From Acidimicrobiia bacterium (GTDB lineage: Bacteria > Actinomycetota > Acidimicrobiia > Spongiisociales > UBA11373): a stretch of 64,000 nt of DNA. The stretch lies in the NCBI GenBank assembly GCA_040878325.1, contig JBBDMM010000016.1, positions 1-64,000 of the forward strand, given 5' to 3'. The notes beneath the pieces were generated by a model. The model was not told the origin of the DNA. It was given only the letters and a program-made list of their open reading frames with translations, and did no database searches. The translations under genes and the position numbers were made by a program. Of the stretch, positions 1 through 64,000 are shown piece by piece. Numbering within the stretch: position 1 is the first letter of the stretch; the number at the start of each line of letters is the position of its first letter.

Positions 1-62
1 TTGGGGCCACCGTGGTCGTCGTTGGGGCCACCGTGGTCGTCGTTGGGGCCACCGTGGTCGTC
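1..62. repeat. 21-nt coding tandem repeat (GTTGGGGCCACCGTGGTCGTC x~3) encoding TTTVAPT units
   Basis: Directly visible at the window start. Confidence 0.85.
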
Positions 63-916
63 GTCGTAGGCGGCTCGTCCGGGCCTGAGATGGTTGTCGT
101 GGTGGTTGGAGCCGCGGTTGTGACGGACCCGCCGCCCGAGGTAGTGGTCGTCACGGCCACGGTGGTCGTGGTCGCGGCGACAGTCGTAGTTGTCGTCGGC
201 TCCTCGGGGCCCAACACCGTGGTGGTGGTGGTCGACGCGTCATCCGGGCAATGCGGACCCTGGTCGAGTTCACAGTTGTAGACGATCCATTCGTCATCGA
301 TCAGGTCATCCGGAATCGGCACGGGATCGCTGACATTCCCATCCTCGTCGATGGTCACCATGAAGCCTTCGGGTACTTCGGTATCGCCCACGCCTACCGA
401 GCCTTCGATCACAGCGACCGTGGTGGACCCGTCAGGGTTGAGGATCACTGCATAGACCGTTCCCTGAACCGACGCGGTGGCGGTCGGGGTCTCGATGTCG
501 AACCGGCTGGCCGCGTCGGTGAGTTCGGTGACGCGGTTGTAGGTGTTGCCCGAGGTCTGCTCGGCCTCGATCACCTTCGACTGCTCGTCATTGTCAAGGA
601 TCGCCATCGTCACGATCTTGAAAGTGGTGTCGTGGTCGAGGCGGGTCACCGAACCGTCGAACCATTCGATGGCGGCGCGGCCGTCGGCAGCCGTCCGCAC
701 AGTCGAACCCTCGGTGAGAATCTGGCCCTCAGACCCCGCAGAGAAGGTGGTGTCATCAACGCTCACTTCGACGGTGCCCGAGAAGACCCTCAAGGTTGCC
801 GTAGGCGCCGAGTCCCCACCCCCACCGCCAAAGCACGCGGAGAGGAGCAATACGGCGAGCAGCGCCGTACTGGCGAATCGAACAAGCCGAACCAGACGAG
901 TGCTTTCCCCGCGCAA
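1..916 (-). CDS. FecR-domain lipoprotein with Thr-rich repeats (3'-partial, runs off window); paralog of the adjacent gene
   Basis: Manual minus-strand translation from TTG 916 (SD AAGGAGG upstream): MRGESTRLVRLVRFASTALLAVLLLSAC|FGGGGGDSAPTATLRVFSGTVEV...DGRAAIEWFDGSVTRLDHDTTF...ETPTATASVQGT. FecR-like motifs match the neighbouring ORF; TTTVAPT repeats follow. Absent from the ORF track because no stop lies in the window. Confidence 0.8.
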   Translation of the reverse strand, partial: MRGESTRLVRLVRFASTALLAVLLLSACFGGGGGDSAPTATLRVFSGTVEVSVDDTTFSAGSEGQILTEGSTVRTAADGRAAIEWFDGSVTRLDHDTTFKIVTMAILDNDEQSKVIEAEQTSGNTYNRVTELTDAASRFDIETPTATASVQGTVYAVILNPDGSTTVAVIEGSVGVGDTEVPEGFMVTIDEDGNVSDPVPIPDDLIDDEWIVYNCELDQGPHCPDDASTTTTTVLGPEEPTTTTTVAATTTTVAVTTTTSGGGSVTTAAPTTTTTISGPDEPPTTTTTVAPTTTTVAPTTTTVAP

Positions 917-982
917 CGCCGCCCCTCCTTGAAGGAGCGATTATGGCAGGTTCCTAGGGATTAGTAACGCGAAATCTCGAAA

Positions 983-2620
983 TCAGGTGGCGAGCCCGTG
1001 GCGGCGACGCGAAGCCCAACCCACCGCCACCAGGCCGGCGATCGCGAGGAGCACGATGCCGACGCCCGGTCCGCCGGGACCACCACCGGGCAGCCGCAGC
1101 GGGACCGCCCCGTCGAGGTTGCAGCCCCCCTCCACGACATCGAACGGGACGATGTTCGACACCAGGTCCTCGCTGGTCACCTGCAATTGCACGGGACCGA
1201 CGATATTCCCGAAGATCTCTGTCGCGAACTCGCCCCCGTTGGCCCCGAAGGTCGGCCCGGTCTCGTCGTAGAGGATGTTGTCATCGGTTCCCTCGTCGAC
1301 ATCGGCGAAGGTCACGTCCTGATTGGTATCGACCACGTTCCCGTAGTCATCGACAATGAAGCCGTTGAAGAATTGCGATTCGCAATAAGGAAGATCGTTG
1401 ACTGCTTCCGGATACAACTCGATGTCCTCCGCAGGGCCAGGCACGACCTCGAGGAACGCCGAGTCTTGGTGGCCCTCGTAGGTGCCGACGATCTCGTACA
1501 TGCCGGCGGTGGTGGGGCCGCAGAAGTCGCCGTCGCAAGGCTCTCCGAGCTGGATTTCGCCGAAGGCCGCCGCCAGCGGAACGCCACTTGCAACGAAGAT
1601 CTCGCCCTGACCCTCCCCGAAGAACGGATACGCGACATAGTCGGCATCCACGAATCCCAGGAAGTTGTCCCCGGCATCGAAGGCCCCCGCGGTGTACTTC
1701 CGGGACTCGCCGGCTTCGATGGTGAATTCCGCGGGCGCTATCACGATGTAGGAGATCGGCGGCATCGTCGTGGTGGTGGTCGTGGGGGCCATCGTCGTGG
1801 TGGTGGTCGCCGCGGTCGTCGAAGTCGTGGTCGGTGGGGGTGGCGGGTTCGTAGTCGTGGTCGTGGTCGGTGCCACCGTGGTGGTGGTAGCCGCGGTGGT
1901 GGTCGTCGCAGGAACAGTCGTGGTGGTTGTGGTGGGCGGTTCCTCACAACCAGACAGTCCATCGAGGTCACATTGGTTGAACAGGATCCAATCACTGCCC
2001 AAGAATTCGTCGGGAATCGGCTCCAACTCGCCGATGGTGCCGTCGGCGGCGATCGTCACCATGAAGCCCGCCGGCACCTCGATCTCGTCGTCACCTGAAG
2101 TGACCACCACTGAACCCTCGAGCACCGCGATGGTGATCGACCCGTCGGCATTGAAGATGACGGCGTAGATCGTTCCCTGCACCGAGGCCACCGCCGTCGG
2201 GGTTTCGACCGCGAAGCGGCTCTCGGAATCGGTCAGTTCGGTGACCCGGTTGTAGGTGTTGCCGGATTCCTGGTCGCCTTCGATGACCGTCGACCCCTGG
2301 TCGTTGTCCAGTATCTGCAGAGTCACGATCGTGAAATTGGTGTTGTGGTCGAGCCGGGTCACCGACCCGTCGAAGTACTCGATCGCGGCACGCCCATCGG
2401 CACCCGTGCGCACCGTGTCGCCTTCAGAAATCGTCTGTCCGTCGGAACCGGCCGCGAACTGGCCGTCGGTCCCCACCTCGACGCTGCCGGCAAAGACGCG
2501 CAACGTGGCCACCTGCACGTCGGGATCGCCGCTCGATCCCCCGCAGGCAGCCAGGACGAGGATGAACGCGATCCCCAGAAGGTGGAGATTGCGGATTCCG
2601 TGGGTGGCCTGACGACCTAT
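983..2620 (-). CDS. FecR-domain surface protein: lipobox, FecR domain, Thr/Pro linker, acidic beta-rich region, C-terminal LPxxG-TM-RRR anchor
   Basis: ORF 983..2518 extends in frame upstream through IRNLHLLGIAFILVLAAC (lipobox) to ATA at 2620, 6 nt after AAGGAG. FecR motifs GDTVRTGADGRAAIEYFDGS and VETPTAVASVQGT. C-terminus LPGGG...GIVLLAIAGLVAVGWASRRR. Confidence 0.8.
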   Translation of the reverse strand: MGRQATHGIRNLHLLGIAFILVLAACGGSSGDPDVQVATLRVFAGSVEVGTDGQFAAGSDGQTISEGDTVRTGADGRAAIEYFDGSVTRLDHNTNFTIVTLQILDNDQGSTVIEGDQESGNTYNRVTELTDSESRFAVETPTAVASVQGTIYAVIFNADGSITIAVLEGSVVVTSGDDEIEVPAGFMVTIAADGTIGELEPIPDEFLGSDWILFNQCDLDGLSGCEEPPTTTTTTVPATTTTAATTTTVAPTTTTTTNPPPPPTTTSTTAATTTTTMAPTTTTTTMPPISYIVIAPAEFTIEAGESRKYTAGAFDAGDNFLGFVDADYVAYPFFGEGQGEIFVASGVPLAAAFGEIQLGEPCDGDFCGPTTAGMYEIVGTYEGHQDSAFLEVVPGPAEDIELYPEAVNDLPYCESQFFNGFIVDDYGNVVDTNQDVTFADVDEGTDDNILYDETGPTFGANGGEFATEIFGNIVGPVQLQVTSEDLVSNIVPFDVVEGGCNLDGAVPLRLPGGGPGGPGVGIVLLAIAGLVAVGWASRRRHGLAT

Positions 2621-2724
2621 GGGTGGCTCCTTCGTCTACTCCGGCATTGTCGCCGACTGGGTGCGCTATCGGCAAGCGCCGCGCGATTCCTTTAGCGATC
2701 GGAGAGGTTTATTAGCGTCGGACG

Positions 2725-3519
2725 ATGCTCAAGACGCTGGTAGCGGTCCTGATCGTCGTCGCGGCATGCAGTGCGCCAACAGTCGACGCCGATCCGACCA
2801 CACCGGAGGGACGTTCCGCAAGAGTTGCCGCGGTGCTCGATGGCGACTCGGTGAGAGTGGTCGTCGACGGCGCGACGACGGAGGTCCGACTGCTGGGAAT
2901 CAACGCGCCGGAGGTCGACGAGTGTTGGGCCGACGAAGCCCGCACGGCCCTCCAGAACCTGCTCGAGGACGAGATCACGCTCGTCGAGGACGGTGCGGAC
3001 CAATTCGGACGGACCCTCGCCCACCTTCATTCGGGCGGGCGACACATCAACCTGGCGTTGGTGGAGGCGGGGGCGGCGATCGCCCTGGCAACGGAGCACC
3101 CCGACTTCGCCGCTGCCGAGCAAGCCGCCTTCGAGGATCGGCTGGGGCTGTGGTCGCCGACCGCATGCGGACCCGCGGCCACGCTCGAGGTTCACATCTC
3201 AGAGGTGTCCTTCGACGCGCCCGGACCCGACGACGAGAACCAGAACGGCGAATTCGCCGTGGTCTCCAATGAAGGGCCCGAAGCCGACCTCGGGGGATGG
3301 TGGATCCGCGACGAGTCGTCCACCCACCGCTTCCGCTTCCCCGACGGGTTCGTGCTCGGCACGGGCGACCGGGTGATCATCCGCTCGGGCTGCGGACAGG
3401 ACGGGAGCGGCGAGCTCTACTGGTGCGCCAATGGCCCCGTCTGGAACAACGACGGCGACATGGCAATGCTGCTGGACGCCTACGGAAACGTAGACGACCG
3501 TTGGCGATACGAGGGGTAG
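2725..3519 (+). CDS. Lipoprotein with thermonuclease (SNase) domain and lamin-tail domain
   Basis: Lipobox VAAC; SNase motifs LDGDS, VRLLGINAPE, DQFGRTLA, GLW; LTD motifs NGEFAVVSN, DLGGW, VWNNDGD. Confidence 0.85.
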   Translation: MLKTLVAVLIVVAACSAPTVDADPTTPEGRSARVAAVLDGDSVRVVVDGATTEVRLLGINAPEVDECWADEARTALQNLLEDEITLVEDGADQFGRTLAHLHSGGRHINLALVEAGAAIALATEHPDFAAAEQAAFEDRLGLWSPTACGPAATLEVHISEVSFDAPGPDDENQNGEFAVVSNEGPEADLGGWWIRDESSTHRFRFPDGFVLGTGDRVIIRSGCGQDGSGELYWCANGPVWNNDGDMAMLLDAYGNVDDRWRYEG

Positions 3520-3600
3520 CAAGAATCAAGTAGCAAGTAGCAAGTAGCAAGAAGAGAAGTGTGACCCTTTCTTGCTGCTTGATTCTCGCTACTTGCTACT
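3516..3600. repeat. Inverted pair of heptamer tandem arrays (GTAGCAA)n / (CTTGCTA)n
   Basis: gtagcaa gaatcaa gtagcaa gtagcaa gtagcaa ... cttgctg cttgatt ctcgcta cttgcta. Confidence 0.85.
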
Positions 3601-3619
3601 CCAACTACCGTCCCTCGGG

Positions 3620-4627
3620 ATGGAGCCCATCGACACTCTGGGACGGCCGCTCCGGGATCTACGGATCTCGGTGACGGATCGGTGCAACTTCCGATGCACC
3701 TATTGCATGCCGAAGGAAGTGTTCGGCCGCGACTACGAGTTCCTCGCCCGCGACCTGCTGCTCTCCTTCGAGGAGATCGTTCGGGTCACCCGGGTGTTCA
3801 CAGGGTTGGGGGTCCGCAAGGTGCGGCTCACCGGCGGCGAGCCGCTGCTACGCCGTGACATCGAGACGCTGGTGGGCATGCTCGCCGAAGTGCCCGGCGT
3901 CGAGGATCTCACGCTCACCACCAACGGCTCGTTGCTGGAGCGCAAGGCGGAGGCCCTGGCGGCCGCCGGACTCGACCGGGTGACCGTGAGCCTGGACTCG
4001 CTCGAGGACGCCACTTTCATGGCGATGAACGACGTCGGGTTTCCCGTGGCAAGGGTCCTCGCCGGCATGGACGCCGCCGAGGCGCATGGCCTGGGTCCGG
4101 TGAAGGTGAACGTGGTGGTCAAGCGAGGTGTCAATGATCACGAGGTCGTCGACATCGCCCGGCATTTCCGGGGGACGGGACGGATCGTCCGGTTCATCGA
4201 ATACATGGATGTCGGCCACACGAACGGCTGGCGCATGGACGACGTGGTACCCAGCGCCGAGGTCCAACAGGCGATCGCCGCCGATGCCCCCTTCGAGCCG
4301 ATCGCTTCCAACTACCCGGGAGAGGTCGCCAACCGCTTCCGCTACCTCGACGGTTCGGGCGAGTTCGGGGTGATCGCCTCCGTCACCCAACCGTTCTGCG
4401 GATCCTGTACCAGGGCCCGGCTCTCGGCGGAAGGGTCCCTGTTCACCTGCCTGTTCGCCACCGGCGGCCACGACCTACGGGCGCTGATGCGGGGAGGGGC
4501 TTCCGACGAGGATCTACACAGCGCGATCGCCGGCGTATGGACGGCCCGCAGCGACCGCTATTCGGAGATCAGGTCTGAGTCGACCAGCGGCTGGCAGAAA
4601 GTCGAGATGTCCTACATCGGCGGGTAG
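3620..4627 (+). CDS. moaA: GTP 3',8-cyclase (molybdenum cofactor biosynthesis)
   Basis: [16 protein letters not shown] radical SAM motif, [11 protein letters not shown]-terminal MSYIGG. Confidence 0.97.
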
Positions 4628-4797
4628 GAGCGGCTCTATGGCTCGGACCAGGGCGAACGCGTCAGGCGGTGGCCGGCGTTCCGCGAGGATTCAGCGGGAA
4701 GCCCCAGGATGGTGTCGCTGCAGACCAAGTCAAAGTGAGTGAGCCCATCGATCTTGCCCCAGATGCCGATGCCTGACACCGGGCGAAATGTCCGTCG

Positions 4798-4842
4798 GTC
4801 ATGTACCGAATCTAAAGGTTCTGGTTAGTATCGGTACATGAC
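4798..4842. promoter_or_regulatory. Inverted repeat overlapping the antitoxin start; probable AbiEi autoregulatory operator
   Basis: GTCATGTACCGA (4798-4809) and TCGGTACATGAC (4831-4842) form a perfect 12-bp IR. AbiEi proteins are known to repress their own promoter through IRs. Confidence 0.65.
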
Positions 4843-5656
4843 TGACATGGGAACGCCGCCTGGATCGCGCGACCTAGCCGACTGGTTGTTGGCCCGTGGT
4901 CGGCATTGGGTGACCACAAGCGAGGCCGCCAAGCTGCTCAGCATCCCGAAACCCCATGTGGCGCCTTCGCTGGCCCAGTCGCGCCGACGAGGACACCTGT
5001 TCAGCCCGACGAAGGGATTGTATGTTGCCATCCCGCCCGAGTTCCGCTCTTGGGGTGCTGTTCCGGCAGCCCATTTCGTCGATCCGATGATGCGTCACCT
5101 CGGCCACGACTACTACGTCTGTTTGCTGTCGGCGGCTGAGGTGTACGGGTTCGCCCATCAGCATCCTCAGGTATTTCAGGTGATGACGCCAACGCGGCTG
5201 CGTGATCGGGTGTTCGGGCGGGTCCGTATCGAGTTCATCACCTCCGTTCGCACCTCGGATCGTCCCGTGGATGCCGTCAACACCCCGACCGGCACGATGC
5301 GTGTCTCCACTCGAGAAACCACCATTCTCGATCTCGTGTCCTTCCCCCAGGCGAGCGGAGCCTTGTTCAACGTTGCCACCATCATCGGAGAGATGCTGGC
5401 CGAGAAGGTTGTCGATGTTCCTCGTCTTGCCGAGGTCGCCGGCGACTACCCGGCCTCCGTTGTTCAGCGAACTGGGTGGCTCCTCGACTACATGGCTGCG
5501 CAGGTCAACGTGGCCGCGGACACTGAGCCGCTGTTGCCCCTGGCGTCCACGCGGACTACACCCACGGCCCTCGATCCGGGCTATGGGCGATCTGGGACGC
5601 TTGATCGGCGCTGGAACGTCATCATCGCCGAGTACCCGGACGAAGAGTCGTCGTGA
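4838..5656 (+). CDS. Type IV toxin-antitoxin system AbiEi-family antitoxin
   Basis: N-terminal wHTH, GLYVAIPPE, YYVCLLSAAEVYG..HQ.PQVFQV, VSTRETTILD, QRTGWLL, RWNVI; GTGA overlap with the next gene. Confidence 0.88.
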   Translation: MTDMGTPPGSRDLADWLLARGRHWVTTSEAAKLLSIPKPHVAPSLAQSRRRGHLFSPTKGLYVAIPPEFRSWGAVPAAHFVDPMMRHLGHDYYVCLLSAAEVYGFAHQHPQVFQVMTPTRLRDRVFGRVRIEFITSVRTSDRPVDAVNTPTGTMRVSTRETTILDLVSFPQASGALFNVATIIGEMLAEKVVDVPRLAEVAGDYPASVVQRTGWLLDYMAAQVNVAADTEPLLPLASTRTTPTALDPGYGRSGTLDRRWNVIIAEYPDEESS

Positions 5657-6432
5657 TCCCCCGAGCGGCGATCACGGCATGGGGCACCACGGTGCCGTGG
5701 CCCACCGTCGAGCAGATCGAGCAAGACCTGCTGCTCTCCCGTCTCATCGTCGAGATAGCCAACGACGACTACCTCGGCAACGAACTGGTGTTCCGAGGTG
5801 GCACCTGCATGCACAAGCTCCACGCCCCCGAGCCGCTGCGCTACAGCGAGGACCTCGACTACGTCCGCAGCACTAGCGGCGGGATCCGAGAGCTCACTGG
5901 GGCCGTTACTCAGATCGGGAAGCGGCTCGGCATGGAGGTGAGAACGAGGCTCACCGAGCACCCCAAGATGTTCCTGCGCGCGCACTATGAAACCGGGACA
6001 GGTCCAATGAGGATCAAGATCGAGGTCAACACCTTCGAGCGCTCGCCGGCGCGCCCGCCCGTCAAGATCCCGTTCCAGGTGGACTCCTCCTGGTTCACCG
6101 GCGGTGCCGAGGTGCTCACGTTCATGCTCGATGAGGTCATTGCCACGAAGATTCGAGCTCTGTTCCAGCGCTCGAAGGGGCGCGACCTGTTCGATCTCTG
6201 GCTAGCCCTGACCCGGCTCGGCGTGCCGGCGTCATCGATCGTCGAGGCCTTCGGCCCCTACCGGCCCCACGGGTACACCAGACGTCGTGCCGAGCTGAAC
6301 CTGCGCGAGAAGGTGAAACGAGCAGCCTTCCGCGAGGACATCCGCCCGCTGGTGAGGGCCTGGCCCGCGGGCTACGACATCGACGCTGCAGCTGAACTCA
6401 TTGTGGCCGACATCCTTGCTCTGGTCGAGTAG
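5653..6432 (+). CDS. Nucleotidyltransferase AbiEii/AbiGii-family toxin
   Basis: QIEQDLLLS, FRGGT, RYSEDLD, KIEVN, TKIRALFQRSKGRDLFD. Confidence 0.92.
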   Translation: MIPRAAITAWGTTVPWPTVEQIEQDLLLSRLIVEIANDDYLGNELVFRGGTCMHKLHAPEPLRYSEDLDYVRSTSGGIRELTGAVTQIGKRLGMEVRTRLTEHPKMFLRAHYETGTGPMRIKIEVNTFERSPARPPVKIPFQVDSSWFTGGAEVLTFMLDEVIATKIRALFQRSKGRDLFDLWLALTRLGVPASSIVEAFGPYRPHGYTRRRAELNLREKVKRAAFREDIRPLVRAWPAGYDIDAAAELIVADILALVE

Positions 6433-6508
6433 TCGAGAGTCTTCGAAGCGAAACGACGACAACACCCATGGAGATGTCCTACATCGGCGAGTGGAAGAGT
6501 CAAGGATC

Positions 6509-7219
6509 ATGAGCCGAGAAAGTCACCAAAGCGGTTACCGTCATGTCGTGGATCCGTCCGAACGCGCCCGAATCGGCAAAATGACTCATCCGGTTCGGGG
6601 CCTCCTTCACGGGACCGCGGCGCTCGCCGCGCTGATCGGAGCCCTCGCCCTCACCAGCAATGCGCCTGACGGCGTGGCCCGGAAATTGTCGTTGCTGGCG
6701 TTCGGGATCAGCCTGGTCGCGCTGTTCGTCACGAGTTCGCTGTACCACTCGATCCCCTGGGACCATGTGTGGAAGAAGCGCATGCAGAAACTCGACCACA
6801 CGATGATCTATGTGTTGGTGGCGGGAACCTTCACACCGATCGCGGTGATCGTCCTCGAGGACTGGGCCCGATGGACGATTCTGGGGCTCCAGTGGGGCCT
6901 CGTGGCCATCGGGGCGCTCTACATGTTCATCGCCAAGCCGCCGCGGCATTGGGTTTCAGTGGCGTTGTCGACGACTCAGGGCTGGCTGGCGGTGTTTCTC
7001 CTCGGACCGCTGTCGAGCCGGCTCCCGTGGACCGCGCTGTTGATGATCGGTCTGGGCGGCGTGCTCTACACAGTGGGGATGGTGTTCCTGGTGACGGGAC
7101 GACCCCGGCTGTGGCCAAGGGTCTTCTCGTACCACGAGGCGTTCCATGTGCTGGTGGTGGCGGCGGCCGCGGTGCACTTCATCGCCATCGCCCGCTGGGT
7201 GTCGAACTACGGGGTCTAG
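6509..7219 (+). CDS. Hemolysin III / PAQR family membrane protein
   Basis: SSLYH, KLDHTMIYVLVAGTFTP, GGVLYTVG, YHEAFH; start could also be the ATG at 6580. Confidence 0.92.
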   Translation: MSRESHQSGYRHVVDPSERARIGKMTHPVRGLLHGTAALAALIGALALTSNAPDGVARKLSLLAFGISLVALFVTSSLYHSIPWDHVWKKRMQKLDHTMIYVLVAGTFTPIAVIVLEDWARWTILGLQWGLVAIGALYMFIAKPPRHWVSVALSTTQGWLAVFLLGPLSSRLPWTALLMIGLGGVLYTVGMVFLVTGRPRLWPRVFSYHEAFHVLVVAAAAVHFIAIARWVSNYGV

Positions 7220-7232
7220 GGGGTGAGCCGCC

Positions 7233-8135
7233 TTAGGTCGCAACCATCCCCATGCGGCGCTCGAAGATCTCCGCCTTGCGAAGCACGGTCGCCGGGAACT
7301 CGATGACCTTCTCCTGCAGCTCACGTGCCCGGGCTGACAGCCCGGTGAGGTTCTCGATCCCCCAGTCACGGATCAGCGGGACCAGCACTCGATCGTGGTG
7401 GATCCGAAGGTTGTAGACCCCCGCCCGTGCCATTTCTACGGCCCGCCGCACGAACCCGGGGATCACGATGCCTGGCATCGCGAAGTTGGTGAACACCCGA
7501 TACATGGCATCGAGCATGGTCTCCGGATCGGCCTCGAGTAGAGCCTCGGTCACCCCGCGGTAGAACAGGAAGTGGTGGTTCTCGTCGGTGGCGATCCGCG
7601 CCATGATCCCGTAGGCCACCTCGTCGTCGGCGAGCTTTCCGGCATTGCGATGGCTCACCCGGGTGGCCAACTCTTGGGCCGAGGTGTACACGAAGATCGC
7701 CGCCGGGTCTGGGAAGCCGGTGCTGTGCCCGGCCTCCATCGTGAGCAGGCGGTCGTCCTCGAGCAGTTTCGGGTCGCAATTGCGCGAGGTCAGAAGGTAG
7801 GAGCGGAGGGCGATGGAATGCTGGGCCTCCTCGGATGTCCACATGTGGGTCCAGCGACCCATGGCGGATCCCTCCGGCATGTGGGAGGCGATCTCCGCGT
7901 GGTAATAGGGCAGGTTGTCTTCGGTCAGCAGATTGAGAACCAGGGAAGTACGAACCTCGGGCGAGAGAGAAGCGTCGGCCTCCTGCCACGGCTCGGCGAC
8001 GAAGTTGCGGCCCTTCTCCCAGGGGACGTACTCGTGGGCGTACCAGTGCTCGCGGCGTTCCTTGTGCTCGGCCATGAGGCGCTCGACCGTGGGTTCGACG
8101 GACGCGATCAGTTCGGACTGCTGCTGGTCGATCAT
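7233..8135 (-). CDS. Acyl-ACP desaturase (DesA1-like diiron protein)
   Basis: NLLTEDNLPYYH, WTSEEAQH, QELATRVSH, IATDENHH. Confidence 0.92.
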   Translation of the reverse strand: MIDQQQSELIASVEPTVERLMAEHKERREHWYAHEYVPWEKGRNFVAEPWQEADASLSPEVRTSLVLNLLTEDNLPYYHAEIASHMPEGSAMGRWTHMWTSEEAQHSIALRSYLLTSRNCDPKLLEDDRLLTMEAGHSTGFPDPAAIFVYTSAQELATRVSHRNAGKLADDEVAYGIMARIATDENHHFLFYRGVTEALLEADPETMLDAMYRVFTNFAMPGIVIPGFVRRAVEMARAGVYNLRIHHDRVLVPLIRDWGIENLTGLSARARELQEKVIEFPATVLRKAEIFERRMGMVAT

Positions 8136-8259
8136 GGTGTGCCCCTTCGGCGCCCCGGACGGGGTCAGGCGTCCGTAAAGACATTAGTGCCGGCACGGCT
8201 GATCACCGCACTCCCATGGCGGTGGGACTAGGTTTCGCCCCCACTCGGACGGGGGGGAG

Positions 8260-9297
8260 ATGCGAGCGAGAGCGGCAGTACTGGCACTGGCCCTGGCGGC
8301 CTGCGGCGGCAGCGGGGCGAGCACCACGACCGGAGCCCCGGGGACGACCGCCGGCACCCAGACGACCACCACTGGCGCCCCGACGACCACCGCCGCTGCG
8401 ACCACCACCACCGCGGACAGCGGCCCGGTTGCAGTCGTCGCGGTAGTTCCCTATCCGCTGGAGATGGCGGACTTCGCCAGCAATTCTGCCCCTGACCTTG
8501 GGGTGACGATGGCCCTCGTCACCGGCAGCCCGCTCAAGGCGATATTCAGCGCCACCGACGAGTTCCCGGGAGACTGCCTCGGGTTCACCATTTGGAGCCC
8601 CGACTTTCTGACGCAGTACGCCAACGGCCACGTTGACATCAAGCCCGACGGTTGTGAAGGCGCCGAAGTCGTCTTCGGCGAGGACGAGATCGTGATCCGC
8701 ACCGGACGCACCATCGTCGTCGAGCTGGGCGATCTCCCCGACGCGCCGTTCATCCCCGCATTCCAGGTGCTCGATGCAGGATTCCAATCGGGCTTCTACT
8801 CGCGGCCCCTGCTGATCCCGGCCGAGCCCGACGAAGTAACGGACCTCGGCCCCGGCCTGATCGTCAACGTGCTGGGCGGCGAGAATTTCGAGATCGGAGC
8901 AGACGGGGCATGGGCCGTCGCCGATTTCCCCCCGGCCCAGCCCGGCATCTGTGAGCCTGCCGGCGGTCTCGTGTGCCTGAACGGGGACCGATTCCGAGTC
9001 GAGGTGAAATTCGCTACGGGCGGAGCGACCGACCCGGTGAGATTGATCACGAGTCAGGATGACACCGGCATCTTCTATTTCTTCGATGCGGACAACTACA
9101 ACCTCATCATCAAGATCTTGAACGGCTGTTCGGTCAACAACCACTACTGGGTGTTCATCGGGGGACCCGTCGGCACCGATGCCGATGCCGACGTGACCAT
9201 CGAGGACACCAACTCCACCGACGAGGCCACCTACGAGTATCGACCGAGCAGCGGGCCGGTCATCATCGACACCGGGGCCTTCGCCACCTGCCCGTAG
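8260..9297 (+). CDS. Lipoprotein with Thr-rich linker and Cys-bracketed C-terminal domain
   Basis: Lipobox LAAC, TTT linker; C-terminal CLNGDRFRVEV...DTGIFYFFD..N...KILNGC..NNHYWVF...DTGAFATCP. Confidence 0.8.
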   Translation: MRARAAVLALALAACGGSGASTTTGAPGTTAGTQTTTTGAPTTTAAATTTTADSGPVAVVAVVPYPLEMADFASNSAPDLGVTMALVTGSPLKAIFSATDEFPGDCLGFTIWSPDFLTQYANGHVDIKPDGCEGAEVVFGEDEIVIRTGRTIVVELGDLPDAPFIPAFQVLDAGFQSGFYSRPLLIPAEPDEVTDLGPGLIVNVLGGENFEIGADGAWAVADFPPAQPGICEPAGGLVCLNGDRFRVEVKFATGGATDPVRLITSQDDTGIFYFFDADNYNLIIKILNGCSVNNHYWVFIGGPVGTDADADVTIEDTNSTDEATYEYRPSSGPVIIDTGAFATCP

Positions 9298-9351
9298 GAG
9301 GGCCGACAGCCAACAGCCACCAGCCAGACGCGTACGAGCGGCCATCGTGTC

Positions 9352-9478
9352 TCTACCCCCGGAGGGGGGAGTACGGGAACCCTCTGGGTTCCTTGGGGAG
9401 GGGGGCGCCCAGACCAAACCCCCCACAAGAAGCCTGGACCCCCTCTTGCTGGAGGCGGAAGGCGGAAGGCGGAGGGCC
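9352..9478. repeat. REP-like palindromic element followed by (GGCGGAA)n heptamers
   Basis: CCCCCGGAGGGGGGAGTAC...GGGGAGGGGG resembles elements at 12852 and 47013; ggaggcggaaggcggaaggcgg at 9451. Confidence 0.6.
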
Positions 9479-9484
9479 TGGCTC

Positions 9485-11038
9485 TTACGTCACCAACCGC
9501 TCGGTGGCCGACTTCATCTCCATGAACAGGCGGAGGTAGTCGGGCCCGCCCGCCTTGGCGTTGGAGCCTGACATGTTGAATCCCCCGAAGGGCTGCACCC
9601 CCACCAGGGCGCCGGTGATCTTCCGGTTGATGTACAGGTTGCCCACATGGAACTCACGCCGGGCGCGTTCGATCCGGGTGCGGTCCTTCGAGTAGAGGCC
9701 GCCGGTCAGGCCGAATTCGGTGCCGTTGGCGATCTCGAGGGCCTCGTCAAAGTCACTTGCCCGGATCACTGAGAGCACCGGGCCGAAGATCTCGTGCTGG
9801 GCGAGCCGGGCGTCGGGGGCGACGCCGGCGAACACCGTCGGCTGGATGTACCAACCGCCGTCCCGGTCGATCGCCGCCCCGCCGGCGACGACCTCCGCTT
9901 CCTTGATGCCCTTGGAGATCTCCCCGAGGATCGCCTTGTGCTGGGCGGCGGAGATGACAGGCCCCACAGGGAGGTTCTCCATCGGGGGCCCGACCTCCAG
10001 CACCGCTGCACCTTCCACCACGAGGTCGAGCACCTCGTCGTGGATGGCGTCGACGAGGATCAGCCGAGAAGCCGCCGAGCACTTCTGGCCCTGGAACCCA
10101 AAGGCCGACCGGACCGCATCGGCGGCGGCGGCCTTCAGGTCGGCCGTCTCGTCGACGACCATCGCGTCCTTGCCGCCCATCTCCATGTAGGCCCGCTTGA
10201 GCCACTTCTGGCCCGGGTGCACCTTGGCGGAGCGCTCGGCGATCCGTAGCCCAATCTCCTTCGATCCCGTGAAGTTGATGAATCGCGTCTTCGGGTGGTC
10301 GACGAGGAAGTCGCCCAACTCGCCGCCTGAGCCGGGCACATAGTTGATGACCCCGGGCGGGATTCCCGCCTCGGTGACCATCTCCATCCACCGGGCGCCG
10401 ATGATCGGAGTGTTCGACGCCGGCTTGAGCACGAGGGTGTTGCCCGCGAGGACCGGACCTATTGCCATGCCCACCAGGATCGCCAAGGGGAAGTTCCACG
10501 GCGGGATCGCCACCCCCGCCCCCATCGGGATCAGGTGTGACTCGTTCTCCTCGCCAGGCACCTGCACCACCGGCAGCGGCTCGGCGAGACGCACCGCCTG
10601 CCGGGCGTAGTAGTCGACGAAGTCGATCGCCTCGGCGACGTCAGCCTCGGCCTCGAGCCAGTTCTTGCCCGCCTCGAAGGTCTCGATGGCGGCCAACTCG
10701 TACTTATGGCGGCGCATGATCTCCGCGAGCGCCACCCCGCAGCGAGCACGATCCGCCGCGGACCACGACGCCCAGCCGGGGAACGCATCCCATGCTGCGC
10801 CAAGCGCCTGCCCCGCCTCGTCGATCCCGGCGGCGGCGACGGTGCCGACCACCTCATCGGGGCGCGCCGGGTTCACGCTGGTGATCGTCGATCCCGTTTC
10901 GACCGCCTCGCCGCCGATGGTCAGGGGGTACGACGCCCCGAATCGTGCCGCCACCCCGGCCAGGGCGAGCTCATACGCCGCCCTCTTTGCCGGGTCGGAG
11001 AAGTCGGAGTACGCCTCGGGGAAATAGGGCGGGAACAT
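9485..11038 (-). CDS. pruA: L-glutamate gamma-semialdehyde (P5C) dehydrogenase, RocA/PruA type
   Basis: EAIDFVDYY, PPWNFP, FTGS, EMGGKD, FQGQKCSA, EIFGPV, PFGGFNMSG, KAGGPDYL. Confidence 0.93.
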   Translation of the reverse strand: MFPPYFPEAYSDFSDPAKRAAYELALAGVAARFGASYPLTIGGEAVETGSTITSVNPARPDEVVGTVAAAGIDEAGQALGAAWDAFPGWASWSAADRARCGVALAEIMRRHKYELAAIETFEAGKNWLEAEADVAEAIDFVDYYARQAVRLAEPLPVVQVPGEENESHLIPMGAGVAIPPWNFPLAILVGMAIGPVLAGNTLVLKPASNTPIIGARWMEMVTEAGIPPGVINYVPGSGGELGDFLVDHPKTRFINFTGSKEIGLRIAERSAKVHPGQKWLKRAYMEMGGKDAMVVDETADLKAAAADAVRSAFGFQGQKCSAASRLILVDAIHDEVLDLVVEGAAVLEVGPPMENLPVGPVISAAQHKAILGEISKGIKEAEVVAGGAAIDRDGGWYIQPTVFAGVAPDARLAQHEIFGPVLSVIRASDFDEALEIANGTEFGLTGGLYSKDRTRIERARREFHVGNLYINRKITGALVGVQPFGGFNMSGSNAKAGGPDYLRLFMEMKSATERLVT

Positions 11039-11050
11039 GGGGTCAGTATC

Positions 11051-11125
11051 GGCCTCGCTGCGCTCGGCCCGCAAATGGCCTCGCTCCGCTCGGCCCGCGA
11101 TACGCAATGCGCGACGCGCAACGCC
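11051..11125. repeat. Two tandem GGCCTCGCTnCGCTCGGCC REP-like units followed by (ACGCAAT/GCGCGAC)-type heptamers
   Basis: ggcctcgctgcgctcggccc gcaaat ggcctcgctccgctcggccc gcgatacgcaatgcgcgacgcgcaacgc. Confidence 0.7.
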
Positions 11126-11149
11126 AACTCTGGCCATGGACCTCTCTGG

Positions 11150-12451
11150 CTATCGACTATCCACGATCGGCTCCATTGACTGGTCGCTCCAATCGCGGAT
11201 GTGGTCGTCTACTCCTTGCAGGACTACTCGTCCAGCGATGAGGAAGAGGATGAGGGTGGCGAGGGCGACTTCTCTCGGCAGGCCGGCCACGGTGACGATG
11301 ATGCCCCAGGTGAGCGGGCCGAGGAGGGTGGCGAATCGGCCAACGGTGGCGTACAAGCCGTAGAACTCCCCCAGGTGGCTCGGCGGCGAGATCCGCTGCA
11401 TGTACACCCGATCGGCTGCCCAAGTGGCCCCGAGTGCGAGCCCGCCCAGCGCGCCCAGGGGCCACGCGAGTGCCTTGCTGCCGGCGGCGCCCGCCACCAC
11501 TCCGATGACCATGGCGACCATCCACGCGTAGAGCACACCGTGAAGTATCCGTCGAGGCCCTAGCCGGTCCACCAGGCGGCCCCCGCCGTACCCTCCGACG
11601 ATCGCCATGGTGATCGCCACCGTCAGCAACGCCTGCAGTTCACCGGAGGTGAAGTCCAGTTCCTCCCTCGCGTAGATCGTCAGGTAGCCGCCGATCAGGG
11701 TGTTGATCGCATCGGTGTAGAGGAACCTGCCGACCAGAAATCGGGTGACCCCTTCGTAGGTGCGGGCGAGACGCCACGAGGCAACCAGCCGTCGGGCACT
11801 CGATCGGAGAGAAGGGGGCGCCCCTGTTCGTCGGGGCCGGGGCCGCTCGCGCACCCACAGGAAGGTGGGGATGGCGAAGAGCGCAAAGAGCACGGCGAGG
11901 ACCTTGAACACCGCGGCATGGCCCTCGGAGTCGAGCAACAGAGCGCCCACCCCGACCGCGATGAACGAACCCAGGTATCCGATCGCAATCCCCGCGCCGG
12001 AGACCCGACCCACGTTCTCCGCAGTCGATACGTCGGGAAGCAGCGCGTCGTAGACGACCGAGCCGAGGTTGACCCCGACCAGGGCGATCGAGAACAAGAC
12101 CAGCGAACCGACCACGTCGACCGACGCGAGAAAGAACGTGGGGATCACCGCGAGCACGGTCATCGGGATCAGGTATCGGATCCGTCTGCCCCGGTGGTCG
12201 CTCCGAGCACCGATCCACGGACCGAGGATGATGACCACGATCATCGCCGCGTCGACTGCCAGGGTGAGAGCCAGGTCGGCGGGATCCCCCCGACTCAGCC
12301 AACTCGGGAGCTGCGGGAGACGGCCCTGGTTCTCGGTGAGCCATTCGGCGAAGAACAGCGAGCCGACCCCGAGGGCAAAGATGGTGTTCGCCAGGTCGTA
12401 GACCGTCCACGACGCGACACTCAGTCGTCCGGGTCGCCAGGCGGGTTGCAC
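11150..12451 (-). CDS. MFS transporter (UMF1/Atg22-like)
   Basis: SWTVYDLANT, YDALLPDV, GRVSG.G...GYLG, GEFYGLY; about 12 TM segments; start uncertain. Confidence 0.88.
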   Translation of the reverse strand: MQPAWRPGRLSVASWTVYDLANTIFALGVGSLFFAEWLTENQGRLPQLPSWLSRGDPADLALTLAVDAAMIVVIILGPWIGARSDHRGRRIRYLIPMTVLAVIPTFFLASVDVVGSLVLFSIALVGVNLGSVVYDALLPDVSTAENVGRVSGAGIAIGYLGSFIAVGVGALLLDSEGHAAVFKVLAVLFALFAIPTFLWVRERPRPRRTGAPPSLRSSARRLVASWRLARTYEGVTRFLVGRFLYTDAINTLIGGYLTIYAREELDFTSGELQALLTVAITMAIVGGYGGGRLVDRLGPRRILHGVLYAWMVAMVIGVVAGAAGSKALAWPLGALGGLALGATWAADRVYMQRISPPSHLGEFYGLYATVGRFATLLGPLTWGIIVTVAGLPREVALATLILFLIAGRVVLQGVDDHIRDWSDQSMEPIVDSR

Positions 12452-12471
12452 CCGGCGACGGTAGACAGCCT

Positions 12472-12570
12472 TCAGTCTCCAGTCACCAGCAGGAGGGCCT
12501 TCCGCCTTCAGCAAGAGGGCCATCCGCCATCAGGAAGCAGGGAGCAGGACGCAGGAATCAGGGAGCAGGC
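12472..12570. repeat. Composite period-7 tandem array
   Basis: cagtctc cagtcac ... catccgc catcagg aagcagg gagcagg acgcagg aatcagg gagcagg. Confidence 0.8.
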
Positions 12571-12610
12571 CTTACGCGCGGCGCTCGCCTTGCCGTCGCA
12601 AGCCGAAGCG

Positions 12611-12763
12611 TCAGGCGGCTTGGTCTTGGGCGTGGTCGTGGTGGCAGGAAGGGCAATCGGCGACAGGGCACGCGCCTACCTCGATGGCCTTCAAGCCGAG
12701 TCGAGCTAGCCACGCCTCGACCGGTGTCTGTTCGCTGAGCAGGAGCCTGGTCTGATTCTTCAT
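12611..12763 (-). CDS. Small 50-aa protein with C-terminal CPxxxCPxC-HHDH motif
   Basis: Manual translation MKNQTRLLLSEQTPVEAWLARLGLKAIEVGACPVADCPSCHHDHAQDQAA; shorter than any ORF in the track. Confidence 0.55.
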   Translation of the reverse strand: MKNQTRLLLSEQTPVEAWLARLGLKAIEVGACPVADCPSCHHDHAQDQAA

Positions 12764-12830
12764 GTCTCTAAACGTATGACGAGGGTGTGACAGAAAGGGG
12801 TTCCCCGATTTTCGCGCTCTCGAAACATGA

Positions 12831-13071
12831 GGCCTCGCTCGCTCGGCGTCTCACCCCGGCTTCCGGGGGGAGTACCCGAAGGGGGAGGGGGGCAGCTGAC
12901 CCTTCGAGAAGGACTGGACCCGTTCTTGAGAAAGTCGCCGGAGTGCTCGCAGGGTCCGCTGCCCCCTCCGTCACCGCCGAGGACGGCGATGCCACCTCCC
13001 CCGCCGAAGGACGGCGGAGGAGGACGCTCTCGCTGGAGACTGGAGACTGGCGACTGGAGACTGGGGACTGC
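12831..13071. repeat. REP-like palindromic composite (oppositely oriented arms) plus (CTGGAGA)n heptamers
   Basis: GGCCTCGCTCGCTCGGC; CCCCGG..CCGGGGGGAGTAC..GGGGGAGGGGG; CCCCCTCCGTC...GCCACCTCCCCC; ctggaga ctggaga ctggcga ctggaga ctgggga. Confidence 0.7.
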
Positions 13072-13695
13072 CTACCCCGCCAGGATCGCCTCTACCTCGT
13101 CGTCGGTCACCTGGGCGAATTCCTCGTACCACTCGCCCACTGCCATGAATCGCTCGGGTTGGCGAGGGCAGACGATCTCGTCGACTTCGACGCCGAGCCG
13201 GGCGACCGTGGACGGCGGGCCTACCGGGATGGCGCACACCAGAACCGAAGGGCGGAGGCGGCGCAGATAGCGGAGAGCAGCCTGGAGGGTGGCGCCGGTG
13301 GCCACTCCGTCGTCGACCACTATCACGGTACGCCCCTCGACCTCGAGGTCGGTGGCCCCGAAAGCCTCCTCTCGCTGCCGGAGCTTCGCCATGGCCTTCT
13401 CGACCGCGGCGGTCAGTTGGGCCGCGGAGATGCCCAAGCGTTTCACGGTTATCTCGTCGATGAGGGTCACCCCATCGGGAGCGACCGCCCCGATGGCGAA
13501 CTCCGGGTTGCCGGGCGCGCCCACCTTGCCGGCCACGACCACCCCCAGTTCGCCGCCTAGCGCCTCGGCGATGGGCCGAGCCACCGGCAGACCCCCGCGG
13601 GGGACACCCAGCACGATCGGCCGTTCGCCTGCGTGGTGTGACAGCAGCTCGGCGAGGATCAGTCCGGCCTCGATCCGATTGCGGTATCGCTTCAC
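13072..13695 (-). CDS. Phosphoribosyltransferase family protein
   Basis: VLGVPRGGLPV, KVGAPGNPEFAIGA, VIVVDDGVATGAT, AVGEWYEEFAQVTDDEV. Confidence 0.92.
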   Translation of the reverse strand: MKRYRNRIEAGLILAELLSHHAGERPIVLGVPRGGLPVARPIAEALGGELGVVVAGKVGAPGNPEFAIGAVAPDGVTLIDEITVKRLGISAAQLTAAVEKAMAKLRQREEAFGATDLEVEGRTVIVVDDGVATGATLQAALRYLRRLRPSVLVCAIPVGPPSTVARLGVEVDEIVCPRQPERFMAVGEWYEEFAQVTDDEVEAILAG

Positions 13696-13751
13696 CCGAC
13701 CGAGGGTACCGGCCTCCTGTAGACACCCGGCCAGAGGGGTACGCTCGCCGG

Positions 13752-14657
13752 ATGCGACGCCTCGTCCTGGTCGCCAACCCCGCCGCCTCGGGATTCACCG
13801 CCTCACTCCACCGGGAGGTGGTGTTGATCCTTCAGGCCGGCTTCATCGTGACCACCATCTGGCCCGACGGGGCCGACGAGGCGCGTGCCGCCGCCGCCGA
13901 GGCTGCGGCTGAGGGTTACGACGTCGTCGTCGCCATGGGTGGCGACGGTGTCGCCCATCAGGTCGCCAACGGACTGATCGACTCGAACACTGCGCTGGGG
14001 GTGGTGCCGGCCGGGACCACCAATGTTCTTCGACGAATTCTCGGGCTCCCGGCGAAGCCGCGGCTGGCGGCGGAGGCCATCGCCCGATCGACAGGATCGC
14101 GTCACCTGCCGACGGTCCGGCTCGACACGATCGGGCCTGACGGACCGGCGACCCGGTTCGCCACCTTCGCCGCCGGCATCGGTTTCGATGCCGCGGTGAT
14201 CCGCGAATCCGAACGGCAGCCGATCAAGAAGGTGGGTGCCGGCACCCTCCACTACATGCGAAGCACCGTGCGCACGGTGCTCAGCGGTTACCGGCGCCGC
14301 CTCCCCACGCTGCGGGTGACGGTCGATGGGCGTTCGACTGATGCGGTGTCAGCGATCGTCCAGGTGCACGACGACTTCACCTACCTGGGTCGAACCGACC
14401 TCAGCCTGGGCGAGCCGCCGCCGGTGGCGGTGAGCATCCGCCGGGTGACCGCTGGCCGGCTGCTCAGCCTGGTGGTTCGAGCGGCCCGCCGTCGACCCGT
14501 CGACAGGGTCCGCGGGGTCCGGGTGTGGACCAACTTCTCAGGCATGACCGTCGACGCCGAACCGGCCGAGTGGATGGAGGCCGACGGCGAGCTGATCGGG
14601 AAAGTCACCCGGCTCGAGGTGACCCCGGAACCGTCGCGCCTGCTCGTCGTCGCCTGA
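13752..14657 (+). CDS. Diacylglycerol kinase family lipid kinase
   Basis: LVANPAAS, MGGDG, PAGTTN, GIGFDA, ADGE. Confidence 0.9.
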   Translation: MRRLVLVANPAASGFTASLHREVVLILQAGFIVTTIWPDGADEARAAAAEAAAEGYDVVVAMGGDGVAHQVANGLIDSNTALGVVPAGTTNVLRRILGLPAKPRLAAEAIARSTGSRHLPTVRLDTIGPDGPATRFATFAAGIGFDAAVIRESERQPIKKVGAGTLHYMRSTVRTVLSGYRRRLPTLRVTVDGRSTDAVSAIVQVHDDFTYLGRTDLSLGEPPPVAVSIRRVTAGRLLSLVVRAARRRPVDRVRGVRVWTNFSGMTVDAEPAEWMEADGELIGKVTRLEVTPEPSRLLVVA

Positions 14658-14662
14658 TCGGG

Positions 14663-15517
14663 TCACGCCAGTCGGGCGGCAACCACCTTGGCGTCGGCCA
14701 GTCGCCTGACTCCGTCCGCGTCGAGCACGCCCAGTTCCGTCACGATCGAATCGAACGACACGAGCCGAACCACTTCGAGCATCGGTGAGACGAGGGCGGC
14801 GGCGGAGGCCCGGTCGAACAAGGGAGTGGGCAAGGCCTTGTCCGCGCTGGCGAGGACGACCGCATGTACCCCGCGGTTTGATGCCTCCTTCGCCAGCGCG
14901 CCAGTTCCGGCCACGGTCACGGCGGCGTCGGGGCCGAGAGCATTGGCACCGACGAGCACCAGGTCGACGGCATAGAGGGCTTCGAGGACCATCGAGTCGT
15001 CGACGACCTCGACCGTGAGGCCGGTGCTGTTCAGGTCTGCGGCCATCAGGTGGCCCTCACCGCTGCCGGAAGAAGCTGAGCAGACCACCCTGATCCCCTT
15101 GTCCCGAGCGACTCCAAGCGCGGCCCGAACCGAGGAGGAGCCTCCGTAAGTGAGCACCGACCCCCCTTCGGGTATCAGCGCCGCCCCGACGGTCGACAGA
15201 ATCTCCAGCGATGCCGCGAGACGCTTCTGGAAGCCACGCGCCTCGGCGGCGACCACCGCCGGGCCATCCTCGATGGCCAGGAGGACCGCGTTCGCCAGCG
15301 CGACGAGGGGCGCCAGCGCCGGTTGCCGTTCGACGATCTCGTCGGCGATCGCCTCGATGGCAGCGGGATAGCACTCCGGGGCGTACCGGTTGAGGGCCTC
15401 GACGAAGTCGGCGAGATCGGTGGCGGCGTGAGATCCGATCTCGGCCGCTCCTCCCTCCGGCGCCCGCAACAGCGACCCGAGGCGCCGGTAGGAGGGCCAA
15501 TCGAGCCAGTCGGTCAT
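14663..15517 (-). CDS. eIF-2B alpha/beta/delta-like (IF-2B family) protein with degenerate active-site motifs
   Basis: RQPALAPL, VLTYGGSSSV, GEG, VDLVLVGAN, GTGALA, IVTELG follow the IF-2B fold pattern; ATGA overlap with the upstream GTPase. Confidence 0.7.
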   Translation of the reverse strand: MTDWLDWPSYRRLGSLLRAPEGGAAEIGSHAATDLADFVEALNRYAPECYPAAIEAIADEIVERQPALAPLVALANAVLLAIEDGPAVVAAEARGFQKRLAASLEILSTVGAALIPEGGSVLTYGGSSSVRAALGVARDKGIRVVCSASSGSGEGHLMAADLNSTGLTVEVVDDSMVLEALYAVDLVLVGANALGPDAAVTVAGTGALAKEASNRGVHAVVLASADKALPTPLFDRASAAALVSPMLEVVRLVSFDSIVTELGVLDADGVRRLADAKVVAARLA

Positions 15518-16758
15518 TCGGGTGCCACCGCCAGGATCTCGGATTCGGCCATGGATGCGTCGACCGTGAGACCGGCCAACACTGCCGAGAGTGAAGCACG
15601 CTCCCAGATGATCTCTCGTAGCGGCGCCCCAATCCGGGCCTGGAATTCCACGTCGAGGATGTCGGCCGCCGCCGCCTGCCGCTCCGGCACCACCGCCGCA
15701 CCGGGCTCTCGGGGTACGACCCTTTCCATCGTCTCGATTGCCCCTCGGAGCTCGGCATCGAGTCGGGCAGGGCTGAAGCTCTGCCTGATCCGTGTACCAA
15801 ACGGACCGCCGGCATCTGCCGAGAGACGGAGGATCAGCTGATCGAGTGACCGTCGCGCCTCCTCATAGACCGCCACCGTCGGCCCGTGGAGGGCGAGTTG
15901 GGTGACGGCGGTGGCACGGAAGCCCTCCCAGCGCTTCTCGAAGTCGAGGGAACCCCCCTTGGTGACACCGGTTGCACCCGCCAACGCCCGGGTGGCCCGG
16001 CGAATGTCCTCGACGATTCGTCCCAAATGAACCTGCTTCTCGTCGAGTCGATCACCGAGGTGCTCGACCAACGCCTCGATGCCCATCGGTTCGCCCGATG
16101 GCGGCGCGGCGGCGACTTCGAACACGACCGGATGAGAAATCCCGTCGTTGATCAGCAGTTCGATCAGGTGGGCCCGCACCATCTCGCGTTCATCGACGGC
16201 CACCGTGTCGATCTGATTGAGCACGAAGATCAACCGGTCGGCGGCGCCGGCGTTGGGAGCGATGAAGTCCTTGTGCACCACGGCGTCGGCGTACTTGATC
16301 GGATCGAAGACCCAGACACCCACGTCGACCGCGGGGAGCAGTTCTTCGACCCGGCGACGGTGGGCGAGAATCATCGAGTCGACATCGATCATGTCGAGGA
16401 CCGCGAGGTCCGCAAAGCGATCCTGGGCGACCCGATTGCCGATTTCGAGGCGGTCGAGTAGCAGGCGCAGCGAAGACTCGGCGTCACGGGGAATCCACGC
16501 CAGCGGCTCGGTTGTGTGCGGGCGCACCGCGCTCGCCGATGCCACCCGCCGACCGGCGAGCGCATTCAACAGGCTCGACTTGCCGGCCCCCGTCCCCCCG
16601 AGCAGCGCAAGCACCAAGGTCGATCCGAGGTGACCCACCCGGCTCCGGGCCGAAAGGGCCGACGTCCGCGCCGCCCGCAGGTCGTCAGGGTGGAGGTGAT
16701 CTCGGGCCAAGCCGACTACAAGGTCGAGTCCGTCGACGATCGACACGACGTCGGTCAT
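15514..16758 (-). CDS. Dynamin-like / P-loop GTPase (second of a pair)
   Basis: GGTGAGKSSLLNAL, RPHT, LDMIDVDS, DPIKYADA, VLNQID; ATG 16758 overlaps the stop of the upstream gene. Confidence 0.85.
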   Translation of the reverse strand: MTDVVSIVDGLDLVVGLARDHLHPDDLRAARTSALSARSRVGHLGSTLVLALLGGTGAGKSSLLNALAGRRVASASAVRPHTTEPLAWIPRDAESSLRLLLDRLEIGNRVAQDRFADLAVLDMIDVDSMILAHRRRVEELLPAVDVGVWVFDPIKYADAVVHKDFIAPNAGAADRLIFVLNQIDTVAVDEREMVRAHLIELLINDGISHPVVFEVAAAPPSGEPMGIEALVEHLGDRLDEKQVHLGRIVEDIRRATRALAGATGVTKGGSLDFEKRWEGFRATAVTQLALHGPTVAVYEEARRSLDQLILRLSADAGGPFGTRIRQSFSPARLDAELRGAIETMERVVPREPGAAVVPERQAAAADILDVEFQARIGAPLREIIWERASLSAVLAGLTVDASMAESEILAVAPE

Positions 16759-18200
16759 TCGCCTCCCCCGGCGACGGTCATCTTGGCGAGCAGCCCATCG
16801 GGCGATCCCGCCCCGGCGCGTTCGAGGAACCGCATCGAGTCGGCGTAGATGATGCCCTTCAACTCCTCTTCGAGACGCCGGCGGGCGGCGACGACGATGC
16901 CCTGGTGACGATCGAGGAGGCGCGCCGCCTTGCGGTCGGGCCTGAAACGGGGATCGACCGCGGCTCGGCGGATGGTGTCCACCAATCGGTCCCGCTTCCG
17001 GCGGCGGACCGACCGCCCCGAAACCTCCTGGGCAAGGCTCGGCAGGTCGGCCGTCCACCATTCGAGCCGTTCTCGGGCCGCAGCGGGAATCTCCGGGCTG
17101 TGCCCGAACATCTCCGCGTCGAGCCGATCGGATGCGAGAGCCTCCCACCGCTCGGCCACTGTCCGTGCGGCGCGGCCGGCACGGCGGGCAGCCCCGGACG
17201 AGAGCGCGGCCACGAACGCCTCGCGGTCGGTTCCCGTCTCGGCAAAGGCGCCGCTCCGCAGGTCGCGCACCATTTCCGCGGCGGCGCGGCCATACGCGAT
17301 CCGGGCGGGGTCGATCAGCGAGATGCGCCTGGTCTCGGCCGAGATCAGCATCTCGCGCAGTCGTGACAACGAGACGGTCAGCCGACTCTCGGCGGACGCC
17401 AGACCTTGCCGAACCAAGGCTGATCGCGCCGATGGGTCAACGAGTGCCTCCAACTCCTTGCGGATCCCGGCAATCCACTCACCGGGAAGTCCTCCGCCGT
17501 CCGGCGACACCGGGCCCTCGGTGATCGTGACGATGAGTTCGGCGTCCGGACGCACGAGCAGGCCACGCCCGGCGAGCTTGTCGGCGTAGTCGGCCACCAG
17601 AACCGAGCTCAGTTCGGTGCCTGCCGGCACCCGGTTCAGCACGAAAACGGTGGGAATGCCCCGATCGCGGGCACGGTCGGCGAGCTCGATCCCGGCTGCG
17701 TCTGCATATCGGCTCGAACCGGCCACCAATAGACAGGCGTCGGCGACGGAGAGGATCTGCCCGGCGATCGAGTCGCCCTCGTCGTCGAGCACGCCAGGGG
17801 GCGGGGTGTCGACCAGCACGATGCCTTCGGGTGGCGGTCGCAGGGTGTCGACGAGGCGGCCGGGCAGTCGCCGCCGCAGCGCGTCGAGCGTTGGGGGAAG
17901 GCGCGACCCGGTCCACGCCACCGGCTCGGTGGTCGTGGGGCGACGAGTGCCCTCGGCGCTGATACGGCGGCGGGCGATCGAGTTGACGATGGTCGACTTG
18001 CCACTGCCCGACACCCCCACCACCGCCACCACCACGGCGCCGTCGGGATCACGCAGGCGGGGGACGAGGTATTCGGTGACCATCCGGCCGGTGTCGAGAC
18101 GAAGTCGTTCGGCCCGCTCACCGAGAATCGAGAGGTCGGCCTGGCCGAGGGCTTCGCCGATCCCCTCGAGCCGGTCCGGTGACAGAGCGTGGTCGGGCAT
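16755..18200 (-). CDS. Dynamin-like / P-loop GTPase (first of a pair)
   Basis: GVSGSGKSTIVN, RPTT, VDTP, RYADA, FVLNRV; helical C-terminal part. Confidence 0.85.
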   Translation of the reverse strand: MPDHALSPDRLEGIGEALGQADLSILGERAERLRLDTGRMVTEYLVPRLRDPDGAVVVAVVGVSGSGKSTIVNSIARRRISAEGTRRPTTTEPVAWTGSRLPPTLDALRRRLPGRLVDTLRPPPEGIVLVDTPPPGVLDDEGDSIAGQILSVADACLLVAGSSRYADAAGIELADRARDRGIPTVFVLNRVPAGTELSSVLVADYADKLAGRGLLVRPDAELIVTITEGPVSPDGGGLPGEWIAGIRKELEALVDPSARSALVRQGLASAESRLTVSLSRLREMLISAETRRISLIDPARIAYGRAAAEMVRDLRSGAFAETGTDREAFVAALSSGAARRAGRAARTVAERWEALASDRLDAEMFGHSPEIPAAARERLEWWTADLPSLAQEVSGRSVRRRKRDRLVDTIRRAAVDPRFRPDRKAARLLDRHQGIVVAARRRLEEELKGIIYADSMRFLERAGAGSPDGLLAKMTVAGGGE

Positions 18201-18237
18201 GCGGCGATTGTGGCATGGAAAGAGCCGGACGGCCTGC

Positions 18238-18383
18238 GGCCTTCCGCCAACCGCCATCCGCCAACCGCCATCCGCCATCCGCGGGAGCCTGCCGACGCGT
18301 CGCGCATTGCGCATCGCGGCCGAGCAAAGCGAGGCCTCTTCCCAATCGCCAATCGCCAATCGCGGCCAAGCAAAGCGAGGCGC
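18238..18383. repeat. Composite heptamer array (CCGCCAW)n, (CCAATCG)n with two GCCRAGCAAAGCGAGGC REP-like units
   Basis: ccgccaa ccgccat ccgccaa ccgccat ccgccat ... ccaatcg ccaatcg ccaatcg. Confidence 0.8.
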
Positions 18384-18444
18384 ATCGCGTTCTTGTCACA
18401 CCCAACACATATGTTGCGGTCATGCCCCAAACAGGAGGAATCGA

Positions 18445-19422
18445 GTGACCGTGGCGCTGACCGTTGTGGCCGCAGTGGCGGTCGTCGGAATCTTGCTGGC
18501 CCTCGCCATCGTGGTGCGACGCGCCCCGATGCCTGAGACCGTCAGCCCCGAAGAAATCCGGGCGCTCCACTCCGATATCGGTCGCCTGATGGGCCGGGTG
18601 GAGATGGGGTTCGAGAACAGCGCCCGCGACTCGTCCACGGTCCGGTCGGCCATCGACCTGCTCACCCACGACTCGGGCAGGCGCGGCACCTGGGGTGAGG
18701 TCACCCTCCGCCGGCTGCTCGAGAAGGCGGGCCTGGCGCACGGCCTCGACTTCGACACGCAGGTGGTACTCCCCGGGGGCCGACCCGATGCCCTCATCCA
18801 TCTCGGCGACGGCGGGTCCATCGTCATCGACGCAAAGGCCCCCCTCGATGACCTGCGACGCGCCGTCGATTGCGACGACGACGCTCGCGCCGGCCACCTG
18901 AAGGCCCATGCCACCGCCGTTCGCCGCCATGTGAGGGAGCTGTCGGGCCGCGACTATCCGTCGCGGCTTCGCACCACCTTTGCACCGGTGGTCATGTACC
19001 TGCCGGTCGAAGGCGCGTGGGAGGCCGCACTCGACGCCGTACCCGACCTCGGTTCCGAGGCACTCGCGCTGGGCGTTCATCCGGCATCACCCCGAACCCT
19101 TGGGCTGGTTCTCGAACTCCTCAAGCACCACGCGCTCACGGTGAATCAGGAGGCGGCGACGCGAGAGGTTCTCGAAGACACCCGGGAACTACTCGGACGC
19201 CTCGACAAGCATGCCGAGCACCTCACCAAGCTGGGGCGAGCCCTCGGTGGGGCAGTGGAGGCGTACAACCAGGCGGTCGGGAATGCGGCCACACGGGTTC
19301 TTCCGGCAATTAACCGCATGGCCGACCACCTCGGACGCCAGGCGGTCAAGTCGCCTGCGCCAATCGTCGCCCTGCCCCACCCCGAGCGGGTCCCGGTGTT
19401 CGATGCGGACCGGGTCGCCTGA
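18445..19422 (+). CDS. rmuC: DNA recombination protein RmuC family
   Basis: N-terminal TM, RGTWGEVTL, RPDALIHL, VIDAKAPL, VMYLPVE, ASPRTL; SD AGGAGG before GTG 18445. Confidence 0.85.
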   Translation: MTVALTVVAAVAVVGILLALAIVVRRAPMPETVSPEEIRALHSDIGRLMGRVEMGFENSARDSSTVRSAIDLLTHDSGRRGTWGEVTLRRLLEKAGLAHGLDFDTQVVLPGGRPDALIHLGDGGSIVIDAKAPLDDLRRAVDCDDDARAGHLKAHATAVRRHVRELSGRDYPSRLRTTFAPVVMYLPVEGAWEAALDAVPDLGSEALALGVHPASPRTLGLVLELLKHHALTVNQEAATREVLEDTRELLGRLDKHAEHLTKLGRALGGAVEAYNQAVGNAATRVLPAINRMADHLGRQAVKSPAPIVALPHPERVPVFDADRVA

Positions 19423-19553
19423 ACGGCCGTTTCTGGAAAGCCACGGTTCCAGGGACTCGCGGTCGTAACCTGACGCCGCCGACCAACGGGGCGCCAACTG
19501 TCACAACTCACCGACCACCTTGCAGGGTCCCAGACCCCAGGAGATCGCGCCTT

Positions 19554-20252
19554 GTGATTCCCGGGACGACCATCAACACCGCCGAATCGGCAGCGACTCA
19601 GAAGCTGTTGGAGGTGATGCGGCTGCGCGATCGTTCCCTCGCCGACCACGGACTGCGCGCAGGCCACATGGCGGCCGCCATCGCCGCCGAATTGGGCGGC
19701 ACCACCGACGAGGTGGACCGCGCCTACCTCGGCGGCCTTCTCCACGATGTCGGCAAACTCGGCATCCCTGAGGCCATCCTGTGGAAACCGGCCGGCCTCG
19801 ACTCCACCGAATGGAAGGTGGTGCGCAATCACCCGCAGGAGGGCCACCGCCTCGTCGTCGACCTCACCCATCGGGATGTGGCGGCGGCGGTGCTGTATCA
19901 CCACGAGCGGTTCGACGGCGAGGGTTACCCGCATCGGGTGGACCTGACCTCGATACCGATGCCGGTGCGCATCGTGCAGGTTGCCGATGCCTACGACGCG
20001 ATCACCTCCGATCGCCCCTACGCGCCAGCGCTGCCCCCATCGCTGGCGGTCGAAGAGATCAATCGCTGCGCCGGAAGCCAGTTCGATCCGGACGCGGCCC
20101 GGGGCTTGTCAAAGCTGCTGGAAGCGAGGCTCGATGGGGCGACGATCACCCTTCCCGGAGCGAGTGCCCCCCTGCCTGCCGACCCCTTCGACAAGATCCA
20201 AGAATCAAGAGTCAAGAATCAAGATTCGGTCAGCACACTCCTTGACTCTTGA
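19554..20252 (+). CDS. Stand-alone HD-GYP domain phosphodiesterase
   Basis: LLHDVGK, HHERFDGEGYP, VADAYDAITSDRPY, GSQFDP. Confidence 0.92.
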   Translation: MIPGTTINTAESAATQKLLEVMRLRDRSLADHGLRAGHMAAAIAAELGGTTDEVDRAYLGGLLHDVGKLGIPEAILWKPAGLDSTEWKVVRNHPQEGHRLVVDLTHRDVAAAVLYHHERFDGEGYPHRVDLTSIPMPVRIVQVADAYDAITSDRPYAPALPPSLAVEEINRCAGSQFDPDAARGLSKLLEARLDGATITLPGASAPLPADPFDKIQESRVKNQDSVSTLLDS

Positions 20253-20296
20253 TTCTTGGCTCTTGGCTCTTGGCTCTTGATTCTTGACCCTTGACT
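20191..20296. repeat. Inverted heptamer arrays (CAAGART)n / (CTTGRYT)n between convergent genes
   Basis: caagatc caagaat caagagt caagaat caagatt ... cttgact cttgatt cttggct cttggct cttggct cttgatt cttgacc cttgact. Confidence 0.88.
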
Positions 20297-21081
20297 CACT
20301 CCAACAGCTTCGTGGTCGCCTGGCCCTCGGCGCATTCGTCGAGCAGGGGACACCAGCGGCACCACGGGCCTGCCACCCGGTCGAGGCTGCGCCCGTCGGT
20401 GAAAGCCTCCCGCAGGACCGCGACCATATTCGCCGTCCTGGCTGCCGTCTCCTCGATCCCCGCCCGGGTGGGCACCTCGTCGACCCGCTCGCCGCTCCCT
20501 ACCGAGATGGCCTCGACCTTGCCCGGGATCTCTCCCCGGTCAAGCGCCCACAGCAGGGCGTAGAACGCCAGCTGAACGCCGGGGTCACCGAGGCCGCCCG
20601 TCTTCCAGTCCACTAGACGGACACCGGCGACACCTTCATCGAACACCGCATCGATCCTCCCCCGTAGGAGGACTCCTGCGGCAGGAGTGGCTTCGAGATC
20701 CACTTCCGCCCCCTCGAAACCCTCGGTGCCCATCGCCTTGAAGCGGTCGTAGAGCTGACCGACCTCTTCGATCACCCCGGCGAGGGCACTCGGCTTCAGC
20801 CCGAGCGCACTCAGCTTGGGGTTCATCCCGCCGCCGATCTCCTCGCGGCAGGCAGACTCGAACGCATCCGCCGCGATCGGGCCGCCGCTCAAGTGCCGGG
20901 CGAAGATGCGGTGGGCCAACCCGCCGACGAACGACACCCTCGACTCCGGGCCGTACACCCCTCGCATCCTCCCGGCGGCCTGTTCGGGACAGCGTTCGAA
21001 ACTCACGTAGGTCGTCGCCGAGATCACGAGGTCCTCGCCGGGAGGCACCTCCGGGAAACGAATGGGAGGGTCGAGAGCCAC
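20296..21081 (-). CDS. PD-(D/E)XK nuclease family protein (RecB C-terminal/Cas4-like)
   Basis: RCP, G.LAH, LRGRIDAV, LVDWKTG, QLAFYAL, CRWCPLLDEC. Confidence 0.85.
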   Translation of the reverse strand: MALDPPIRFPEVPPGEDLVISATTYVSFERCPEQAAGRMRGVYGPESRVSFVGGLAHRIFARHLSGGPIAADAFESACREEIGGGMNPKLSALGLKPSALAGVIEEVGQLYDRFKAMGTEGFEGAEVDLEATPAAGVLLRGRIDAVFDEGVAGVRLVDWKTGGLGDPGVQLAFYALLWALDRGEIPGKVEAISVGSGERVDEVPTRAGIEETAARTANMVAVLREAFTDGRSLDRVAGPWCRWCPLLDECAEGQATTKLLE

Positions 21082-21239
21082 TGCTGCGGATGGTATCCAC
21101 CTCGGACTGCCTTCCCCGGGGTGGGCGAAGCAAGCACGACCCATCCTGTCCCGAAGACACCGCCTGGATCACGCATCGGGTTCGGGTTGACTGTTTTCGA
21201 CCCCGGGTACAATCGGCATTCCCCCGCGGCATCGGAACC

Positions 21240-23294
21240 ATGCGACCACCCCTACGGATCACGCTGATCATTGCCGCCGTGCTTGTCATCCTCTGGATGT
21301 GGCTCGGTGTCGTCTTTGCCATGGACCGGGTCAGCGATGGGGGCGAGATTCTCGGCCGCGTGACGATCGGCGACGTCGCCGTCGGCGGCCTTACCGAGTC
21401 CGAAGCCCGCCAGGCGATCCTCGGTATCGAGGCCGCGCTCGGCGCCGAGCCGATCGCGGTGCGGGTGCAGAACACCACTTTCACCCTGGTTCCCGCCGAC
21501 GTCGGCTACGACATCGACGAGGCGGCTGTGGTCGAGGAGGCGATGAAGGTTGGGAGAGACGGTGGCCTGATTCGCGACATGCAATGGTGGCTCGGCAATC
21601 TTGTCGGCTCCTCCACCAGCGCCGTCGACGTACCTGCCACCTATAACCGGGAAGCCCTGATGGCCGTCCTTCGCTCCTGGGAAGCGCAGGCCATCACCGA
21701 TCCGTCCACCGAGGGTGGCATCGTGGTCGAGGCAGGCCAGGTGAGCGCCGTCTACCCGAAGTCGGGCACCGGGTTGAACTTCGAAGCGACCGCCGACCTC
21801 ATCGAGGCGGAGATCTTCGGCGGCCGCAACGCGGTAGTGGCGCAAACCGAGTTTCGTGTCCCGGTGCTCACCAATGACGAGATCGACCTGCTCGTGTCAC
21901 GAGCCCAACTCATGGTCGCGCAGCCCGTCACCCTCGCCAAGATCGTGCCGCAGACCTCGCTCACCTTCCCCCGCGAGGTCCTCGCGTCGTCCATCGCGAC
22001 GCGCCTGGTTGGCACGGCAGACGACCCGGAGATCGAGCTCTTCTTCCAGATCGGGCCGCTGGTGCAGTACCTCAACCCCATCCGAGACCAGGTCGAGACC
22101 GATCCGGTCGACGCCCAGGTGGTGATTCGCCCCGACGACATTCCGATGATCCTCCCGGGGAGCAACGCGGTGGAAGTCGACGACCCCGCCCTTCCCGACG
22201 CGATCATGCGCGCCGCCACGTCGGTGACCAGGACGGCTCCCCTGCCGGTCAGGGAGGGCACTCCCCCGTCCTTCACGACCGCCGATGCCGAAGCCCTCGG
22301 CATCCGCAACCTCCTCTACACCGCCACCACCTTCTTCACCGCTGGCGGCGACTTCAAGAACCAGAACCGCATCGTCAACATCCATCGGATCGCCGACGAA
22401 GTGAACGGTGCAATCGTGATGCCGGGGGAAGTGTTCTCGCTCAACGAGCACGTTGGACAGCGCACCCTCGACGACGGATACCGGGTGGCCGGGGCGATCA
22501 TCGGCCCCATCGTGTACTGCTGCGACCACCCCGCCAACGTCGGCGGGGGCGTCAGCCAGTTCGCCACCACGATCTACAACGCGGTGTTCTGGTCGGGTCT
22601 CGACGACGTGGAGCACACGCCCCACAGCCTCTTCATCACCCGGTACCCGATGGTCCGGGAGGCGACGCTCGGCTACCCCACCCCCGACGTGAAGTTCCGC
22701 AACAACACAGAAGCCGCGGTCTACATCAAGACCGAACACACCGGCGACAGCGTCAGCGTGAAGTTCTTCGGCGACAACGGGGGAATCACTGTCACCGAGG
22801 AGGTGTCCGAACGATCCAACTTCACCGATCCAGTGGAGTACTTCGAGCCCGATACCTCGGTTCCTCCGGGTTCGCAAGAAGAACGCGACGACGGCAGCCC
22901 CGGATTCACCGCGACCGTGACCCGCACCATCACCTACCCCGATGGCCGCGAACCCAAGGTGCAAAGGTGGACATGGACCTACCGCCCCTTCCCCATCATC
23001 ATCGCGGTCCACCCATGTGAGTTGCCGCCCGATCACATCCAGTACGACGCATCGGTCGAATGCCCCCAGCAGGTGCCCGACCTACGAAACCTCACACGCA
23101 ACCAGGCCAACAACGCGTTGCAGGCCGTGGGCCTCGTGATGCGCGTGGCCAACAACACGGTGCCGACCGACGACCCTGAGCGCGACAACACCGTTCATAG
23201 TCAGAGCGTGCCGGCGGAAACCTGGCTCGACCCGGGCAGTGAAGTCGTGGTCACCCTCCGCGTCTACGAGGCGCCCGACGAACCCGATCCGTAA
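21240..23294 (+). CDS. VanW family protein with peptidoglycan-binding, G5-like and PASTA domains
   Basis: N-terminal TM; NRIVNIH, PGEVFSLNEHVG, GGGVSQFATTIYNA, HSLFITRYP..REAT; C-terminal VPDLRNLT PASTA. Confidence 0.88.
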   Translation: MRPPLRITLIIAAVLVILWMWLGVVFAMDRVSDGGEILGRVTIGDVAVGGLTESEARQAILGIEAALGAEPIAVRVQNTTFTLVPADVGYDIDEAAVVEEAMKVGRDGGLIRDMQWWLGNLVGSSTSAVDVPATYNREALMAVLRSWEAQAITDPSTEGGIVVEAGQVSAVYPKSGTGLNFEATADLIEAEIFGGRNAVVAQTEFRVPVLTNDEIDLLVSRAQLMVAQPVTLAKIVPQTSLTFPREVLASSIATRLVGTADDPEIELFFQIGPLVQYLNPIRDQVETDPVDAQVVIRPDDIPMILPGSNAVEVDDPALPDAIMRAATSVTRTAPLPVREGTPPSFTTADAEALGIRNLLYTATTFFTAGGDFKNQNRIVNIHRIADEVNGAIVMPGEVFSLNEHVGQRTLDDGYRVAGAIIGPIVYCCDHPANVGGGVSQFATTIYNAVFWSGLDDVEHTPHSLFITRYPMVREATLGYPTPDVKFRNNTEAAVYIKTEHTGDSVSVKFFGDNGGITVTEEVSERSNFTDPVEYFEPDTSVPPGSQEERDDGSPGFTATVTRTITYPDGREPKVQRWTWTYRPFPIIIAVHPCELPPDHIQYDASVECPQQVPDLRNLTRNQANNALQAVGLVMRVANNTVPTDDPERDNTVHSQSVPAETWLDPGSEVVVTLRVYEAPDEPDP

Positions 23295-23303
23295 CGGATC
23301 GGG
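23283..23303. terminator. Hairpin between convergent genes
   Basis: CCCGATCCG-TAA-CGGATCGGG perfect 9-bp stem. Confidence 0.55.
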
Positions 23304-23313
23304 AACCCGGGCC

Positions 23314-23622
23314 TCAGGAGGCGGGGTCTGCCTCGTCGTAGAACACGAAGAACTCGGTCACCACTTCGCTCGCGGCCGACAGGGTGCCGCCATCCCACCC
23401 GCCGTCGCGTCCCACCACCACCTGGTTCGAGGCTATGAAGACATGGTTCACGCCCTCGACCCCCTCGAAGAGGCGGGCAGCGAGCTGTCCGGGGAAATCG
23501 TCGGAGGTGTCACCGGCAGAGGCGTAGCTGGACCCATCCTGACCCGTGATACTCCGGTCGGTGTCGATGATGGCGACGCCGTCGAGGACCGTCGTACCGA
23601 GCACCTTGATGGTCTGGCCCAT
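23314..23622 (-). CDS. Small protein, possibly NifU/Nfu N-terminal scaffold-like
   Basis: LAARLFEGVEGVNHVFIASNQVVV resembles the Nfu_N pattern; SD AAGGGGAG. Confidence 0.6.
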   Translation of the reverse strand: MGQTIKVLGTTVLDGVAIIDTDRSITGQDGSSYASAGDTSDDFPGQLAARLFEGVEGVNHVFIASNQVVVGRDGGWDGGTLSAASEVVTEFFVFYDEADPAS

Positions 23623-23676
23623 TTGACTCCCCTTCGTATTGCTGGTCGATCGTAAGCGGTCCCGTCGCCCCCCCGA

Positions 23677-25116
23677 TCAGGTGGGCCGGGAACCGCTCGG
23701 CACGCCCGACGACTCACTGCCGATTACGTGCAATTTGAGCAGGTTCGTGGCCGCTTGCTGGTTGGGAGGAATGCCCGCCGCCATCGCGATGCGGTCTCCT
23801 TCCACGGCGAGGCCCTTCTCGAGGAGGATCCTCTCGGCCTCGGCGATCATCTCATCGGTGGTGTCGAACCGCCCGAAAAGCAGCGGGGTCACCCCCCACA
23901 CGATCGCCAGCCGGTTACACACCGTGGGAATCGAAGTGAAGGCGACGATCCGGGCGTTCGGCCGGTAGCGGGCGACCAGCCGGGCTGTGTCCCCGCTTTC
24001 GGTAAATGCCACCACGGTGTCGAGGTGGAGGCTGGCCGCAGTATCGGCGACCGCACCGGCGATCGCCGCCGGCACGGGGTTGTCACCGACGAGCTCAAAG
24101 GCAGGCGCCGCCGGATAGCCCGGGCTCGCCTCGGCTTCGCGGCAGATCGCCGACATCACCTCGATCGTCCGCACGGGGTATTTACCGATGGCGGTCTCGG
24201 CGGAAAGCATCACCGCGTCGGTGCCGTCGAGCACCGCGTTGGCGACGTCGGTGACCTCGGCGCGAGTGGGGCGCGGTGACGAGGTCATCGACTCGAGCAT
24301 TTCGGTGGCGGTGATCGATACACCCCCCACGGCATTGGTACGGGCGATGATTTCCTTCTGAATCCGCGGCAACGGTTCGAAGCCGATCTCCACCCCGAGG
24401 TCGCCGCGGGCCACCATCGCTCCGTCGGCCGCAATCACGATCTCGTCGAGGTTGGCATAGGCCGCGGCCCTCTCGATCTTGGCGATGACCGGCGTGTCGC
24501 CGGCGAGGGCCTTCACCTGCCGGATATCGGCACCCGATGTCACGAACGAGGCTGCGAGGAGGTCGACCCCCAGTTCACGGCCGAACGCCAGGTCCAGCTC
24601 GTCTTTTTCGGTGATCACGGGCAGGCCGGCCCCCGCCCCGGGGAACGCCACCCCTTTGTGGTCCGAGAGGGTGCCGCCCTCGATCACCTCGGCGACGACC
24701 CCGGTCTTGTCGACATCGCGCACGTTGAGCACGACCATGCCATCGGCGAGCAGCACCCGCTGGCCCTCCTGAGGAGAGACGGCTGCGAGATGCTGCACCA
24801 GGATCGTTCCTTTGGTGCACTCGCCGACGCCGTCTTCGAGCCGAACCCGGTCCCCGGCCCGCAACTCGATCGAGCCCCCGGGAAACGTGCCCACCCGCAC
24901 CCGGGGACCCTGGATGTCCTGCAGCACCGCCACCGTGCGACCCTGCTCCTTGGCGGCTGCCCGCACCGCGGCGAACAGGGACGCGTGGGTTTCGTGGGTG
25001 CCGTGGGAGAAGTTGAGACGAGCGACATCCATGCCCGCCGCCACCATTCGTGAGATCACCTCGGGTGACGAACTGGCCGGCCCCAGCGTGGCGATGATCT
25101 TGGTCTTGCGGGCCAT
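23677..25116 (-). CDS. pyk: Pyruvate kinase
   Basis: RKTKIIATLGPAS, ARLNFSHG, IAKIE, MVARGDLGVE, PTRAEVTDVANA, MLSAETA.GKYP. Confidence 0.97.
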   Translation of the reverse strand: MARKTKIIATLGPASSSPEVISRMVAAGMDVARLNFSHGTHETHASLFAAVRAAAKEQGRTVAVLQDIQGPRVRVGTFPGGSIELRAGDRVRLEDGVGECTKGTILVQHLAAVSPQEGQRVLLADGMVVLNVRDVDKTGVVAEVIEGGTLSDHKGVAFPGAGAGLPVITEKDELDLAFGRELGVDLLAASFVTSGADIRQVKALAGDTPVIAKIERAAAYANLDEIVIAADGAMVARGDLGVEIGFEPLPRIQKEIIARTNAVGGVSITATEMLESMTSSPRPTRAEVTDVANAVLDGTDAVMLSAETAIGKYPVRTIEVMSAICREAEASPGYPAAPAFELVGDNPVPAAIAGAVADTAASLHLDTVVAFTESGDTARLVARYRPNARIVAFTSIPTVCNRLAIVWGVTPLLFGRFDTTDEMIAEAERILLEKGLAVEGDRIAMAAGIPPNQQAATNLLKLHVIGSESSGVPSGSRPT

Positions 25117-25234
25117 CGGACCAATCTAGGCCGCACCGCCTTCCGCCTTCCGCCTCCGGGCGGCCTCCGGCCGGCCACGCCTTCGGGAATCCGGGCTGGT
25201 AGTAACGCTTCGTCCGATATCTACCCTCCCCGCC

Positions 25235-25828
25235 ATGCCCCACCGGCCGCTTGCCATCGTTCCTCTCAAAGACTTTCGCGACGCGAAAGGGCGGCTCGAC
25301 CTTTCACCGGAGAATCGGTCGTCGCTCACCCAGGCAGTTGCCGAGCACGTGATCATCGCGTGTCGGGACGGAGGGCTGACTCCCCTCGTCGTCACCGGTT
25401 CTGAGGGCATGCGCGCCTGGGCGGCTGCGTTCGGGGCGGACGTGCTGGTCGAGACCTCGGGTGAAAGTCTCGATGCTGCGGCCGCCCACGGAGCCGCCCA
25501 GGCCGGAGGCGGCCCGTGGCTCGTCGTCCACGGCGACCTTCCACTTCTCTCGGCAGAGGACATTGCCCACGTCGGTCACTTGCTGGCGCGGGGCGGAGTC
25601 GTCCTCGCCCCGTCCCGGGATGGTGGCACCAACTTGTTGGGGGCCACGGGGCACTTCGACTTCCGCTACGGGCCGGCATCGTTCCACCGGCACCTGGCGG
25701 TGGCGGCCGACTGCGAGGTCGAGGTGGTGATCCGCCCCGGCACCGCCCTCGAGATCGACACCCTGTCGGACCTCCACTCGGTCGCGCGGCTCCCCTCCGG
25801 GGAATGGCTGCGCCGCTTCCTATCCTGA
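25235..25828 (+). CDS. cofC: 2-phospho-L-lactate / PEP guanylyltransferase (F420 biosynthesis)
   Basis: IVPLKDFRDAKGRL, GDLPLL, DGGTN, FRYGPASFHRH, EIDTLSDL. Confidence 0.85.
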   Translation: MPHRPLAIVPLKDFRDAKGRLDLSPENRSSLTQAVAEHVIIACRDGGLTPLVVTGSEGMRAWAAAFGADVLVETSGESLDAAAAHGAAQAGGGPWLVVHGDLPLLSAEDIAHVGHLLARGGVVLAPSRDGGTNLLGATGHFDFRYGPASFHRHLAVAADCEVEVVIRPGTALEIDTLSDLHSVARLPSGEWLRRFLS

Positions 25829-25832
25829 GCGC

Positions 25833-26954
25833 ATGAGCCAGATCGCAGTCTTGGGTGCAGGAATCGTCGGCCGGGCCGCGGCGTGGGACATGGTCCGCCG
25901 CGGCCACTCGGTTGTGATCGCCGACGTCGACCGAACCGCAGTCGATCAAGCCGCCACGGTGTCCGGAGCCACCGGATCGATCCTCGATGCGACCGATCCT
26001 ACGGCGCTGAGGGCCTTCCTCGAAGGGGTCGAGCTCGTGGTGTCCGCGGTTCCGTATGCCCTCGGCTTCGAAGTCGCCCGAACCGCGATCGATTCGGAAA
26101 CGCACTACCTCGACTTCGGAGGGAACCCAACCATCGTCGGCCGCCAGCTGACGCTTGACGCCGCCGCTCGCCGGGCCGGAGTCGGCGTGGTCCCCGACTG
26201 CGGCCTTGCCCCCGGAATGGCCAACGTGCTCGCCGTGGGCGCGGTCGAGGCGCTCGGTGACGGCCCGATCGACGAGGTCCGGCTTCGGGTGGGGGCGCTC
26301 CCCGCGGTCCCCACCGGCGCCCTCGGCTACCAGCTGGCATTCAATCCCGCCGGTCTGGTCAACGAGTACGACGAGCCCTGCGAGATCCTCGCCGGCGGCA
26401 AGTACGCCACCGTCGAACCCCTAACCGAGACCGAGGATGTCGCCTGGCCGGGCTGGGGGCCGCTCGAAGCGTTTCACACCGCCGGTGGTTCGTCGTCTCT
26501 CCCCCGCATGTGGGAGGGACAGGTGACTGAACTCGACTACAAGACCCTCCGCTTCCCCGGCCACGCCAACCCGCTACGGGCGATGCGTGAAGTAGGTCTG
26601 TTCTCCGAGGAACCCCAGCCAGACTCCGGGATCGCCCCGCGCACCGTGCTGCTCGAGGCGCTCCGTCGACACCTTCCCAGCGGCGCCGACGATGTGGTCC
26701 TGGTGCGGGTCTGGGCCACCGCCACCCGGGACGGCAAGCGCCGTACCGTGGGGTACCAGGTCGACGACCGACACGACGGAACCTTCTCCGCCCTTGCCCG
26801 CACCACCGCGTTCCCCGCCACCGCCCTCGCTCACCTACTCCTCACCGGCGAGGTCGACACCCGCGGGGCGGTGACCATGGACGGGGCAGTCCCGGCCGAG
26901 GCGATGATCCGGGAACTGGAGCCGGTAGGAGTGCGGGTGGACTCCTGGCCTTGA
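25833..26954 (+). CDS. Saccharopine dehydrogenase-like / lysine 6-dehydrogenase family oxidoreductase
   Basis: LGAGIVG, DCGLAPG, VGALP, GLVNEY, EAFHTAGG, YKTLRFPGH, RTTAFP. Confidence 0.88.
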   Translation: MSQIAVLGAGIVGRAAAWDMVRRGHSVVIADVDRTAVDQAATVSGATGSILDATDPTALRAFLEGVELVVSAVPYALGFEVARTAIDSETHYLDFGGNPTIVGRQLTLDAAARRAGVGVVPDCGLAPGMANVLAVGAVEALGDGPIDEVRLRVGALPAVPTGALGYQLAFNPAGLVNEYDEPCEILAGGKYATVEPLTETEDVAWPGWGPLEAFHTAGGSSSLPRMWEGQVTELDYKTLRFPGHANPLRAMREVGLFSEEPQPDSGIAPRTVLLEALRRHLPSGADDVVLVRVWATATRDGKRRTVGYQVDDRHDGTFSALARTTAFPATALAHLLLTGEVDTRGAVTMDGAVPAEAMIRELEPVGVRVDSWP

Positions 26955-26997
26955 GCCGGTAGCGGGAAGCGGGTAGCGGGTAGCGACTTGCTTTACC

Positions 26998-27732
26998 ATG
27001 AACCCGGTGAAGGAGACTCAAACCACTCAGGACGCCGTTGCCGTAATCACCGGGGGGACCGGAGGGTTGGGCCGACAGGTGGCGCATCGGCTCGCCGCCT
27101 CGGGTCATCGGCTGGCCATCACCTATCTCGTCCCGCAGGAAGCCAACGAGGTCGAGGAGTTTCTACGGATGCCGGAGGACCGGCTGCTGTTGAAGCGAGT
27201 CGACTGCACCGACTCTGAGAGCGTCAACAGCTTCATCAAAGAGGTGGCGTCGACCTTCGGCCAGATCAACGTGCTCGCCTGTCTGGTGGGCGGTTGGGCC
27301 GGAGGCCGCGACGTAGAGGAGACCGACGACGTCCGCTTCGATCGAATGATCGACCTGAACCTCCGCACCTCATTCAACGCAGTCCGCGCCACCCTCCCGT
27401 ACCTGCGCGATGCCGATTGGGGACGGATCCTGATGATCGGAAGTCGATCGGCAGTAGATCCACCCGCCGGTCAGGCCATGTACAACGTGGCCAAGGCCGG
27501 GGTCATCGCCCTGGTGCGCACCATCGCCGAAGAGGTGAGCGACTCGGAGGTGACCGCCAACGTGGTGCTCCCCTCACTCATCGACACGCCCGCCTTTCGC
27601 GAGGTGGTGCCATTTGCCAACTACGTCGACTGGCCCACCCCCGAGGAGATCGCCGCCGTCATCGAGTTCCTCGTATCGCCCACCTCCGGTGTGATCAACG
27701 GCGCGATGGTCCCGGTCTACGGGAAGACGTAA
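26998..27732 (+). CDS. SDR family oxidoreductase
   Basis: TGGTGGLG, YNVAK, NVVLPSLIDTP. Confidence 0.92.
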   Translation: MNPVKETQTTQDAVAVITGGTGGLGRQVAHRLAASGHRLAITYLVPQEANEVEEFLRMPEDRLLLKRVDCTDSESVNSFIKEVASTFGQINVLACLVGGWAGGRDVEETDDVRFDRMIDLNLRTSFNAVRATLPYLRDADWGRILMIGSRSAVDPPAGQAMYNVAKAGVIALVRTIAEEVSDSEVTANVVLPSLIDTPAFREVVPFANYVDWPTPEEIAAVIEFLVSPTSGVINGAMVPVYGKT

Positions 27733-27807
27733 GAGGGCCTCGCTCGCTCGGCCGCGCGGCGATTGGTTCCGCGTTCGTGTGCCTTCCGGCTGTGCCAACA
27801 TCGTGAG

Positions 27808-28476
27808 ATGAACGAGGATGACCGCTCCCTTCGGAACACCACCTACGGATTGTTCGTCGAGCTCGGCAGAGCTCCGACGGTGAGCGATGTCGCCGAAAAG
27901 TTGAACCGGACGCCAGAGGAGGTTGTAGCCGGCTGGCGGCGGCTTCATGCCGACCATGCGTTGGTACTCCAGGACAAGGCGGACGAGATCCGCATGGCCA
28001 ACCCATTCTCGGCGGTACCCACCGCCTACCGAGTACATGCAGACGGTCGATGGTGGTATGCCAACTGCGCCTGGGATGCGTTCGGAGTCCTCGCCGCGCT
28101 CCACGCAGACGGTCACATTGAGGCGTCTTGTCCTGATTGTGGCGACCCGATCGAAATCGAAGTGAAGGCCGGGCGTCCCGACAACGATACGTTGTGGTTC
28201 CACTGCCTTGTCCCTGCCTCGTCGTGGTGGGACGAGATCGCATTCACCTGAAGCACGATGAACCTCTTCCGGTCGGAAGAACACATCGGCCGATGGCTGG
28301 GAGGACGAACTCCAGGAGCCACCATCCCGGTCTCCACATTGAACGAACTCGCCCATGCCTGGTGGAGTGACCGGATCTCCCCGAACTGGCATCCCCGCAC
28401 GCCGGAACAAGGCCAGCGCATCCTCGACGAATTGGGCCTCGACTCCGAGTTCTGGCGCATTCGCAGGCCAGGGTGA
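27808..28476 (+). CDS. Organomercurial lyase MerB-like protein, probable selenoprotein (TGA 28249-28251 read as Sec148)
   Basis: N-terminal HTH, MANPFS, WYANCAWDA (MerB Cys/Asp motif), SCPDCG. ORFs 27763..28251 and 28258..28476 are in the same frame, joined by IAFT-TGA-STMNLFRSEEH; SECIS-like hairpin follows. Confidence 0.8.
28256..28288 (+). promoter_or_regulatory. Bacterial SECIS-like stem-loop
   Basis: CGATG-aacc-TCTTCC-GGTC-GGAAGA-aca-CATCG immediately 3' of the in-frame TGA; apical loop begins with G. Confidence 0.7.
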
Positions 28477-28488
28477 GTAAACCCTCCC

Positions 28489-28518
28489 CTCGGCGAGCGT
28501 ACGTAAATGTCATCAGAG
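28489..28518 (+). repeat. 30-bp cassette-boundary element, copy 1
   Basis: CTCGGCGAGCGTACGTAAATGTCATCAGAG. Confidence 0.85.
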
Positions 28519-28560
28519 GCTGTGCCCCAATCGGGGGCGGCATCTGTCAGGATTGAGCCG

Positions 28561-29235
28561 ATGGAAGTTGAGCTCCGGGCGGGTCCCTTCTCCTATGTCG
28601 ACACCGGCGGCGGCAAGGAAGTGATTCTCCTTCTGCATGCCATGCGCAGGTCGTCCAGTGACTGGCAGCCAATCATCGAGCGGCTTGGGGACACGTACCG
28701 GATGATCGCCCTGGACTTGCGGGGGCACGGCGGCAGTAGCCGACCTGCCAGTTACTCGCTTGAGTTGATGCGAGATGACGTTCGGGACTTCGCCGATGCC
28801 CTCCGACTCTCCCGGTTCCACCTGATCGGACACTCCATGGGAGCCACGGTCGCAATTCTGTTCGCCGAACGATGGCCGAGCCGACTTGACCGCCTGGTGC
28901 TCGAAGACACCCCGCCCCCCTCAGGTCGAGAGCAGGTTTCGGCGCCACCTCCCGAGGCTCCCGAACCAGTGCTGTTCGACTGGGCGGTACTCGGCCCGAT
29001 CATCCACCAACTCAACAACCCAGACCCTGGATGGTGGACCGACCTCCCCAACATCACCGCCCCCACACTCGTCGTCGGAGGCGGCAGCGACAGCTTCATC
29101 GATCAGGGAGAGTTGGCGGACATGGTGAGTCGGATCCCGGACGCACGACTTGTAACGATCGAGGCCGGCCACCATGTGCACAGCACCAAGCCTGACGAGT
29201 TCGCATCAGCCGTCTACGACTTTCTCACCGCGTAG
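28561..29235 (+). CDS. Alpha/beta fold hydrolase
   Basis: LLLHA, DLRGHGGS, GHSMG, GGSD, GHHVH. Confidence 0.92.
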   Translation: MEVELRAGPFSYVDTGGGKEVILLLHAMRRSSSDWQPIIERLGDTYRMIALDLRGHGGSSRPASYSLELMRDDVRDFADALRLSRFHLIGHSMGATVAILFAERWPSRLDRLVLEDTPPPSGREQVSAPPPEAPEPVLFDWAVLGPIIHQLNNPDPGWWTDLPNITAPTLVVGGGSDSFIDQGELADMVSRIPDARLVTIEAGHHVHSTKPDEFASAVYDFLTA

Positions 29236-29260
29236 TGCCCTCGGAGCAAAAGTCGGCCCC

Positions 29261-29290
29261 GTCGGCCACCGTACGTAAAGGTCATCCGAG
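29261..29290 (+). repeat. 30-bp cassette-boundary element, copy 2
   Basis: GTCGGCCACCGTACGTAAAGGTCATCCGAG. Confidence 0.85.
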
Positions 29291-29351
29291 ATCGGGGTCC
29301 TTTGCGGCGACACAGGACCTTGACCCGTGGTGTCGACCAGAATCACGCAGG

Positions 29352-30239
29352 ATGAACGAAGAGCAGTTGGAGAGGCTGCGAGTCGGGAAGGGCTTCATCG
29401 CCGCGCTTGATCAGAGCGGCGGGAGCACACCCGGCGCGCTGGAACACTACGGGATAGCTGAGGCCGGCTTCCCCACCGAGGATGACATGTTCGATCTCAT
29501 CCACGAGATGCGAACTCGCATCATCACGAGTCGGAGCTTCACAGGTGATCGGATCATCGGGGTGATCCTGTTCGAGAGGACAATGGACAGCGAGATCGCT
29601 GGCCGCGCGTCGGCGGAGTACCTCTGGTCGGTCAAGGGTGTCGTTCCGTTCCTCAAAGTCGATCGAGGCCTCGCGGATATGGCCGACGGCAGCCGCCGGA
29701 TGAACCCGATACCGGACCTCGGGTCGCTCCTCGAGCGTGCCACGGAGAAGGGCGTGTTTGGTACCAAGATGCGTTCGCTGGTCAGGCTTGCCGACCCCGG
29801 GGGGGTAAATGCGGTCGTCGACCAGCAAGTCGAGATCGGTTGTCGCATACTCGATGCCGGCCTGATCCCCATCCTCGAACCGGAAGTCGACATAGACAGC
29901 CCACAGAAGTCGGAGGTAGAACTCCTGCTGAAGCACGCTCTGCTGTCGCGTCTCGACGAGCTCTCGTCCAGCCAGTCGGTGATCCTCAAACTCACGCTGC
30001 CCGAGGAGGCCGACCTCTATCGGAGTCTCGTAGAGCACCCGCGAGTCCTCCGGGTGGCAGCCTTGTCGGGAGGGTTTTCACGGGACGAAGCCAATGCACG
30101 TCTTGCGAGCAACAGTGGCGTCGTGGCGAGCTTCTCACGAGCATTCACCGAGGGCCTCCGCTTCGACCAGTCCGACAGTGAGTTCGACGCTGCCCTCGAA
30201 GCGTCCGTGGAGTCGATCTACGAGGCCTCGATCACGTAG
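29352..30239 (+). CDS. Fructose-bisphosphate aldolase class I (Staphylococcus Fda type)
   Basis: GFIAALDQSGGSTP, ILFE, PFLKVD.GL, FGTKMRS, PILEPEV, LKLTLP, ALSGG, ASFSRA. Confidence 0.93.
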   Translation: MNEEQLERLRVGKGFIAALDQSGGSTPGALEHYGIAEAGFPTEDDMFDLIHEMRTRIITSRSFTGDRIIGVILFERTMDSEIAGRASAEYLWSVKGVVPFLKVDRGLADMADGSRRMNPIPDLGSLLERATEKGVFGTKMRSLVRLADPGGVNAVVDQQVEIGCRILDAGLIPILEPEVDIDSPQKSEVELLLKHALLSRLDELSSSQSVILKLTLPEEADLYRSLVEHPRVLRVAALSGGFSRDEANARLASNSGVVASFSRAFTEGLRFDQSDSEFDAALEASVESIYEASIT

Positions 30240-30270
30240 GCGACCCCTGCCCCCAGGCCAGGACCGTCCC

Positions 30271-30300
30271 CTCGGCCAGGGTGCGGGAATGTCACCCGAG
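30271..30300 (+). repeat. 30-bp cassette-boundary element, copy 3
   Basis: CTCGGCCAGGGTGCGGGAATGTCACCCGAG. Confidence 0.85.
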
Positions 30301-30313
30301 AGGGTGTCGTGAG

Positions 30314-30541
30314 TCAGTAGCTGACCGAGGCATCACGCACGATTGCTACAACAACCAGGACCACGAGCGCGTTGGCGGCTGCCAGCGCAAGAGAGCTGAG
30401 AACGCCTGCGAACGAGTCAACCGAACCCTGAGCGAGAACGATTGCGGCCCACGCGAGAGTGACTCCGACGCCGACCAACACCAAGCGTCGTGGGAGCGCG
30501 ATCCCTCCGACCAATGCCAGCAGCAAGACGGTGGGTATCAC
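30314..30541 (-). CDS. Small hydrophobic membrane protein (75 aa)
   Basis: SD AAGGAAG before GTG; three hydrophobic segments; fills the interval between elements 3 and 4. Confidence 0.65.
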   Translation of the reverse strand: MIPTVLLLALVGGIALPRRLVLVGVGVTLAWAAIVLAQGSVDSFAGVLSSLALAAANALVVLVVVAIVRDASVSY

Positions 30542-30600
30542 GCGGCTTCCTTTCCGTACTTCAAGGTACGCCTACTCGGCTCATGGGTGAAGTCGGCGCA

Positions 30601-30630
30601 CTCAGCCAGCGTGCGGAAATGTCATCAGAA
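30601..30630 (+). repeat. 30-bp cassette-boundary element, copy 4
   Basis: CTCAGCCAGCGTGCGGAAATGTCATCAGAA. Confidence 0.85.
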
Positions 30631-30638
30631 GTCGGCGA

Positions 30639-31121
30639 CTATCTGAACTCCCCGGACAGAAGCATCTTCACGGAGCGCCCATCTCGCGAGATCCCCCGGA
30701 ATCCGAAGCGCTCGTAGAGACGGACCGCGGGGTTCCTCTCATCGACCGAGAGACTGCACCGTTCTAACCCGTCCAGAAGCCGTACAAGTAGATCGCTCCC
30801 AACGCCCTGGTTACGGTGATCGGGAATGACCGCGATCGAGAGTTCTGGGGTGGAGTCGTCAATGAAGCCGTAGCCCGGCGCGGAATTGTCGAACAGTCGA
30901 ACCCAGGCCGCACCGATGGCTGTGCCCGAGGCATCCTCGGCGATAACTCCCCGATCACCAGTACGAAGCCCGAAGTCACGGTGATAGGGGGCCAAGTCCG
31001 GTTGATCCAAGACATCTCTCGGGAATGGCTGCATGCCAGACGGCACATACAGCGCCTCATACAGCATCTCGATCAGGAATGGCTCATCACCTGGTGAGGC
31101 GGGGCGAATCGTGTGGGCCAT
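30639..31121 (-). CDS. GNAT family N-acetyltransferase
   Basis: IRPASPGDEPFL.EML, IGAAWVR, PELSIAV..DHRNQGVG, SLSVDERNPAVRLYERFGF. Confidence 0.92.
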   Translation of the reverse strand: MAHTIRPASPGDEPFLIEMLYEALYVPSGMQPFPRDVLDQPDLAPYHRDFGLRTGDRGVIAEDASGTAIGAAWVRLFDNSAPGYGFIDDSTPELSIAVIPDHRNQGVGSDLLVRLLDGLERCSLSVDERNPAVRLYERFGFRGISRDGRSVKMLLSGEFR

Positions 31122-31161
31122 TGCTGCAGCGTAGAGAAACGAGGTGGTGTTCATTACCACC

Positions 31162-31191
31162 CTCCGCCAGCGTGCGGGAATGTCACCCGAG
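31162..31191 (+). repeat. 30-bp cassette-boundary element, copy 5
   Basis: CTCCGCCAGCGTGCGGGAATGTCACCCGAG. Confidence 0.85.
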
Positions 31192-31198
31192 GTGGTGT

Positions 31199-31849
31199 TC
31201 ACTCGTCGAGGAGAGTCGTGACCTGAGGAGACTTGACGAGGCACTGGCCGACGGCGAGCAGCTCGAAGTAGACAGGATTTTTCCCAACCAGGCTTGCCCT
31301 AGTGGTCAGCGAGTCGAGGGCAACGAAAGCTGCTTCCCTGGCCTTGGTGTCGGTCCTGTGAGGATCCCAATGGACACCGCCCATCTTGTTCGAAATGTAC
31401 TGAATCAGGTGCTGGCGCGAGATTCGACTGCCATCAACGACAGCGCATGGCTCGCGCAGGTATCGAGTGAGGGCCCAGGTCACCTCGGGTGGTCCGCGAT
31501 GTGAAGCATGGCGGCGGCGGATCAGTTCCGCGGGCATGACCCCGGCGTACCGGAGAACGGGCCCCACCTCCGCGCCGCCGTGTGTCGCCCCGCCAGCGAC
31601 AGCAAACTGCACCGCCTTCATGGCAAGGCCATCAAGGAACCTGTCCAGATCGGGTGAAGTCACCATGACGGGCCCCCGGAGCCCGAGCTCGGAGCGATAC
31701 CGATTCAGCAGCCCCCCATCATCGATCATGAGGCGTCTCAGTACGGTGCTGTCACGGCGGAGGAAGTCGTCGTCAACCTCCCGAAGAGTCCACGTCGAGC
31801 GCAGATAGCGAAGGTCTGCAACGACTTGGCGAGCGACTTCTGACTCCAC
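31199..31849 (-). CDS. Hypothetical protein (216 aa)
   Basis: Open frame filling the cassette interval; motifs LRRLM and ISNKMGGVHWD; no family recognised. Confidence 0.7.
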   Translation of the reverse strand: MESEVARQVVADLRYLRSTWTLREVDDDFLRRDSTVLRRLMIDDGGLLNRYRSELGLRGPVMVTSPDLDRFLDGLAMKAVQFAVAGGATHGGAEVGPVLRYAGVMPAELIRRRHASHRGPPEVTWALTRYLREPCAVVDGSRISRQHLIQYISNKMGGVHWDPHRTDTKAREAAFVALDSLTTRASLVGKNPVYFELLAVGQCLVKSPQVTTLLDE

Positions 31850-31969
31850 ATGGTCAGGCTATCGGAGCCGACTCCTGCTCGGGTGACCGGCATCCCTGTC
31901 AGCCAGCGTGACCTCATCCGTACACCACGAGGCTGAACGCGACACTGGCGGCGATGTTTCGACATGGGT

Positions 31970-31984
31970 CCCGAGGGGATTCGA
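31970..31984. repeat. Partial duplicate of the tRNA-Glu 3' region (att-like remnant)
   Basis: CCCGAGGGGATTCGA identical to 32219-32233. Confidence 0.6.
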
Positions 31985-32171
31985 CGTTCTCCGCGCAACC
32001 CGCCGACACCTCGACTGCCCCCACGCGCAGTCTCCGAACGCCAGCCGCCAGGCGGACATAAAACAACCCGAACCGAGACGGTGTTAGATCCCGAGTAGGG
32101 ATCGAACACCGCGACCACGGCCGCCATGGGATTGGGGCCCCATCTGGCGGAGGAGGCCGGACCAGCGTCTG

Positions 32172-32192
32172 TTCGGCGGCGAAGCCGCCGAA
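32172..32192 (-). terminator. Hairpin just downstream of tRNA-Glu
   Basis: TTCGGCGGC-GAA-GCCGCCGAA perfect stem. Confidence 0.6.
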
Positions 32193-32211
32193 GTCCGGCC
32201 GGGTATGTAGT

Positions 32212-32287
32212 TGGTAGCCCCGAGGGGATTCGAACCCCCGCTACCGGCTTGAGAGGCCGGCGTCCTAGGCCGCTAGACGACGGGGCC
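32212..32287 (-). tRNA. tRNA-Glu (anticodon CTC)
   Basis: GGCCCCGTCGTCTAGCGGCCTAGGACGCCGGCCTCTCAAGCCGGTAGCGGGGGTTCGAATCCCCTCGGGGCTACCA folds as a cloverleaf with encoded CCA. Confidence 0.97.
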
Positions 32288-32308
32288 ATGCGGTCCACAT
32301 GAACCGCC

Positions 32309-32383
32309 TGGCTCGGGGGGGAGGACTCGAACCCCCAACGACAGGACCAGAACCTGCTGTGTTGCCAATTACACCACCCCCGA
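32309..32383 (-). tRNA. tRNA-Gln (anticodon CTG)
   Basis: TCGGGGGTGGTGTAATTGGCAACACAGCAGGTTCTGGTCCTGTCGTTGGGGGTTCGAGTCCTCCCCCCCGAGCCA; U1-A72 pair consistent with GatCAB recognition. Confidence 0.97.
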
Positions 32384-32448
32384 AGGCGGGCGGAATGGTA
32401 ACGCGTCAGACGTGTCGGGAAACCTGCGGCTTTCGCGTCGGGCCGAAG

Positions 32449-32479
32449 AGCAATTGGCAATAGGCAATTGGCAATTGCG
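32449..32479. repeat. Heptamer array (GCAATWG)n
   Basis: gcaattg gcaatag gcaattg gcaattg. Confidence 0.75.
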
Positions 32480-32531
32480 CGTCAGTCCGCCGTCTGATTC
32501 AACCGGTGCTCGCGAGCAAGCCTTCCTGGCA

Positions 32532-33959
32532 TCAACCTCGGAGGCGGCCCGCGGCTTCCTTTAGGCGTGCCAGGGAACGCTCGCGGCCGAGGGCTTCAAG
32601 GGACTCGAACAGGGGTGGGCTGACCGAGGAGCCGGTGACGGCGACCCGGATCGGTTGGAGGCCCTTGCCGGCAGAGAGGCCGTGCTCGTCGAGCATGCCG
32701 CGAAGGGCCTCCTCGATGGCGCTGGTCGACCAGTCCGCGAGTGCGCCGAGGCGCGCCAGGGCTCCCTCGACCGCGACCACCGCCTCCGGCTTGGTCATGA
32801 CCTTGTCCCACGAACCGGGGTCATATTCGATCGGATCCGTGAACAGGAAGCGGGTCTGCTCGGGAACCTCTGTCAGCAGCTTGGCCCGCTCCTGAATGAG
32901 CGGAGCCACCGCCTCGAACAGGGTGCGCTCACCCGCATCGAGGGTGCGCCCCAGGCCGCCCTCGATCAGCGGCAGCGAGCGCCCGACGAAGTCGGGTACG
33001 GCCATCGCCCGGATGTAGACGCCGTTCATCCACTCGAGCTTGGCGAGGTCGAACACGGCCGGGTTGCTCGAGACGTCGGCGAGGTCGAAACGCTCGACCA
33101 TCGTGTTCAGGGACACGATCTCCTCGTCGGGCCCGGGGGACCACCCGAGGATCGCCAGGTAGTTGCTCATCGCCTCCGGCAGATAGCCCATCTCGCGGTA
33201 AGCCCGCAACGAAGTGTGCCCGTGCCGCTTGGACAGTTTCTTGCCATCGGGCCCGTTGATGAGGGCGAGGTGGGCATAGGTCGCCGCAGGCGCACCCAAT
33301 GCTGTAGTGAGAGCGATGTGTTTCGGGGTCGAAGAGAGAATGTCTTCGCCGCGCACTACGTGGGTGATGCCGAAGTCGACGTCGTCGACGGTCGACGCCA
33401 GGTGGTAGGTGGGCGTTCCATCGGACCGAAGGATGATGAAGTCGTCGACGTCGTCGTGGTCGAACCGCACCGAGCCCCGCACCAGATCCTCGAATTCGGT
33501 TGCGCCAGGCCGAGGCATGGCGAACCGGATCGGCTTGCCCGGCATCACTCCGTCACCGCGGTATTCGCCGCGATAGGCCGGTGAACGATTCTCGGACTGG
33601 GCGGCCTTCCTCGACTCCTCCAGTTGCTCCGCCGTGGCAAGGTCGTAATAGGCGTGGCCCGCGGCGACCATCTGCTCGGCGGCCTGGCGATAACGGTCGA
33701 ACCGCTCGCTCTGCCGGTAGGTGCCATGGAGGCCGCCAACCTCGAGACCCTCGTCCCAATCGAGGCCCATCCAGCGGAGCCCGCTGAGGATGTCCTCGTG
33801 GTACTCCGCCTCGCTGCGCTCGGTGTCGGTGTCGTCGGAGCGCAGGATGAAGGCCCCACCGCGGTTACGCGCAAACAGCCAGTTGTAGAGCGCGGTGCGG
33901 ACTCCTCCGATGTGGAGATGGCCGGTCGGAGACGGGGCGAACCGAACCCGGACCGTCAC
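32532..33959 (-). CDS. gltX: Glutamate--tRNA ligase
   Basis: [34 protein letters not shown]. Confidence 0.97.
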
Positions 33960-34720
33960 GAGCCCGCCACCACCGGATTGGCGAGCGTGCCAATTCGCTC
34001 GATTGTGACCTCGACCCGGTCACCGGGCACGATCGGGCCGACGCCAGCAGGCGTGCCGGTCAGAATCACGTCGCCTGGCAGCAGCGTCATCACCCGGGAG
34101 ATGAACGCGAAGATCTCGGCGACTCCGAACACCATGTCGTAGGTCGAACCCTCCTGGCGTAATTCGCCGTTGACCTCGCAGGTGATCCGCAGACCAGCGG
34201 GGTCGAGCTCGGTCTCGATGGCGGGGCCGAGCGGGCAGAACGAGTCGAACCCCTTGGCCCGGGCCCATTGACCATCCTTCTTCTGCAGGTCGCGGGCACT
34301 CACGTCGTTGCCGGCGGTGTACCCGAGAATGTGAGCGGCGGCGTCCTCGGCGGCCACGTGCCGGCTGACCTTGCCGACCACCACCGCCAGCTCGGCCTCG
34401 TGGTGAACATCCAACGCCTCGCTGGGGAGGACGATGGGAGCACCCGGGCCGATGACCGAGGTGGAGGGCTTGATGAAGATGACCGGATCATCCGGCACCT
34501 GATTGCCCAACTCGGCGGCATGCTCGGCATAGTTCCGCCCGACGCACACCACCTTGGTAGGGAACACCGGCGCAAGAAGATGCGCCTCCTCGAACGGGAT
34601 GATCGTCTCGGTGGGTTCCCAGGCCACGAACGGAGTCCCCCGGTAGACGGTGATCCCCTCAGCCTCGGCCACCCCGTAGACGATCTCGTCACCCTGGATG
34701 CGCACCCGCACGATCTTCAC
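33956..34720 (-). CDS. Fumarylacetoacetate hydrolase family protein
   Basis: [45 protein letters not shown]. Confidence 0.95.
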
Positions 34721-35166
34721 GACTCGCCGCCACTCCCCCCCATCGGGCCCATCAGCACGTCGCGGGGAATCGCCTCCACCAGGCGCCGGAGGCGCGAGTG
34801 GTCATGAGCGATACCGGAGACTGCTTCGGCACCGGCGGGCAGGTCGAGCAGGCCGATGGCTAGATCGATGTCGGGGCCTACAGGTGCGCGGCCGAGTGCA
34901 GACGACCGGGCGCTGATGATGGCCATCAAGGCCGCTTCGACGTCATCCTGCAGACCTGCTGGGACCTCGATGGCGCGGCGGCGAAGCAGCCTGAGGGCGT
35001 ACCCGGTGTCGGGCCCGGGCGTCCCAAACGGCCCACCCCAGGGAACTTGTTCCGGCGATACGAGGTCTCCAGGCCGATCGGGCCGCCACCGACGGGCTGC
35101 CGCCGGCTTGGCGGTGGCCCGGGGCAGGTCGGCGACAGTTATCGGGATGTTCGGTTGCTGACCCAC
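34717..35166 (-). CDS. Hypothetical protein
   Basis: Couples to the downstream gene by GTGA overlap; motifs [26 protein letters not shown]. Confidence 0.7.
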
Positions 35167-35174
35167 CAGAACTC

Positions 35175-36089
35175 CTACGCGTACTCGAGCCAGTGACGGT
35201 ACGGCTCGAGTTCGCCGGTGACCGCCTCCTTGAACAATTGCTGAGCGCGCCTCGTGATCGGGCCGGGGCGGCCCTCGCCGACCGGCCGATCGTCGATCTC
35301 GCGGATCGGGGTCACCTCGGCGGCCGTGCCGGTGAAGAACGCCTCGTCGGCGTAGTACAGGTCAGAGCGGGTCACCTGGGCCTCGATCACCTCGTATCCG
35401 TCGTCGGCGAGGAGCTTCATCACCGTGTCCCTGGTGATCCCCTCGAGCGCCCCGGCCGTGCTCGGCGGCGTCGACACCGTGCGGTCCCTCACCAGGAAGA
35501 CGTTCTGCCCGCTCCCCTCGGCGACGTAGCCCGCGTAGTTGAGCATGAGCGCCTCGTCGTAGCCGGCGGTGACGGCCTCCTGTTTGGCGAGCACGCTGTT
35601 GATGTATTGGCCGGTCCCCTTGGCGTTGGGGATGAGCGCCTCGTGGCCGATGCGGCGCCAGGACGACACCCGCACCCGCGCCCCGTCCTCGAGCGCGCTC
35701 TTGCCGAGATAAGCGCCCCACTCCCACGCGGCGATCGAAGTGTGGCTGATGGCTCCGGTGGGGTTGAGGCCCAGCGAACCGGCACCGAGGAACACGATCG
35801 GGCGCAGATAACAGACGTGCATCTCGTTCGCCCTGACGAGCTCGAGGGCCGCCTTCGAAAGATCCTCGACGGTGTAGGGCAACGGAATCCGGAACGCCTT
35901 GGCCGAGTGGACCATGCGGCGCATGTGGTCGCCGAGACGAAAAGCGGCCGCTCCTTCCGACGTGTGATAGACGCGAATCCCCTCGAACACCCCGGTCCCG
36001 TAATGGAGTCCGTGGGCGAGCACATGGACGGTCGCTTGCTCCCACGGAACGAGTTCGCCGTCGAACCAGATGAAGCGGGTGGGTTCCAT
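35175..36089 (-). CDS. ilvE: Branched-chain amino acid aminotransferase
   Basis: HGLHYGTGVFEGIR, YLRP, AKGTGQY, EGSGQN, LEGITR, FTGTAAEVTP. Confidence 0.96.
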   Translation of the reverse strand: MEPTRFIWFDGELVPWEQATVHVLAHGLHYGTGVFEGIRVYHTSEGAAAFRLGDHMRRMVHSAKAFRIPLPYTVEDLSKAALELVRANEMHVCYLRPIVFLGAGSLGLNPTGAISHTSIAAWEWGAYLGKSALEDGARVRVSSWRRIGHEALIPNAKGTGQYINSVLAKQEAVTAGYDEALMLNYAGYVAEGSGQNVFLVRDRTVSTPPSTAGALEGITRDTVMKLLADDGYEVIEAQVTRSDLYYADEAFFTGTAAEVTPIREIDDRPVGEGRPGPITRRAQQLFKEAVTGELEPYRHWLEYA

Positions 36090-36098
36090 GTAGTCCCC

Positions 36099-38015
36099 TT
36101 ATGTTGACACATCGAGGTATCGACGGTGCCAGTCGATGATCGCATCGAACCGCTCCCGCCGGTACTTGGGTTTGCCCGAACGCGAGAGCTCGTGACTGCT
36201 CTCGGGGAATCGCAGCATCTCGGCCTCCACTCCGTTGTCGACCAGGACGGCGAACAGCTGCTCGCCCTGCTCGATGGGACAGCGAAAGTCGTTCTCGGAA
36301 TGGATCACGAGGCACGGAGTGGTGATCTGATGTGCCCGCGAGAGCGGGCTCGCCTCCCACAGCGCGGTCCAGTCGTCGTACTTCCATTGACCCAGGTACA
36401 TCCGGGGAAACCGGAAGCCGATGTCTGATGTGCCGGCGAACGAAGTGAACGAGTAGAGACCCCGCTCGGGCACCGCACTGCGGAATCGGTCGTCGACCGC
36501 CACGATGCGGGCGGTGAGAAACCCGCCGTACGAGCCGCCCATCACCCCCATTCGCTCGGGATCGAGCCGGTCGAACCGAGCGACCGCGGCATCGAGCACC
36601 GCCAGCACGTCCTCGAGGTCCGGCGGGCGGTCCTCACCCCAGCGCCCCACCGGTGTGCGCACGAACTCGGTGCCCCGGCCGCTGGAGCCACGCGGATTGC
36701 ACGCCACCACCGCAAACCCCGCCGCGGCGTACTCCTGAAACTCGTCGAAGAAGCCCCACCCGTACTGGGTGGCGGGGCCGCCGTGGATGTTGAGGAGTAC
36801 GGGAACGGGACCATCACCCTCCGGGAGAAACACCCACCCATCGAGCTCTCCACCGTCGTGTTCCACGACGATGTGCTCAGGGGCGATCAGCCCGTCACGA
36901 AACTCGTCGTTGATCGAGGTGACCGTCCGCTCTTCGCCGTCCTCGAACCAGCGGAGCTCGCCCGGGTCGGTCGCCGAAGTGGAGATGAGCACCATCGCCG
37001 AGCCGTCGGGGCGAGTGGTCATCCCGGTGATCGCCCGCTCGCCTCCGGCAACGTCTGTCCACGAGCCATCGGGCCTGACTTCGATCACCCGATTGACCGC
37101 ACGATCTTCTACGACGATGCGGCACGAGCCGTCGGCCAGCCACTGCGGTCCCCCAGGTGCCACCGCCGGCGCCGGCGGCGCGAACGACCGGTCGAGGCCT
37201 TCGGCGAGTTCGACGAGCCCGTCGCCCTCCACCCGATACAGCGCCGCCACGCCCGGGTAGCTCCACAGGTCGGGCATCCCGATCAGGTGGACCGCACCGT
37301 CGGGCCGGTAGTGGACCGAGGTCCAGTTCCCGACGTCGACCAGGGGCCGGGGGTCGCCGCCGGCGACATCGACTTCCCATGCTTGCGAGCCGGTGTCGAT
37401 GAACGCCCGCTGGTGGCGAGGGCTCATGAATGCGATCGCCGACCCGTCCGGACGCCATACCAGGCCGCCGTCGAGGAAGTCGGTCTCCGTCAGGGCCCGG
37501 GGCTCGCCCGCGAATGGATCCACCAGGTAGATGTTGCGCCGGCGGTCGTGAAGCCAGCCCTGGGTGTCGAACCGGTAACCGGCGCCGCCGATCCGCCGGG
37601 GCCGGCGCTTGCGGCCGTCGTCGTCGAGTTCGGCCCACCCCGATCGCCACTCGATGCCCGCCACCGCCAGCATCGACCCGTCGGGTGACCACTCGGCCTC
37701 GGCCGCCCCGAGAGCGAACGAAGTGCGCACGGTCGCCTCGCCCCCAGCCGCGGCCATCACGGCCACCTGCGCCTTGTCGCCCTCCTTCGCGGAGGTCCTG
37801 AGAAAGGCGAGGTGGGATCCATCCGGTGACCACCGCGGCCGGACATCGCCCGGCCCGTGGGTGAAGCGTCGCGCCGCCTGCCCATCCCACAGCCAGATCT
37901 CACGGTCGTATCGGTCGTCCTCGAAGTTCATCCGCGACACCACGAAGGCGACGCGCTTCCCGTCGGCATAGATCTGAGGGTCGGACAGCGTGGCGAAGGA
38001 CAGCAGGTCGGTCAT
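36099..38015 (-). CDS. S9 family peptidase with WD40-like propeller
   Basis: WSPDG repeats, IHGGP, GGSYGG, HSENDFRCP, HELSRSG. Confidence 0.93.
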   Translation of the reverse strand: MTDLLSFATLSDPQIYADGKRVAFVVSRMNFEDDRYDREIWLWDGQAARRFTHGPGDVRPRWSPDGSHLAFLRTSAKEGDKAQVAVMAAAGGEATVRTSFALGAAEAEWSPDGSMLAVAGIEWRSGWAELDDDGRKRRPRRIGGAGYRFDTQGWLHDRRRNIYLVDPFAGEPRALTETDFLDGGLVWRPDGSAIAFMSPRHQRAFIDTGSQAWEVDVAGGDPRPLVDVGNWTSVHYRPDGAVHLIGMPDLWSYPGVAALYRVEGDGLVELAEGLDRSFAPPAPAVAPGGPQWLADGSCRIVVEDRAVNRVIEVRPDGSWTDVAGGERAITGMTTRPDGSAMVLISTSATDPGELRWFEDGEERTVTSINDEFRDGLIAPEHIVVEHDGGELDGWVFLPEGDGPVPVLLNIHGGPATQYGWGFFDEFQEYAAAGFAVVACNPRGSSGRGTEFVRTPVGRWGEDRPPDLEDVLAVLDAAVARFDRLDPERMGVMGGSYGGFLTARIVAVDDRFRSAVPERGLYSFTSFAGTSDIGFRFPRMYLGQWKYDDWTALWEASPLSRAHQITTPCLVIHSENDFRCPIEQGEQLFAVLVDNGVEAEMLRFPESSHELSRSGKPKYRRERFDAIIDWHRRYLDVST

Positions 38016-38030
38016 CGACAGCGCAGGCTA

Positions 38031-38080
38031 ATCAAGAGGCAAGAGCCAAGAGCCAAGAATCAAGAGTCTTGACTCTTGGG
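38031..38080. repeat. Heptamer array (CAAGAGN)n with short inverted counterpart
   Basis: caagagg caagagc caagagc caagaat caagagt cttgact cttgg. Confidence 0.8.
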
Positions 38081-38083
38081 TTC

Positions 38084-39853
38084 TCAGACTGTCGTCGTGC
38101 CTGCGGCCCAGTCGGCGTAGAGGCCGGCGTAGACGCCGTCTGCCGCCATGAGCTCGCGGTGGGTGCCCCGTTCCACCAGGCGGCCGCGATCGAAGACCAG
38201 AACATGTTCGGCGCCTTCGGCGGTGGCGAGTCGGTGGGCGATCGTGATCGAAGTTCGGCCCAAGGTGAGCCGCCCGATGGCTCGCCGCAGCCTGACATCC
38301 AGCGCCGGATCGACCGCCGAAGTGGCCTCGTCGAGGACGAGCACGTCGGGATTGGAGATCCACGCTCGCGCCAGGGCCACCAGCTGGCGCTCGCCCGCCG
38401 ACAGGCTCGACCCGCGCTCGCCCACCTTGGTGACTATCCCCGCGGGGAAGGATGCGACCCAGTCGTCGAGCTCCAGCTCGCGCAACGCGGCCATGACGGC
38501 GTCGTCGGACGCGGCGGGATCGCCGTAACGGACGTTGTCGGCGATGGTGCCGGTGAACAGGAAGCCCTCCTGGGGGACGAAGGCGACCCGCGACCGAAGG
38601 CTGGCGTTTCTCGCCTGCTTGAGATCGACACCCCCGATGGCGACCACCCCTCGATCGGGATCGAGCAGCCTGGTGAGCAGCTTGGCGAACGTCGTCTTGC
38701 CCGAGCCGGTTTGGCCGACGACGGCGATACGGCTTCCGGGGGCGATCTCCACCGTCACGTCGGACAGGATCTCCGGGCCCTCTCGATAGGAGAACCCCAC
38801 GTCCCGAAACGACACGCCCAACGAACCCGCTGGGAGATCTACGGGATGCTCGGCTTCGGGAATCTCAACCGGTGCGTCGAGTGTCTCGACGATGCGCCGC
38901 AGACCGGAGGCGGCGCTCTGGGCAAAGTCGAGGATCTCGACGAGCGTCTGGATCGGCCCGATGAGCAGATTGACGAGGAACAAGAAGGCCAGGAGCACGC
39001 CCGCCGACACCCCGTTCGCCGGTCCCAAGAGCAAGCCCATCGCCACGACCGTGGCGGTGAGCGCGGCGGCAAACAGCTCGGCCGTGGCAAACAGCACGTT
39101 GCCGAAATGGGCGGCCTTGAACTCGGCGCGGAACCGAGCCTCGAGCACCTCATCCACCCGGCGCATGGTCACCACTTCAGCGCCATGAGCGCGTACCTCC
39201 GGCAGGGCGTTCACCGCTTCGCCCATCACGGCGAGGCTGTCGGCGACCCGCTCCCTCACCCGGTCGTACCGGCGGCGAAGGATCCGCTGGAACCAGAGCA
39301 GGCTGGCCGCATAGACCACCGTGCCTGCCGCCACCACGGCCGCCAGGCGCCATTCGTAGAGGGCCATCACGGTGAGCGCCGCCGCCACCTGGGTGCCATT
39401 GACGAGGAACATCACCCCGCCCCACTCCATGAAATCCTGCAGGGTCGATACGTCGGAGGTGACCCGTGACACCAGCGCCCCGCGTCGATCAGACTCCACG
39501 TGGAGGACGGACCGTCGCATCAAGTGCGAAAAGACCTTCACCCTCAACTCGCTGAGACCCATCGATGCCTGGCGGACCAGCCGGATCAGCCCGAACCGCG
39601 TCATCACCGCGCCGACGACCCCCAGGGTGAGACCGATGGCGACCGACCTCGCCACCCCGCCCACATCCACCTGGTCGCCCGAGATGTGGTTGTCGAGCGT
39701 CTGCTGAATGATCACCGGGATGAGAATCTGCACCGCGGTACCGCCGAGGTTGAGCAAGAGCACCACCCAGAGGCGTCGAGCGACGATCGGCACCTCGGCC
39801 ACCGCGCGGCGCATCGCCGAGTAGGTGGACATCGACTGCACGGAAGCCGTCAT
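38084..39853 (-). CDS. ABC exporter, fused permease/ATPase (heterodimer subunit 2)
   Basis: TMD plus GQTGSGKT, LSAGERQ, LDEATS, IAHR. Confidence 0.93.
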   Translation of the reverse strand: MTASVQSMSTYSAMRRAVAEVPIVARRLWVVLLLNLGGTAVQILIPVIIQQTLDNHISGDQVDVGGVARSVAIGLTLGVVGAVMTRFGLIRLVRQASMGLSELRVKVFSHLMRRSVLHVESDRRGALVSRVTSDVSTLQDFMEWGGVMFLVNGTQVAAALTVMALYEWRLAAVVAAGTVVYAASLLWFQRILRRRYDRVRERVADSLAVMGEAVNALPEVRAHGAEVVTMRRVDEVLEARFRAEFKAAHFGNVLFATAELFAAALTATVVAMGLLLGPANGVSAGVLLAFLFLVNLLIGPIQTLVEILDFAQSAASGLRRIVETLDAPVEIPEAEHPVDLPAGSLGVSFRDVGFSYREGPEILSDVTVEIAPGSRIAVVGQTGSGKTTFAKLLTRLLDPDRGVVAIGGVDLKQARNASLRSRVAFVPQEGFLFTGTIADNVRYGDPAASDDAVMAALRELELDDWVASFPAGIVTKVGERGSSLSAGERQLVALARAWISNPDVLVLDEATSAVDPALDVRLRRAIGRLTLGRTSITIAHRLATAEGAEHVLVFDRGRLVERGTHRELMAADGVYAGLYADWAAGTTTV

Positions 39854-41655
39854 GCCCCGCCCTCCCTGGTGCGGGCCGCCGCCTCGTGCTCGTACGCCTC
39901 GACGAGACGGGCGTATCCGGGCTGCTCGGCGAGGAGCATCTGGTGCGAGCCCTGGGCGATCACCCGGCCGTCGTCCACGAACACCACCTCATCGGCCAGC
40001 CGGATCGACGACGGGCGATAGGCGACGATGACGATGGTCGATGGCAACTCTGCCTCTCGCAGCCCTCGCAGGATCTCCGCCTCGACCGAAGGGTCGACCG
40101 CCGAGGTGGCGTCGTCGAGGATCAGCAACCGGGGGCGACGAACCAACGCCCGGGCGATGGCGATCCGTTGGCGCTGGCCCCCGGAGAGCGATGCGCCCCG
40201 TTCACCCAGCCGGGAGGCGTAGCCATCGGGGAGCTCCAGGATGAAGTCATGGGCTCCTGCCAGCCGGGCGGCTTCTTCCACCCGGTCGCGGGGGATGTCC
40301 ATCCCCATGGTGATGTTGCCCTCGGCGGTGTCGTCGAAGAGAAATGCGGTCTGGGCGACAAAGGCGACCTCGAGGGCGAGCTCGGATCGGGCGAAGTCGC
40401 GCAGGTCTCGCGTGTCGAGGTGGATGCGCCCGGTTCCCGGGTCCCAGAGGCGGGCAAGCAGAAGGGTCAAAGTGGTCTTGCCGGAACCGGTGGGGCCGAC
40501 CACCGCCACGGTCCGCCCCGCGGGGATGTCGACCACGACGTCGCTGAGGATCATCGCTCCCGGGTCGTACTGGAAGCTGACCGCCTGCGAGTCGATGGGG
40601 GCCGCCCCGGAGTCGAGGCGCGCGTCGAGGTCGCCGTAGACGACCCGCTCATCGGCCTCGAGCACAGCCTCGACCCGCCGCCACCCGGGGATGGCCGCCG
40701 CCAGGTCGAAAAGCACGAACGCGATCAACTGGATCGGGAATGCGAGAAGGGACAGCAGGTAGAGAGCGGTCACGATGTCGCCGGGGGTGATCGCCCCATC
40801 CTGCACTCGAACCGCACCCACCAGCAGCACCACGAGGCCGATCATCGGGATCAATACGACGATGATCGTGCGGAACGTCTCCCACTTGACGCCGAGGGTG
40901 ATCAGCATGTCCCGCAAGTCGTCGGAGGCCACCCGCATCCGCTCGGTCTCGTAGTCCTCCCTTCCCAGCGCCTTGACCGTCAGCGCCCCGTCAAAGCTCT
41001 CATGGGCGGTTCGGCTGACTTCACCGAACTGGCTCTGGATGCCCTCCCACGATGGGTACAGGGTGATGGCAGCGCGGACCTCGATCGAGACGACCAGAGC
41101 CATGCCGAGAAGGGCCACCACCCCTAGCCACACGTCGATGAGGGCCAGCAGTACGACGGTCCCGATTACGAGAAGCGAGACCCCAGTGGCGTAAGGCAAC
41201 GGGGCGAGGACACTGGTGGCGCGCTGGGTGTCGTTGTCAGCCACCGACAGGAGGTCGCCGACCGACTGCTTCCGGAACCAGGACAGCTCCAGCTCCAACT
41301 GGTGCGCCAGCAAACGCCGTCGCAGGTCCTGCTGGTTGCGGAGCTGCAGCCACCCGGCCGACGTGCGCCGCATCACGATGGCGCCGGCCTTCCAGATCGC
41401 AACGCCGAGAACGGCGAGCACCACCGGGAGCACCTTGCCCGAGGTCGATTCCCCATCGCGCAGCACGGGGAGGATGGCGGTGTCGGTGATCCAACCGATC
41501 ACTGCCGAAGAGGCGATGATCGATGCGGCGAACATCGCCGCGCCCGTCACCGCAGACGCGAACGCCCAGGGCCGAGCCTTGATGAAGCGAAATACGATTT
41601 TGAGCCCACCGCCCAGGACGTCCCGCGCGGTGGGCGGCCTTGCCTCAGAAGTCAC
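39850..41655 (-). CDS. ABC exporter, fused permease/ATPase (heterodimer subunit 1)
   Basis: TMD plus GPTGSGKT, LSGGQRQR, LDDATS, VAYR (degenerate site typical of heterodimers). Confidence 0.93.
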   Translation of the reverse strand: MTSEARPPTARDVLGGGLKIVFRFIKARPWAFASAVTGAAMFAASIIASSAVIGWITDTAILPVLRDGESTSGKVLPVVLAVLGVAIWKAGAIVMRRTSAGWLQLRNQQDLRRRLLAHQLELELSWFRKQSVGDLLSVADNDTQRATSVLAPLPYATGVSLLVIGTVVLLALIDVWLGVVALLGMALVVSIEVRAAITLYPSWEGIQSQFGEVSRTAHESFDGALTVKALGREDYETERMRVASDDLRDMLITLGVKWETFRTIIVVLIPMIGLVVLLVGAVRVQDGAITPGDIVTALYLLSLLAFPIQLIAFVLFDLAAAIPGWRRVEAVLEADERVVYGDLDARLDSGAAPIDSQAVSFQYDPGAMILSDVVVDIPAGRTVAVVGPTGSGKTTLTLLLARLWDPGTGRIHLDTRDLRDFARSELALEVAFVAQTAFLFDDTAEGNITMGMDIPRDRVEEAARLAGAHDFILELPDGYASRLGERGASLSGGQRQRIAIARALVRRPRLLILDDATSAVDPSVEAEILRGLREAELPSTIVIVAYRPSSIRLADEVVFVDDGRVIAQGSHQMLLAEQPGYARLVEAYEHEAAARTREGGA

Positions 41656-41745
41656 AAGTGGTCAGATTAGATGGTCCCTGCGACGGCCTTCTTCGGCTCC
41701 GCTCGGGGGGTGGGGTCGGGTCGCACCAGCCGGTAGCCTCGCGTC

Positions 41746-42201
41746 GTGCGTCGCATCATCGCCTCCACCCTCGGCCTCGGCTTCATCCCCCGTCGGCTGT
41801 GGGGTTCCGATTCGGGCGCGGGGACATTCGGAGCCGCCTTCGCCGCCGCCATCGGTTTGGGCCTGCTCGCGCTCGACGCACCCTGGTGGATGACCCTCGC
41901 CATCGCCGCGGCGCTGACCGGGCTCTCGCTCTGGGCGGCGGTGCCGTTCACCCGCGATGGGGACGACCCCGGCTGGGTCTGCATCGACGAGACGGCGGGG
42001 ACGATGCTTGCCCTGGTGGGGCTCGGAGGCATTCCGTGGGTGGTGGCCCTGGTCGTCGCCCGGCTCGCCGACATCTTCAAGGTGCTCCCCGGGGTGCGCA
42101 CCGCGGAACGGCTCCCCGGGTCGATCGGCGTCACGGCCGACGATGTGGTGGCGGGGCTATACGGTCTGGGGGCGGGTTCGGTCCTGGCGTCGCTGCTCTA
42201 G
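41746..42201 (+). CDS. pgpA: Phosphatidylglycerophosphatase A family
   Basis: GLGF, GTFG, DPGWVCIDETAG, RLADIFK, GVTADDVVAG. Confidence 0.85.
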   Translation: MRRIIASTLGLGFIPRRLWGSDSGAGTFGAAFAAAIGLGLLALDAPWWMTLAIAAALTGLSLWAAVPFTRDGDDPGWVCIDETAGTMLALVGLGGIPWVVALVVARLADIFKVLPGVRTAERLPGSIGVTADDVVAGLYGLGAGSVLASLL

Positions 42202-42238
42202 ACCCAAGTGCGCAACACGCCGGAGTGACACCGGCCAA

Positions 42239-42718
42239 TCAACTCGCCGCCCGCTTGACCAGTGCCCGGATCTTCGCTTCCTCGGCGGCACCCAGCTTCT
42301 TCAACGCGTAGGAGGTCGGCCACATCGCGCCCGCGTCGAGGTTCGCCTTGTCGCTGAAGCCGAGGGTGGCGTATCTCGACTTGAACTTCGACGCGCCCTG
42401 GAAGAAGCACACCACGTCGCCGTCGCGGGCGTATGCAGGCATGCCGTACCAGGTCCTCGGTGCAAGGGTGGGCGCGCTGGATTTGATGAGGGCATGGAGT
42501 CGCTTGGCCATGGTGCGATCCGTTGGTGGCATCTCGGCGATCTTGGCGAGCAAGTCGCTTTCGCCGTCGGCTCGTCCGGTCCCCTTGGCCCCCTTCAACT
42601 CCTGAGCGCGATCCCTCATCGCGGCCTGTTCTTCGGGCGAAAACCGCTGAGACTTCCCGCCGCCGGCGCCATCGACGGACCGCTTCTCGACCTTCTTCGC
42701 AGGCTTCTTCTGAGCCAT
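42239..42718 (-). CDS. DUF1801 (YdhG-like) domain protein
   Basis: [48 protein letters not shown]. Confidence 0.85.
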
Positions 42719-42848
42719 CACCAACTCTCCTTCGTCAATCGACGCCGTCCCGGCCGGCATACCTCGGGGCCTTCATGACGAAACGGGCGGCCCTCCACGT
42801 CAACCTAGCGAAGCCTTGACTGACGCTCTCGCCCGCCCGCCAGAAAAC

Positions 42849-43619
42849 TCAGGGGACCCGGAATACCTGCTCGCCGAAGATCTCGTCATTCGCTCTCCGG
42901 AGCGCATCTCGGCCTTCCGGCGACAACAGCCACGCCACGAAGTCGCGAGCTTCTTCGGTTGCACCGGCGACCACGATCACGCCGTAGGGGTTGCGCAGCA
43001 GATCGCTCGCCGCCAGCTCCACCGGGGAAAGACTGAGCACGCCCGACGCAGCTAGATAGCTGCCTCGTTCGGCGAGGGTGAACGCTTCGCGCTGGTCGGC
43101 CACCTGGAGGGTCGGGCCCATCCCGAGGCCCGTCGCCGAATACCAGCCCCCCGCCGGCTCGATGGCTGCTTCGGCCCAGATGGCTCGCTCGGCTGCCTCC
43201 GTGCCGGACCCATCGCCGCGAGTCACGAATGGCCAGCCCTCGCCGGCGATGCGGATGAATGCCTCGGCCGGAGTCGATCCGGTCAAGGCGGTGGCCAGGG
43301 CCGGCGCGCCGATGAGGACAAAGTCGCTTACGGCGAACCGCGCCCATGACTCGGCCTGTCCGGCGGCGACGAACTCGGCCTCGGCCGCCGGATCGTGAGT
43401 GATCAGCACCTCGGCGGCGCCTTGCCCGCCGAGGTGCAGCACCCGCTGGGTCGAGTCGTCGACGATCGAGATCTCCACTCCACGGGTCTCCTCGTAGGCG
43501 GCGACGATGTGGGCAATGATCCCCGAGTCCGCCAGGGTGGTGCCTACGGCGAGGATCACTCGACTGTCCCCACCGCAGGCCGCCAGGATCAACACCAGGG
43601 CGAGGAATCTGCGGGTCAC
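42849..43619 (-). CDS. Tungstate-type ABC transporter substrate-binding lipoprotein (TupA-like)
   Basis: Lipobox LAAC; GTTLADSG, THDP, DFVLIG, FVTRGDGSGT, GMGPTL, LRNPY. Confidence 0.82.
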   Translation of the reverse strand: MTRRFLALVLILAACGGDSRVILAVGTTLADSGIIAHIVAAYEETRGVEISIVDDSTQRVLHLGGQGAAEVLITHDPAAEAEFVAAGQAESWARFAVSDFVLIGAPALATALTGSTPAEAFIRIAGEGWPFVTRGDGSGTEAAERAIWAEAAIEPAGGWYSATGLGMGPTLQVADQREAFTLAERGSYLAASGVLSLSPVELAASDLLRNPYGVIVVAGATEEARDFVAWLLSPEGRDALRRANDEIFGEQVFRVP

Positions 43620-44605
43620 CGGCCCACCACCCTGACCGCGGTGGCCTTGACCGTCAGCGTTACCTGGGCGCCGGCCTCGATGCCCATGGCGTCGGCCGAC
43701 CCCGGGGTCAACAACGCCATCACCGGGAATCCGGCGTCGACGACGATCTCCACCAGACGTCCGAGTCTGCGCACCTCGGCGACCCGCCCCACCCAACGGT
43801 TGCGAGCCGACCCGGCCGCACCATCCGCTCCCGAGAACACCGTCACCGTCTCTGCCCCGAACAGGACTACTGCATCTCCATCGACCTCACCGATCCCCCA
43901 GATCTCGGCGCCGCCGACATCGACCATCACCAGTGGTGGGTCGGCTGCCACCACCCGGCCGGGATGAGCATTGGCGACTCCGAGCACCCGCGCCACCACA
44001 TCGTCGACCGGGAGGCCGAGAACCTCGCGGATCGACCCGACCTGCCGGATTCGCCCGTCGACGATCACCGCCATCGAGTCGGCAAGCATCACTGCATCGT
44101 CGCGGTCGTGCGTCACGATCACCGCGGTTCGGCCAGTCAGTGCTCCCGACACCACCCGACCAACAGACTCGCGCTCGCGGGCATCTATGGCCGCCAGCGG
44201 CTCGTCGAGGAGCACGATCGACTCAGGCCGGGCCAACACCCCGGCGAGCCGCAACCGCTGACGTTCCCCACCGGACAGCGCCCGGGCCGGACCGTCGAGA
44301 TGTTCTGCCACCCCGAGCCGAGCCGCCAGGTCGACGGCGCGGGCCTGACCTGCTTCATCGAGCCCCAACCCGAGGTTGCGGCGCGCAGAACCGCGAAAGG
44401 CGTACGGCCGCTGCGGCAGGTACGCCACGGCCAGGTCGGGGCCTCCAGGAAGGGTGCCGGCCAAGAGCCGCAGCAGAGTGGTCTTCCCGGCTCCATTCGG
44501 CCCGAAGAGGGCGAGCGTGCTCCCTGCCGGCACGTCGAGGGACTCCACCTCCAGAATGAAGGCGCCCGATTCATGACGGAGCGATCTGATCGAGAGACCC
44601 GTCAT
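43616..44605 (-). CDS. Tungstate/molybdate ABC transporter ATPase with TOBE domain (TupC-like)
   Basis: GPNGAGKT, LSGGERQR, LLDEP, SARN...VKATAV TOBE. Confidence 0.88.
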   Translation of the reverse strand: MTGLSIRSLRHESGAFILEVESLDVPAGSTLALFGPNGAGKTTLLRLLAGTLPGGPDLAVAYLPQRPYAFRGSARRNLGLGLDEAGQARAVDLAARLGVAEHLDGPARALSGGERQRLRLAGVLARPESIVLLDEPLAAIDARERESVGRVVSGALTGRTAVIVTHDRDDAVMLADSMAVIVDGRIRQVGSIREVLGLPVDDVVARVLGVANAHPGRVVAADPPLVMVDVGGAEIWGIGEVDGDAVVLFGAETVTVFSGADGAAGSARNRWVGRVAEVRRLGRLVEIVVDAGFPVMALLTPGSADAMGIEAGAQVTLTVKATAVRVVGR

Positions 44606-44621
44606 GAGCCCCCGCGCCCCC

Positions 44622-46004
44622 TCAGCCGGTGCCGTCCCAAATCAACGTGTCGGGATGGAACTGACTCCACGCGAACCAGAACGATTGGGCCGCGGCGATG
44701 GGGGTGCCCTCGAAGTGGGCGACGAGCCCACCTGCCTCGACGGACAAGCCGACCCCGGCCAATTCGACCGGCTCTGCGCCCGCCAGCCGGACCAGCGCAA
44801 GGGCCACCGGGAAGGCGACCGCCGTCCCATCGGGGAGGGTCAATCCGAGTACCTGCTCCTGTACCGGCAGGCGCGGGTCGCGATCTCCAATCGGAAAGAT
44901 CGGGCCAAGGTCGTCGCGCCCTCCGAGCGGGTCGAGTGCATACCCGCGAGCGCTGCCCGCATCGGAAGCAACGATGGTGGTGTCCGGATGAGCGGACTTC
45001 CACTCGCCCCAGGTGGTGGTCACCAGGATGCCCTGGGTGAGTTCGATCCGCGCCTTCCAAAGCGGGCCGGCCACCGCCCTTCCGGTGAAGGTATCGAACA
45101 CCGACCCCGTCACCACGTCGTACATCACCTTGTTCGAACGGGACAGCAAGCCGCTGGTGCGAAGAGTCGGTGTCTCCCACGGGTCGGGCAGATCGTCCGT
45201 GAAATAGAGCACCGCCGACCCGCACAGCGTGCAGTAAGGGAGGGCAAAGCGGCGGCCGCCGACGGTGTCGTTCACCATCTCGTGGACCTCCATGATGTTG
45301 CGCGGATAGGCACGCGCCTCTCCCCCGATCACAACGCCAAATACGAACCGGTCGTCCGGATACCAATCGCCGCCGGCGGCGTCGGTCACCCGGGGATCGT
45401 CGAGGGCGGGGATGCAGCCGAGACACGAGGACGAGTCCCCGGGCGGGCGGTCGTCGATGAAGACGCCACCCCACGACAAGAGCCGATAGTCGATGTCCGA
45501 GTCCTCGGTGAAGAACCCCGCCCAACGCTCGTCGTGGCCCGTGAACACCGCCGCCTTGTACGCCACGTAGTTCGGTGGCGCCGGGATGTCCCACGCGATG
45601 AGGTGATCGACTGCCTCCACCCAGCCCACTCCGCCGGCGAGGCCCAGGCCGGTCAATTCCTCGAGGGCGCGCCGCGCCGCTCCCGCCTCCGGGTCGGCAA
45701 AGGCAAAGCGCATGAAGTCGGTGAGCAGCCAGGCGAGGCGAAGATCGGCTGAAGAACCGAGAGCCGCCAGATCGGCAGGGTCGGGCTCGGGCAACGCGGC
45801 CCACGCCCGGTCGAGCGCAGCCTGCACCTCCGGGTCGAGTGGCCCATCCACCACCGGCGGAGGCGGCGGAAACCCCTGCCCAAGCGGGATCGTCACGGAG
45901 GTCGGGGTGGTGGTAGGCGAGGAGTTCGCCGTCGGCGCGCCGGCGCACGCCGCTAGCACGACCGCGCCCACCGCCAGTGACGCGCCAAGACGCAAAGGGA
46001 TCAT
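44622..46004 (-). CDS. DUF3179 domain lipoprotein
   Basis: Lipobox LAAC; WGGV, CIPALDDP, RAYP.NIM..HEMVND, YCTLCGS, TSGLL..SNKVMYD, FWFAW.QFHPDT. Confidence 0.85.
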   Translation of the reverse strand: MIPLRLGASLAVGAVVLAACAGAPTANSSPTTTPTSVTIPLGQGFPPPPPVVDGPLDPEVQAALDRAWAALPEPDPADLAALGSSADLRLAWLLTDFMRFAFADPEAGAARRALEELTGLGLAGGVGWVEAVDHLIAWDIPAPPNYVAYKAAVFTGHDERWAGFFTEDSDIDYRLLSWGGVFIDDRPPGDSSSCLGCIPALDDPRVTDAAGGDWYPDDRFVFGVVIGGEARAYPRNIMEVHEMVNDTVGGRRFALPYCTLCGSAVLYFTDDLPDPWETPTLRTSGLLSRSNKVMYDVVTGSVFDTFTGRAVAGPLWKARIELTQGILVTTTWGEWKSAHPDTTIVASDAGSARGYALDPLGGRDDLGPIFPIGDRDPRLPVQEQVLGLTLPDGTAVAFPVALALVRLAGAEPVELAGVGLSVEAGGLVAHFEGTPIAAAQSFWFAWSQFHPDTLIWDGTG

Positions 46005-46055
46005 CAAAGCCAACAACGCTGCCCGGACCGGGGGGCGTTCCCCTCGCTGATGGAA

Positions 46056-46754
46056 TCATCGGGACGGATCCCGCAACTGGAACCACGTGAGAACGCCGTT
46101 GACGCTGAGGGCGATCAGCAGAAGGACGATGCCGAGGGCGAGGGCGGCCCCGAAGTCGGCCTGGCGAGACTCCTGGACGATCGCAGTGGTGAGCACGCGG
46201 GTCTCACCCTCGATGTTGCCCCCCACCACCAGCACTGCCCCCACCTCGGACACCACCCGGCCGAATGCGGCGGCAGCCGCCGCCATCAGCCCGGGCCAGG
46301 CTTCCCGGCCCAGCACCGCCCCCCTGGTCAGTGGCCCGAGGCGAAGCGCCCGGACCTGCTCGAACGACTCAGGGGCGAGTGCGCGCACCGCCCCGGAGGT
46401 GACTCCCGCCGCGATCGGTATCGCCAGGAGCGCCTGGGCGGCGATCATCGCCGCCGGCGTGAAGAGCAGCCCCCACGCTCCCAGCGGCCCATGGTTCCAC
46501 AGCAGAAGCAGAAGCAAGAGGCCTGCCAGAACAGGTGGCATCCCCATCCCGGTATTGACCAGGACCGTGAGCAGCCCGCGGCCCCTGAAACGCCCTGCAG
46601 CGAGGGCAATGCCCAGCGGGACTCCGATTGCCAATCCGATGGCGGTGGCGATACCCGCAACGAGCAGGGTGAGGCCGATTACTTCGCGTAGCTCGGATCC
46701 GAACGCTCCCAGAAGATCGAGCGCGTCGCCGAGGACCTCCCAGATGAACTCCAC
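46056..46754 (-). CDS. Tungstate ABC transporter permease (TupB-like)
   Basis: NTGMGMPPV.AGL, GPLG..GLLFTP, FGRVVSEVGA..VGGNI..ETRVLTTAI. Confidence 0.92.
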   Translation of the reverse strand: MEFIWEVLGDALDLLGAFGSELREVIGLTLLVAGIATAIGLAIGVPLGIALAAGRFRGRGLLTVLVNTGMGMPPVLAGLLLLLLLWNHGPLGAWGLLFTPAAMIAAQALLAIPIAAGVTSGAVRALAPESFEQVRALRLGPLTRGAVLGREAWPGLMAAAAAAFGRVVSEVGAVLVVGGNIEGETRVLTTAIVQESRQADFGAALALGIVLLLIALSVNGVLTWFQLRDPSR

Positions 46755-46757
46755 GGG

Positions 46758-46958
46758 CTAGCGGATGTTGAAGTACCAGTACCAGACGCCCACGCTGAGG
46801 GCGCCCGCAAAGATCGCCAGTTTGATCGTCTGCTTGAAGATTCCCCAGAAGAAGAGGAACGCAGTCAGCAGCCCGACCACGATGAGCATCCCGAGCAGCA
46901 CCGGGTTGGCCTTCACCGTGTCGACGATCTCGCCCGCGCTGGAGGGGACTTGGAACAT
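46758..46958 (-). CDS. Small membrane protein (66 aa)
   Basis: MFQVPSSAGEIVDTVKANPVLLGMLIVV...; two TM segments; stop lies 3 nt before the permease start. Confidence 0.65.
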   Translation of the reverse strand: MFQVPSSAGEIVDTVKANPVLLGMLIVVGLLTAFLFFWGIFKQTIKLAIFAGALSVGVWYWYFNIR

Positions 46959-46984
46959 GGGTTGAGGATAGGCCGGGGCCGGCC

Positions 46985-47192
46985 TGCGATTGGCGATTGG
47001 CGACCACGCGTTTCCTCCCCCGCAGGGGGAGGTGGCGAGCGAAGCGAGACGGAGGGGCCGTGCGGCGGTCTCGCGCGCTGGGGGTTCCGAACGGCGGGAG
47101 GGGGGAGTGGCGAGCGAAGCGAGACGGAGGGGCCGCCGCACGACCCCCTCCCTTTGGTCGCTTCGCTCCCTCGGTACTCCCCCCTCCGGAGC
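46985..47192. repeat. REP-like composite with a 29-bp direct repeat and an inverted third unit
   Basis: GTGGCGAGCGAAGCGAGACGGAGGGGCCG at 47032-47060 and 47107-47135; inverted CCCCCTCCC...GTCGCTTCGCTC...TACTCCCCCC; preceded by gcgattg heptamers. Confidence 0.85.
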
Positions 47193-47230
47193 GAGAAACT
47201 GTTTCCGGACTCGTCGTATTCTCTGCCCTC

Positions 47231-48766
47231 ATGCCTCCTCCGCGGCCCTTCTCCCGCGCCCGCCAACCGAAGCCCTTCGTCGCTGCTCTTCTGTCCGCGT
47301 TGATCCCGGGAGCGGGCCAGATCTACGCCGGGCGGGCACGACGGGGCAAGTTGTTCCTCGCGATCACCGCCGTGTTCGTGATCCCCGCCGTGTTCCTGTT
47401 CGTGATGATCTTCTATGTCAGCGGTATTGGCCTGGCAGTGACGCTGTCGCGGCCCTTCTTCAGCAACCCCGATCTGCTTGGTGTCCTGCTCTTCGTAAAC
47501 GCGCTGCTTCTCGTGTTCCGGGCGGTGGCCGTGGTGGATGCGTTTCTCGTCGCCCGTGACCCTGACGCTTCCATGGGCCGCGAGCAGGGAACGGCCGCGG
47601 CCGTGGTGCTGGGACTCCTCGCCATCCTGGTGATCACCGCCGTGCCCCACGGATGGGTCGGGCACCGCAACCTGCTGCTCTACGACGTGATGACCCACGA
47701 CTTCGTCTCCGACCCCGGCCAGGTGACCACGACGGCAGCCCCCGACGGCTCCGGGAGCACGACGACCACCAGTGTCCCATCGACCGCCTTCCCGGCGGAG
47801 GGCCGGGTGAATCTCCTGCTGATGGGCGGCGACGCCGGAGTGGGCCGCACGGGCATTCGCACCGACACGATGATCATCGTGTCGATCGACCCGGAGACCG
47901 GCTGGACCGCCATGTTCGGGATCCCGCGGAATCTGCGGCGGATCCCGGTGCCTGAGGATCACCCCATCGCCTCCTACACCGGCGGGGCGGGGACGGGCTC
48001 ATCGTCGACGACTGGATCGACGGTTCCCTGGAGCAACTGCCCGGGATGCTTCCCGGCGCTCGCTTGGGACATCTACGCATTCGGTTTGGAGCATCCCGAG
48101 CTGTTCACCGGGCCAAACTCGGGCGGCACCTCGGCCAAGACCCTCCTCGGCCACCTGCTCGGGATCGACATCCACTACTTCGCCATCGTCGATCTCAACG
48201 GGTTCGTCGACATCGTCGATGCAATCGGGGGCATCGACATCACGGTGCCCACTGCCCTGTTCGATCCGGCATACCCGAACGAGGACGGGACCACTGAGGA
48301 GAAGACGCTGGCGGCAGGAGACCACCACCTCAACGGTCACGACGCGTTGTTCTACGCGCGGTCCCGGCAGCAGTCGGATGACTTCAACCGCATGAACCGC
48401 CAACGGTGCGTCCTCGAGGCGATGGCCGAAGGGGCCGACCCCGTCGAGCTCTTGCGGGGACTCCCCGATATCGTCCCGGCCATCGAGGCGAGCGTGCGCA
48501 CTGACATCGGCATCGCTTCGATCCCTGATTTCCTCGACCTGCTCTCGAAGGTGAACACCGAGGAGATCGTCTCGATCCGCTTCATGCCCAACGCGCCGGA
48601 GTTCGACGGGACGCCCACCTCGTACATCGCCGACTTCACCGAAGACGGGTTCCCGATCCCCGACCGCGACTTCATCACCGAAACGGTGGCGACCGCCCTC
48701 TCCCTGCCCCCACTCGAGGCGATCGAGGTGCTCAATCTGCAGCCCCTCGAGGATGTATGCGGTTAG
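47231..48766 (+). CDS. LCP (LytR-CpsA-Psr) family glycopolymer transferase
   Basis: LSALIPGAGQIY TM region; NLLLMGGD, RTDTMII, GIPRN, VDAIGG, ALFYARSR, DFNRMNRQ. Confidence 0.92.
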   Translation: MPPPRPFSRARQPKPFVAALLSALIPGAGQIYAGRARRGKLFLAITAVFVIPAVFLFVMIFYVSGIGLAVTLSRPFFSNPDLLGVLLFVNALLLVFRAVAVVDAFLVARDPDASMGREQGTAAAVVLGLLAILVITAVPHGWVGHRNLLLYDVMTHDFVSDPGQVTTTAAPDGSGSTTTTSVPSTAFPAEGRVNLLLMGGDAGVGRTGIRTDTMIIVSIDPETGWTAMFGIPRNLRRIPVPEDHPIASYTGGAGTGSSSTTGSTVPWSNCPGCFPALAWDIYAFGLEHPELFTGPNSGGTSAKTLLGHLLGIDIHYFAIVDLNGFVDIVDAIGGIDITVPTALFDPAYPNEDGTTEEKTLAAGDHHLNGHDALFYARSRQQSDDFNRMNRQRCVLEAMAEGADPVELLRGLPDIVPAIEASVRTDIGIASIPDFLDLLSKVNTEEIVSIRFMPNAPEFDGTPTSYIADFTEDGFPIPDRDFITETVATALSLPPLEAIEVLNLQPLEDVCG

Positions 48767-48809
48767 CCGGCTCCTGCTCCGGCCCCGGCCACTGCCAGAG
48801 AGGGTCCGC

Positions 48810-49793
48810 CTAAATCTCGATGCGGGAGAGGCGCCACCAGGCGATCGAGGCCAATGCGCCTAGCGCCCCGAGGCCTGCGACGAGCCAGGGGCCGTCGATG
48901 GCGGCCAGCGAACCCACTGCGGCGGCGAGCAGGCTGGCCGACCAGAGGATCGCCACCGCCACCCGCACTCCGAGCCCGCCCCGGACGAGGCGGTGGGCGG
49001 TGTGGTCGGAGCCCCCTACGGAAACCGGCCTGCCGTGGCGCAGGCGATCGACAGTGACGAAGGCCGTATCGAAGAGCGGAACCGCCAGCAGGGTGACCGG
49101 CACCGCGATCACCGCGAGCAGGCCCGCCGGCCCGGCTCCGCCGGCCCGTCCCGCGTCGAGGACCGCCAGGCCGGCGATCGCCGCCCCGAGAAAGTGCGAG
49201 CCCGCATCGCCCATGAACACCCGGGCCGGGGGCAGGTTGAGGGCGAGGAACCCGGCGATCGCCCCGCCCAGCGCCGCGGCGAGACCCACCGGGCCGGTAG
49301 CGGCAGCCCACCAGATCCACAGGGCTCCCACGGCGACGAGAGCCATCCCGCCGGCAGCGGCATCCATGTTGTCGACGAGGTTGATCGCGTTCATCGCGAC
49401 CACGACCCACAGCACCGTGGCAGCCGCGGCGACGAAGTCACCGCCCGGGATGTCCATCGTGGCGCCGAAACCGACCAGGGCCAGGCCTGCAGCTGCCTGG
49501 CCGACGAGCTTTGCGATGGGCGTCAGCGAGCGAAGGTCGTCCCAGAGGCCCACGGCGAGGCCCACGAAGGCGGCCGCCGCCACGGCGCCCGCTCCCGGCT
49601 CATCTCGCCCCCAGACCAGCACCGCGATACCGAAGCCGGCTCCCATGGCGATCCCACCGGCGAGAGGTACCGAGTCCGTCCGCCACCGGGGTTGCGTTGC
49701 AGCCCGAGTGACGAACCGACTGATCGAGGGGACTCGGACGAACACCGCGCACACCATCAATGCCACCGCGAACGCGACGAGTGCGGCAGCCAT
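48810..49793 (-). CDS. MraY/WecA-family polyprenyl-phosphate sugar-1-phosphate transferase
   Basis: PLAGG, GLWDD, NAINLVDNMD, VFMGDAGS, DHTAHRL. Confidence 0.9.
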   Translation of the reverse strand: MAAALVAFAVALMVCAVFVRVPSISRFVTRAATQPRWRTDSVPLAGGIAMGAGFGIAVLVWGRDEPGAGAVAAAAFVGLAVGLWDDLRSLTPIAKLVGQAAAGLALVGFGATMDIPGGDFVAAAATVLWVVVAMNAINLVDNMDAAAGGMALVAVGALWIWWAAATGPVGLAAALGGAIAGFLALNLPPARVFMGDAGSHFLGAAIAGLAVLDAGRAGGAGPAGLLAVIAVPVTLLAVPLFDTAFVTVDRLRHGRPVSVGGSDHTAHRLVRGGLGVRVAVAILWSASLLAAAVGSLAAIDGPWLVAGLGALGALASIAWWRLSRIEI

Positions 49794-49796
49794 CGC

Positions 49797-50774
49797 CTAG
49801 ATGAATTCGGGGTTCTGGCGACCGTGCTCGGCGACCCGGTCGATGATCTCCTCGAGGTCCACCTGCGGCTCGAATCCGGTGATCCGGCGAAGCTTCGAGA
49901 TGTCGGGCACCCGGCGCTGCATATCCTCGAAGCCGGGGGCGTAAGCCTCGTCGTATGGGATGGTGACTATCTCGGAGGCCGAACCGGTCCGCTCCCGCAC
50001 CAGTTTCGCCAGGTCCATGATCGTGATCTCGCGGCCCCCGCCGATGTTGAAGACCTCGCCGAATGCTTCGGTCCGGGTCGGCAGATCGAGGAGCGCCCTC
50101 ACCGCATCTCCGACGTAGGTGAATGCCCGGCTCTGGCTTCCGTCCCCGTAGACCGTGATCGCCTCACCCCGCAGGGCCTGACGCACGAATGTGGGGATCA
50201 CCATTCCGTAGCGACCGGTCTGGCGCGGGCCCACGGTGTTGAACAGCCGGGCAATCACGACGGGAAGGCCGTCACGCCGGTGATAGGCCACCGCGAGGAA
50301 CTCATCAATCGCCTTCGAAGCGGCGTAGGCCCAACGCGAATTGGTGGTGGGTCCGAGCACCATGTCGTGGTCCTCGGCGTATGGCACCCGCTCCGACTTG
50401 CCGTATACCTCGGAGGTCGATGCGATGACCACCGGCCGCCGCCACTTGTTGGCCAGCCGCAGGACCACCTCGGTTCCCCGAATGTTGGTCTCGATGGTGT
50501 GGACGGGGTCGTCGACGATGAGCTTCACCCCGACGGCTGCTGCCAGGTGGTAGACGACGTCGGCCTGGCGTACGAGTCCCTCGAGGGTCTGGTCGTCCTC
50601 GACGCCGGCCACCACCAGCTCGAACGACGGGCCTGCGGAGAGATGGGCGACATTGCGGAAGGAGCCGGTGGAGAGATCGTCCACCGCCACCACCCGGTCG
50701 CCGGCCGCTACCACCGCCTCGGCGAGGTGGGACCCGATGAACCCCGCGCCACCCGTCACCAGGATCGTTCGCAT
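49797..50774 (-). CDS. NAD-dependent nucleotide-sugar epimerase/dehydratase
   Basis: TGGAGFIGSH, HLAAAVGV, ASTSEVYG, YAASK, RLFNTVGPRQ. Confidence 0.93.
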   Translation of the reverse strand: MRTILVTGGAGFIGSHLAEAVVAAGDRVVAVDDLSTGSFRNVAHLSAGPSFELVVAGVEDDQTLEGLVRQADVVYHLAAAVGVKLIVDDPVHTIETNIRGTEVVLRLANKWRRPVVIASTSEVYGKSERVPYAEDHDMVLGPTTNSRWAYAASKAIDEFLAVAYHRRDGLPVVIARLFNTVGPRQTGRYGMVIPTFVRQALRGEAITVYGDGSQSRAFTYVGDAVRALLDLPTRTEAFGEVFNIGGGREITIMDLAKLVRERTGSASEIVTIPYDEAYAPGFEDMQRRVPDISKLRRITGFEPQVDLEEIIDRVAEHGRQNPEFI

Positions 50775-50783
50775 GATCGAACC

Positions 50784-52022
50784 CTAACTATTGCCCACAG
50801 CGGCTTGGCGGCGGCCGACGGCGGCAGCGCAGATCGCGATCAGCGCGCCGGTCTCGCCGGCGACAAAAGCCACCGAAACCCGCAGCCCCGGGTCTCCAAT
50901 CGACGGGATCAACGCAGCGATCGCGACGGCGAAGCCGAGGACCCAGGCGACGGCGAGAAGCATCGTCCGCCCCCGGGCGACCAGCACCTGACCGGCGAAC
51001 AGCGAGGCGGCGGCGATGATCATCCCGGCGGCGGCGAGGGCCGCCACTTCCCAGGCGGGCTCGAATTCGGGGCCGAACAGAGCCCTCACCACGGCCGGTC
51101 CGAGGAGTCCGCCGCCAACGGCTGCGATCGGCGCCAGGGCGAGTCCGGCGAGTCCGAAACGCAGCGCCCACTTTCTCAGGTCATCGTCGCGGCCGACCCG
51201 CGCCAGCCCGGTGAGCGGAGGGAGCAACCGGGCCAGCATGTTCTGGGTCATCACGATCGGTGCTCGGAACAGTTGGAAGGTCACAAAGACGACGCTCATC
51301 ACCCCGGGCTCGTCGGTGAGAATGCCGACCGCCATCGGGGCGAGCAGCAGCAGGACCTGCGAGGCCGCGCTGGCCAGCACGAATCCGGTGAGGAAGCGGC
51401 CGCCGGCTTCGGGGTCGCGCACCCGATCCTTGGGACGTCCGCTGCGGAACGGGCGCCACAGGACGACGATGAAGGGCGCCAACGCCAACGCCCAGCCCAC
51501 ACTCAAACCGGTCGAAGCGATCCTGAGGAAGACCAACGCCAGCACTACCCGGAAAGCCGCTACCACTCCGCTGACGAGGCCATACGCGCGGAACCGCCGC
51601 ATGCCGGCCAGGTGCCCCCGGCCCAAGGCAAGGAGGGCGTTGCCGGCGACCGTCACCAGCCCGATCAGGGCGTAGGTCGCCTCGCCGTCGAAGAACTGAT
51701 CGCGAGCGAAGTAGGTGAATGCCGTCGCCCCCGTGGCCCCGGCGAAAATGACCCAGGCGACCGCGGCGCCACCCCCGCGTCGGTCGAGCGTGACCCGCCG
51801 AATCTCGAACTGCTCGATGGGCAGGAGCAGCACCGTGAAGACGAGAAAGTGGACCGTCAGCAGCGCGGTGATCGGGTCGAAGTCGGCGGCGCCCAGCGCC
51901 CGTCCCCCCACCACCTGGAACACGTACGCGCCGAGCGAGGCCACGATCGTGCCCGCGAGGATGTACGGGGTTCCGTCGGTGGCGTATCGCTTTAGATCGC
52001 TGCGAACCGAGTCCGGGATCAT
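50784..52022 (-). CDS. Polysaccharide biosynthesis / flippase (Wzx-like) membrane protein
   Basis: About 12 TM segments, YVFQVVGGRALGAADF; context of sugar-modifying genes. Confidence 0.75.
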   Translation of the reverse strand: MIPDSVRSDLKRYATDGTPYILAGTIVASLGAYVFQVVGGRALGAADFDPITALLTVHFLVFTVLLLPIEQFEIRRVTLDRRGGGAAVAWVIFAGATGATAFTYFARDQFFDGEATYALIGLVTVAGNALLALGRGHLAGMRRFRAYGLVSGVVAAFRVVLALVFLRIASTGLSVGWALALAPFIVVLWRPFRSGRPKDRVRDPEAGGRFLTGFVLASAASQVLLLLAPMAVGILTDEPGVMSVVFVTFQLFRAPIVMTQNMLARLLPPLTGLARVGRDDDLRKWALRFGLAGLALAPIAAVGGGLLGPAVVRALFGPEFEPAWEVAALAAAGMIIAAASLFAGQVLVARGRTMLLAVAWVLGFAVAIAALIPSIGDPGLRVSVAFVAGETGALIAICAAAVGRRQAAVGNS

Positions 52023-52056
52023 TCGGCGCCCGACTGTACAGCCGGACCGACGGATC

Positions 52057-54567
52057 TCAGGCCGACGCCAACTCCCGACACTCGATGGCCCGGCGCACGT
52101 CGTCGTCGGCCTCGATCAGCAGGCGCCGCAGCATCGGGCGGATCTCGCCGCCGTCGAAGACCCCGGTTACCCGCGCCCTGATCGTCTCCTCGACCACATG
52201 ACGGGGGAACAGCGATTGGAAGTAGGCCTTGGCGGCTTCGGCTTCGCGCTCTTCGAACACCCCGGTCAGCCCCTCGAAGAATGGGGCGAGGAAGGGCTCG
52301 AGCAGATCGGCCTGGCTGCGCTGCCAGAAGCCTCCGGCGGCAGCGATCGCGACTCGCAGCGAGGGATAGCCATCGGCGTGGAGGCGTTCCCAGGCCTCCT
52401 TCTTGGCCATCGGGTCGGGGCGGGCCACCGCCGCAGTCGTCATGGCACGGTCGCCGCGGTCCGACTTGTCGCGCTCGCGCTCCGTAGCCAGCCGCTCGTC
52501 CGCCCCGTCGATACCGAGCGCGGCCCAGCGGATTGCCACGCTCCACCGCATGTCCTGGTCCACGGTCAGCCCCGACGGGGGGTCGTCCACCAGGGCGGCG
52601 GCCTTCTTGGCGTCCGCCGGCGACAAGGCCAGGCCGATGAGAGCTCGCGCCCAGAGAACCCGGTGGTCGCCGGGAGGAGCCTTGCTGATAGCGGCGAGTG
52701 CGCCGTCGACGAACCGGGTCGCCTCGGCGTCGATCCGGTCCTCGGGGATGTACCTGGTAACGGTCGCCCCCACCGTGGCCGTGACCATGTGGATGATCGG
52801 GAGCGACTGTTCGCTGAGTAGATGCCGGGCCACCAGGTCGAGGTAGGTCGTCGACTTGAGGGTTCGATCGCGCACCATCTCCCACAACGCCTCCCACACC
52901 AGCTGGCGGAGCAGCGGGTCGCCGAGGCCACCGAGGTTCTCGTGGGCATAGGCGATGGAGGCCTCGTCGAGAGCCACTTTGGCGTACCCATGGTCGCCGT
53001 GATTGGGGAACACGAAGGCGGGAGCGGGCAAACCCTCGGCCCCGGCCACCGGAGCGGATAGGTCGTCGATCACACCCGGCACCACCGACAACTTCCCGGA
53101 TGGGTCGATGAGGGCCACCTCGACGTGGTGGGATCGCAGAACCGGATGGTCTTCGAGAGCGGTTTGGCGGAGCTCCAGGTCGGTCACCTTGCCTTCGGCC
53201 GTCTTGTAGGAGGCGGCGAGCGTGTTCAGCGAGGCAGTGCGCAGCCATCGGGCCGACCAGGAGACGAGGTCGGTGCCGCTTCCCTCCTGGAGAGCGGCCA
53301 GGAAGTCGGCGAGGTTCGCATTTCCGAACCGGTGGCGCCGGAAGTAGGTTCGAAGGCCGTCGCGAAACGCATCCTCTCCGATCGCGTGCACCAACTGCTT
53401 GAGCACCGAAGCACCCTTGCCGTAGGAGATGCCGTCGAAGTTCAGGAACACCTCGTCGGTCGAGGGAACCTCGTCGGCGATCGGATGGGTGGTGGGCTGC
53501 TGATCCTCCCGGTACGCCCAGAGCTTCATCCGGAAGTTGAAGTCCTGCCAGATCCCCGGCCAATCGCCCATGGCGGACAGGGCAAGATATCCGGCATACG
53601 AGGCGAACGACTCGTTCAACCACAGGTCGTTCCACCACTTCATCGTCACCAGGTCGCCGAACCACATGTGGGCGAGCTCGTGAGTGAAGTACTCGGCCCG
53701 ACGCAACAGTTGATCCTCGGTCGGGGGATCACGGAAGATGACCGTGTCGGTGTAGGTGACGTTGGCGACGTTCTCCATCCCGCCCCAGTTGAACTCCGGC
53801 ACGAACACCTGGTCGTACTTCCCGAATGGATACGGCTCCGAGAAGAGCTCCCCGAAGTAATCGATGCTCCGCTTGGTCAGCTCGAACAGCGGACCCGAGT
53901 CGAGATGCGGCATCAGCGACTCGCGGGCATAGAGGCCGAGGGGGATGCCGTTGTGCTCGTCGTGGACCGAGGCGTAAGCCCCGGCGACCACCGAGAGCAG
54001 GTAGGTGGAGAACGGCACGGTGGTGTCGAACACCCGGCGCGACCGCCCGTCGGCGGTGTCCTCACGCGAGACCTCCCCGCCGGCGGTGACCACCGCCCAT
54101 GCGCCCGGCGCGTCGACGGTCAACGAGTAGGTCGCCTTGAGGTCGGGCTGGTCGAAACACGGCATGAGGCGATGGGCCGAATAGGGCTCGAACTGGGTGT
54201 AGAGGTACTCCGACCCATCCTCCGGGTCGACGAACTGGTGGAAGCCTTCGCCGGTGTGGTCGTACGCCCGCTCATAGGCCACCCGAACCTCGTTCGTCTC
54301 CTTGAGGGCCGCAGCGGGCAGGTCGATGCGAAAGCCGTCCCAGTTGGGCTCGACCGCGGCGCCGTTGATCTCGAACCGCTGGATCGTTCCCCCCAGCCAC
54401 TCGAGGAAGGTGTCACCACCCCGGTGCTTGAACGAAATCGTGACATCCCCCCGGAAGGTCTTGGCGCCCGCCTCGAGGTCGAGGTCGAGCACGTAGGCGA
54501 CATCCGAGACCCGCTCGGATCGCGTCACCGCCTCGTCGAGAGTCAGACGATCCCGCTGTTCGGTCAT
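52057..54567 (-). CDS. pepN: Aminopeptidase N (M1 family)
   Basis: CFDQPDLKA, GGMEN, HELAHMWFGDLVT, WLNESFA, YGKGASVL. Confidence 0.96.
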   Translation of the reverse strand: MTEQRDRLTLDEAVTRSERVSDVAYVLDLDLEAGAKTFRGDVTISFKHRGGDTFLEWLGGTIQRFEINGAAVEPNWDGFRIDLPAAALKETNEVRVAYERAYDHTGEGFHQFVDPEDGSEYLYTQFEPYSAHRLMPCFDQPDLKATYSLTVDAPGAWAVVTAGGEVSREDTADGRSRRVFDTTVPFSTYLLSVVAGAYASVHDEHNGIPLGLYARESLMPHLDSGPLFELTKRSIDYFGELFSEPYPFGKYDQVFVPEFNWGGMENVANVTYTDTVIFRDPPTEDQLLRRAEYFTHELAHMWFGDLVTMKWWNDLWLNESFASYAGYLALSAMGDWPGIWQDFNFRMKLWAYREDQQPTTHPIADEVPSTDEVFLNFDGISYGKGASVLKQLVHAIGEDAFRDGLRTYFRRHRFGNANLADFLAALQEGSGTDLVSWSARWLRTASLNTLAASYKTAEGKVTDLELRQTALEDHPVLRSHHVEVALIDPSGKLSVVPGVIDDLSAPVAGAEGLPAPAFVFPNHGDHGYAKVALDEASIAYAHENLGGLGDPLLRQLVWEALWEMVRDRTLKSTTYLDLVARHLLSEQSLPIIHMVTATVGATVTRYIPEDRIDAEATRFVDGALAAISKAPPGDHRVLWARALIGLALSPADAKKAAALVDDPPSGLTVDQDMRWSVAIRWAALGIDGADERLATERERDKSDRGDRAMTTAAVARPDPMAKKEAWERLHADGYPSLRVAIAAAGGFWQRSQADLLEPFLAPFFEGLTGVFEEREAEAAKAYFQSLFPRHVVEETIRARVTGVFDGGEIRPMLRRLLIEADDDVRRAIECRELASA

Positions 54568-54617
54568 TCTCGATCTCCCTTCCGAACAGTTTCTAGTCGA
54601 TTTGGAGAGGTCAACCG

Positions 54618-54728
54618 CTGCCCGCCTCCCGCCACCCGCTTCCCGCAAGAAAGACTTGGTGACGTCGACCTCGGGCGGTGTCTTGCCGGGGGCGGAAGGC
54701 GGAAGGCGGAAGGCGGAAGGCGGAAGGC
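54618..54728. repeat. Heptamer arrays (CCCGCYN)n and (GGCGGAA)5
   Basis: cccgcct cccgcca cccgctt cccgc ... ggcggaa x5. Confidence 0.8.
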
Positions 54729-54740
54729 CGAGAGCCTTCC

Positions 54741-55721
54741 TCACACCGTCTCGAACGAATCGCGCAGGATCCACTCGACGGTCTCGGGGAGGCCCTCTTC
54801 GAGGGTGCGGGGATCGAATCCGAGCTCGGCGCGGGCCTTGGCGTCGGTGCCGAGGTAGGTGACCCCAGCGGCCACCCGCAGCCGCTCCACGGTGGAGCGC
54901 AATGATCGCAGCACCGCCGCCAGACCACCCAGCACGACCGCCGGTGGGTGGACCGCCCACCGGGGCAACGGCAGCGGCGGATGGGCCTTTCCCGCCAACT
55001 CTCCCGCCGCCGAGAGTACCGCGCGCACGCTGTGGGGCTGTCCCCCAACGATGTACGTCTCACCGATGCGGCCGAACTCCATGGCGAGGACGTGGGCCTG
55101 GGCAACGTCTTCGACATGTGCCCAGCAGTAGGCCGTGGTGTCTGACACGAGTCGAACCCGGCCTCGCAGGTACCTGGCGAGGAGACCGGCCATCCCGCTG
55201 GCGTCGCCCGCCCCATAAGTAGCCCCTGGCATGACGATGACCCCCGGAAGGCCGGAGGCCATCATCGGGGCGGCCACTTCATAGTGAGCCCGCCACCGAA
55301 GCGCGTCGTACCGGGTGAGATGCTTGCCGGTGAACCGGTATGACTCGTCGGGCAGCTCGCCGTGGGTATTCGAGAACACCGACAGCGTGCTGGTATGAAC
55401 CACCCGGGGCACTCTCAGCTCCTTGACCAGTTCGAGCACGTTGCGGGTGCCCTGGACATGGACGGCCTCGGCCAGGCGACGATCGCCGATGGCGACCCGG
55501 TGCCCGGCCACGTGGAAGACGCCGTCGACGCTACGAACCGCCGGCCGCAAGACTTCCTTGTCGACCACCGACCCGAGGAAAGGCCGTACCCCGGCCGCCA
55601 CCATCTCGACGCCCTCCTCCCGGGTGCGCACCAGCGCCGTCACTTGATGACCACCGGCGAGGAGATATCCAGCGATGTACGCGCCGAGGAATCCGGAGGC
55701 ATCCGTTACCAGGTAGTGCAT
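54741..55721 (-). CDS. NAD-dependent epimerase/dehydratase family protein (dihydroflavonol reductase-like)
   Basis: VTDASGFLG, VFHVAG, GTRNVL, VHTST, HVEDVAQAH. Confidence 0.85.
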   Translation of the reverse strand: MHYLVTDASGFLGAYIAGYLLAGGHQVTALVRTREEGVEMVAAGVRPFLGSVVDKEVLRPAVRSVDGVFHVAGHRVAIGDRRLAEAVHVQGTRNVLELVKELRVPRVVHTSTLSVFSNTHGELPDESYRFTGKHLTRYDALRWRAHYEVAAPMMASGLPGVIVMPGATYGAGDASGMAGLLARYLRGRVRLVSDTTAYCWAHVEDVAQAHVLAMEFGRIGETYIVGGQPHSVRAVLSAAGELAGKAHPPLPLPRWAVHPPAVVLGGLAAVLRSLRSTVERLRVAAGVTYLGTDAKARAELGFDPRTLEEGLPETVEWILRDSFETV

Positions 55722-55832
55722 GAGGGAAGAGTAGGAAAAGACGCAATGCGCGATGAGCAATGCGCGCCGCGCCGAGGGCGCGGCCGGGGGCAGGAAGCAG
55801 GAAGCAGGATCTTGCGGGAGGCGGGAGGCCTG

Positions 55833-56474
55833 TTACAGCCCCAGCAGGTCGGGGGTCAAGAGGTCCACCACTTCCGCTCCTGAGGCTATCAGCGCGGCTC
55901 GATCCGACATTGGTCTGACCACGGCGATCGTGCGCATGCCGGCGGCGATCGAGGCCTCCGCCCCGGTGCCGCTGTCTTCTATCGCCACACACTCGGCAGG
56001 CTCCACGTCCAGCCTTCGGGCCGCGGCGAGGTAGCAATCCGGCGCCGGCTTTCCACGCGCCACGTCGTCGCCCGAGACCGAGACGGCGAAGCGCCCCCCG
56101 AGCCCGGCCGCGCGGAGGGTCAGATCGAGCCGACCGCGAGGGCTGGCCGACGCCACCGCGACTGGAAGTCCCGCCGCCTCGCACGCCTCCAGCGTGGCGA
56201 TCCCGTCGGGGAACACGCTCAGGGCGCGGTCGAACGACCTGTCGAGGGCGGACAACAGCATCGGCCACACATCCGGCTTGGGCGGCAACGGGGCGATCGC
56301 CGAGAGAAAGTCATGCGTCGGGTCGAACCCGAACCCGGTGCAGGCCTCGATCTCGGGAACGCCCGCCGGGTGGTCGAGCGTGGTGAGAACGTCGATCCAG
56401 GCAGCCACCGAATGCGGCTCGGAGTCCACGAGCACCCCGTCGCAGTCGAAGACGACCGCCGCCGGGCGGTTCAA
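55833..56474 (-). CDS. HAD family phosphatase
   Basis: FDCDGVLVDSE, GKPAPD, IEDS..G. Confidence 0.92.
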   Translation of the reverse strand: MNRPAAVVFDCDGVLVDSEPHSVAAWIDVLTTLDHPAGVPEIEACTGFGFDPTHDFLSAIAPLPPKPDVWPMLLSALDRSFDRALSVFPDGIATLEACEAAGLPVAVASASPRGRLDLTLRAAGLGGRFAVSVSGDDVARGKPAPDCYLAAARRLDVEPAECVAIEDSGTGAEASIAAGMRTIAVVRPMSDRAALIASGAEVVDLLTPDLLGL

Positions 56475-57913
56475 AGCCCGACCCGCTCCCGAATCAGCCG
56501 GTCGACGAGGCGGGGATCGGCTTTGCCGCCGGTGGCCTTCATCACCTGGCCGACGAGGAAGCCGACGAGCCGCTCCTCTCCCTCCCGAATCCTGCCCACC
56601 TCGTCGGGGTGCGCGGCGAGAACGGAGTCGACCTCGGGCCCGAGCGCCGACTCGTCCGAGACCTGGAGCAAGTCGCGGGTCGTCGCAATCTCCCGAGGCG
56701 AACCTTCTCCCGCCAGCACCCCGATCAGGACCTCCTTCGCTGCAGTCGCCGAGAGATCGCCACCTCCGACCATCCCGATTAACTCGGCGAGGCTTGCCCC
56801 GTCGAGCGAGATGTCAGCCGGCGCGGCCCCGGTGCGATTCAGGTGAGCGGCGACTTCGCCGGTCAGCCAGTTGGCGGCTGCCCGCGGGTCGCCGCCGGCG
56901 GCAACCGTGGCGTCGAACAGGTTGGCGAGGTCGCCGGCGACGAGAGTCGCTGCCGCGGTGGGCTCGATCCCCAGCGTGACGTAGCGCGCCCTCCGCAGGG
57001 CCGGAAGCTCGGGTAGTCCGCTTCGAATGCGCTCGACGACATCCGGATTGGTCTGGAGCGGGACAAGATCAGGCTCGGGGAAGTAGCGATAGTCGCTCGA
57101 CTCCTCTTTGCTGCGCCCCGGCTGGGTACGGCCCGCCTCCTCGTCCCAATGGCGGGTCTCCTGGGCGATGGGCTCCCCGTCGTCGAGGAGCGCCGTCTGC
57201 CGATCGATCTCGAAGGCGAGGGCACGCTGCAGCGACCGCATCGAGTTCATGTTCTTGACCTCGACCTTCACCCCTAATGCCTCGTCACCCTCGGGCCTGA
57301 GCGAGACGTTCGCGTCGAATCGAAAACTTCCCTCCTCGAGCCGGGCGTCGGAGATGCCGAGGGCGAGCACGATCGCCCGCAACTCCTGGGCATAGGCGCG
57401 GGCCTCCTCAGGCGTTCTGATATCGGGCTCCGAAACGACCTCCATCAGCGGGATGCCCGACCGGTTGAAGTCGATGAGCGCCCCCTCGGCGTCGTGGATT
57501 CGGCCCCCACCGCCGAGGTGGGTGCTCTTGCCGGTGTCCTCCTCGAGGTGCACCCGGGTGATCCCGACTCGCCGCGCTCCCGACCCGGGGTCGACTTCGA
57601 GATGGCCGCCGACGCAGAGCGGGAGATCGAACTGGGAGATCTGATAGTTCTTGGGGAGGTCGGCGTAAAAGTAGTTCTTGCGGTGAAACACCGAGTGCTG
57701 GGTTATCTCGCAACCGAGGGCGATGCCCAGCGCCACCGTCCACTGGATGGCGCGCTCGTTGGGTACCGGAAGCGCTCCCGGCAGCCCGAGACAGACCGGG
57801 CAGACATTGGTGTTCGGCTCCCCGCCGAACCCGGCGGGGCATCCACAGAACATCTTTGAAGCGGTCGACAGCTCGACGTGGGTCTCGATGCCGATGACAG
57901 GTTCGTATCTCAC
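56471..57913 (-). CDS. gatB: Asp/Glu-tRNA amidotransferase subunit B
   Basis: IGIETHVEL, RKNYFYADLPKNYQISQ, HLEEDTGK, DYRYFPEPDL. Confidence 0.97.
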   Translation of the reverse strand: MRYEPVIGIETHVELSTASKMFCGCPAGFGGEPNTNVCPVCLGLPGALPVPNERAIQWTVALGIALGCEITQHSVFHRKNYFYADLPKNYQISQFDLPLCVGGHLEVDPGSGARRVGITRVHLEEDTGKSTHLGGGGRIHDAEGALIDFNRSGIPLMEVVSEPDIRTPEEARAYAQELRAIVLALGISDARLEEGSFRFDANVSLRPEGDEALGVKVEVKNMNSMRSLQRALAFEIDRQTALLDDGEPIAQETRHWDEEAGRTQPGRSKEESSDYRYFPEPDLVPLQTNPDVVERIRSGLPELPALRRARYVTLGIEPTAAATLVAGDLANLFDATVAAGGDPRAAANWLTGEVAAHLNRTGAAPADISLDGASLAELIGMVGGGDLSATAAKEVLIGVLAGEGSPREIATTRDLLQVSDESALGPEVDSVLAAHPDEVGRIREGEERLVGFLVGQVMKATGGKADPRLVDRLIRERVGL

Positions 57914-59388
57914 CGGGCCCCCTCCGAGGAAGCCAGCTCGGGGCGAATGTCGAAACCCGAAAGCCGTTCGACCTCCGCCGCCACCCGGAACATCACGGCT
58001 TCGCCGAGCGCGGGGGCCAGCACCTGGAACCCGACCGGCAAGCCATCCTCGTCCAGACCAACCGGCACCGAGACGGCGGGATCGCCGCTGAGGTTCGAGG
58101 GGATCGTGCAGATGTCGCTCAGATACATCGCCAGCGGGTCGTCGGCCCGCTCCCCCACCTCGAACGCAGTGGTGGGACTGGTCGGTGTCACCAGGACGTC
58201 CACCTCCGCGTAAGCCTTCTTGAAGTCCTCCATCACCAATGTGCGCACCTTCTGCGCCTGTCCGTAGAACGCGTCGTAGTAGCCCGCCGACAGGGCGTAG
58301 GTGCCGAGGAGGATGCGCCGGGTGACTTCCGGGCCGAAGCCGTCGCGGCGGGTCGCCGACATCATCGCCTCGACACTGTCACCGTCGACCCGCGGCCCGT
58401 AACGGACCCCATCGAACCGGGCGAGGTTGGCCGAGCATTCTGCCGGGGCGATCAGGTAGTAGGCGCTGAGGGCGAACTCGGTGGAAGGAAGCGAGACCTC
58501 CTTCACCGCCGCACCGGCGGCGTCAAGGCGATCGACAGTCGCCTGGAAGGCGGCGGCGACGCCCGGCTGGATGCCGTCGCCCGACAACTCCCGCACGATC
58601 CCGATCCGAAGCCCCTTGACCCCCTTGTCGAGGTCCACCCGCGGATCGGGGTAGCTCCCCCGGAACGAGGTGGCGTCGGCGGGGTCATGTCCAGCCACCG
58701 CCTCGAAGAGGGTGACCGTGTCGGCGACGGTTCTGCCGATGGGGCCGATCTGATCCAGCGAGGAGGCGAACGCGATCAGTCCGTAACGGCTGACGAGCCC
58801 GTAGGTGGGCTTCATCCCCACGACACCGCACAGCGAGGCAGGCTGGCGGATCGACCCGCCGGTGTCGGAACCGAACGCTCCGAAGGCGGAGCCCACCGCC
58901 ACAGCCGCCGCAGAGCCCCCGCTGCTGCCCCCGGGGACCCGATCTGGGTTCCACGGGTTGCGGGTAGTGCCGTAGGCCGAGTTCTCGGTGGACGACCCCA
59001 TGGCGAACTCGTCGAGGTTGGTCTTGCCGAGGATCACGGCGCCGCCCGTCTTGAGCCGCTCGACGACCGTGGCGTCGTATGGCGGGATGTAGCCGGCGAG
59101 GATTCGCGACGAGCAGGTGGTCTCGATCCCCCGGGTCACCATGTTGTCCTTGAGGGCGATCGGAATCCCGTGGAGCGGCCCGCGGTCCTCCCCACGGGAG
59201 AAGGCAGCGTCGGCCTCCACCGCGGCGGCGGTGGCGCCATCGGCATCGATGGTGAGATACGCATGGAGGATGGCCTCGGTCATCGAGACCCGACGGCGGA
59301 CGGCAGCGAGCAGATCGACCGCGGTGAGATCACCCGATCGGAGGCGCGCCCCGGCCTCGGCGATGGTGAGGTCGGCGAGGTCCATCAC
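57910..59388 (-). CDS. gatA: Asp/Glu-tRNA amidotransferase subunit A
   Basis: GKTNLDEFAMGSSTENS, PGGSSGGS, GSDTGGSIRQPA, RRILLGTYALS. Confidence 0.97.
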   Translation of the reverse strand: MMDLADLTIAEAGARLRSGDLTAVDLLAAVRRRVSMTEAILHAYLTIDADGATAAAVEADAAFSRGEDRGPLHGIPIALKDNMVTRGIETTCSSRILAGYIPPYDATVVERLKTGGAVILGKTNLDEFAMGSSTENSAYGTTRNPWNPDRVPGGSSGGSAAAVAVGSAFGAFGSDTGGSIRQPASLCGVVGMKPTYGLVSRYGLIAFASSLDQIGPIGRTVADTVTLFEAVAGHDPADATSFRGSYPDPRVDLDKGVKGLRIGIVRELSGDGIQPGVAAAFQATVDRLDAAGAAVKEVSLPSTEFALSAYYLIAPAECSANLARFDGVRYGPRVDGDSVEAMMSATRRDGFGPEVTRRILLGTYALSAGYYDAFYGQAQKVRTLVMEDFKKAYAEVDVLVTPTSPTTAFEVGERADDPLAMYLSDICTIPSNLSGDPAVSVPVGLDEDGLPVGFQVLAPALGEAVMFRVAAEVERLSGFDIRPELASSEGAR

Positions 59389-59672
59389 TCGTCCAGGAAT
59401 GGCGGAACGCGGAAGTAGGGGCCCTCACGATCGGGGGCCTGGGAGAGCACCTCCTCACGGTCGAGGGTGGGCTCCACCTCGTCGGAACGAAAGGCGTTGA
59501 CCATGGGGAGGGGGTGGGCGGTGGGAGCGACCCCGTCGGTGGGAAGCGCCTGCACCCGGGCGGCGTGTTCGAGAATCACCTGGAGCTGCTGCTCATAGTG
59601 GACGAGTTCCTCGGGCGTCAGCCCGATGCGGGCCAGACGCGCCACCTTGGCGATGTCGATCTCGATGGGCAT
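59385..59672 (-). CDS. gatC: Asp/Glu-tRNA amidotransferase subunit C
   Basis: VARLARI, PTAHP, FRSD, YFRVP; upstream of gatA. Confidence 0.93.
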   Translation of the reverse strand: MPIEIDIAKVARLARIGLTPEELVHYEQQLQVILEHAARVQALPTDGVAPTAHPLPMVNAFRSDEVEPTLDREEVLSQAPDREGPYFRVPPFLDE

Positions 59673-59715
59673 GGGGCGATGGTACCGGCGGGCCTACTGC
59701 CCGCAGCCCGGGCGA

Positions 59716-60746
59716 CTACGCGCTGAGGAAGCGCCGCATCACCTCGAAGCACTGACCGAGTGTCGCCGCAGGGGCGCTCTCGTCCTGCTTGTGGGCCTGG
59801 GCGACCTCGCCCGGCCCGTAGTTGACCGCCGGCACACCGCGGGCGGCGAGCCTGGCGACATCTGTCCACGCGGTCTTGGCCGATACGGTCGAAACCATTC
59901 CCCGCAGCCGGCCGAGGTGAGGGTTGTCCTCTGGGATGGGCGCTGCCATCGCCCGATCGACGATCTCCACGGAGTCGGCGGCGGCGCAGGCCTCCCTGAC
60001 CATTGCCTCGGCTTCCTCGACCGAGCGATCGGGCGGATACCGGTGGTTGAGGTTGAGCACGAACCGTGGGGGGATCATGTTGGCTGCCACCCCGCCCTCG
60101 GCGAGGGTCACCGCGAACGTCTCCTTGAAGGTGAGGCCGGCGACCTCGACATCTCGCCATCCACGCTCGTGCATCTCCGCCAGCCACGAGCCCGCCTTGG
60201 TGATGGCGTTCTCCCCGAGCCAGGGCCGGGCGCTGTGCGCCGACACGCCGTGGAATTCGACCCGTGCGTTGATCGCCCCCTGGCAGCCCAACTGGAGTTC
60301 ACCGTCGGTCGGTTCCATCACCACCGCGAACTCGCTCTCGAGCAGAACAGGTGCCTCGTCGAGCACCCGTTCGAGCCCGTTGCCCGCGGCCGGACCCTCC
60401 TCGGCGTCATAGAAAACCCCGAGCACATCGAAGGGCCCACCGCGAACCGACTCATCCTCCAGCAGGGCGACCATCACCGCCAAGCCACCCTTCATGTCTG
60501 ACGCCCCCAGGCCATGAACCCGCCCCCCTTCGACCTTTGCCGGGAGGTTGCCCTGCTCGGGGACGGTGTCGAGATGCCCGTACAGCGAGATCAGGGGTCG
60601 CCCCGTGCGGTGCCCCACCACCACCGATCTTCCGATGATCTGCGGGGCGAGACCCGAGAGACGTTCGGCGACCGCATCGCGCAGCGCGTCCTCGGCCCCT
60701 GTCGGCGAAGGAATGTCGATCAGCCAGACGAGGTCGTCGACCAGGC

Positions 60747-60750
<4 letters not shown>
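59716..60750 (-). CDS. dapE: Succinyl-diaminopimelate desuccinylase
   Basis: GHLDTVP, GASDMKGG, EEG, HSARPWLGENAI, WTDVAR, AHKQDE. Confidence 0.93.
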
Positions 60751-61534
<784 letters not shown>

Positions 61535-61556
<22 letters not shown>

Positions 61557-62683
61557 GACGCCACCACCTCCGCCGCTTCGGCACATTCCCCCACGGTCGG
61601 CACCAGAGCCAGGCGCAGATGCCCCTCGCCGCCAGGCCCGAACGCCGATCCCGGGGACACCACCACCCCTTCGGCCAGCAGTCGCTTGGTCGCATCGATG
61701 TCGTCGTCGACGGCGACCCAGAGGTAGAGCCCGGCGGTGGAGGCGACCACCGCGATGCCGTCCTCCTCGAAGCGCCGCCGCAGGATCGCCCGCTTGTTGT
61801 TGAAGATCTGGCGACGGTCCTCGGCATGGGCATCGTCCGACCACGCGGCCGCGGCGGCGGCCTGGATGAACTCCGGAGAGCCCACCCCCACCGACGACCG
61901 CAGCGATTTGATCGCCGCGATCGCCGCGGGATCGCCCACGATCGCTCCGCTCCGGTACCCCGTCATACCGGACCGCTTGCTCGTCGAGAAGAAGGCCAGT
62001 ACCCCACGGCTTCCGGGTCCCGCGACCTCGAGAGCAGAAGTCGGCGGCTCGTCTTCCCAGAGGTCGGCGTACGCCTCGTCATTGCACAGGAGTGCATCGT
62101 GGTCGCGGCACGCTTCCAGCAGTTCCTCCAGGTCGGCGCGCGAGGTGACCGCGCCGGTGGGGTTGTGGGGACTGCATGACCACACCATCCGAATGCGGCC
62201 CCAGGCGGCTGCAGGCACGTCGGCGGCGCGGAGCACGAAGTCACCCGCCAGCCGCACCGCGATCGCCTCGGCGCCGGCGAACCGCAGCCCGCGCTCGTGA
62301 ATCGGGTACCCCGGCGTACAGAACACCCCGGCGTCGCCGGCGGCGCGATCGACGAAGGCGAACGGTGTGGTGAAGATCGCCTCCTTCGCCCCCGAGGTCG
62401 GCACAACCTGGGTATCCGGATCGACTTCGATCCCAAAGCGTCTCCCCACCCAACCGGCGATCGATTCGCGCAGCGAACGCAAGCCGGAAACGGTCGGGTA
62501 CTGGGACACCTCGGGAATAGCGGCGGCGGCGGCATCCCGGATGAACTCGGGGGTCGGCTCGCGGGGATCGCCGAGCGAGAAGTCGATGAGCCGCTCGCCG
62601 GCATCTCGCATCCGCCGCGCCGTCTCCTGGATCTCGGCGATTGGATACGCGCCCAATTCGGCGAGCACCGGGTTGGTTCGCAT
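61535..62683 (-). CDS. dapC: Succinyldiaminopimelate aminotransferase (class I/II PLP)
   Basis: GDPREPTP, SGAKEAIF, PHNPTG, DEAY, STSKRSGMTGYRSG; operon with dapD and dapE. Confidence 0.88.
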
Positions 62684-62736
62684 GGCACCCAACGGTAGTG
62701 CCGGGATGCTCCACCACAGATTTACCATCGTTGCCC

Positions 62737-63141
62737 GTGAACCATCGCCGCTTTCGCATCACGATCCTGCTGCTCACTCTGGCGCTGGCCGGGGTCGTCG
62801 GGCTGACCGTCGTCCTCGCCCCCGACGGCCAGGAGCCGGATCTACCCGGCGCACTCGAGGCGGTGTTCCCCTTGCCGGGGGACGCTGTGGTCCGCCAGAC
62901 GGCGATCCAGATCGACCTGCCCATCGGTTACACGGTCGAGATCGAGGTCGATGGCATCTGGATCCCGCCCCATGAGATCGGTCTCACCGCGGCCACCGGC
63001 GAGTATCGATGGCAGCCCAGCACCGAGAGCGTCCTGCCGTTCTGGGAACCCGGCGATCACACGGTCACCATCCGATGGAACCGCGTCTCCGGCGGCCGGC
63101 CTGACCCAGGCGAGTTCACCTGGACCTTCCGGGTGTTCTGA
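62737..63141 (+). CDS. Hypothetical membrane-anchored protein with Ig-like extracellular domain
   Basis: N-terminal TM, then VFP.PG, PGDHTVTIRW, FTWTFRV. Confidence 0.7.
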   Translation: MNHRRFRITILLLTLALAGVVGLTVVLAPDGQEPDLPGALEAVFPLPGDAVVRQTAIQIDLPIGYTVEIEVDGIWIPPHEIGLTAATGEYRWQPSTESVLPFWEPGDHTVTIRWNRVSGGRPDPGEFTWTFRVF

Positions 63142-63162
63142 GCCCGGATCAGGTATCCGTCA

Positions 63163-63834
63163 TCACCCACCGCCAGAGGACAGGCCCCGGACCGGCCGAC
63201 CGGCCTCGCGCGGCGTCTGGTAGAGCCACTCCTCAAGACGCGCTCGCGCCGTCGGCCACTCTTCGTCGATCATGGCGTACCAGGCGGTGTCGCGGTTACG
63301 CCCCTTGACGATCATGTGGTTGCGGAACACCCCTTCGAACGCGAAGCCGAGCCGCAGGGCCGCCTTCCTCGAGGGCTCGTTGAGCGCGTCGCACTTCCAC
63401 TCCACCCGGCGGCAACCCAGATGGTCGAACGATTCGCGCAACAACAGGTAGGCGACCTCGGTGTTGACGGTGGTGCGCTGCGCACTCGGGGAGTACCAGA
63501 TGTGGCCGATCTCGACCCGACGGTTGGCGCGATCGCGGTTCATCAACGCGGCCATGCCCACCGGGTCCCCCTCGACTTCGGCCGTCCACCACCGCGGGTC
63601 CTCCGATCCGACCGTCGAGGCGATCCACTCGCTCATCGCTCGCTCATGGGTCCACGGACCGTATGCCATATAGGTCCACACGGCTGCGTGGGTGCGATGA
63701 GTGGCGGGAAACAGCATGGCCGCATCGTCGGGGTCGGGAGGGCGCAAGGTGACGCCGCCGCCTTCGATCACCGGCGGGGGCTCGCCAACCGGTTCGGCCG
63801 CCCGGACCTCACCGCCGACCGGAGGGCCGCTCAA
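63163..63834 (-). CDS. GNAT (RimJ/RimL-type) acetyltransferase
   Basis: VEIGHIWY, RRVEWKCDALNEPS..AALRLGF.FEG.FR.HMIVKGRNRDTAWY; TTGA overlap with the upstream gene. Confidence 0.92.
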   Translation of the reverse strand: MSGPPVGGEVRAAEPVGEPPPVIEGGGVTLRPPDPDDAAMLFPATHRTHAAVWTYMAYGPWTHERAMSEWIASTVGSEDPRWWTAEVEGDPVGMAALMNRDRANRRVEIGHIWYSPSAQRTTVNTEVAYLLLRESFDHLGCRRVEWKCDALNEPSRKAALRLGFAFEGVFRNHMIVKGRNRDTAWYAMIDEEWPTARARLEEWLYQTPREAGRPVRGLSSGGG

Positions 63835-64000
63835 CGTTCGACCACCCCTACCAGCCGGCCGGAGTCGTCGACCACAGGCATCGGCCACACGGTCGCATTG
63901 ACGCGGTCGAGGAGGTCGACCGGGTCGTCCGGGGCGACGAACCGCGACTCTCGCGTCACGGACCCGACGGTGGCCCTCGGGTCGGCCGATTCGAGGTCGA
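63831..64000 (-). CDS. C-terminus of a CBS-domain protein (5'-partial)
   Basis: Manual translation ...TVGSVTRESRFVAPDDPV...MPVVDDSGRLVGVVER*. Confidence 0.7.
   Translation of the reverse strand, partial: DLESADPRATVGSVTRESRFVAPDDPVDLLDRVNATVWPMPVVDDSGRLVGVVER

Follow-up and report, generated by a model that had tools for sequence, protein, structure and literature searches.

The window, a 64,000-nt stretch of an Acidimicrobiia contig, carries a MerB-like coding region that is interrupted by one in-frame TGA. The question is whether this codon is a genuine stop or is decoded as selenocysteine (Sec), and what a Sec-containing protein of the MerB fold would then be used for.

A MerB-like gene with a single internal TGA

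The region reads in one frame up to a terminal TGA, and its sole internal TGA, codon 148, stands in the context WWDEIAFT-U-STMNLFRSEEH (Table 1). Standard ORF calling divides the locus at this TGA: the first piece runs to 28251, and the second, of 72 aa, begins with the ATG at 28258. The first-pass annotation had described two ORFs of one frame joined by the TGA at 28249-28251, and the same frame was reproduced here. It had also expected that annotation pipelines would split the gene; besides the ORF call, 116 of the 120 closest database homologs end just before the column of this codon (hereafter the Sec column), as do 64 of the 150 best database representatives.

Assembly error, which had been raised as a possible origin of the TGA, was ruled out by the contigs of other runs and by the TGA of homologs. 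Contigs from four sequencing runs, one of which may be the source of the DNA itself, contain no alternative letter at 28249-28251, and a contig from an independent study that covers 27779-28512 has 11 differences, none of them at the TGA. A scan for promoters and terminators gave nothing exceeding shuffled sequences. At a short element just past the stop codon (28487-28519) additional contigs align and a 'goes back' joint of 33 nt occurs, which suggests that the element is a small repeat present elsewhere.

Table 1. Features of the locus and of its flanks (window coordinates)
Feature	Position	Strand	Remarks
SDR-family oxidoreductase gene, upstream	26998..27732	+	not a conserved partner
Read-through CDS, 222 aa	27808..28476	+	PF03243 at residues 67-185, E 3e-27
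N-terminal winged helix	about residues 1-64 of the 222-aa protein		followed by the MerB catalytic domain
Cys87-x2-Asp90 (NCAWD), equivalent to MerB Cys96/Asp99	28066..28077	+	profile alignment to solved MerB chains
Cys108-x2-Cys111 (CPDC); Cys108 aligned with structural Cys117 of MerB	28129..28140	+	profile alignment
In-frame UGA, predicted Sec148, column of MerB Cys159	28249..28251	+	codon comparison and profile alignment
Putative bacterial SECIS	28256..28288	+	conserved upper stem and GGUC loop; lower stem more variable
C-terminal extension of the 222-aa protein	about 25-30 aa past the MerB-matched part		
Alpha/beta hydrolase gene, downstream	28507..29235	+	not a conserved partner
Class I fructose-bisphosphate aldolase-like gene, two genes downstream	29235-30239	+	ordinary

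The Sec column in homologous genes

The first 600 candidate stretches of a genome scan yielded at least 549 confirmed relatives, and the best 80 loci were kept. Among these best 80 of at least 549 relatives, the Sec column is TGA in 79 and TAG in one. When all collected loci were pooled into 132 distinct genes, the column was TGA in 119, TGC in 12 and TAG in one; no Trp codon, Arg codon or TAA occurred there in these 132 genes. The alternation of Cys codons and TGA that the first-pass annotation had proposed to look for is therefore present, and three full-length Cys homologs are 59-61% identical to the window protein. Read-through as Trp or an alternative genetic code was ruled out by the lack of TGG in all 132 genes and by the TGA with which the gene itself terminates.

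The single TAG comes from Blastococcus jejuensis, a species of which a soil isolate (JCM 15614) is in culture. Its tRNA-Sec has the anticodon CUA, and its formate dehydrogenase has TAG at the Sec site (NQARI*H). In the Blastococcus family a homolog was found in 9 of 81 genomes, with TAG in the column in six and TGA in one; the remaining two homologs are distant and have no internal stop. A tRNA-Sec(CUA) was identified in all six TAG genomes (in five by the Rfam model, in G642 by pattern only), and the TGA genome has tRNA-Sec(UCA), this last observation being a single, unpublished genome (G607). The TAG relatives carry the same SECIS as the TGA genes. UAG-encoded Sec with tRNA-Sec(CUA) was reportedly described in Geodermatophilus/Blastococcus by Mukai et al. 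in 2016. Metagenomes gave 73 TAG-plus-hairpin matches. Intact MerB-like genes make up 15 of these (13 distinct), and their products share 71-77% identity with the Blastococcus protein and 60-67% with that of the window; the other 58 matches were not MerB-like and were discarded. The joint switch of codon and anticodon is a natural control for the predicted reading of this codon by tRNA-Sec.

It also provides the strongest argument against a split gene, since the codon tracks the tRNA-Sec anticodon and a true stop would have no reason to do so. That the TGA is a real stop, followed by re-initiation at the ATG at 28258 to give a two-chain protein, or that the locus is a pseudogene, appears very improbable. 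An in-frame ATG does lie three codons past the TGA in 105 of the 119 TGA genes, and the databases carry the 147-aa piece. Yet the other 14 genes have no in-frame start codon within the next seven codons, TAA is absent from the column, the part of the protein past the UGA is conserved as much as the N-terminal part, and termination would remove exactly the catalytic residue.

A conserved hairpin downstream of the TGA

The hairpin CGATG..TCTTCC-GGTC-GGAAGA..CATCG, which the first-pass annotation had placed 4 nt past the TGA, was found exactly there. Its lower stem pairs 28256-28260 (CGATG) with 28284-28288 (CATCG), and its upper stem pairs 28265-28270 (TCTTCC) with 28275-28280 (GGAAGA) around the GGTC loop at 28271-28274. 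On its own, the hairpin is modestly above chance. The segment 28252-28295 gave z = -2.5 against shuffles (4/200 shuffles) and a 52-nt window z = -1.4; a 71-nt window adopted a different fold (z = -0.8). A loose SECIS-like pattern matches 100 of the 51,319 TGA triplets of the source genome.

What raises the hairpin above chance is its conservation among homologs. The loop codons CGG-TCG (Arg-Ser) are unchanged in all 119 distinct TGA genes; elsewhere in the same genes CGG makes up 33% of the other Arg codons and TCG 38% of the other Ser codons, and other conserved Arg and Ser columns have mixed codons. The loop hexamer is present in 1 of the 12 Cys genes. In 109 distinct 45-mers the GGUC loop is always present (109/109) and the six stem pairs hold in 107-109. 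The pairs are mostly invariant or exchange U-A for U-G, so that variation is mostly one-sided and double compensations are few. The consensus model of bacterial SECIS elements (available text of PMC13188914) has four constraints, and the hairpin agrees with each of them (GGUC loop, 6-bp stem, loop 19 nt past the UGA, MFE of -15.5 kcal/mol). By the established bacterial mechanism, SelB would bind the GGUC hairpin and deliver Sec-tRNA(Sec) to the UGA.

Selenocysteine machinery and co-occurrence

The source genome (98.9% complete) contains all four genes whose presence the first-pass annotation had proposed to check, namely selA, selB, selD and tRNA-Sec(UCA) (selC), each above cut-off, selA adjoining selB on contig C6. 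Its SelD is of the Cys type. At E 1e-40 the genome gave no match to TIGR01553, the model of the selenium formate dehydrogenase, and the clients of its Sec system appear to be small redox and metal proteins.

Among the genomes of the best 80 loci of at least 549 relatives, selA was found in 76, in 72 of them above cut-off. We also drew 401 genomes evenly across the phylum, taken to be Actinomycetota from the closest named homologs. In this phylum sample selA occurs in 267 genomes, which contradicts the earlier statement that selenoproteins are uncommon in Actinomycetota. Within the sample, 65 genomes contain matches to PF03243, 82 matches in all, of which 32, in 32 genomes, have an internal TGA; the position of the TGA column was checked for 28 of these 32 (G385, G407, G229 and G201 lie outside the check). 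selA is present in 30 of the 32 genomes with a TGA-bearing MerB gene, versus 21 of the 33 MerB genomes without an internal TGA. The carrier genomes are related, so these counts overstate independence and no P value is attached to them. selA was not found in 4 of the 80 carriers and 2 of the 32 phylum-sample carriers; selB or tRNA-Sec was seen in five of these six genomes, and in the sixth, the small MAG G085, neither was found.

Two other loci of the source genome (G000) were recorded. On contig C12, at 238523 (minus strand), a thioredoxin-like sequence with the motif FWAEW-U-SVC (UxxC) is followed by a hairpin whose GGUC loop lies 35 nt downstream; it is probably another selenoprotein, of a known motif class. 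Two codon-bias scans for selenoproteins do not amount to a census, since both missed the MerB-like gene itself. On contig C2, at 139699-139788 (plus strand; L013), there is a second tRNA with a CCA (Trp) anticodon, 90 nt long and with a long variable arm, which scores 50.8 on the tRNA-Sec model and lies directly after an IS1595-family transposase; the normal tRNA-Trp is on C9. A tRNA of this type was not found in 60 relatives, and L013 is possibly a mobile tRNA with a non-Trp body.

Protein fold and metal site

The Pfam MerB model PF03243 matches the read-through protein with 95.4 bits (cut-off 27), and the match crosses the UGA. An AlphaFold2 model built from a 55-row alignment reached a pLDDT of 96.2 and a pTM of 0.92, and all 11 Foldseek matches with E <= 0.001 were MerB or MerB2. 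A wide structural search ranked MerB2 5c17 first (Z 17.8, rmsd 3.2, 186 aligned residues; TM 0.69) and also returned MerB 3f2g (Z 14.2, rmsd 4.3, 183 aligned residues); the next row (Z 9.4) covered the winged helix only. Identity to the characterised MerB and MerB2 structures is 16-23%.

The residues essential in MerB are Cys96, Asp99 and Cys159 (PMC8261052, available text). In the profile alignment with solved chains, codon 148 pairs with MerB Cys159, the Cys left intact by the C160S mutation. The signature positions Cys96, Asp99 and Cys117 are present as such, and position 159 would be Sec instead of Cys. The NCAWD segment, which had been proposed as the Cys-x2-Asp motif of MerB, indeed aligns with Cys96/Asp99. 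Across the 55 alignment rows Cys87 (or Sec) is invariant and Asp90 occurs in 90% or more; Asp90 is kept in all of the best 80 of at least 549 relatives. Of the earlier name, 'MerB-like organomercurial lyase', the MerB-like part stands on this fold, and 'organomercurial lyase' is a reading of function from the fold.

Taken together, the UGA is almost certainly decoded as Sec by means of the SECIS, giving a 222-aa protein of the MerB fold with Cys87, Asp90 and Sec148 predicted at its metal site. The Sec protein of this length proposed in the first-pass annotation thus gains support for read-through from the codon column, the SECIS codons, the sel genes and the codon-anticodon switch, all of them sequence comparisons.

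Family tree, spread and fusions

A quick tree of 90 rows was built with a midpoint root and without SaoL or R831b MerB. A branch with SH-aLRT 99 separates 67 rows (57 TGA, 9 Cys and the TAG gene) from 23 rows without Sec. The Cys rows form three groups within the Sec clade, and this distribution suggests that Sec was present in the ancestor of the clade and that reversions to Cys followed. Unpublished genomes contribute the tree rows G451 (Sec) and G257 (Cys), the G451 row of the fold alignment and a few entries of the tallies; dropping them would leave the pattern of tree and tallies unchanged. The family was found in 32 of the 401 genomes of the phylum sample, and single named loci occur in Chloroflexota, Acidobacteriota and Dormiibacterota.

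In one subclade, set on a long branch, Asp90 is replaced by Glu; of the six rows in this subclade, four combine Sec at both sites with C-terminal fusions. In these loci (L114, L115, L121 and L123, from G010, G008, G007 and G052) both metal ligands are encoded by TGA, in the motifs U-G-[ML]-E (U-x2-E) and N-U-S. From their motifs, we take the fusion partner of L114 and L115 to be P-loop ATPase-like and that of L121 and L123 to be nucleotide-cyclase-like. Among 12 long relatives scanned, four carry a LuxR HTH (P0138, P0168, P0202 and P0206). Further MerB-like fusions involve GNAT (P0142 and P0155), glyoxalase (P0181), PhzF (P0199 and P0222), DUF3303 (P0170) and an RNase H-like domain (P0236), and P0141 is a tandem MerB. 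The fusions to LuxR, GNAT, glyoxalase and PhzF fit a binding or sensing domain equally well as an enzyme.

These architectures raise the possibility of a selenoprotein that does not cleave carbon-metal bonds at all, Cys87 and Sec148 forming instead a redox pair or a metal-binding or sensing module. The two-Sec fusions and the LuxR-linked relatives speak for it, as do the Cys that stands in place of Asp90 in many full-length Cys relatives and the extra CxxC of the window protein. We nevertheless regard it as rather unlikely for the window protein, whose subfamily is unfused and retains the MerB proton donor, Asp90, in all 80 close loci.

Gene neighbourhood and mer genes

A conserved operon was ruled out across 81 loci by crude ORF calling and clustering. 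The cluster of the upstream SDR gene appears in 6 of the 81 loci at varying positions, and that of the downstream hydrolase in 10, with varying position and strand. Apart from the gene itself and its shadow frames, the largest clusters are an ABC ATPase, a response regulator and a hydrolase (10-11 of 81 loci each), all generic, and no mer genes are among the 30 most frequent neighbour clusters.

In the source genome no mer operon gene adjoins the locus, as had been noted earlier; the picture is incomplete in that a merA scoring above cut-off lies on the same contig (C16:198530-200203), about 170 kb away, accompanied by a divergent gene of the MerR type but not by a merB. For the family at large, 54 carriers taken as a subset of the relatives, phylum and locus sets were examined, and just 6 of them had a merA above cut-off. 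With no conserved neighbourhood and merA so rare among carriers, mercury resistance is unlikely to be the main role of the Sec MerB-like protein.

Directly after this merA (C16:200223-201641, plus strand; L130, L167) lies a gene for a MerA/dihydrolipoamide-dehydrogenase-like flavoprotein. In its redox CxxxxC the first Cys is replaced by a TGA (GGT-U-INVG-C), and 31 nt downstream of this codon stands the AGGUC loop of a hairpin (z = -2.0). The flavoprotein scores under all listed NCBIfam cut-offs, the same TGA is present in G001, and it is a candidate Sec reductase in a merR-merA locus. A term match in the available text of PMC13188914 returned no Sec-containing MerA-like reductase family. As a partner of the MerB-like protein this reductase was rejected: at E 1e-110 just 2 of 101 genomes of the order contained it, so it is not family-wide.

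That the selenoprotein is a true methylmercury demethylase in vivo, its Hg(II) passing to a distant MerA or being trapped as Hg-Se species, we judge unlikely. The four positions of the MerB signature (PMC8261052, available text) are all kept, with Sec for Cys159, and merA does exist in the source genome. A missing merA would be compatible with demethylation, since 895 genomes with MerB and without MerA are on record in that source. Its rarity among the carriers and the lack of mer genes around the loci weigh against this reading. Moreover, mercury binds selenolates very tightly, so that release of the product should be slow.

Probable function and significance

Most likely, by analogy with MerB, the protein works on its own, apart from the mer system, as a lyase or scavenger of organometal(loid)s, an assignment that we hold to be somewhat better than even. 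The selenolate of Sec148, together with Cys87, would bind a soft metal or metalloid centre, as in MerB, and Asp90 would donate the proton that breaks the carbon-metal bond. A carbon-metal(loid) lyase or scavenger is our best guess because of the retention of Asp90 in the close loci. Methylmercury may be a side substrate, and the physiological substrate is probably handled without MerA. The complete explanation, Sec recoding plus a stand-alone organometal(loid) lyase or scavenger, can be no surer than its functional half and is likewise only a little more probable than not.

Recoding of the UGA is close to certain, and the family is large and mis-annotated. The merB survey of PMC12874090 discards sequences without Cys159 and that of PMC8261052 screens on this residue (available text of both); such filters would drop members of the family, because these are stored cut just before the Cys159 equivalent. 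If C-Hg bonds are cleaved, surveys understate how much demethylation Actinomycetota of soils and sediments could carry out; if they are not, the family points to another carbon-metal(loid) or redox chemistry on the MerB fold. Sec and Cys forms that differ by 40% in sequence exist in nature, and they offer a direct way to test what selenium contributes. A more far-reaching proposal, which we offer as tentative and on balance doubtful, is that selenoenzymes of the MerB fold have a second, large lineage that is independent of SaoL, accounts for 32 of the 82 MerB-domain matches in the phylum sample and goes unseen by merB surveys. Its members would be active Se-dependent demethylases or dealkylases that act in soils and sediments, without MerA, on methylmercury or on other organometal(loid)s, and its derived two-Sec form would be the metal-sensing input of cyclase and ATPase proteins.

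Comparison with known systems

MerB (R831b; PDB 3f0o and 3f2g) and MerB2 (5c17) share with the window protein the fold and the positions of Cys96, Asp99, Cys117 and Cys159. The window protein differs in its predicted Sec for Cys159, in its C-terminal extension and in its low identity; the gene stands outside a mer operon, and across the family the genome is usually without merA. Its scores are far below the MerB equivalog cut-offs (NF009710, 37.9 against 193 bits; NF033555, 33.4 against 200 bits).

The closest known system is SaoL (NF040728), the MerB-like selenoprotein of the SAO system (Haft and Gwadz, bioRxiv 10.1101/2022.07.06.499078), in which Sec also occupies the Cys159 equivalent of a MerB fold that keeps Cys-x2-Asp; like the present family, it is truncated at the UGA in databases. 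The literature thus already contains a MerB fold with Sec in this position, in line with the earlier remark that MerB-like selenoproteins have been reported in other bacteria. According to the available text of the preprint, SaoL has a CU dipeptide, belongs to a nine-gene locus and was present in 45 of 52 loci among 15,511 genomes, all of anaerobes. In contrast to CU, the window protein has TU and the family mostly TU, also NU and SU; in the genes listed, the residue before Sec is T, N, S, L or R and never C. In place of the nine-gene SAO locus, the window gene has an SDR and a hydrolase as neighbours, and no conserved cluster emerged from the 81 loci. A search of the source genome for SaoC, made without a positive control, was blank. 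Scored with the SaoL model, whose cut-off is 140 bits, the window protein reached 59, the highest value among the 55 aligned members. By the definitions of the two groups, the predicted Sec MerB-like family is outside both SaoL and canonical MerB.

In the literature on MerB and selenocysteine, SaoL was the sole MerB-like selenoprotein found. Two reviews (PMC13188914 and PMC9312934, available text) each contain one, under the same accession, and the later one names it SaoL; a term match for MerB gave nothing in the available text of PMC13326102, PMC5029168 and PMC13745706. No description of the present family was found in the literature searched; BSepDB may list it.

UAG-encoded Sec with tRNA-Sec(CUA) is known in general terms, no taxa being given in the available text of PMC10778597. 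The Blastococcus-family relatives use TAG in this same way, as does the formate dehydrogenase of B. jejuensis; what differs here is that the switched codon lies in a gene of the MerB fold, the window's own gene keeping the ordinary UGA.

Follow-up and report, generated by a model that had tools for sequence, protein, structure and literature searches.

The row of genes beside tRNA-Glu in the 64,000-nucleotide stretch of Acidimicrobiia DNA analysed here (the window) probably consists of small cassettes in tandem, mobilisable in cis and mostly of one gene each, whose borders are putative large serine recombinase (LSR) attachment sites, with a short terminal site (T) on the tRNA-Glu side and an LSR-bearing element acting in trans, as judged from sequence comparisons. 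Integrons are the textbook case of single-gene stockpiling and swapping in bacteria and are rare in Actinomycetota. If the present reading is true, an equivalent run by a serine recombinase would account for some of the gene turnover between strains of the abundant, uncultured lineages of soil and sediment, on a scale of about 25 cassette junctions in the 2.2 Mb source genome and up to about 40 in some metagenome-assembled genomes (MAGs). The repeated element (E) and T would then be a defined site pair that, like the small enzymes, could be tried out as new site-specific integration tools, and the 22-nt core of E would be a sequence handle for pulling mobile accessory genes from metagenomes.

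The window array and its repeated element

The earlier note had described E as five co-oriented 30-bp copies found nowhere else in the window, and both points are confirmed: the copies lie at 28489, 29261, 30271, 30601 and 31162, all on the + strand, and the 22-nt core pattern, allowing up to 3 mismatches, finds exactly those five, with no match in any of 100 dinucleotide-preserving shuffles of the window. The conserved unit extends about 8 nt further left than the 30-bp consensus (ccgtcCCCTCGG...), and the array comprises the following parts.

27741–27778, + strand: E0, degenerate left-most site, E-like (CTCGGCCGCGCGGCGATTGGTTCC), between the stop of an SDR gene (27732) and the MerB-like gene
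27763–28476, + strand: cassette 0, MerB-like (alkylmercury lyase family; Pfam MerB), in-frame TGA at 28249–28251
28481–28520, + strand: E1, attL-type junction with short conserved left inner arm, central TC at 28490–91 and long right arm GCGAGCGTACGTAAATGTCATCAGAGG
28507–29235, + strand: cassette 1, alpha/beta hydrolase (Pfam Abhydrolase_1/6)
29253–29292, + strand: E2 junction, central TC at 29262–63
29235–30239, + strand: cassette 2, class I fructose-bisphosphate-aldolase-like protein (Pfam Glycolytic, E 2e-6)
30263–30302, + strand: E3 junction, central TC at 30272–73
30314–30541, − strand: cassette 3, 75-aa protein without Pfam family, stop 13 nt right of E3
30593–30632, + strand: E4 junction, central TC at 30602–03
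30639–31244, − strand: cassette 4, GNAT acetyltransferase (Pfam Acetyltransf_1/7/10), stop 8 nt right of E4
31154–31193, + strand: E5 junction, central TC at 31163–64
31199–31849, − strand: cassette 5, 216-aa protein without Pfam family, stop 7 nt right of E5
31891–31925, + strand: T, short terminal site (attB-type), ..cctgTCaGCCAGCGT-GA-CCTCATCCG, with the inner arm of E

The Pfam assignments bear out the claim of exactly one gene per interval, and the measured distances of the minus-strand stops agree with the 7–13 nt first reported. Likewise, a Pfam scan of 15 ORFs of the window turned up no recombinase or transposase family, as had been said of the array for integrases and transposases. 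The true start of cassette 1 is probably downstream of E1 and that of cassette 2 likely near 29355. The degenerate site at about 27741–27778 implies that the MerB-like gene to its right is a cassette too, and the contigs of runs X3 and X4 depart from the window sequence at 27779. The MerB-like protein is, as a separate observation, a candidate selenocysteine-containing enzyme.

By sequence inspection, E is laid out as GCCAGCGT, 9 nt and TCACCCGAGG, and a near-invariant TC stands 2–3 nt left of the core GCCAGCGT. This dinucleotide is present in 22 of the 23 E copies of the source genome, the positions around it being variable, and family relatives have T in 33/35 and C in 34/35 copies at the same place. 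Four other MAGs (G061, G063, G064 and G065) carry T in 73/82 and G in 76/82 copies, again with variable neighbours. The near-invariant TC is thus the putative crossover dinucleotide, and E looks like the long (attP-type, P') right arm of a putative LSR attachment site; with E as the P' arm and TC as the crossover, the internal junctions would be attL-like, made up of a short left arm contributed by the tail of the preceding cassette and then P'.

The terminal site and the linked serine recombinase

What had been taken for a degenerate sixth copy of E is a distinct and shorter type of site (T, 31899–31925) rather than a decayed E. T is 5–6 nt shorter than E and closes the arrays on the right in several genomes; the window T is similar to the terminal site in G028:C66 and to the sites next to the LSR on contigs C6 and C10 of the source genome. 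Sequence inspection gives its layout as GCCAGCGT, 2 nt and TCACATCAGAGG or TCTCGCCTGA, so that the inner GCCAGCGT is common to both sites and the outer motif lies 5–6 nt nearer the centre in T. Rutherford et al. 2013 (PMC3783163) describe attB and attP half-sites as built from common motifs, the outer one being closer to the centre by about 5 bp in attB. The E/T pair, with GCCAGCGT kept and the outer motif shifted, shows the same relation; a central dinucleotide is conserved across the partner sites as in LSR systems, and array ends that lack an enzyme gene look like attB.

The C10 and C6 arrays of the source genome both end in a 3.3–3.7 kb module made of cargo, a rolling-circle Rep (PF23343) and an LSR, which answers the question, raised in the earlier note, of which recombinase co-occurs with the element. 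The C10 enzyme (136517–137923, 468 aa) matches PF00239, PF07508 and PF13408, i.e. it has the Resolvase, Recombinase and zinc-ribbon (Zn_ribbon_recom) domains that characterize LSR systems, and the C6 copy is 94–96% identical to it over residues 1–269 and interrupted by a poly-C run. On both contigs the distance between T and the ATG of the LSR is 25 nt, and the same array-LSR polarity is repeated in G008, G019 (two loci) and G034. An att-type site stands beside the recombinase gene in metagenomic relatives as well: of 72 distinct LSR upstream regions, 28 include a T-type site no more than 95 nt from the start, most often at offset 27 and in 22 cases with 3 mismatches at most, compared with 35 of 1600 random windows. 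The LSR leader further resembles an inverted E-like arm (P), with mean alignment scores of 10.5 in clade B and 8.8 in clade A against about 5.6–6.0 (sd 1.3) for shuffles. Since the LSR start codon abuts this inverted arm and T follows, the site would be an attR.

Distribution, cassette turnover and a putative cycle

The source genome, that of an uncultured soil/sediment Acidimicrobiia, contains 22 core matches, compared with none in the reversed control, and about 25 E copies in 5 co-oriented arrays. No copy is scattered singly in it, and many arrays of the same kind occur in relatives, as expected if E is not a solitary regulatory site. E is also present in Gaiellaceae and other soil MAGs. 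The arrays sit between unrelated housekeeping genes at many loci, their units are mostly single genes (median interval 732 bp), and their cargo includes GNAT, glyoxalase, hydrolases and a toxin-antitoxin pair.

Array content also differs between strains at the window locus, a variation on which the capture hypothesis of the earlier note depended. In G001, whose flanks are 92–98% identical, a different cassette follows the first element; in G008 the locus is empty; and in the contig of run X2 an E is fused directly to position 31899, the central TC of T, leaving a 29-nt 'empty cassette' in which the P' arm is directly followed by T. The T-distal MerB cassette is common to G000, G001 and runs X2, X3 and X4 (98–99% identity in G001:C8 and the three run contigs), and the T-near content is unlike that of the window in the genomes and runs where DNA beyond E1 was seen (G001, X2 and X4). 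Elsewhere, homologues of cassettes 1 and 4 reside in the arrays of G002:C65 (69% identical) and G005:C29 (67% identical). The tRNA-Ser locus bears a 3-kb array in G001, closed by T and devoid of the LSR, and none in G003. At the two vacant loci (the window locus in G008, the tRNA-Ser locus in G003) the sequence is only loosely T-like, which speaks against the LSR reading. Arrays of different genomes or loci are linked by 17 HSPs of at least 84% identity, and in 8 of them both partners show the same offset for the start of homology, 1–13 nt ahead of the core. The homology of shared cassettes begins at the central TC, where the X2 joint also falls. The arrays, their turnover and the co-occurring LSR support the proposal that a gene-capture platform acts on these sites in trans.

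A cycle can be proposed in which the enzyme, encoded outside the window array, would be supplied in trans by the Rep-LSR element. This element, which may also live as a small plasmid, would integrate at the terminal T by attP x attB recombination. At excision, the partner of its attR could be its own attL or any other attL lying to the left, in which case T-proximal cassettes could be carried away; once integrated elsewhere, the element could leave alone, dropping the cassettes and regenerating T. Arrays would consequently grow and vary at their T end. Canonical LSRs are not known to carry out attL x attL recombination, and an internal cassette would then not be expected to move by itself, which counts against the LSR reading; the simple cycle explains neither the X2 'empty cassette' nor tandem units with a 52-bp period, which also exist. 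Even chances are given to the broader proposition that soil and sediment Actinomycetota (Acidimicrobiia, Gaiellaceae, others and perhaps lineages beyond the phylum) possess an integron-like cassette system that is chromosomal, occupies many loci and works by serine-recombinase chemistry, with one attP-type arm per gene, an attB-type site regenerated at the growing end, a plasmid-capable Rep-LSR element of 3–4 kb ferrying cassettes between arrays and cells, and exchange communities set by TC versus TG.

Alternative explanations and known systems

The main weakness of the LSR reading is that a search for serine recombinases (PF00239) gave no match in 8 of the 10 MAGs outside the family that carry E, together with the fact that no recombination product was seen directly: the run contigs show variants only, with no excised circle, attP junction or excision-made empty attB observed. 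Neither in the family, where E was found in 34 of 36 genomes and the LSR in 14, nor in the outside MAGs is the enzyme found wherever the sites occur. PF00239 matches are lacking in G061–G064, which have 41, 23, 17 and 5 E copies respectively, and in 4 of 5 Gaiellaceae MAGs, and the two matches in G065 are not near E. The arrays of G061–G065 have no adjoining recombinase; none was found in 130 array-flanking ORFs or in 36 in-array ORFs (30 from G061–G065 and 6 from the source genome), and tblastn with the recombinases and Rep of the source genome gave no match within 1.5 kb of 149 E-bearing stretches from other species. MAGs can miss small multi-copy or plasmid-borne elements, but as an account of the absent LSR this is an excuse, not evidence. 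Such a distribution would fit another enzyme as maker and keeper of the E arrays, the Rep-LSR element being only a parasite that uses array sites as attB, in the way IS1111-attC elements use integron sites. This alternative is nevertheless considered unlikely, because no other candidate enzyme was found (the source genome has two tyrosine recombinases and a canonical dif), because the site logic fits LSR rules in the shift between P' and B', the inverted P arm and the invariant dinucleotide, and because the T2 subtype of terminal site that ends the LSR-less arrays of G061, G063 and G065 is the site adjacent to LSRs in metagenomes.

The presence of Rep beside the LSR in both elements of the source genome and at 34 of 80 metagenomic loci, with every E copy co-oriented with Rep, could instead indicate that this HUH protein nicks at E and copies genes up to the next E, by one-ended transposition like that of IS91/ISCR or Helitrons. 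Such rolling-circle capture is quite improbable given that the LSR modules at the arrays of G008 and G019:C13 have no Rep, that Rep was found in just 11 of 36 family genomes, that neither a consistent E hairpin nor a nick-site hairpin was found, and that a dimeric recombinase is suggested by the geometry of the E and T arms and by the palindromic P|T site. Very improbable, too, is that E is no mobility site at all and serves as a regulatory motif, promoter, terminator or REP-like repeat, or that it is a variant integron attC. Its intergenic position near gene ends and its conserved sequence would suit such a role, but genes lie in both orientations to it (56 opposite, 39 same), E-bounded units 92–98% identical occur at unrelated loci in the arrays of other genomes, and no Rfam family was matched; the weak self-complementarity attributed to the CTCGG...CCGAG ends yields no consistent hairpin on folding. 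E also lacks the RYYYAAC...GTTRRRY ends and the hairpin of at least 55 nt of attC, as the earlier note had recognized, being 30–40 nt long, about half an attC site, and conserved in sequence rather than structure. As for IntI, the two PF00589 matches of the source genome are not near an array, there is no third tyrosine recombinase that could be IntI, and none adjoins arrays elsewhere. That these two enzymes are the sole tyrosine recombinases of the genome, and that E contains a faintly XerD-arm-like ATGTCA, would fit a dif-like site used by XerC/XerD, and E modules do resemble pdif modules and IMEX elements in being small, with short sites and an enzyme encoded elsewhere. This is exceedingly improbable, since the only ATAA-N6-8-TTAT site of the source genome is one canonical 28-bp dif-type site at C12:10048, unlike E, which has no 11-6-11 dyad, and the E sites are co-oriented rather than alternating, occupy five arrays at separate loci and have LSR-type arm geometry.

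For the preferred reading, in which LSR attachment sites bound the cassettes, the literature search found no description of single-gene cassette arrays run by an LSR, and the closest known systems are the SCC composite islands and the Dehalococcoides ssrA islands. In SCC/SCCmec of staphylococci, tandem elements of many kb and many genes are split by repeated att sequences at one locus, the 3' end of rlmH; their LSRs are CcrAB or CcrC, and recombinase-less elements are mobilised either in trans or along with adjacent ones. The present arrays are similar in their tandem units, repeated att-like sequences, recombinase-less units and LSR-family enzyme, but occupy at least five loci per genome, not the rlmH 3' end, and consist of mostly single-gene units with an autonomous element of just about 3.5 kb that carries a rolling-circle Rep.

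McMurdie et al. 2011 (PMC3146451) describe the ssrA-specific islands of Dehalococcoides as tandem islands of about 12 kb at a single site in the tmRNA gene, whose 3' end makes up the direct repeat at their borders. A six-gene integration module with a CcrB-like serine recombinase (DsiB) stands at one edge, and for islands lacking the module, mobilisation in cis and movement by accretion are proposed. The tandem repeat-bounded units and the recombinase module at one edge are shared with the present arrays, in which, by contrast, the repeat E lies outside any gene, the loci are many and the units are single genes.

With integrons and CALINs, the arrays have in common co-oriented, mostly one-gene cassettes, frequent absence of an enzyme gene, the same kind of cargo and a special terminal site that would be regenerated at the growing end. 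They differ from integrons in that E is a sequence-conserved, putatively double-strand half-site and not a folded attC, in the class and chemistry of the enzyme, and in the position of its gene, which is part of the final cassette instead of flanking a fixed platform.

Element copies and cassette genes

All five copies of the 30-bp element (E) claimed by the earlier note were found on the + strand where it had placed them (starts 28489, 29261, 30271, 30601 and 31162), and its remark that the window holds no others was upheld by a scan with the 22-nt core GCCAGCGTRCGKRAATGTCAYC, which at up to 3 mismatches returned only these five in 64 kb; matches to the core pattern numbered 0 in 100 dinucleotide-preserving shuffles of the window. 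A Pfam and ORF scan of the intervals bore out one gene in each, and the three minus-strand cassette genes said to end near an element have their stops 13, 8 and 7 nt to the right of E. As had also been claimed, the array is without integrase or transposase, recombinase families being absent from the 15 ORFs that were scanned (25235-36089).

Genes of the five intervals and the adjoining tRNA genes
Interval 1: alpha/beta hydrolase
Interval 2: class-I-aldolase-like protein
Interval 3: 75-aa protein, without family
Interval 4: GNAT acetyltransferase
Interval 5: 216-aa protein, without family
32212-32383: tRNA-Glu and tRNA-Gln

The GC3 of the cassette genes was 0.70-0.77 against 0.80-0.89 in the flanks. 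An Rfam scan of 27500-32600 (E-value up to 1) gave nothing beyond the two tRNAs and chance-level matches, and when the 45 nt preceding each E copy of this genome (G000) were folded as DNA, no consistent hairpin emerged, G-run/C-run pairings being frequent. Adjacency to tRNA genes was rejected as a general feature: such genes adjoin only some of the arrays, and the 3' end of tRNA-Glu differs from the repeat.

The leftmost gene, a MerB-like ORF (27763-28476), carries an in-frame TGA at 28249-28251, within the MerB domain. With this TGA read through, the Pfam MerB match grows from 65 bits over profile positions 1-80 to 95 bits over 1-124 of 126, and a 6-bp hairpin, TCTTCC-GGTC-GGAAGA, begins 13 nt past it. 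A tRNA-SeC is present in G000 and the TGA is retained in the relative G001 (contig C8), which makes the product a candidate selenocysteine-containing protein of the alkylmercury-lyase family.

Around the array, a heptamer-type repeat (GCGGGTA/GCGGGAA) was seen at 26953-26988, where a stretch of about 30 nt matches many places in the relatives G001 and G003, and a GC-rich repeat of about 87 nt at 32117-32203, with dozens of copies across three same-genus genomes. Fifteen nucleotides of the tRNA-Glu 3' end (CCCGAGGGGATTCGA) recur at 31960-31985, about 230 nt from the gene, and in metagenome runs X2 and X3 the contigs lack 191 and 230 nt at 31971-32213, which suggests a small insertion at the tRNA-Glu end, separate from the cassette array.

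The scan of this and related genomes proposed by the earlier note was run, and E was found in co-oriented clusters of G000 (an uncultured Acidimicrobiia assembly of 2.21 Mb, 18 contigs and 66.6% GC) and also in family relatives. The core matched 22 times in G000 against 0 for the reversed control, and with a looser 30-mer scan the number rose to about 25, grouped in five clusters whose members all face one way.

E clusters in G000
C6:48239-49317: 2 copies
C6:235959-241108: 10 copies
C10:132015-134640: 5 copies
Window: 5 copies
C18:64063-67265: 3 copies

Among the 60 relatives scanned at up to 2 mismatches, E was present in 34 of 36 same-family genomes and absent from all 24 genomes taken from 11 further families in the order. 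An exact-pattern scan with one genome per species returned at least 149 E-bearing stretches, the matches listed coming from Acidimicrobiia, Gaiellaceae/Thermoleophilia, many 'Actinomycetes' MAGs, one MAG labelled Chloroflexia and a few short contigs binned in other taxa. Five element-bearing MAGs outside the family (G061 to G065) hold 41, 23, 17, 5 and 39 copies respectively, in many arrays, with a median inter-element interval of 732 bp (n=83), one called ORF in 48 of the 83 intervals, and 56 ORFs opposite to E in direction and 39 the same. As cargo, the arrays carry ordinary genes of accessory metabolism (GNAT, hydrolases, glyoxalases, methyltransferases, one toxin-antitoxin pair) together with many proteins without family. 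Viral contigs gave two exact-pattern matches: one was rejected as a chance occurrence inside an ORF (57% GC), and the other is a genuine E, placed terminally on a contig of 8.8 kb next to a gene for a beta-propeller protein; no recombinase accompanies it.

The C18 array has an HTH_3 + Gp49 (HigB/HigA-like) pair at its edge (locus L026, 11953-12715; G000:C18:67950-68715), with homologues 71-73% identical in arrays of the relatives G005 (C29) and G008. The pair forms a toxin-antitoxin cassette, a likeness to large integrons, where such cassettes also occur.

The terminal site and the adjoining recombinase

What had been described as a degenerate sixth copy proved not to be a decayed E; it belongs to a distinct, shorter type of site (T) that closes arrays on the right. 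The window T reads TCaGCCAGCGT-GA-CCTCATCCG and resembles both the terminal site of another relative (G028:C66, GCCAGCGT-GA-TCACATCAGAGG) and sites located 25 nt from the start of a large serine recombinase (LSR) gene in C6 and C10 of G000, while the terminal site of the G061-G065 lineage reads cATGcGCGAGCGT-CC-TCTCGCCTGA. In 7 of 9 pattern matches all E copies lie to the left of the terminal site. The inner GCCAGCGT is common to E and T, the outer part being 5-6 nt closer in T. A T-like scan of G000 at up to 7 mismatches, for which the window T is too diverged, gave only the two LSR-adjacent sites as credible. Counting half-sites with loose patterns gave 94 L-only and 87 R-only hits within arrays, mostly by chance; the count was rejected as too noisy, and just single examples were taken from it.

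G000 encodes two tyrosine and five serine recombinases, and two rolling-circle Rep genes (PF23343). The C6 and C10 arrays bear on the question of a co-occurring recombinase: each closes on the right with a module that comprises cargo, Rep (+), a small ORF and LSR (-), in this sequence; the same order and polarity, with E and LSR on opposite strands, is repeated in the relatives G008, G019 (C13 and C75) and G034 (C150). The C10 LSR is a 468-aa protein with Resolvase, Recombinase and Zn_ribbon_recom domains. Within the family, Rep was found in 11 and LSR in 14 of 36 genomes, the latter often on short contigs (1.5-3 kb); in other families, 3 of 24 genomes gave weaker LSR matches (33-44% identity). 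The dif-type site of G000, with which a comparison had been advised, is a single canonical ATAA-N6-TTAT with conserved arms (C12:10048-10075, the only one in the genome) and is unlike E, which weakens an Xer reading.

The C6 LSR gene is split into two reading pieces by a run of about 50 C (L024, 18620-18670; G000:C6:244620-244670), either an assembly artefact or a real disruption. A 56-codon ORF overlapping the end of Rep just before the LSR stop (L025, 12372-12542; G000:C10:136372-136542), whose position is kept in the C6 copy, is a candidate accessory or directionality factor.

Outside the family, PF00239 was not found in G061-G064 and was found in only 1 of 5 Gaiellaceae MAGs, and the two LSRs of G065 are unrelated to E. 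No recombinase was present among 130 flanking and 36 in-array ORFs, and tblastn with the G000 recombinases and Rep gave no match within 1.5 kb of the 149 E-bearing stretches. Small multi-copy or plasmid elements may have been lost from the bins.

In metagenomes, an alignment of six LSRs was used as query and 80 loci were kept of 470 relatives. A T-type site lies within 95 nt of the LSR start in 28 of 72 distinct usable upstream regions (13 T1, 15 T2; control, 35 of 1600 random windows), with up to 3 mismatches in 22 of the 28 and an offset of 27 in most. T1 pairs with LSRs 67-83% identical to the G000 enzyme and T2 with those 47-56% identical; Rep adjoins LSR in 34 of the 80 loci, and E is downstream in the expected orientation in 23. 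Since T2 occurs both at array ends in MAGs without serine recombinase and beside an LSR clade in metagenomes, these are the same site. In more distant relatives (45-59% identity; L250, L251, L252, L262-L264, L275, L291 and L294), ..LFLDELGEF.. is encoded upstream of the start, so these LSRs lie within genes of the comM/Mg-chelatase type, which LSRs are known to target.

Cassette turnover between strains and loci

Content at the window locus differs between strains, as the comparison set out in the earlier note had asked, varying among G000 and its relatives G001, G002 and G008. In G008 (single contig) the left-flanking SDR gene lies 88 bp from tRNA-Glu without an array; G001, with flanks 92-98% identical, keeps the MerB-like gene and the first E, followed by another cassette; in G002 the locus is occupied by 7.4 kb of different DNA that lacks E. 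At a tRNA-Ser locus, a 3-kb array ending in T without LSR is present in G001 and no array in G003.

Contigs of four metagenome runs (X1-X4) were laid on 27000-33000, stretches uncovered in X2-X4 being excluded as evidence. An X2 contig (same study, other sample; depth 30.9) joins E (34 nt, ending 28519) directly to 31899, the five window cassettes having a depth of only 0-17 in this run. An X4 contig is 98.5% identical over the MerB-like gene, with unrelated DNA after the first E and before 27779; as it leaves the window on both sides of this gene, the MerB-like gene is a cassette too. This T-distal cassette is common to G000, G001, X2, X3 and X4, and all three of these relatives for which DNA beyond the first E is visible (G001, X2 and X4) differ in what lies near T. 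Apparent joints at 28519/30268 and 30300/28487 in X1, which is probably the source sample, were rejected as cross-mapping of other G000 arrays, and an X1 loose end, TCAGGGCACAACGCAGGGCCTC, as a C6 tandem unit.

Between arrays of different genomes or loci, blastn gave 17 shared segments (at least 84% identity over at least 250 bp), and for 8 of these the point where homology sets in lies 1-13 nt ahead of the core, equally far from it in each partner, with unrelated flanks beyond.

Four examples of segments shared between arrays, with identity
G061:C4 / G065:C16: 97.6%
G063:C26 / G064:C3: 97.8%
G061:C3 / G063:C46 / G065:C10: GNAT cassette, 95-96%
G061:C2 / G063:C46: 92%

These comparisons indicate that cassettes move. 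An apparent single cassette at three loci of G065 (C6, C9 and C11; L214, L215 and L216) was rejected, the same 8-kb region having been assembled three times at 99% identity, probably because the bin contains variants from several strains or contig duplicates, and it is therefore no evidence of mobility. Circles or reciprocal products were not seen among the contigs examined, and the empty loci of G008 (window) and G003 (tRNA-Ser) are only loosely T-like, leaving no clean attB definable.

Attachment-site reading, proposed cycle and known systems

Between the LSR start codon and T lies an inverted E-like arm (e.g. GCCAGCGTTGGTGTATGTTCCCTGA, compared with the E variant GCCAGCGTTCGGGAATGTTCCCTGA), which makes the LSR-proximal site a quasi-palindrome of long arm, centre and short arm. 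Mean local alignment scores of LSR leaders with the E arm were 10.5 for clade B and 8.8 for clade A; shuffled sequences scored 5.6-6.0 (sd 1.3). In the centre, just left of the core, one dinucleotide is near-invariant with variable neighbours, and it coincides with the onset of homology between shared cassettes and with the X2 joint at 31899.

Central dinucleotide in E copies
G000, 23 copies: TC in 22
Family relatives, 35 copies: T in 33, C in 34
G062, 19 copies: T in 19, C in 18
G061, G063, G064 and G065, 82 copies: T in 73, G in 76

In serine integrases the inner motifs are common to both sites and the zinc-ribbon motif is 5 bp closer to the centre in attB than in attP, according to Rutherford et al. 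2013 (PMC3783163). Judged from sequence, the geometry of E and T would follow exactly this attB/attP logic, and E and the related sites are quite probably LSR att arms, the arms having been assigned by eye and with simple scores. E would then be the P' arm and internal junctions attL-type; an array end without the enzyme would be attB-type and one with it attR. The tandem units of 52-bp period in C6 and C10 could likewise consist of P' and a truncated P, as would be left by an element that lost its interior.

A cycle, given less weight than the att-arm reading, can be proposed on these grounds. The Rep-LSR element would integrate at the terminal T via attP x attB; in excision, any attL lying left of attR could serve as its partner, so that T-proximal cassettes would be carried off; and after integration elsewhere, the lone exit of the element could leave cassettes behind and regenerate T. 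Three observations are consistent with such a cycle: T closes the arrays that lack the element; the MerB cassette, far from T, is shared while content near T differs; and G001 and G003 differ as they do at the tRNA-Ser locus. The cycle explains neither how new genes first gain arms nor a 29-nt 'empty cassette' in X2.

Literature searches, at the level of titles and abstract openings, gave no account of serine-recombinase single-gene cassette arrays or of the E motif. Composite SCC islands grow by tandem accretion at serine-recombinase att repeats, their enzyme-less elements being moved in trans or with neighbours. The same is described for the Dehalococcoides ssrA islands (PMC3146451). The present arrays differ from both in their single-gene units, in the many loci per genome, in a site outside any host gene, in a short terminal site that would regenerate and in a proposed carrier of 3-4 kb that encodes a rolling-circle Rep.
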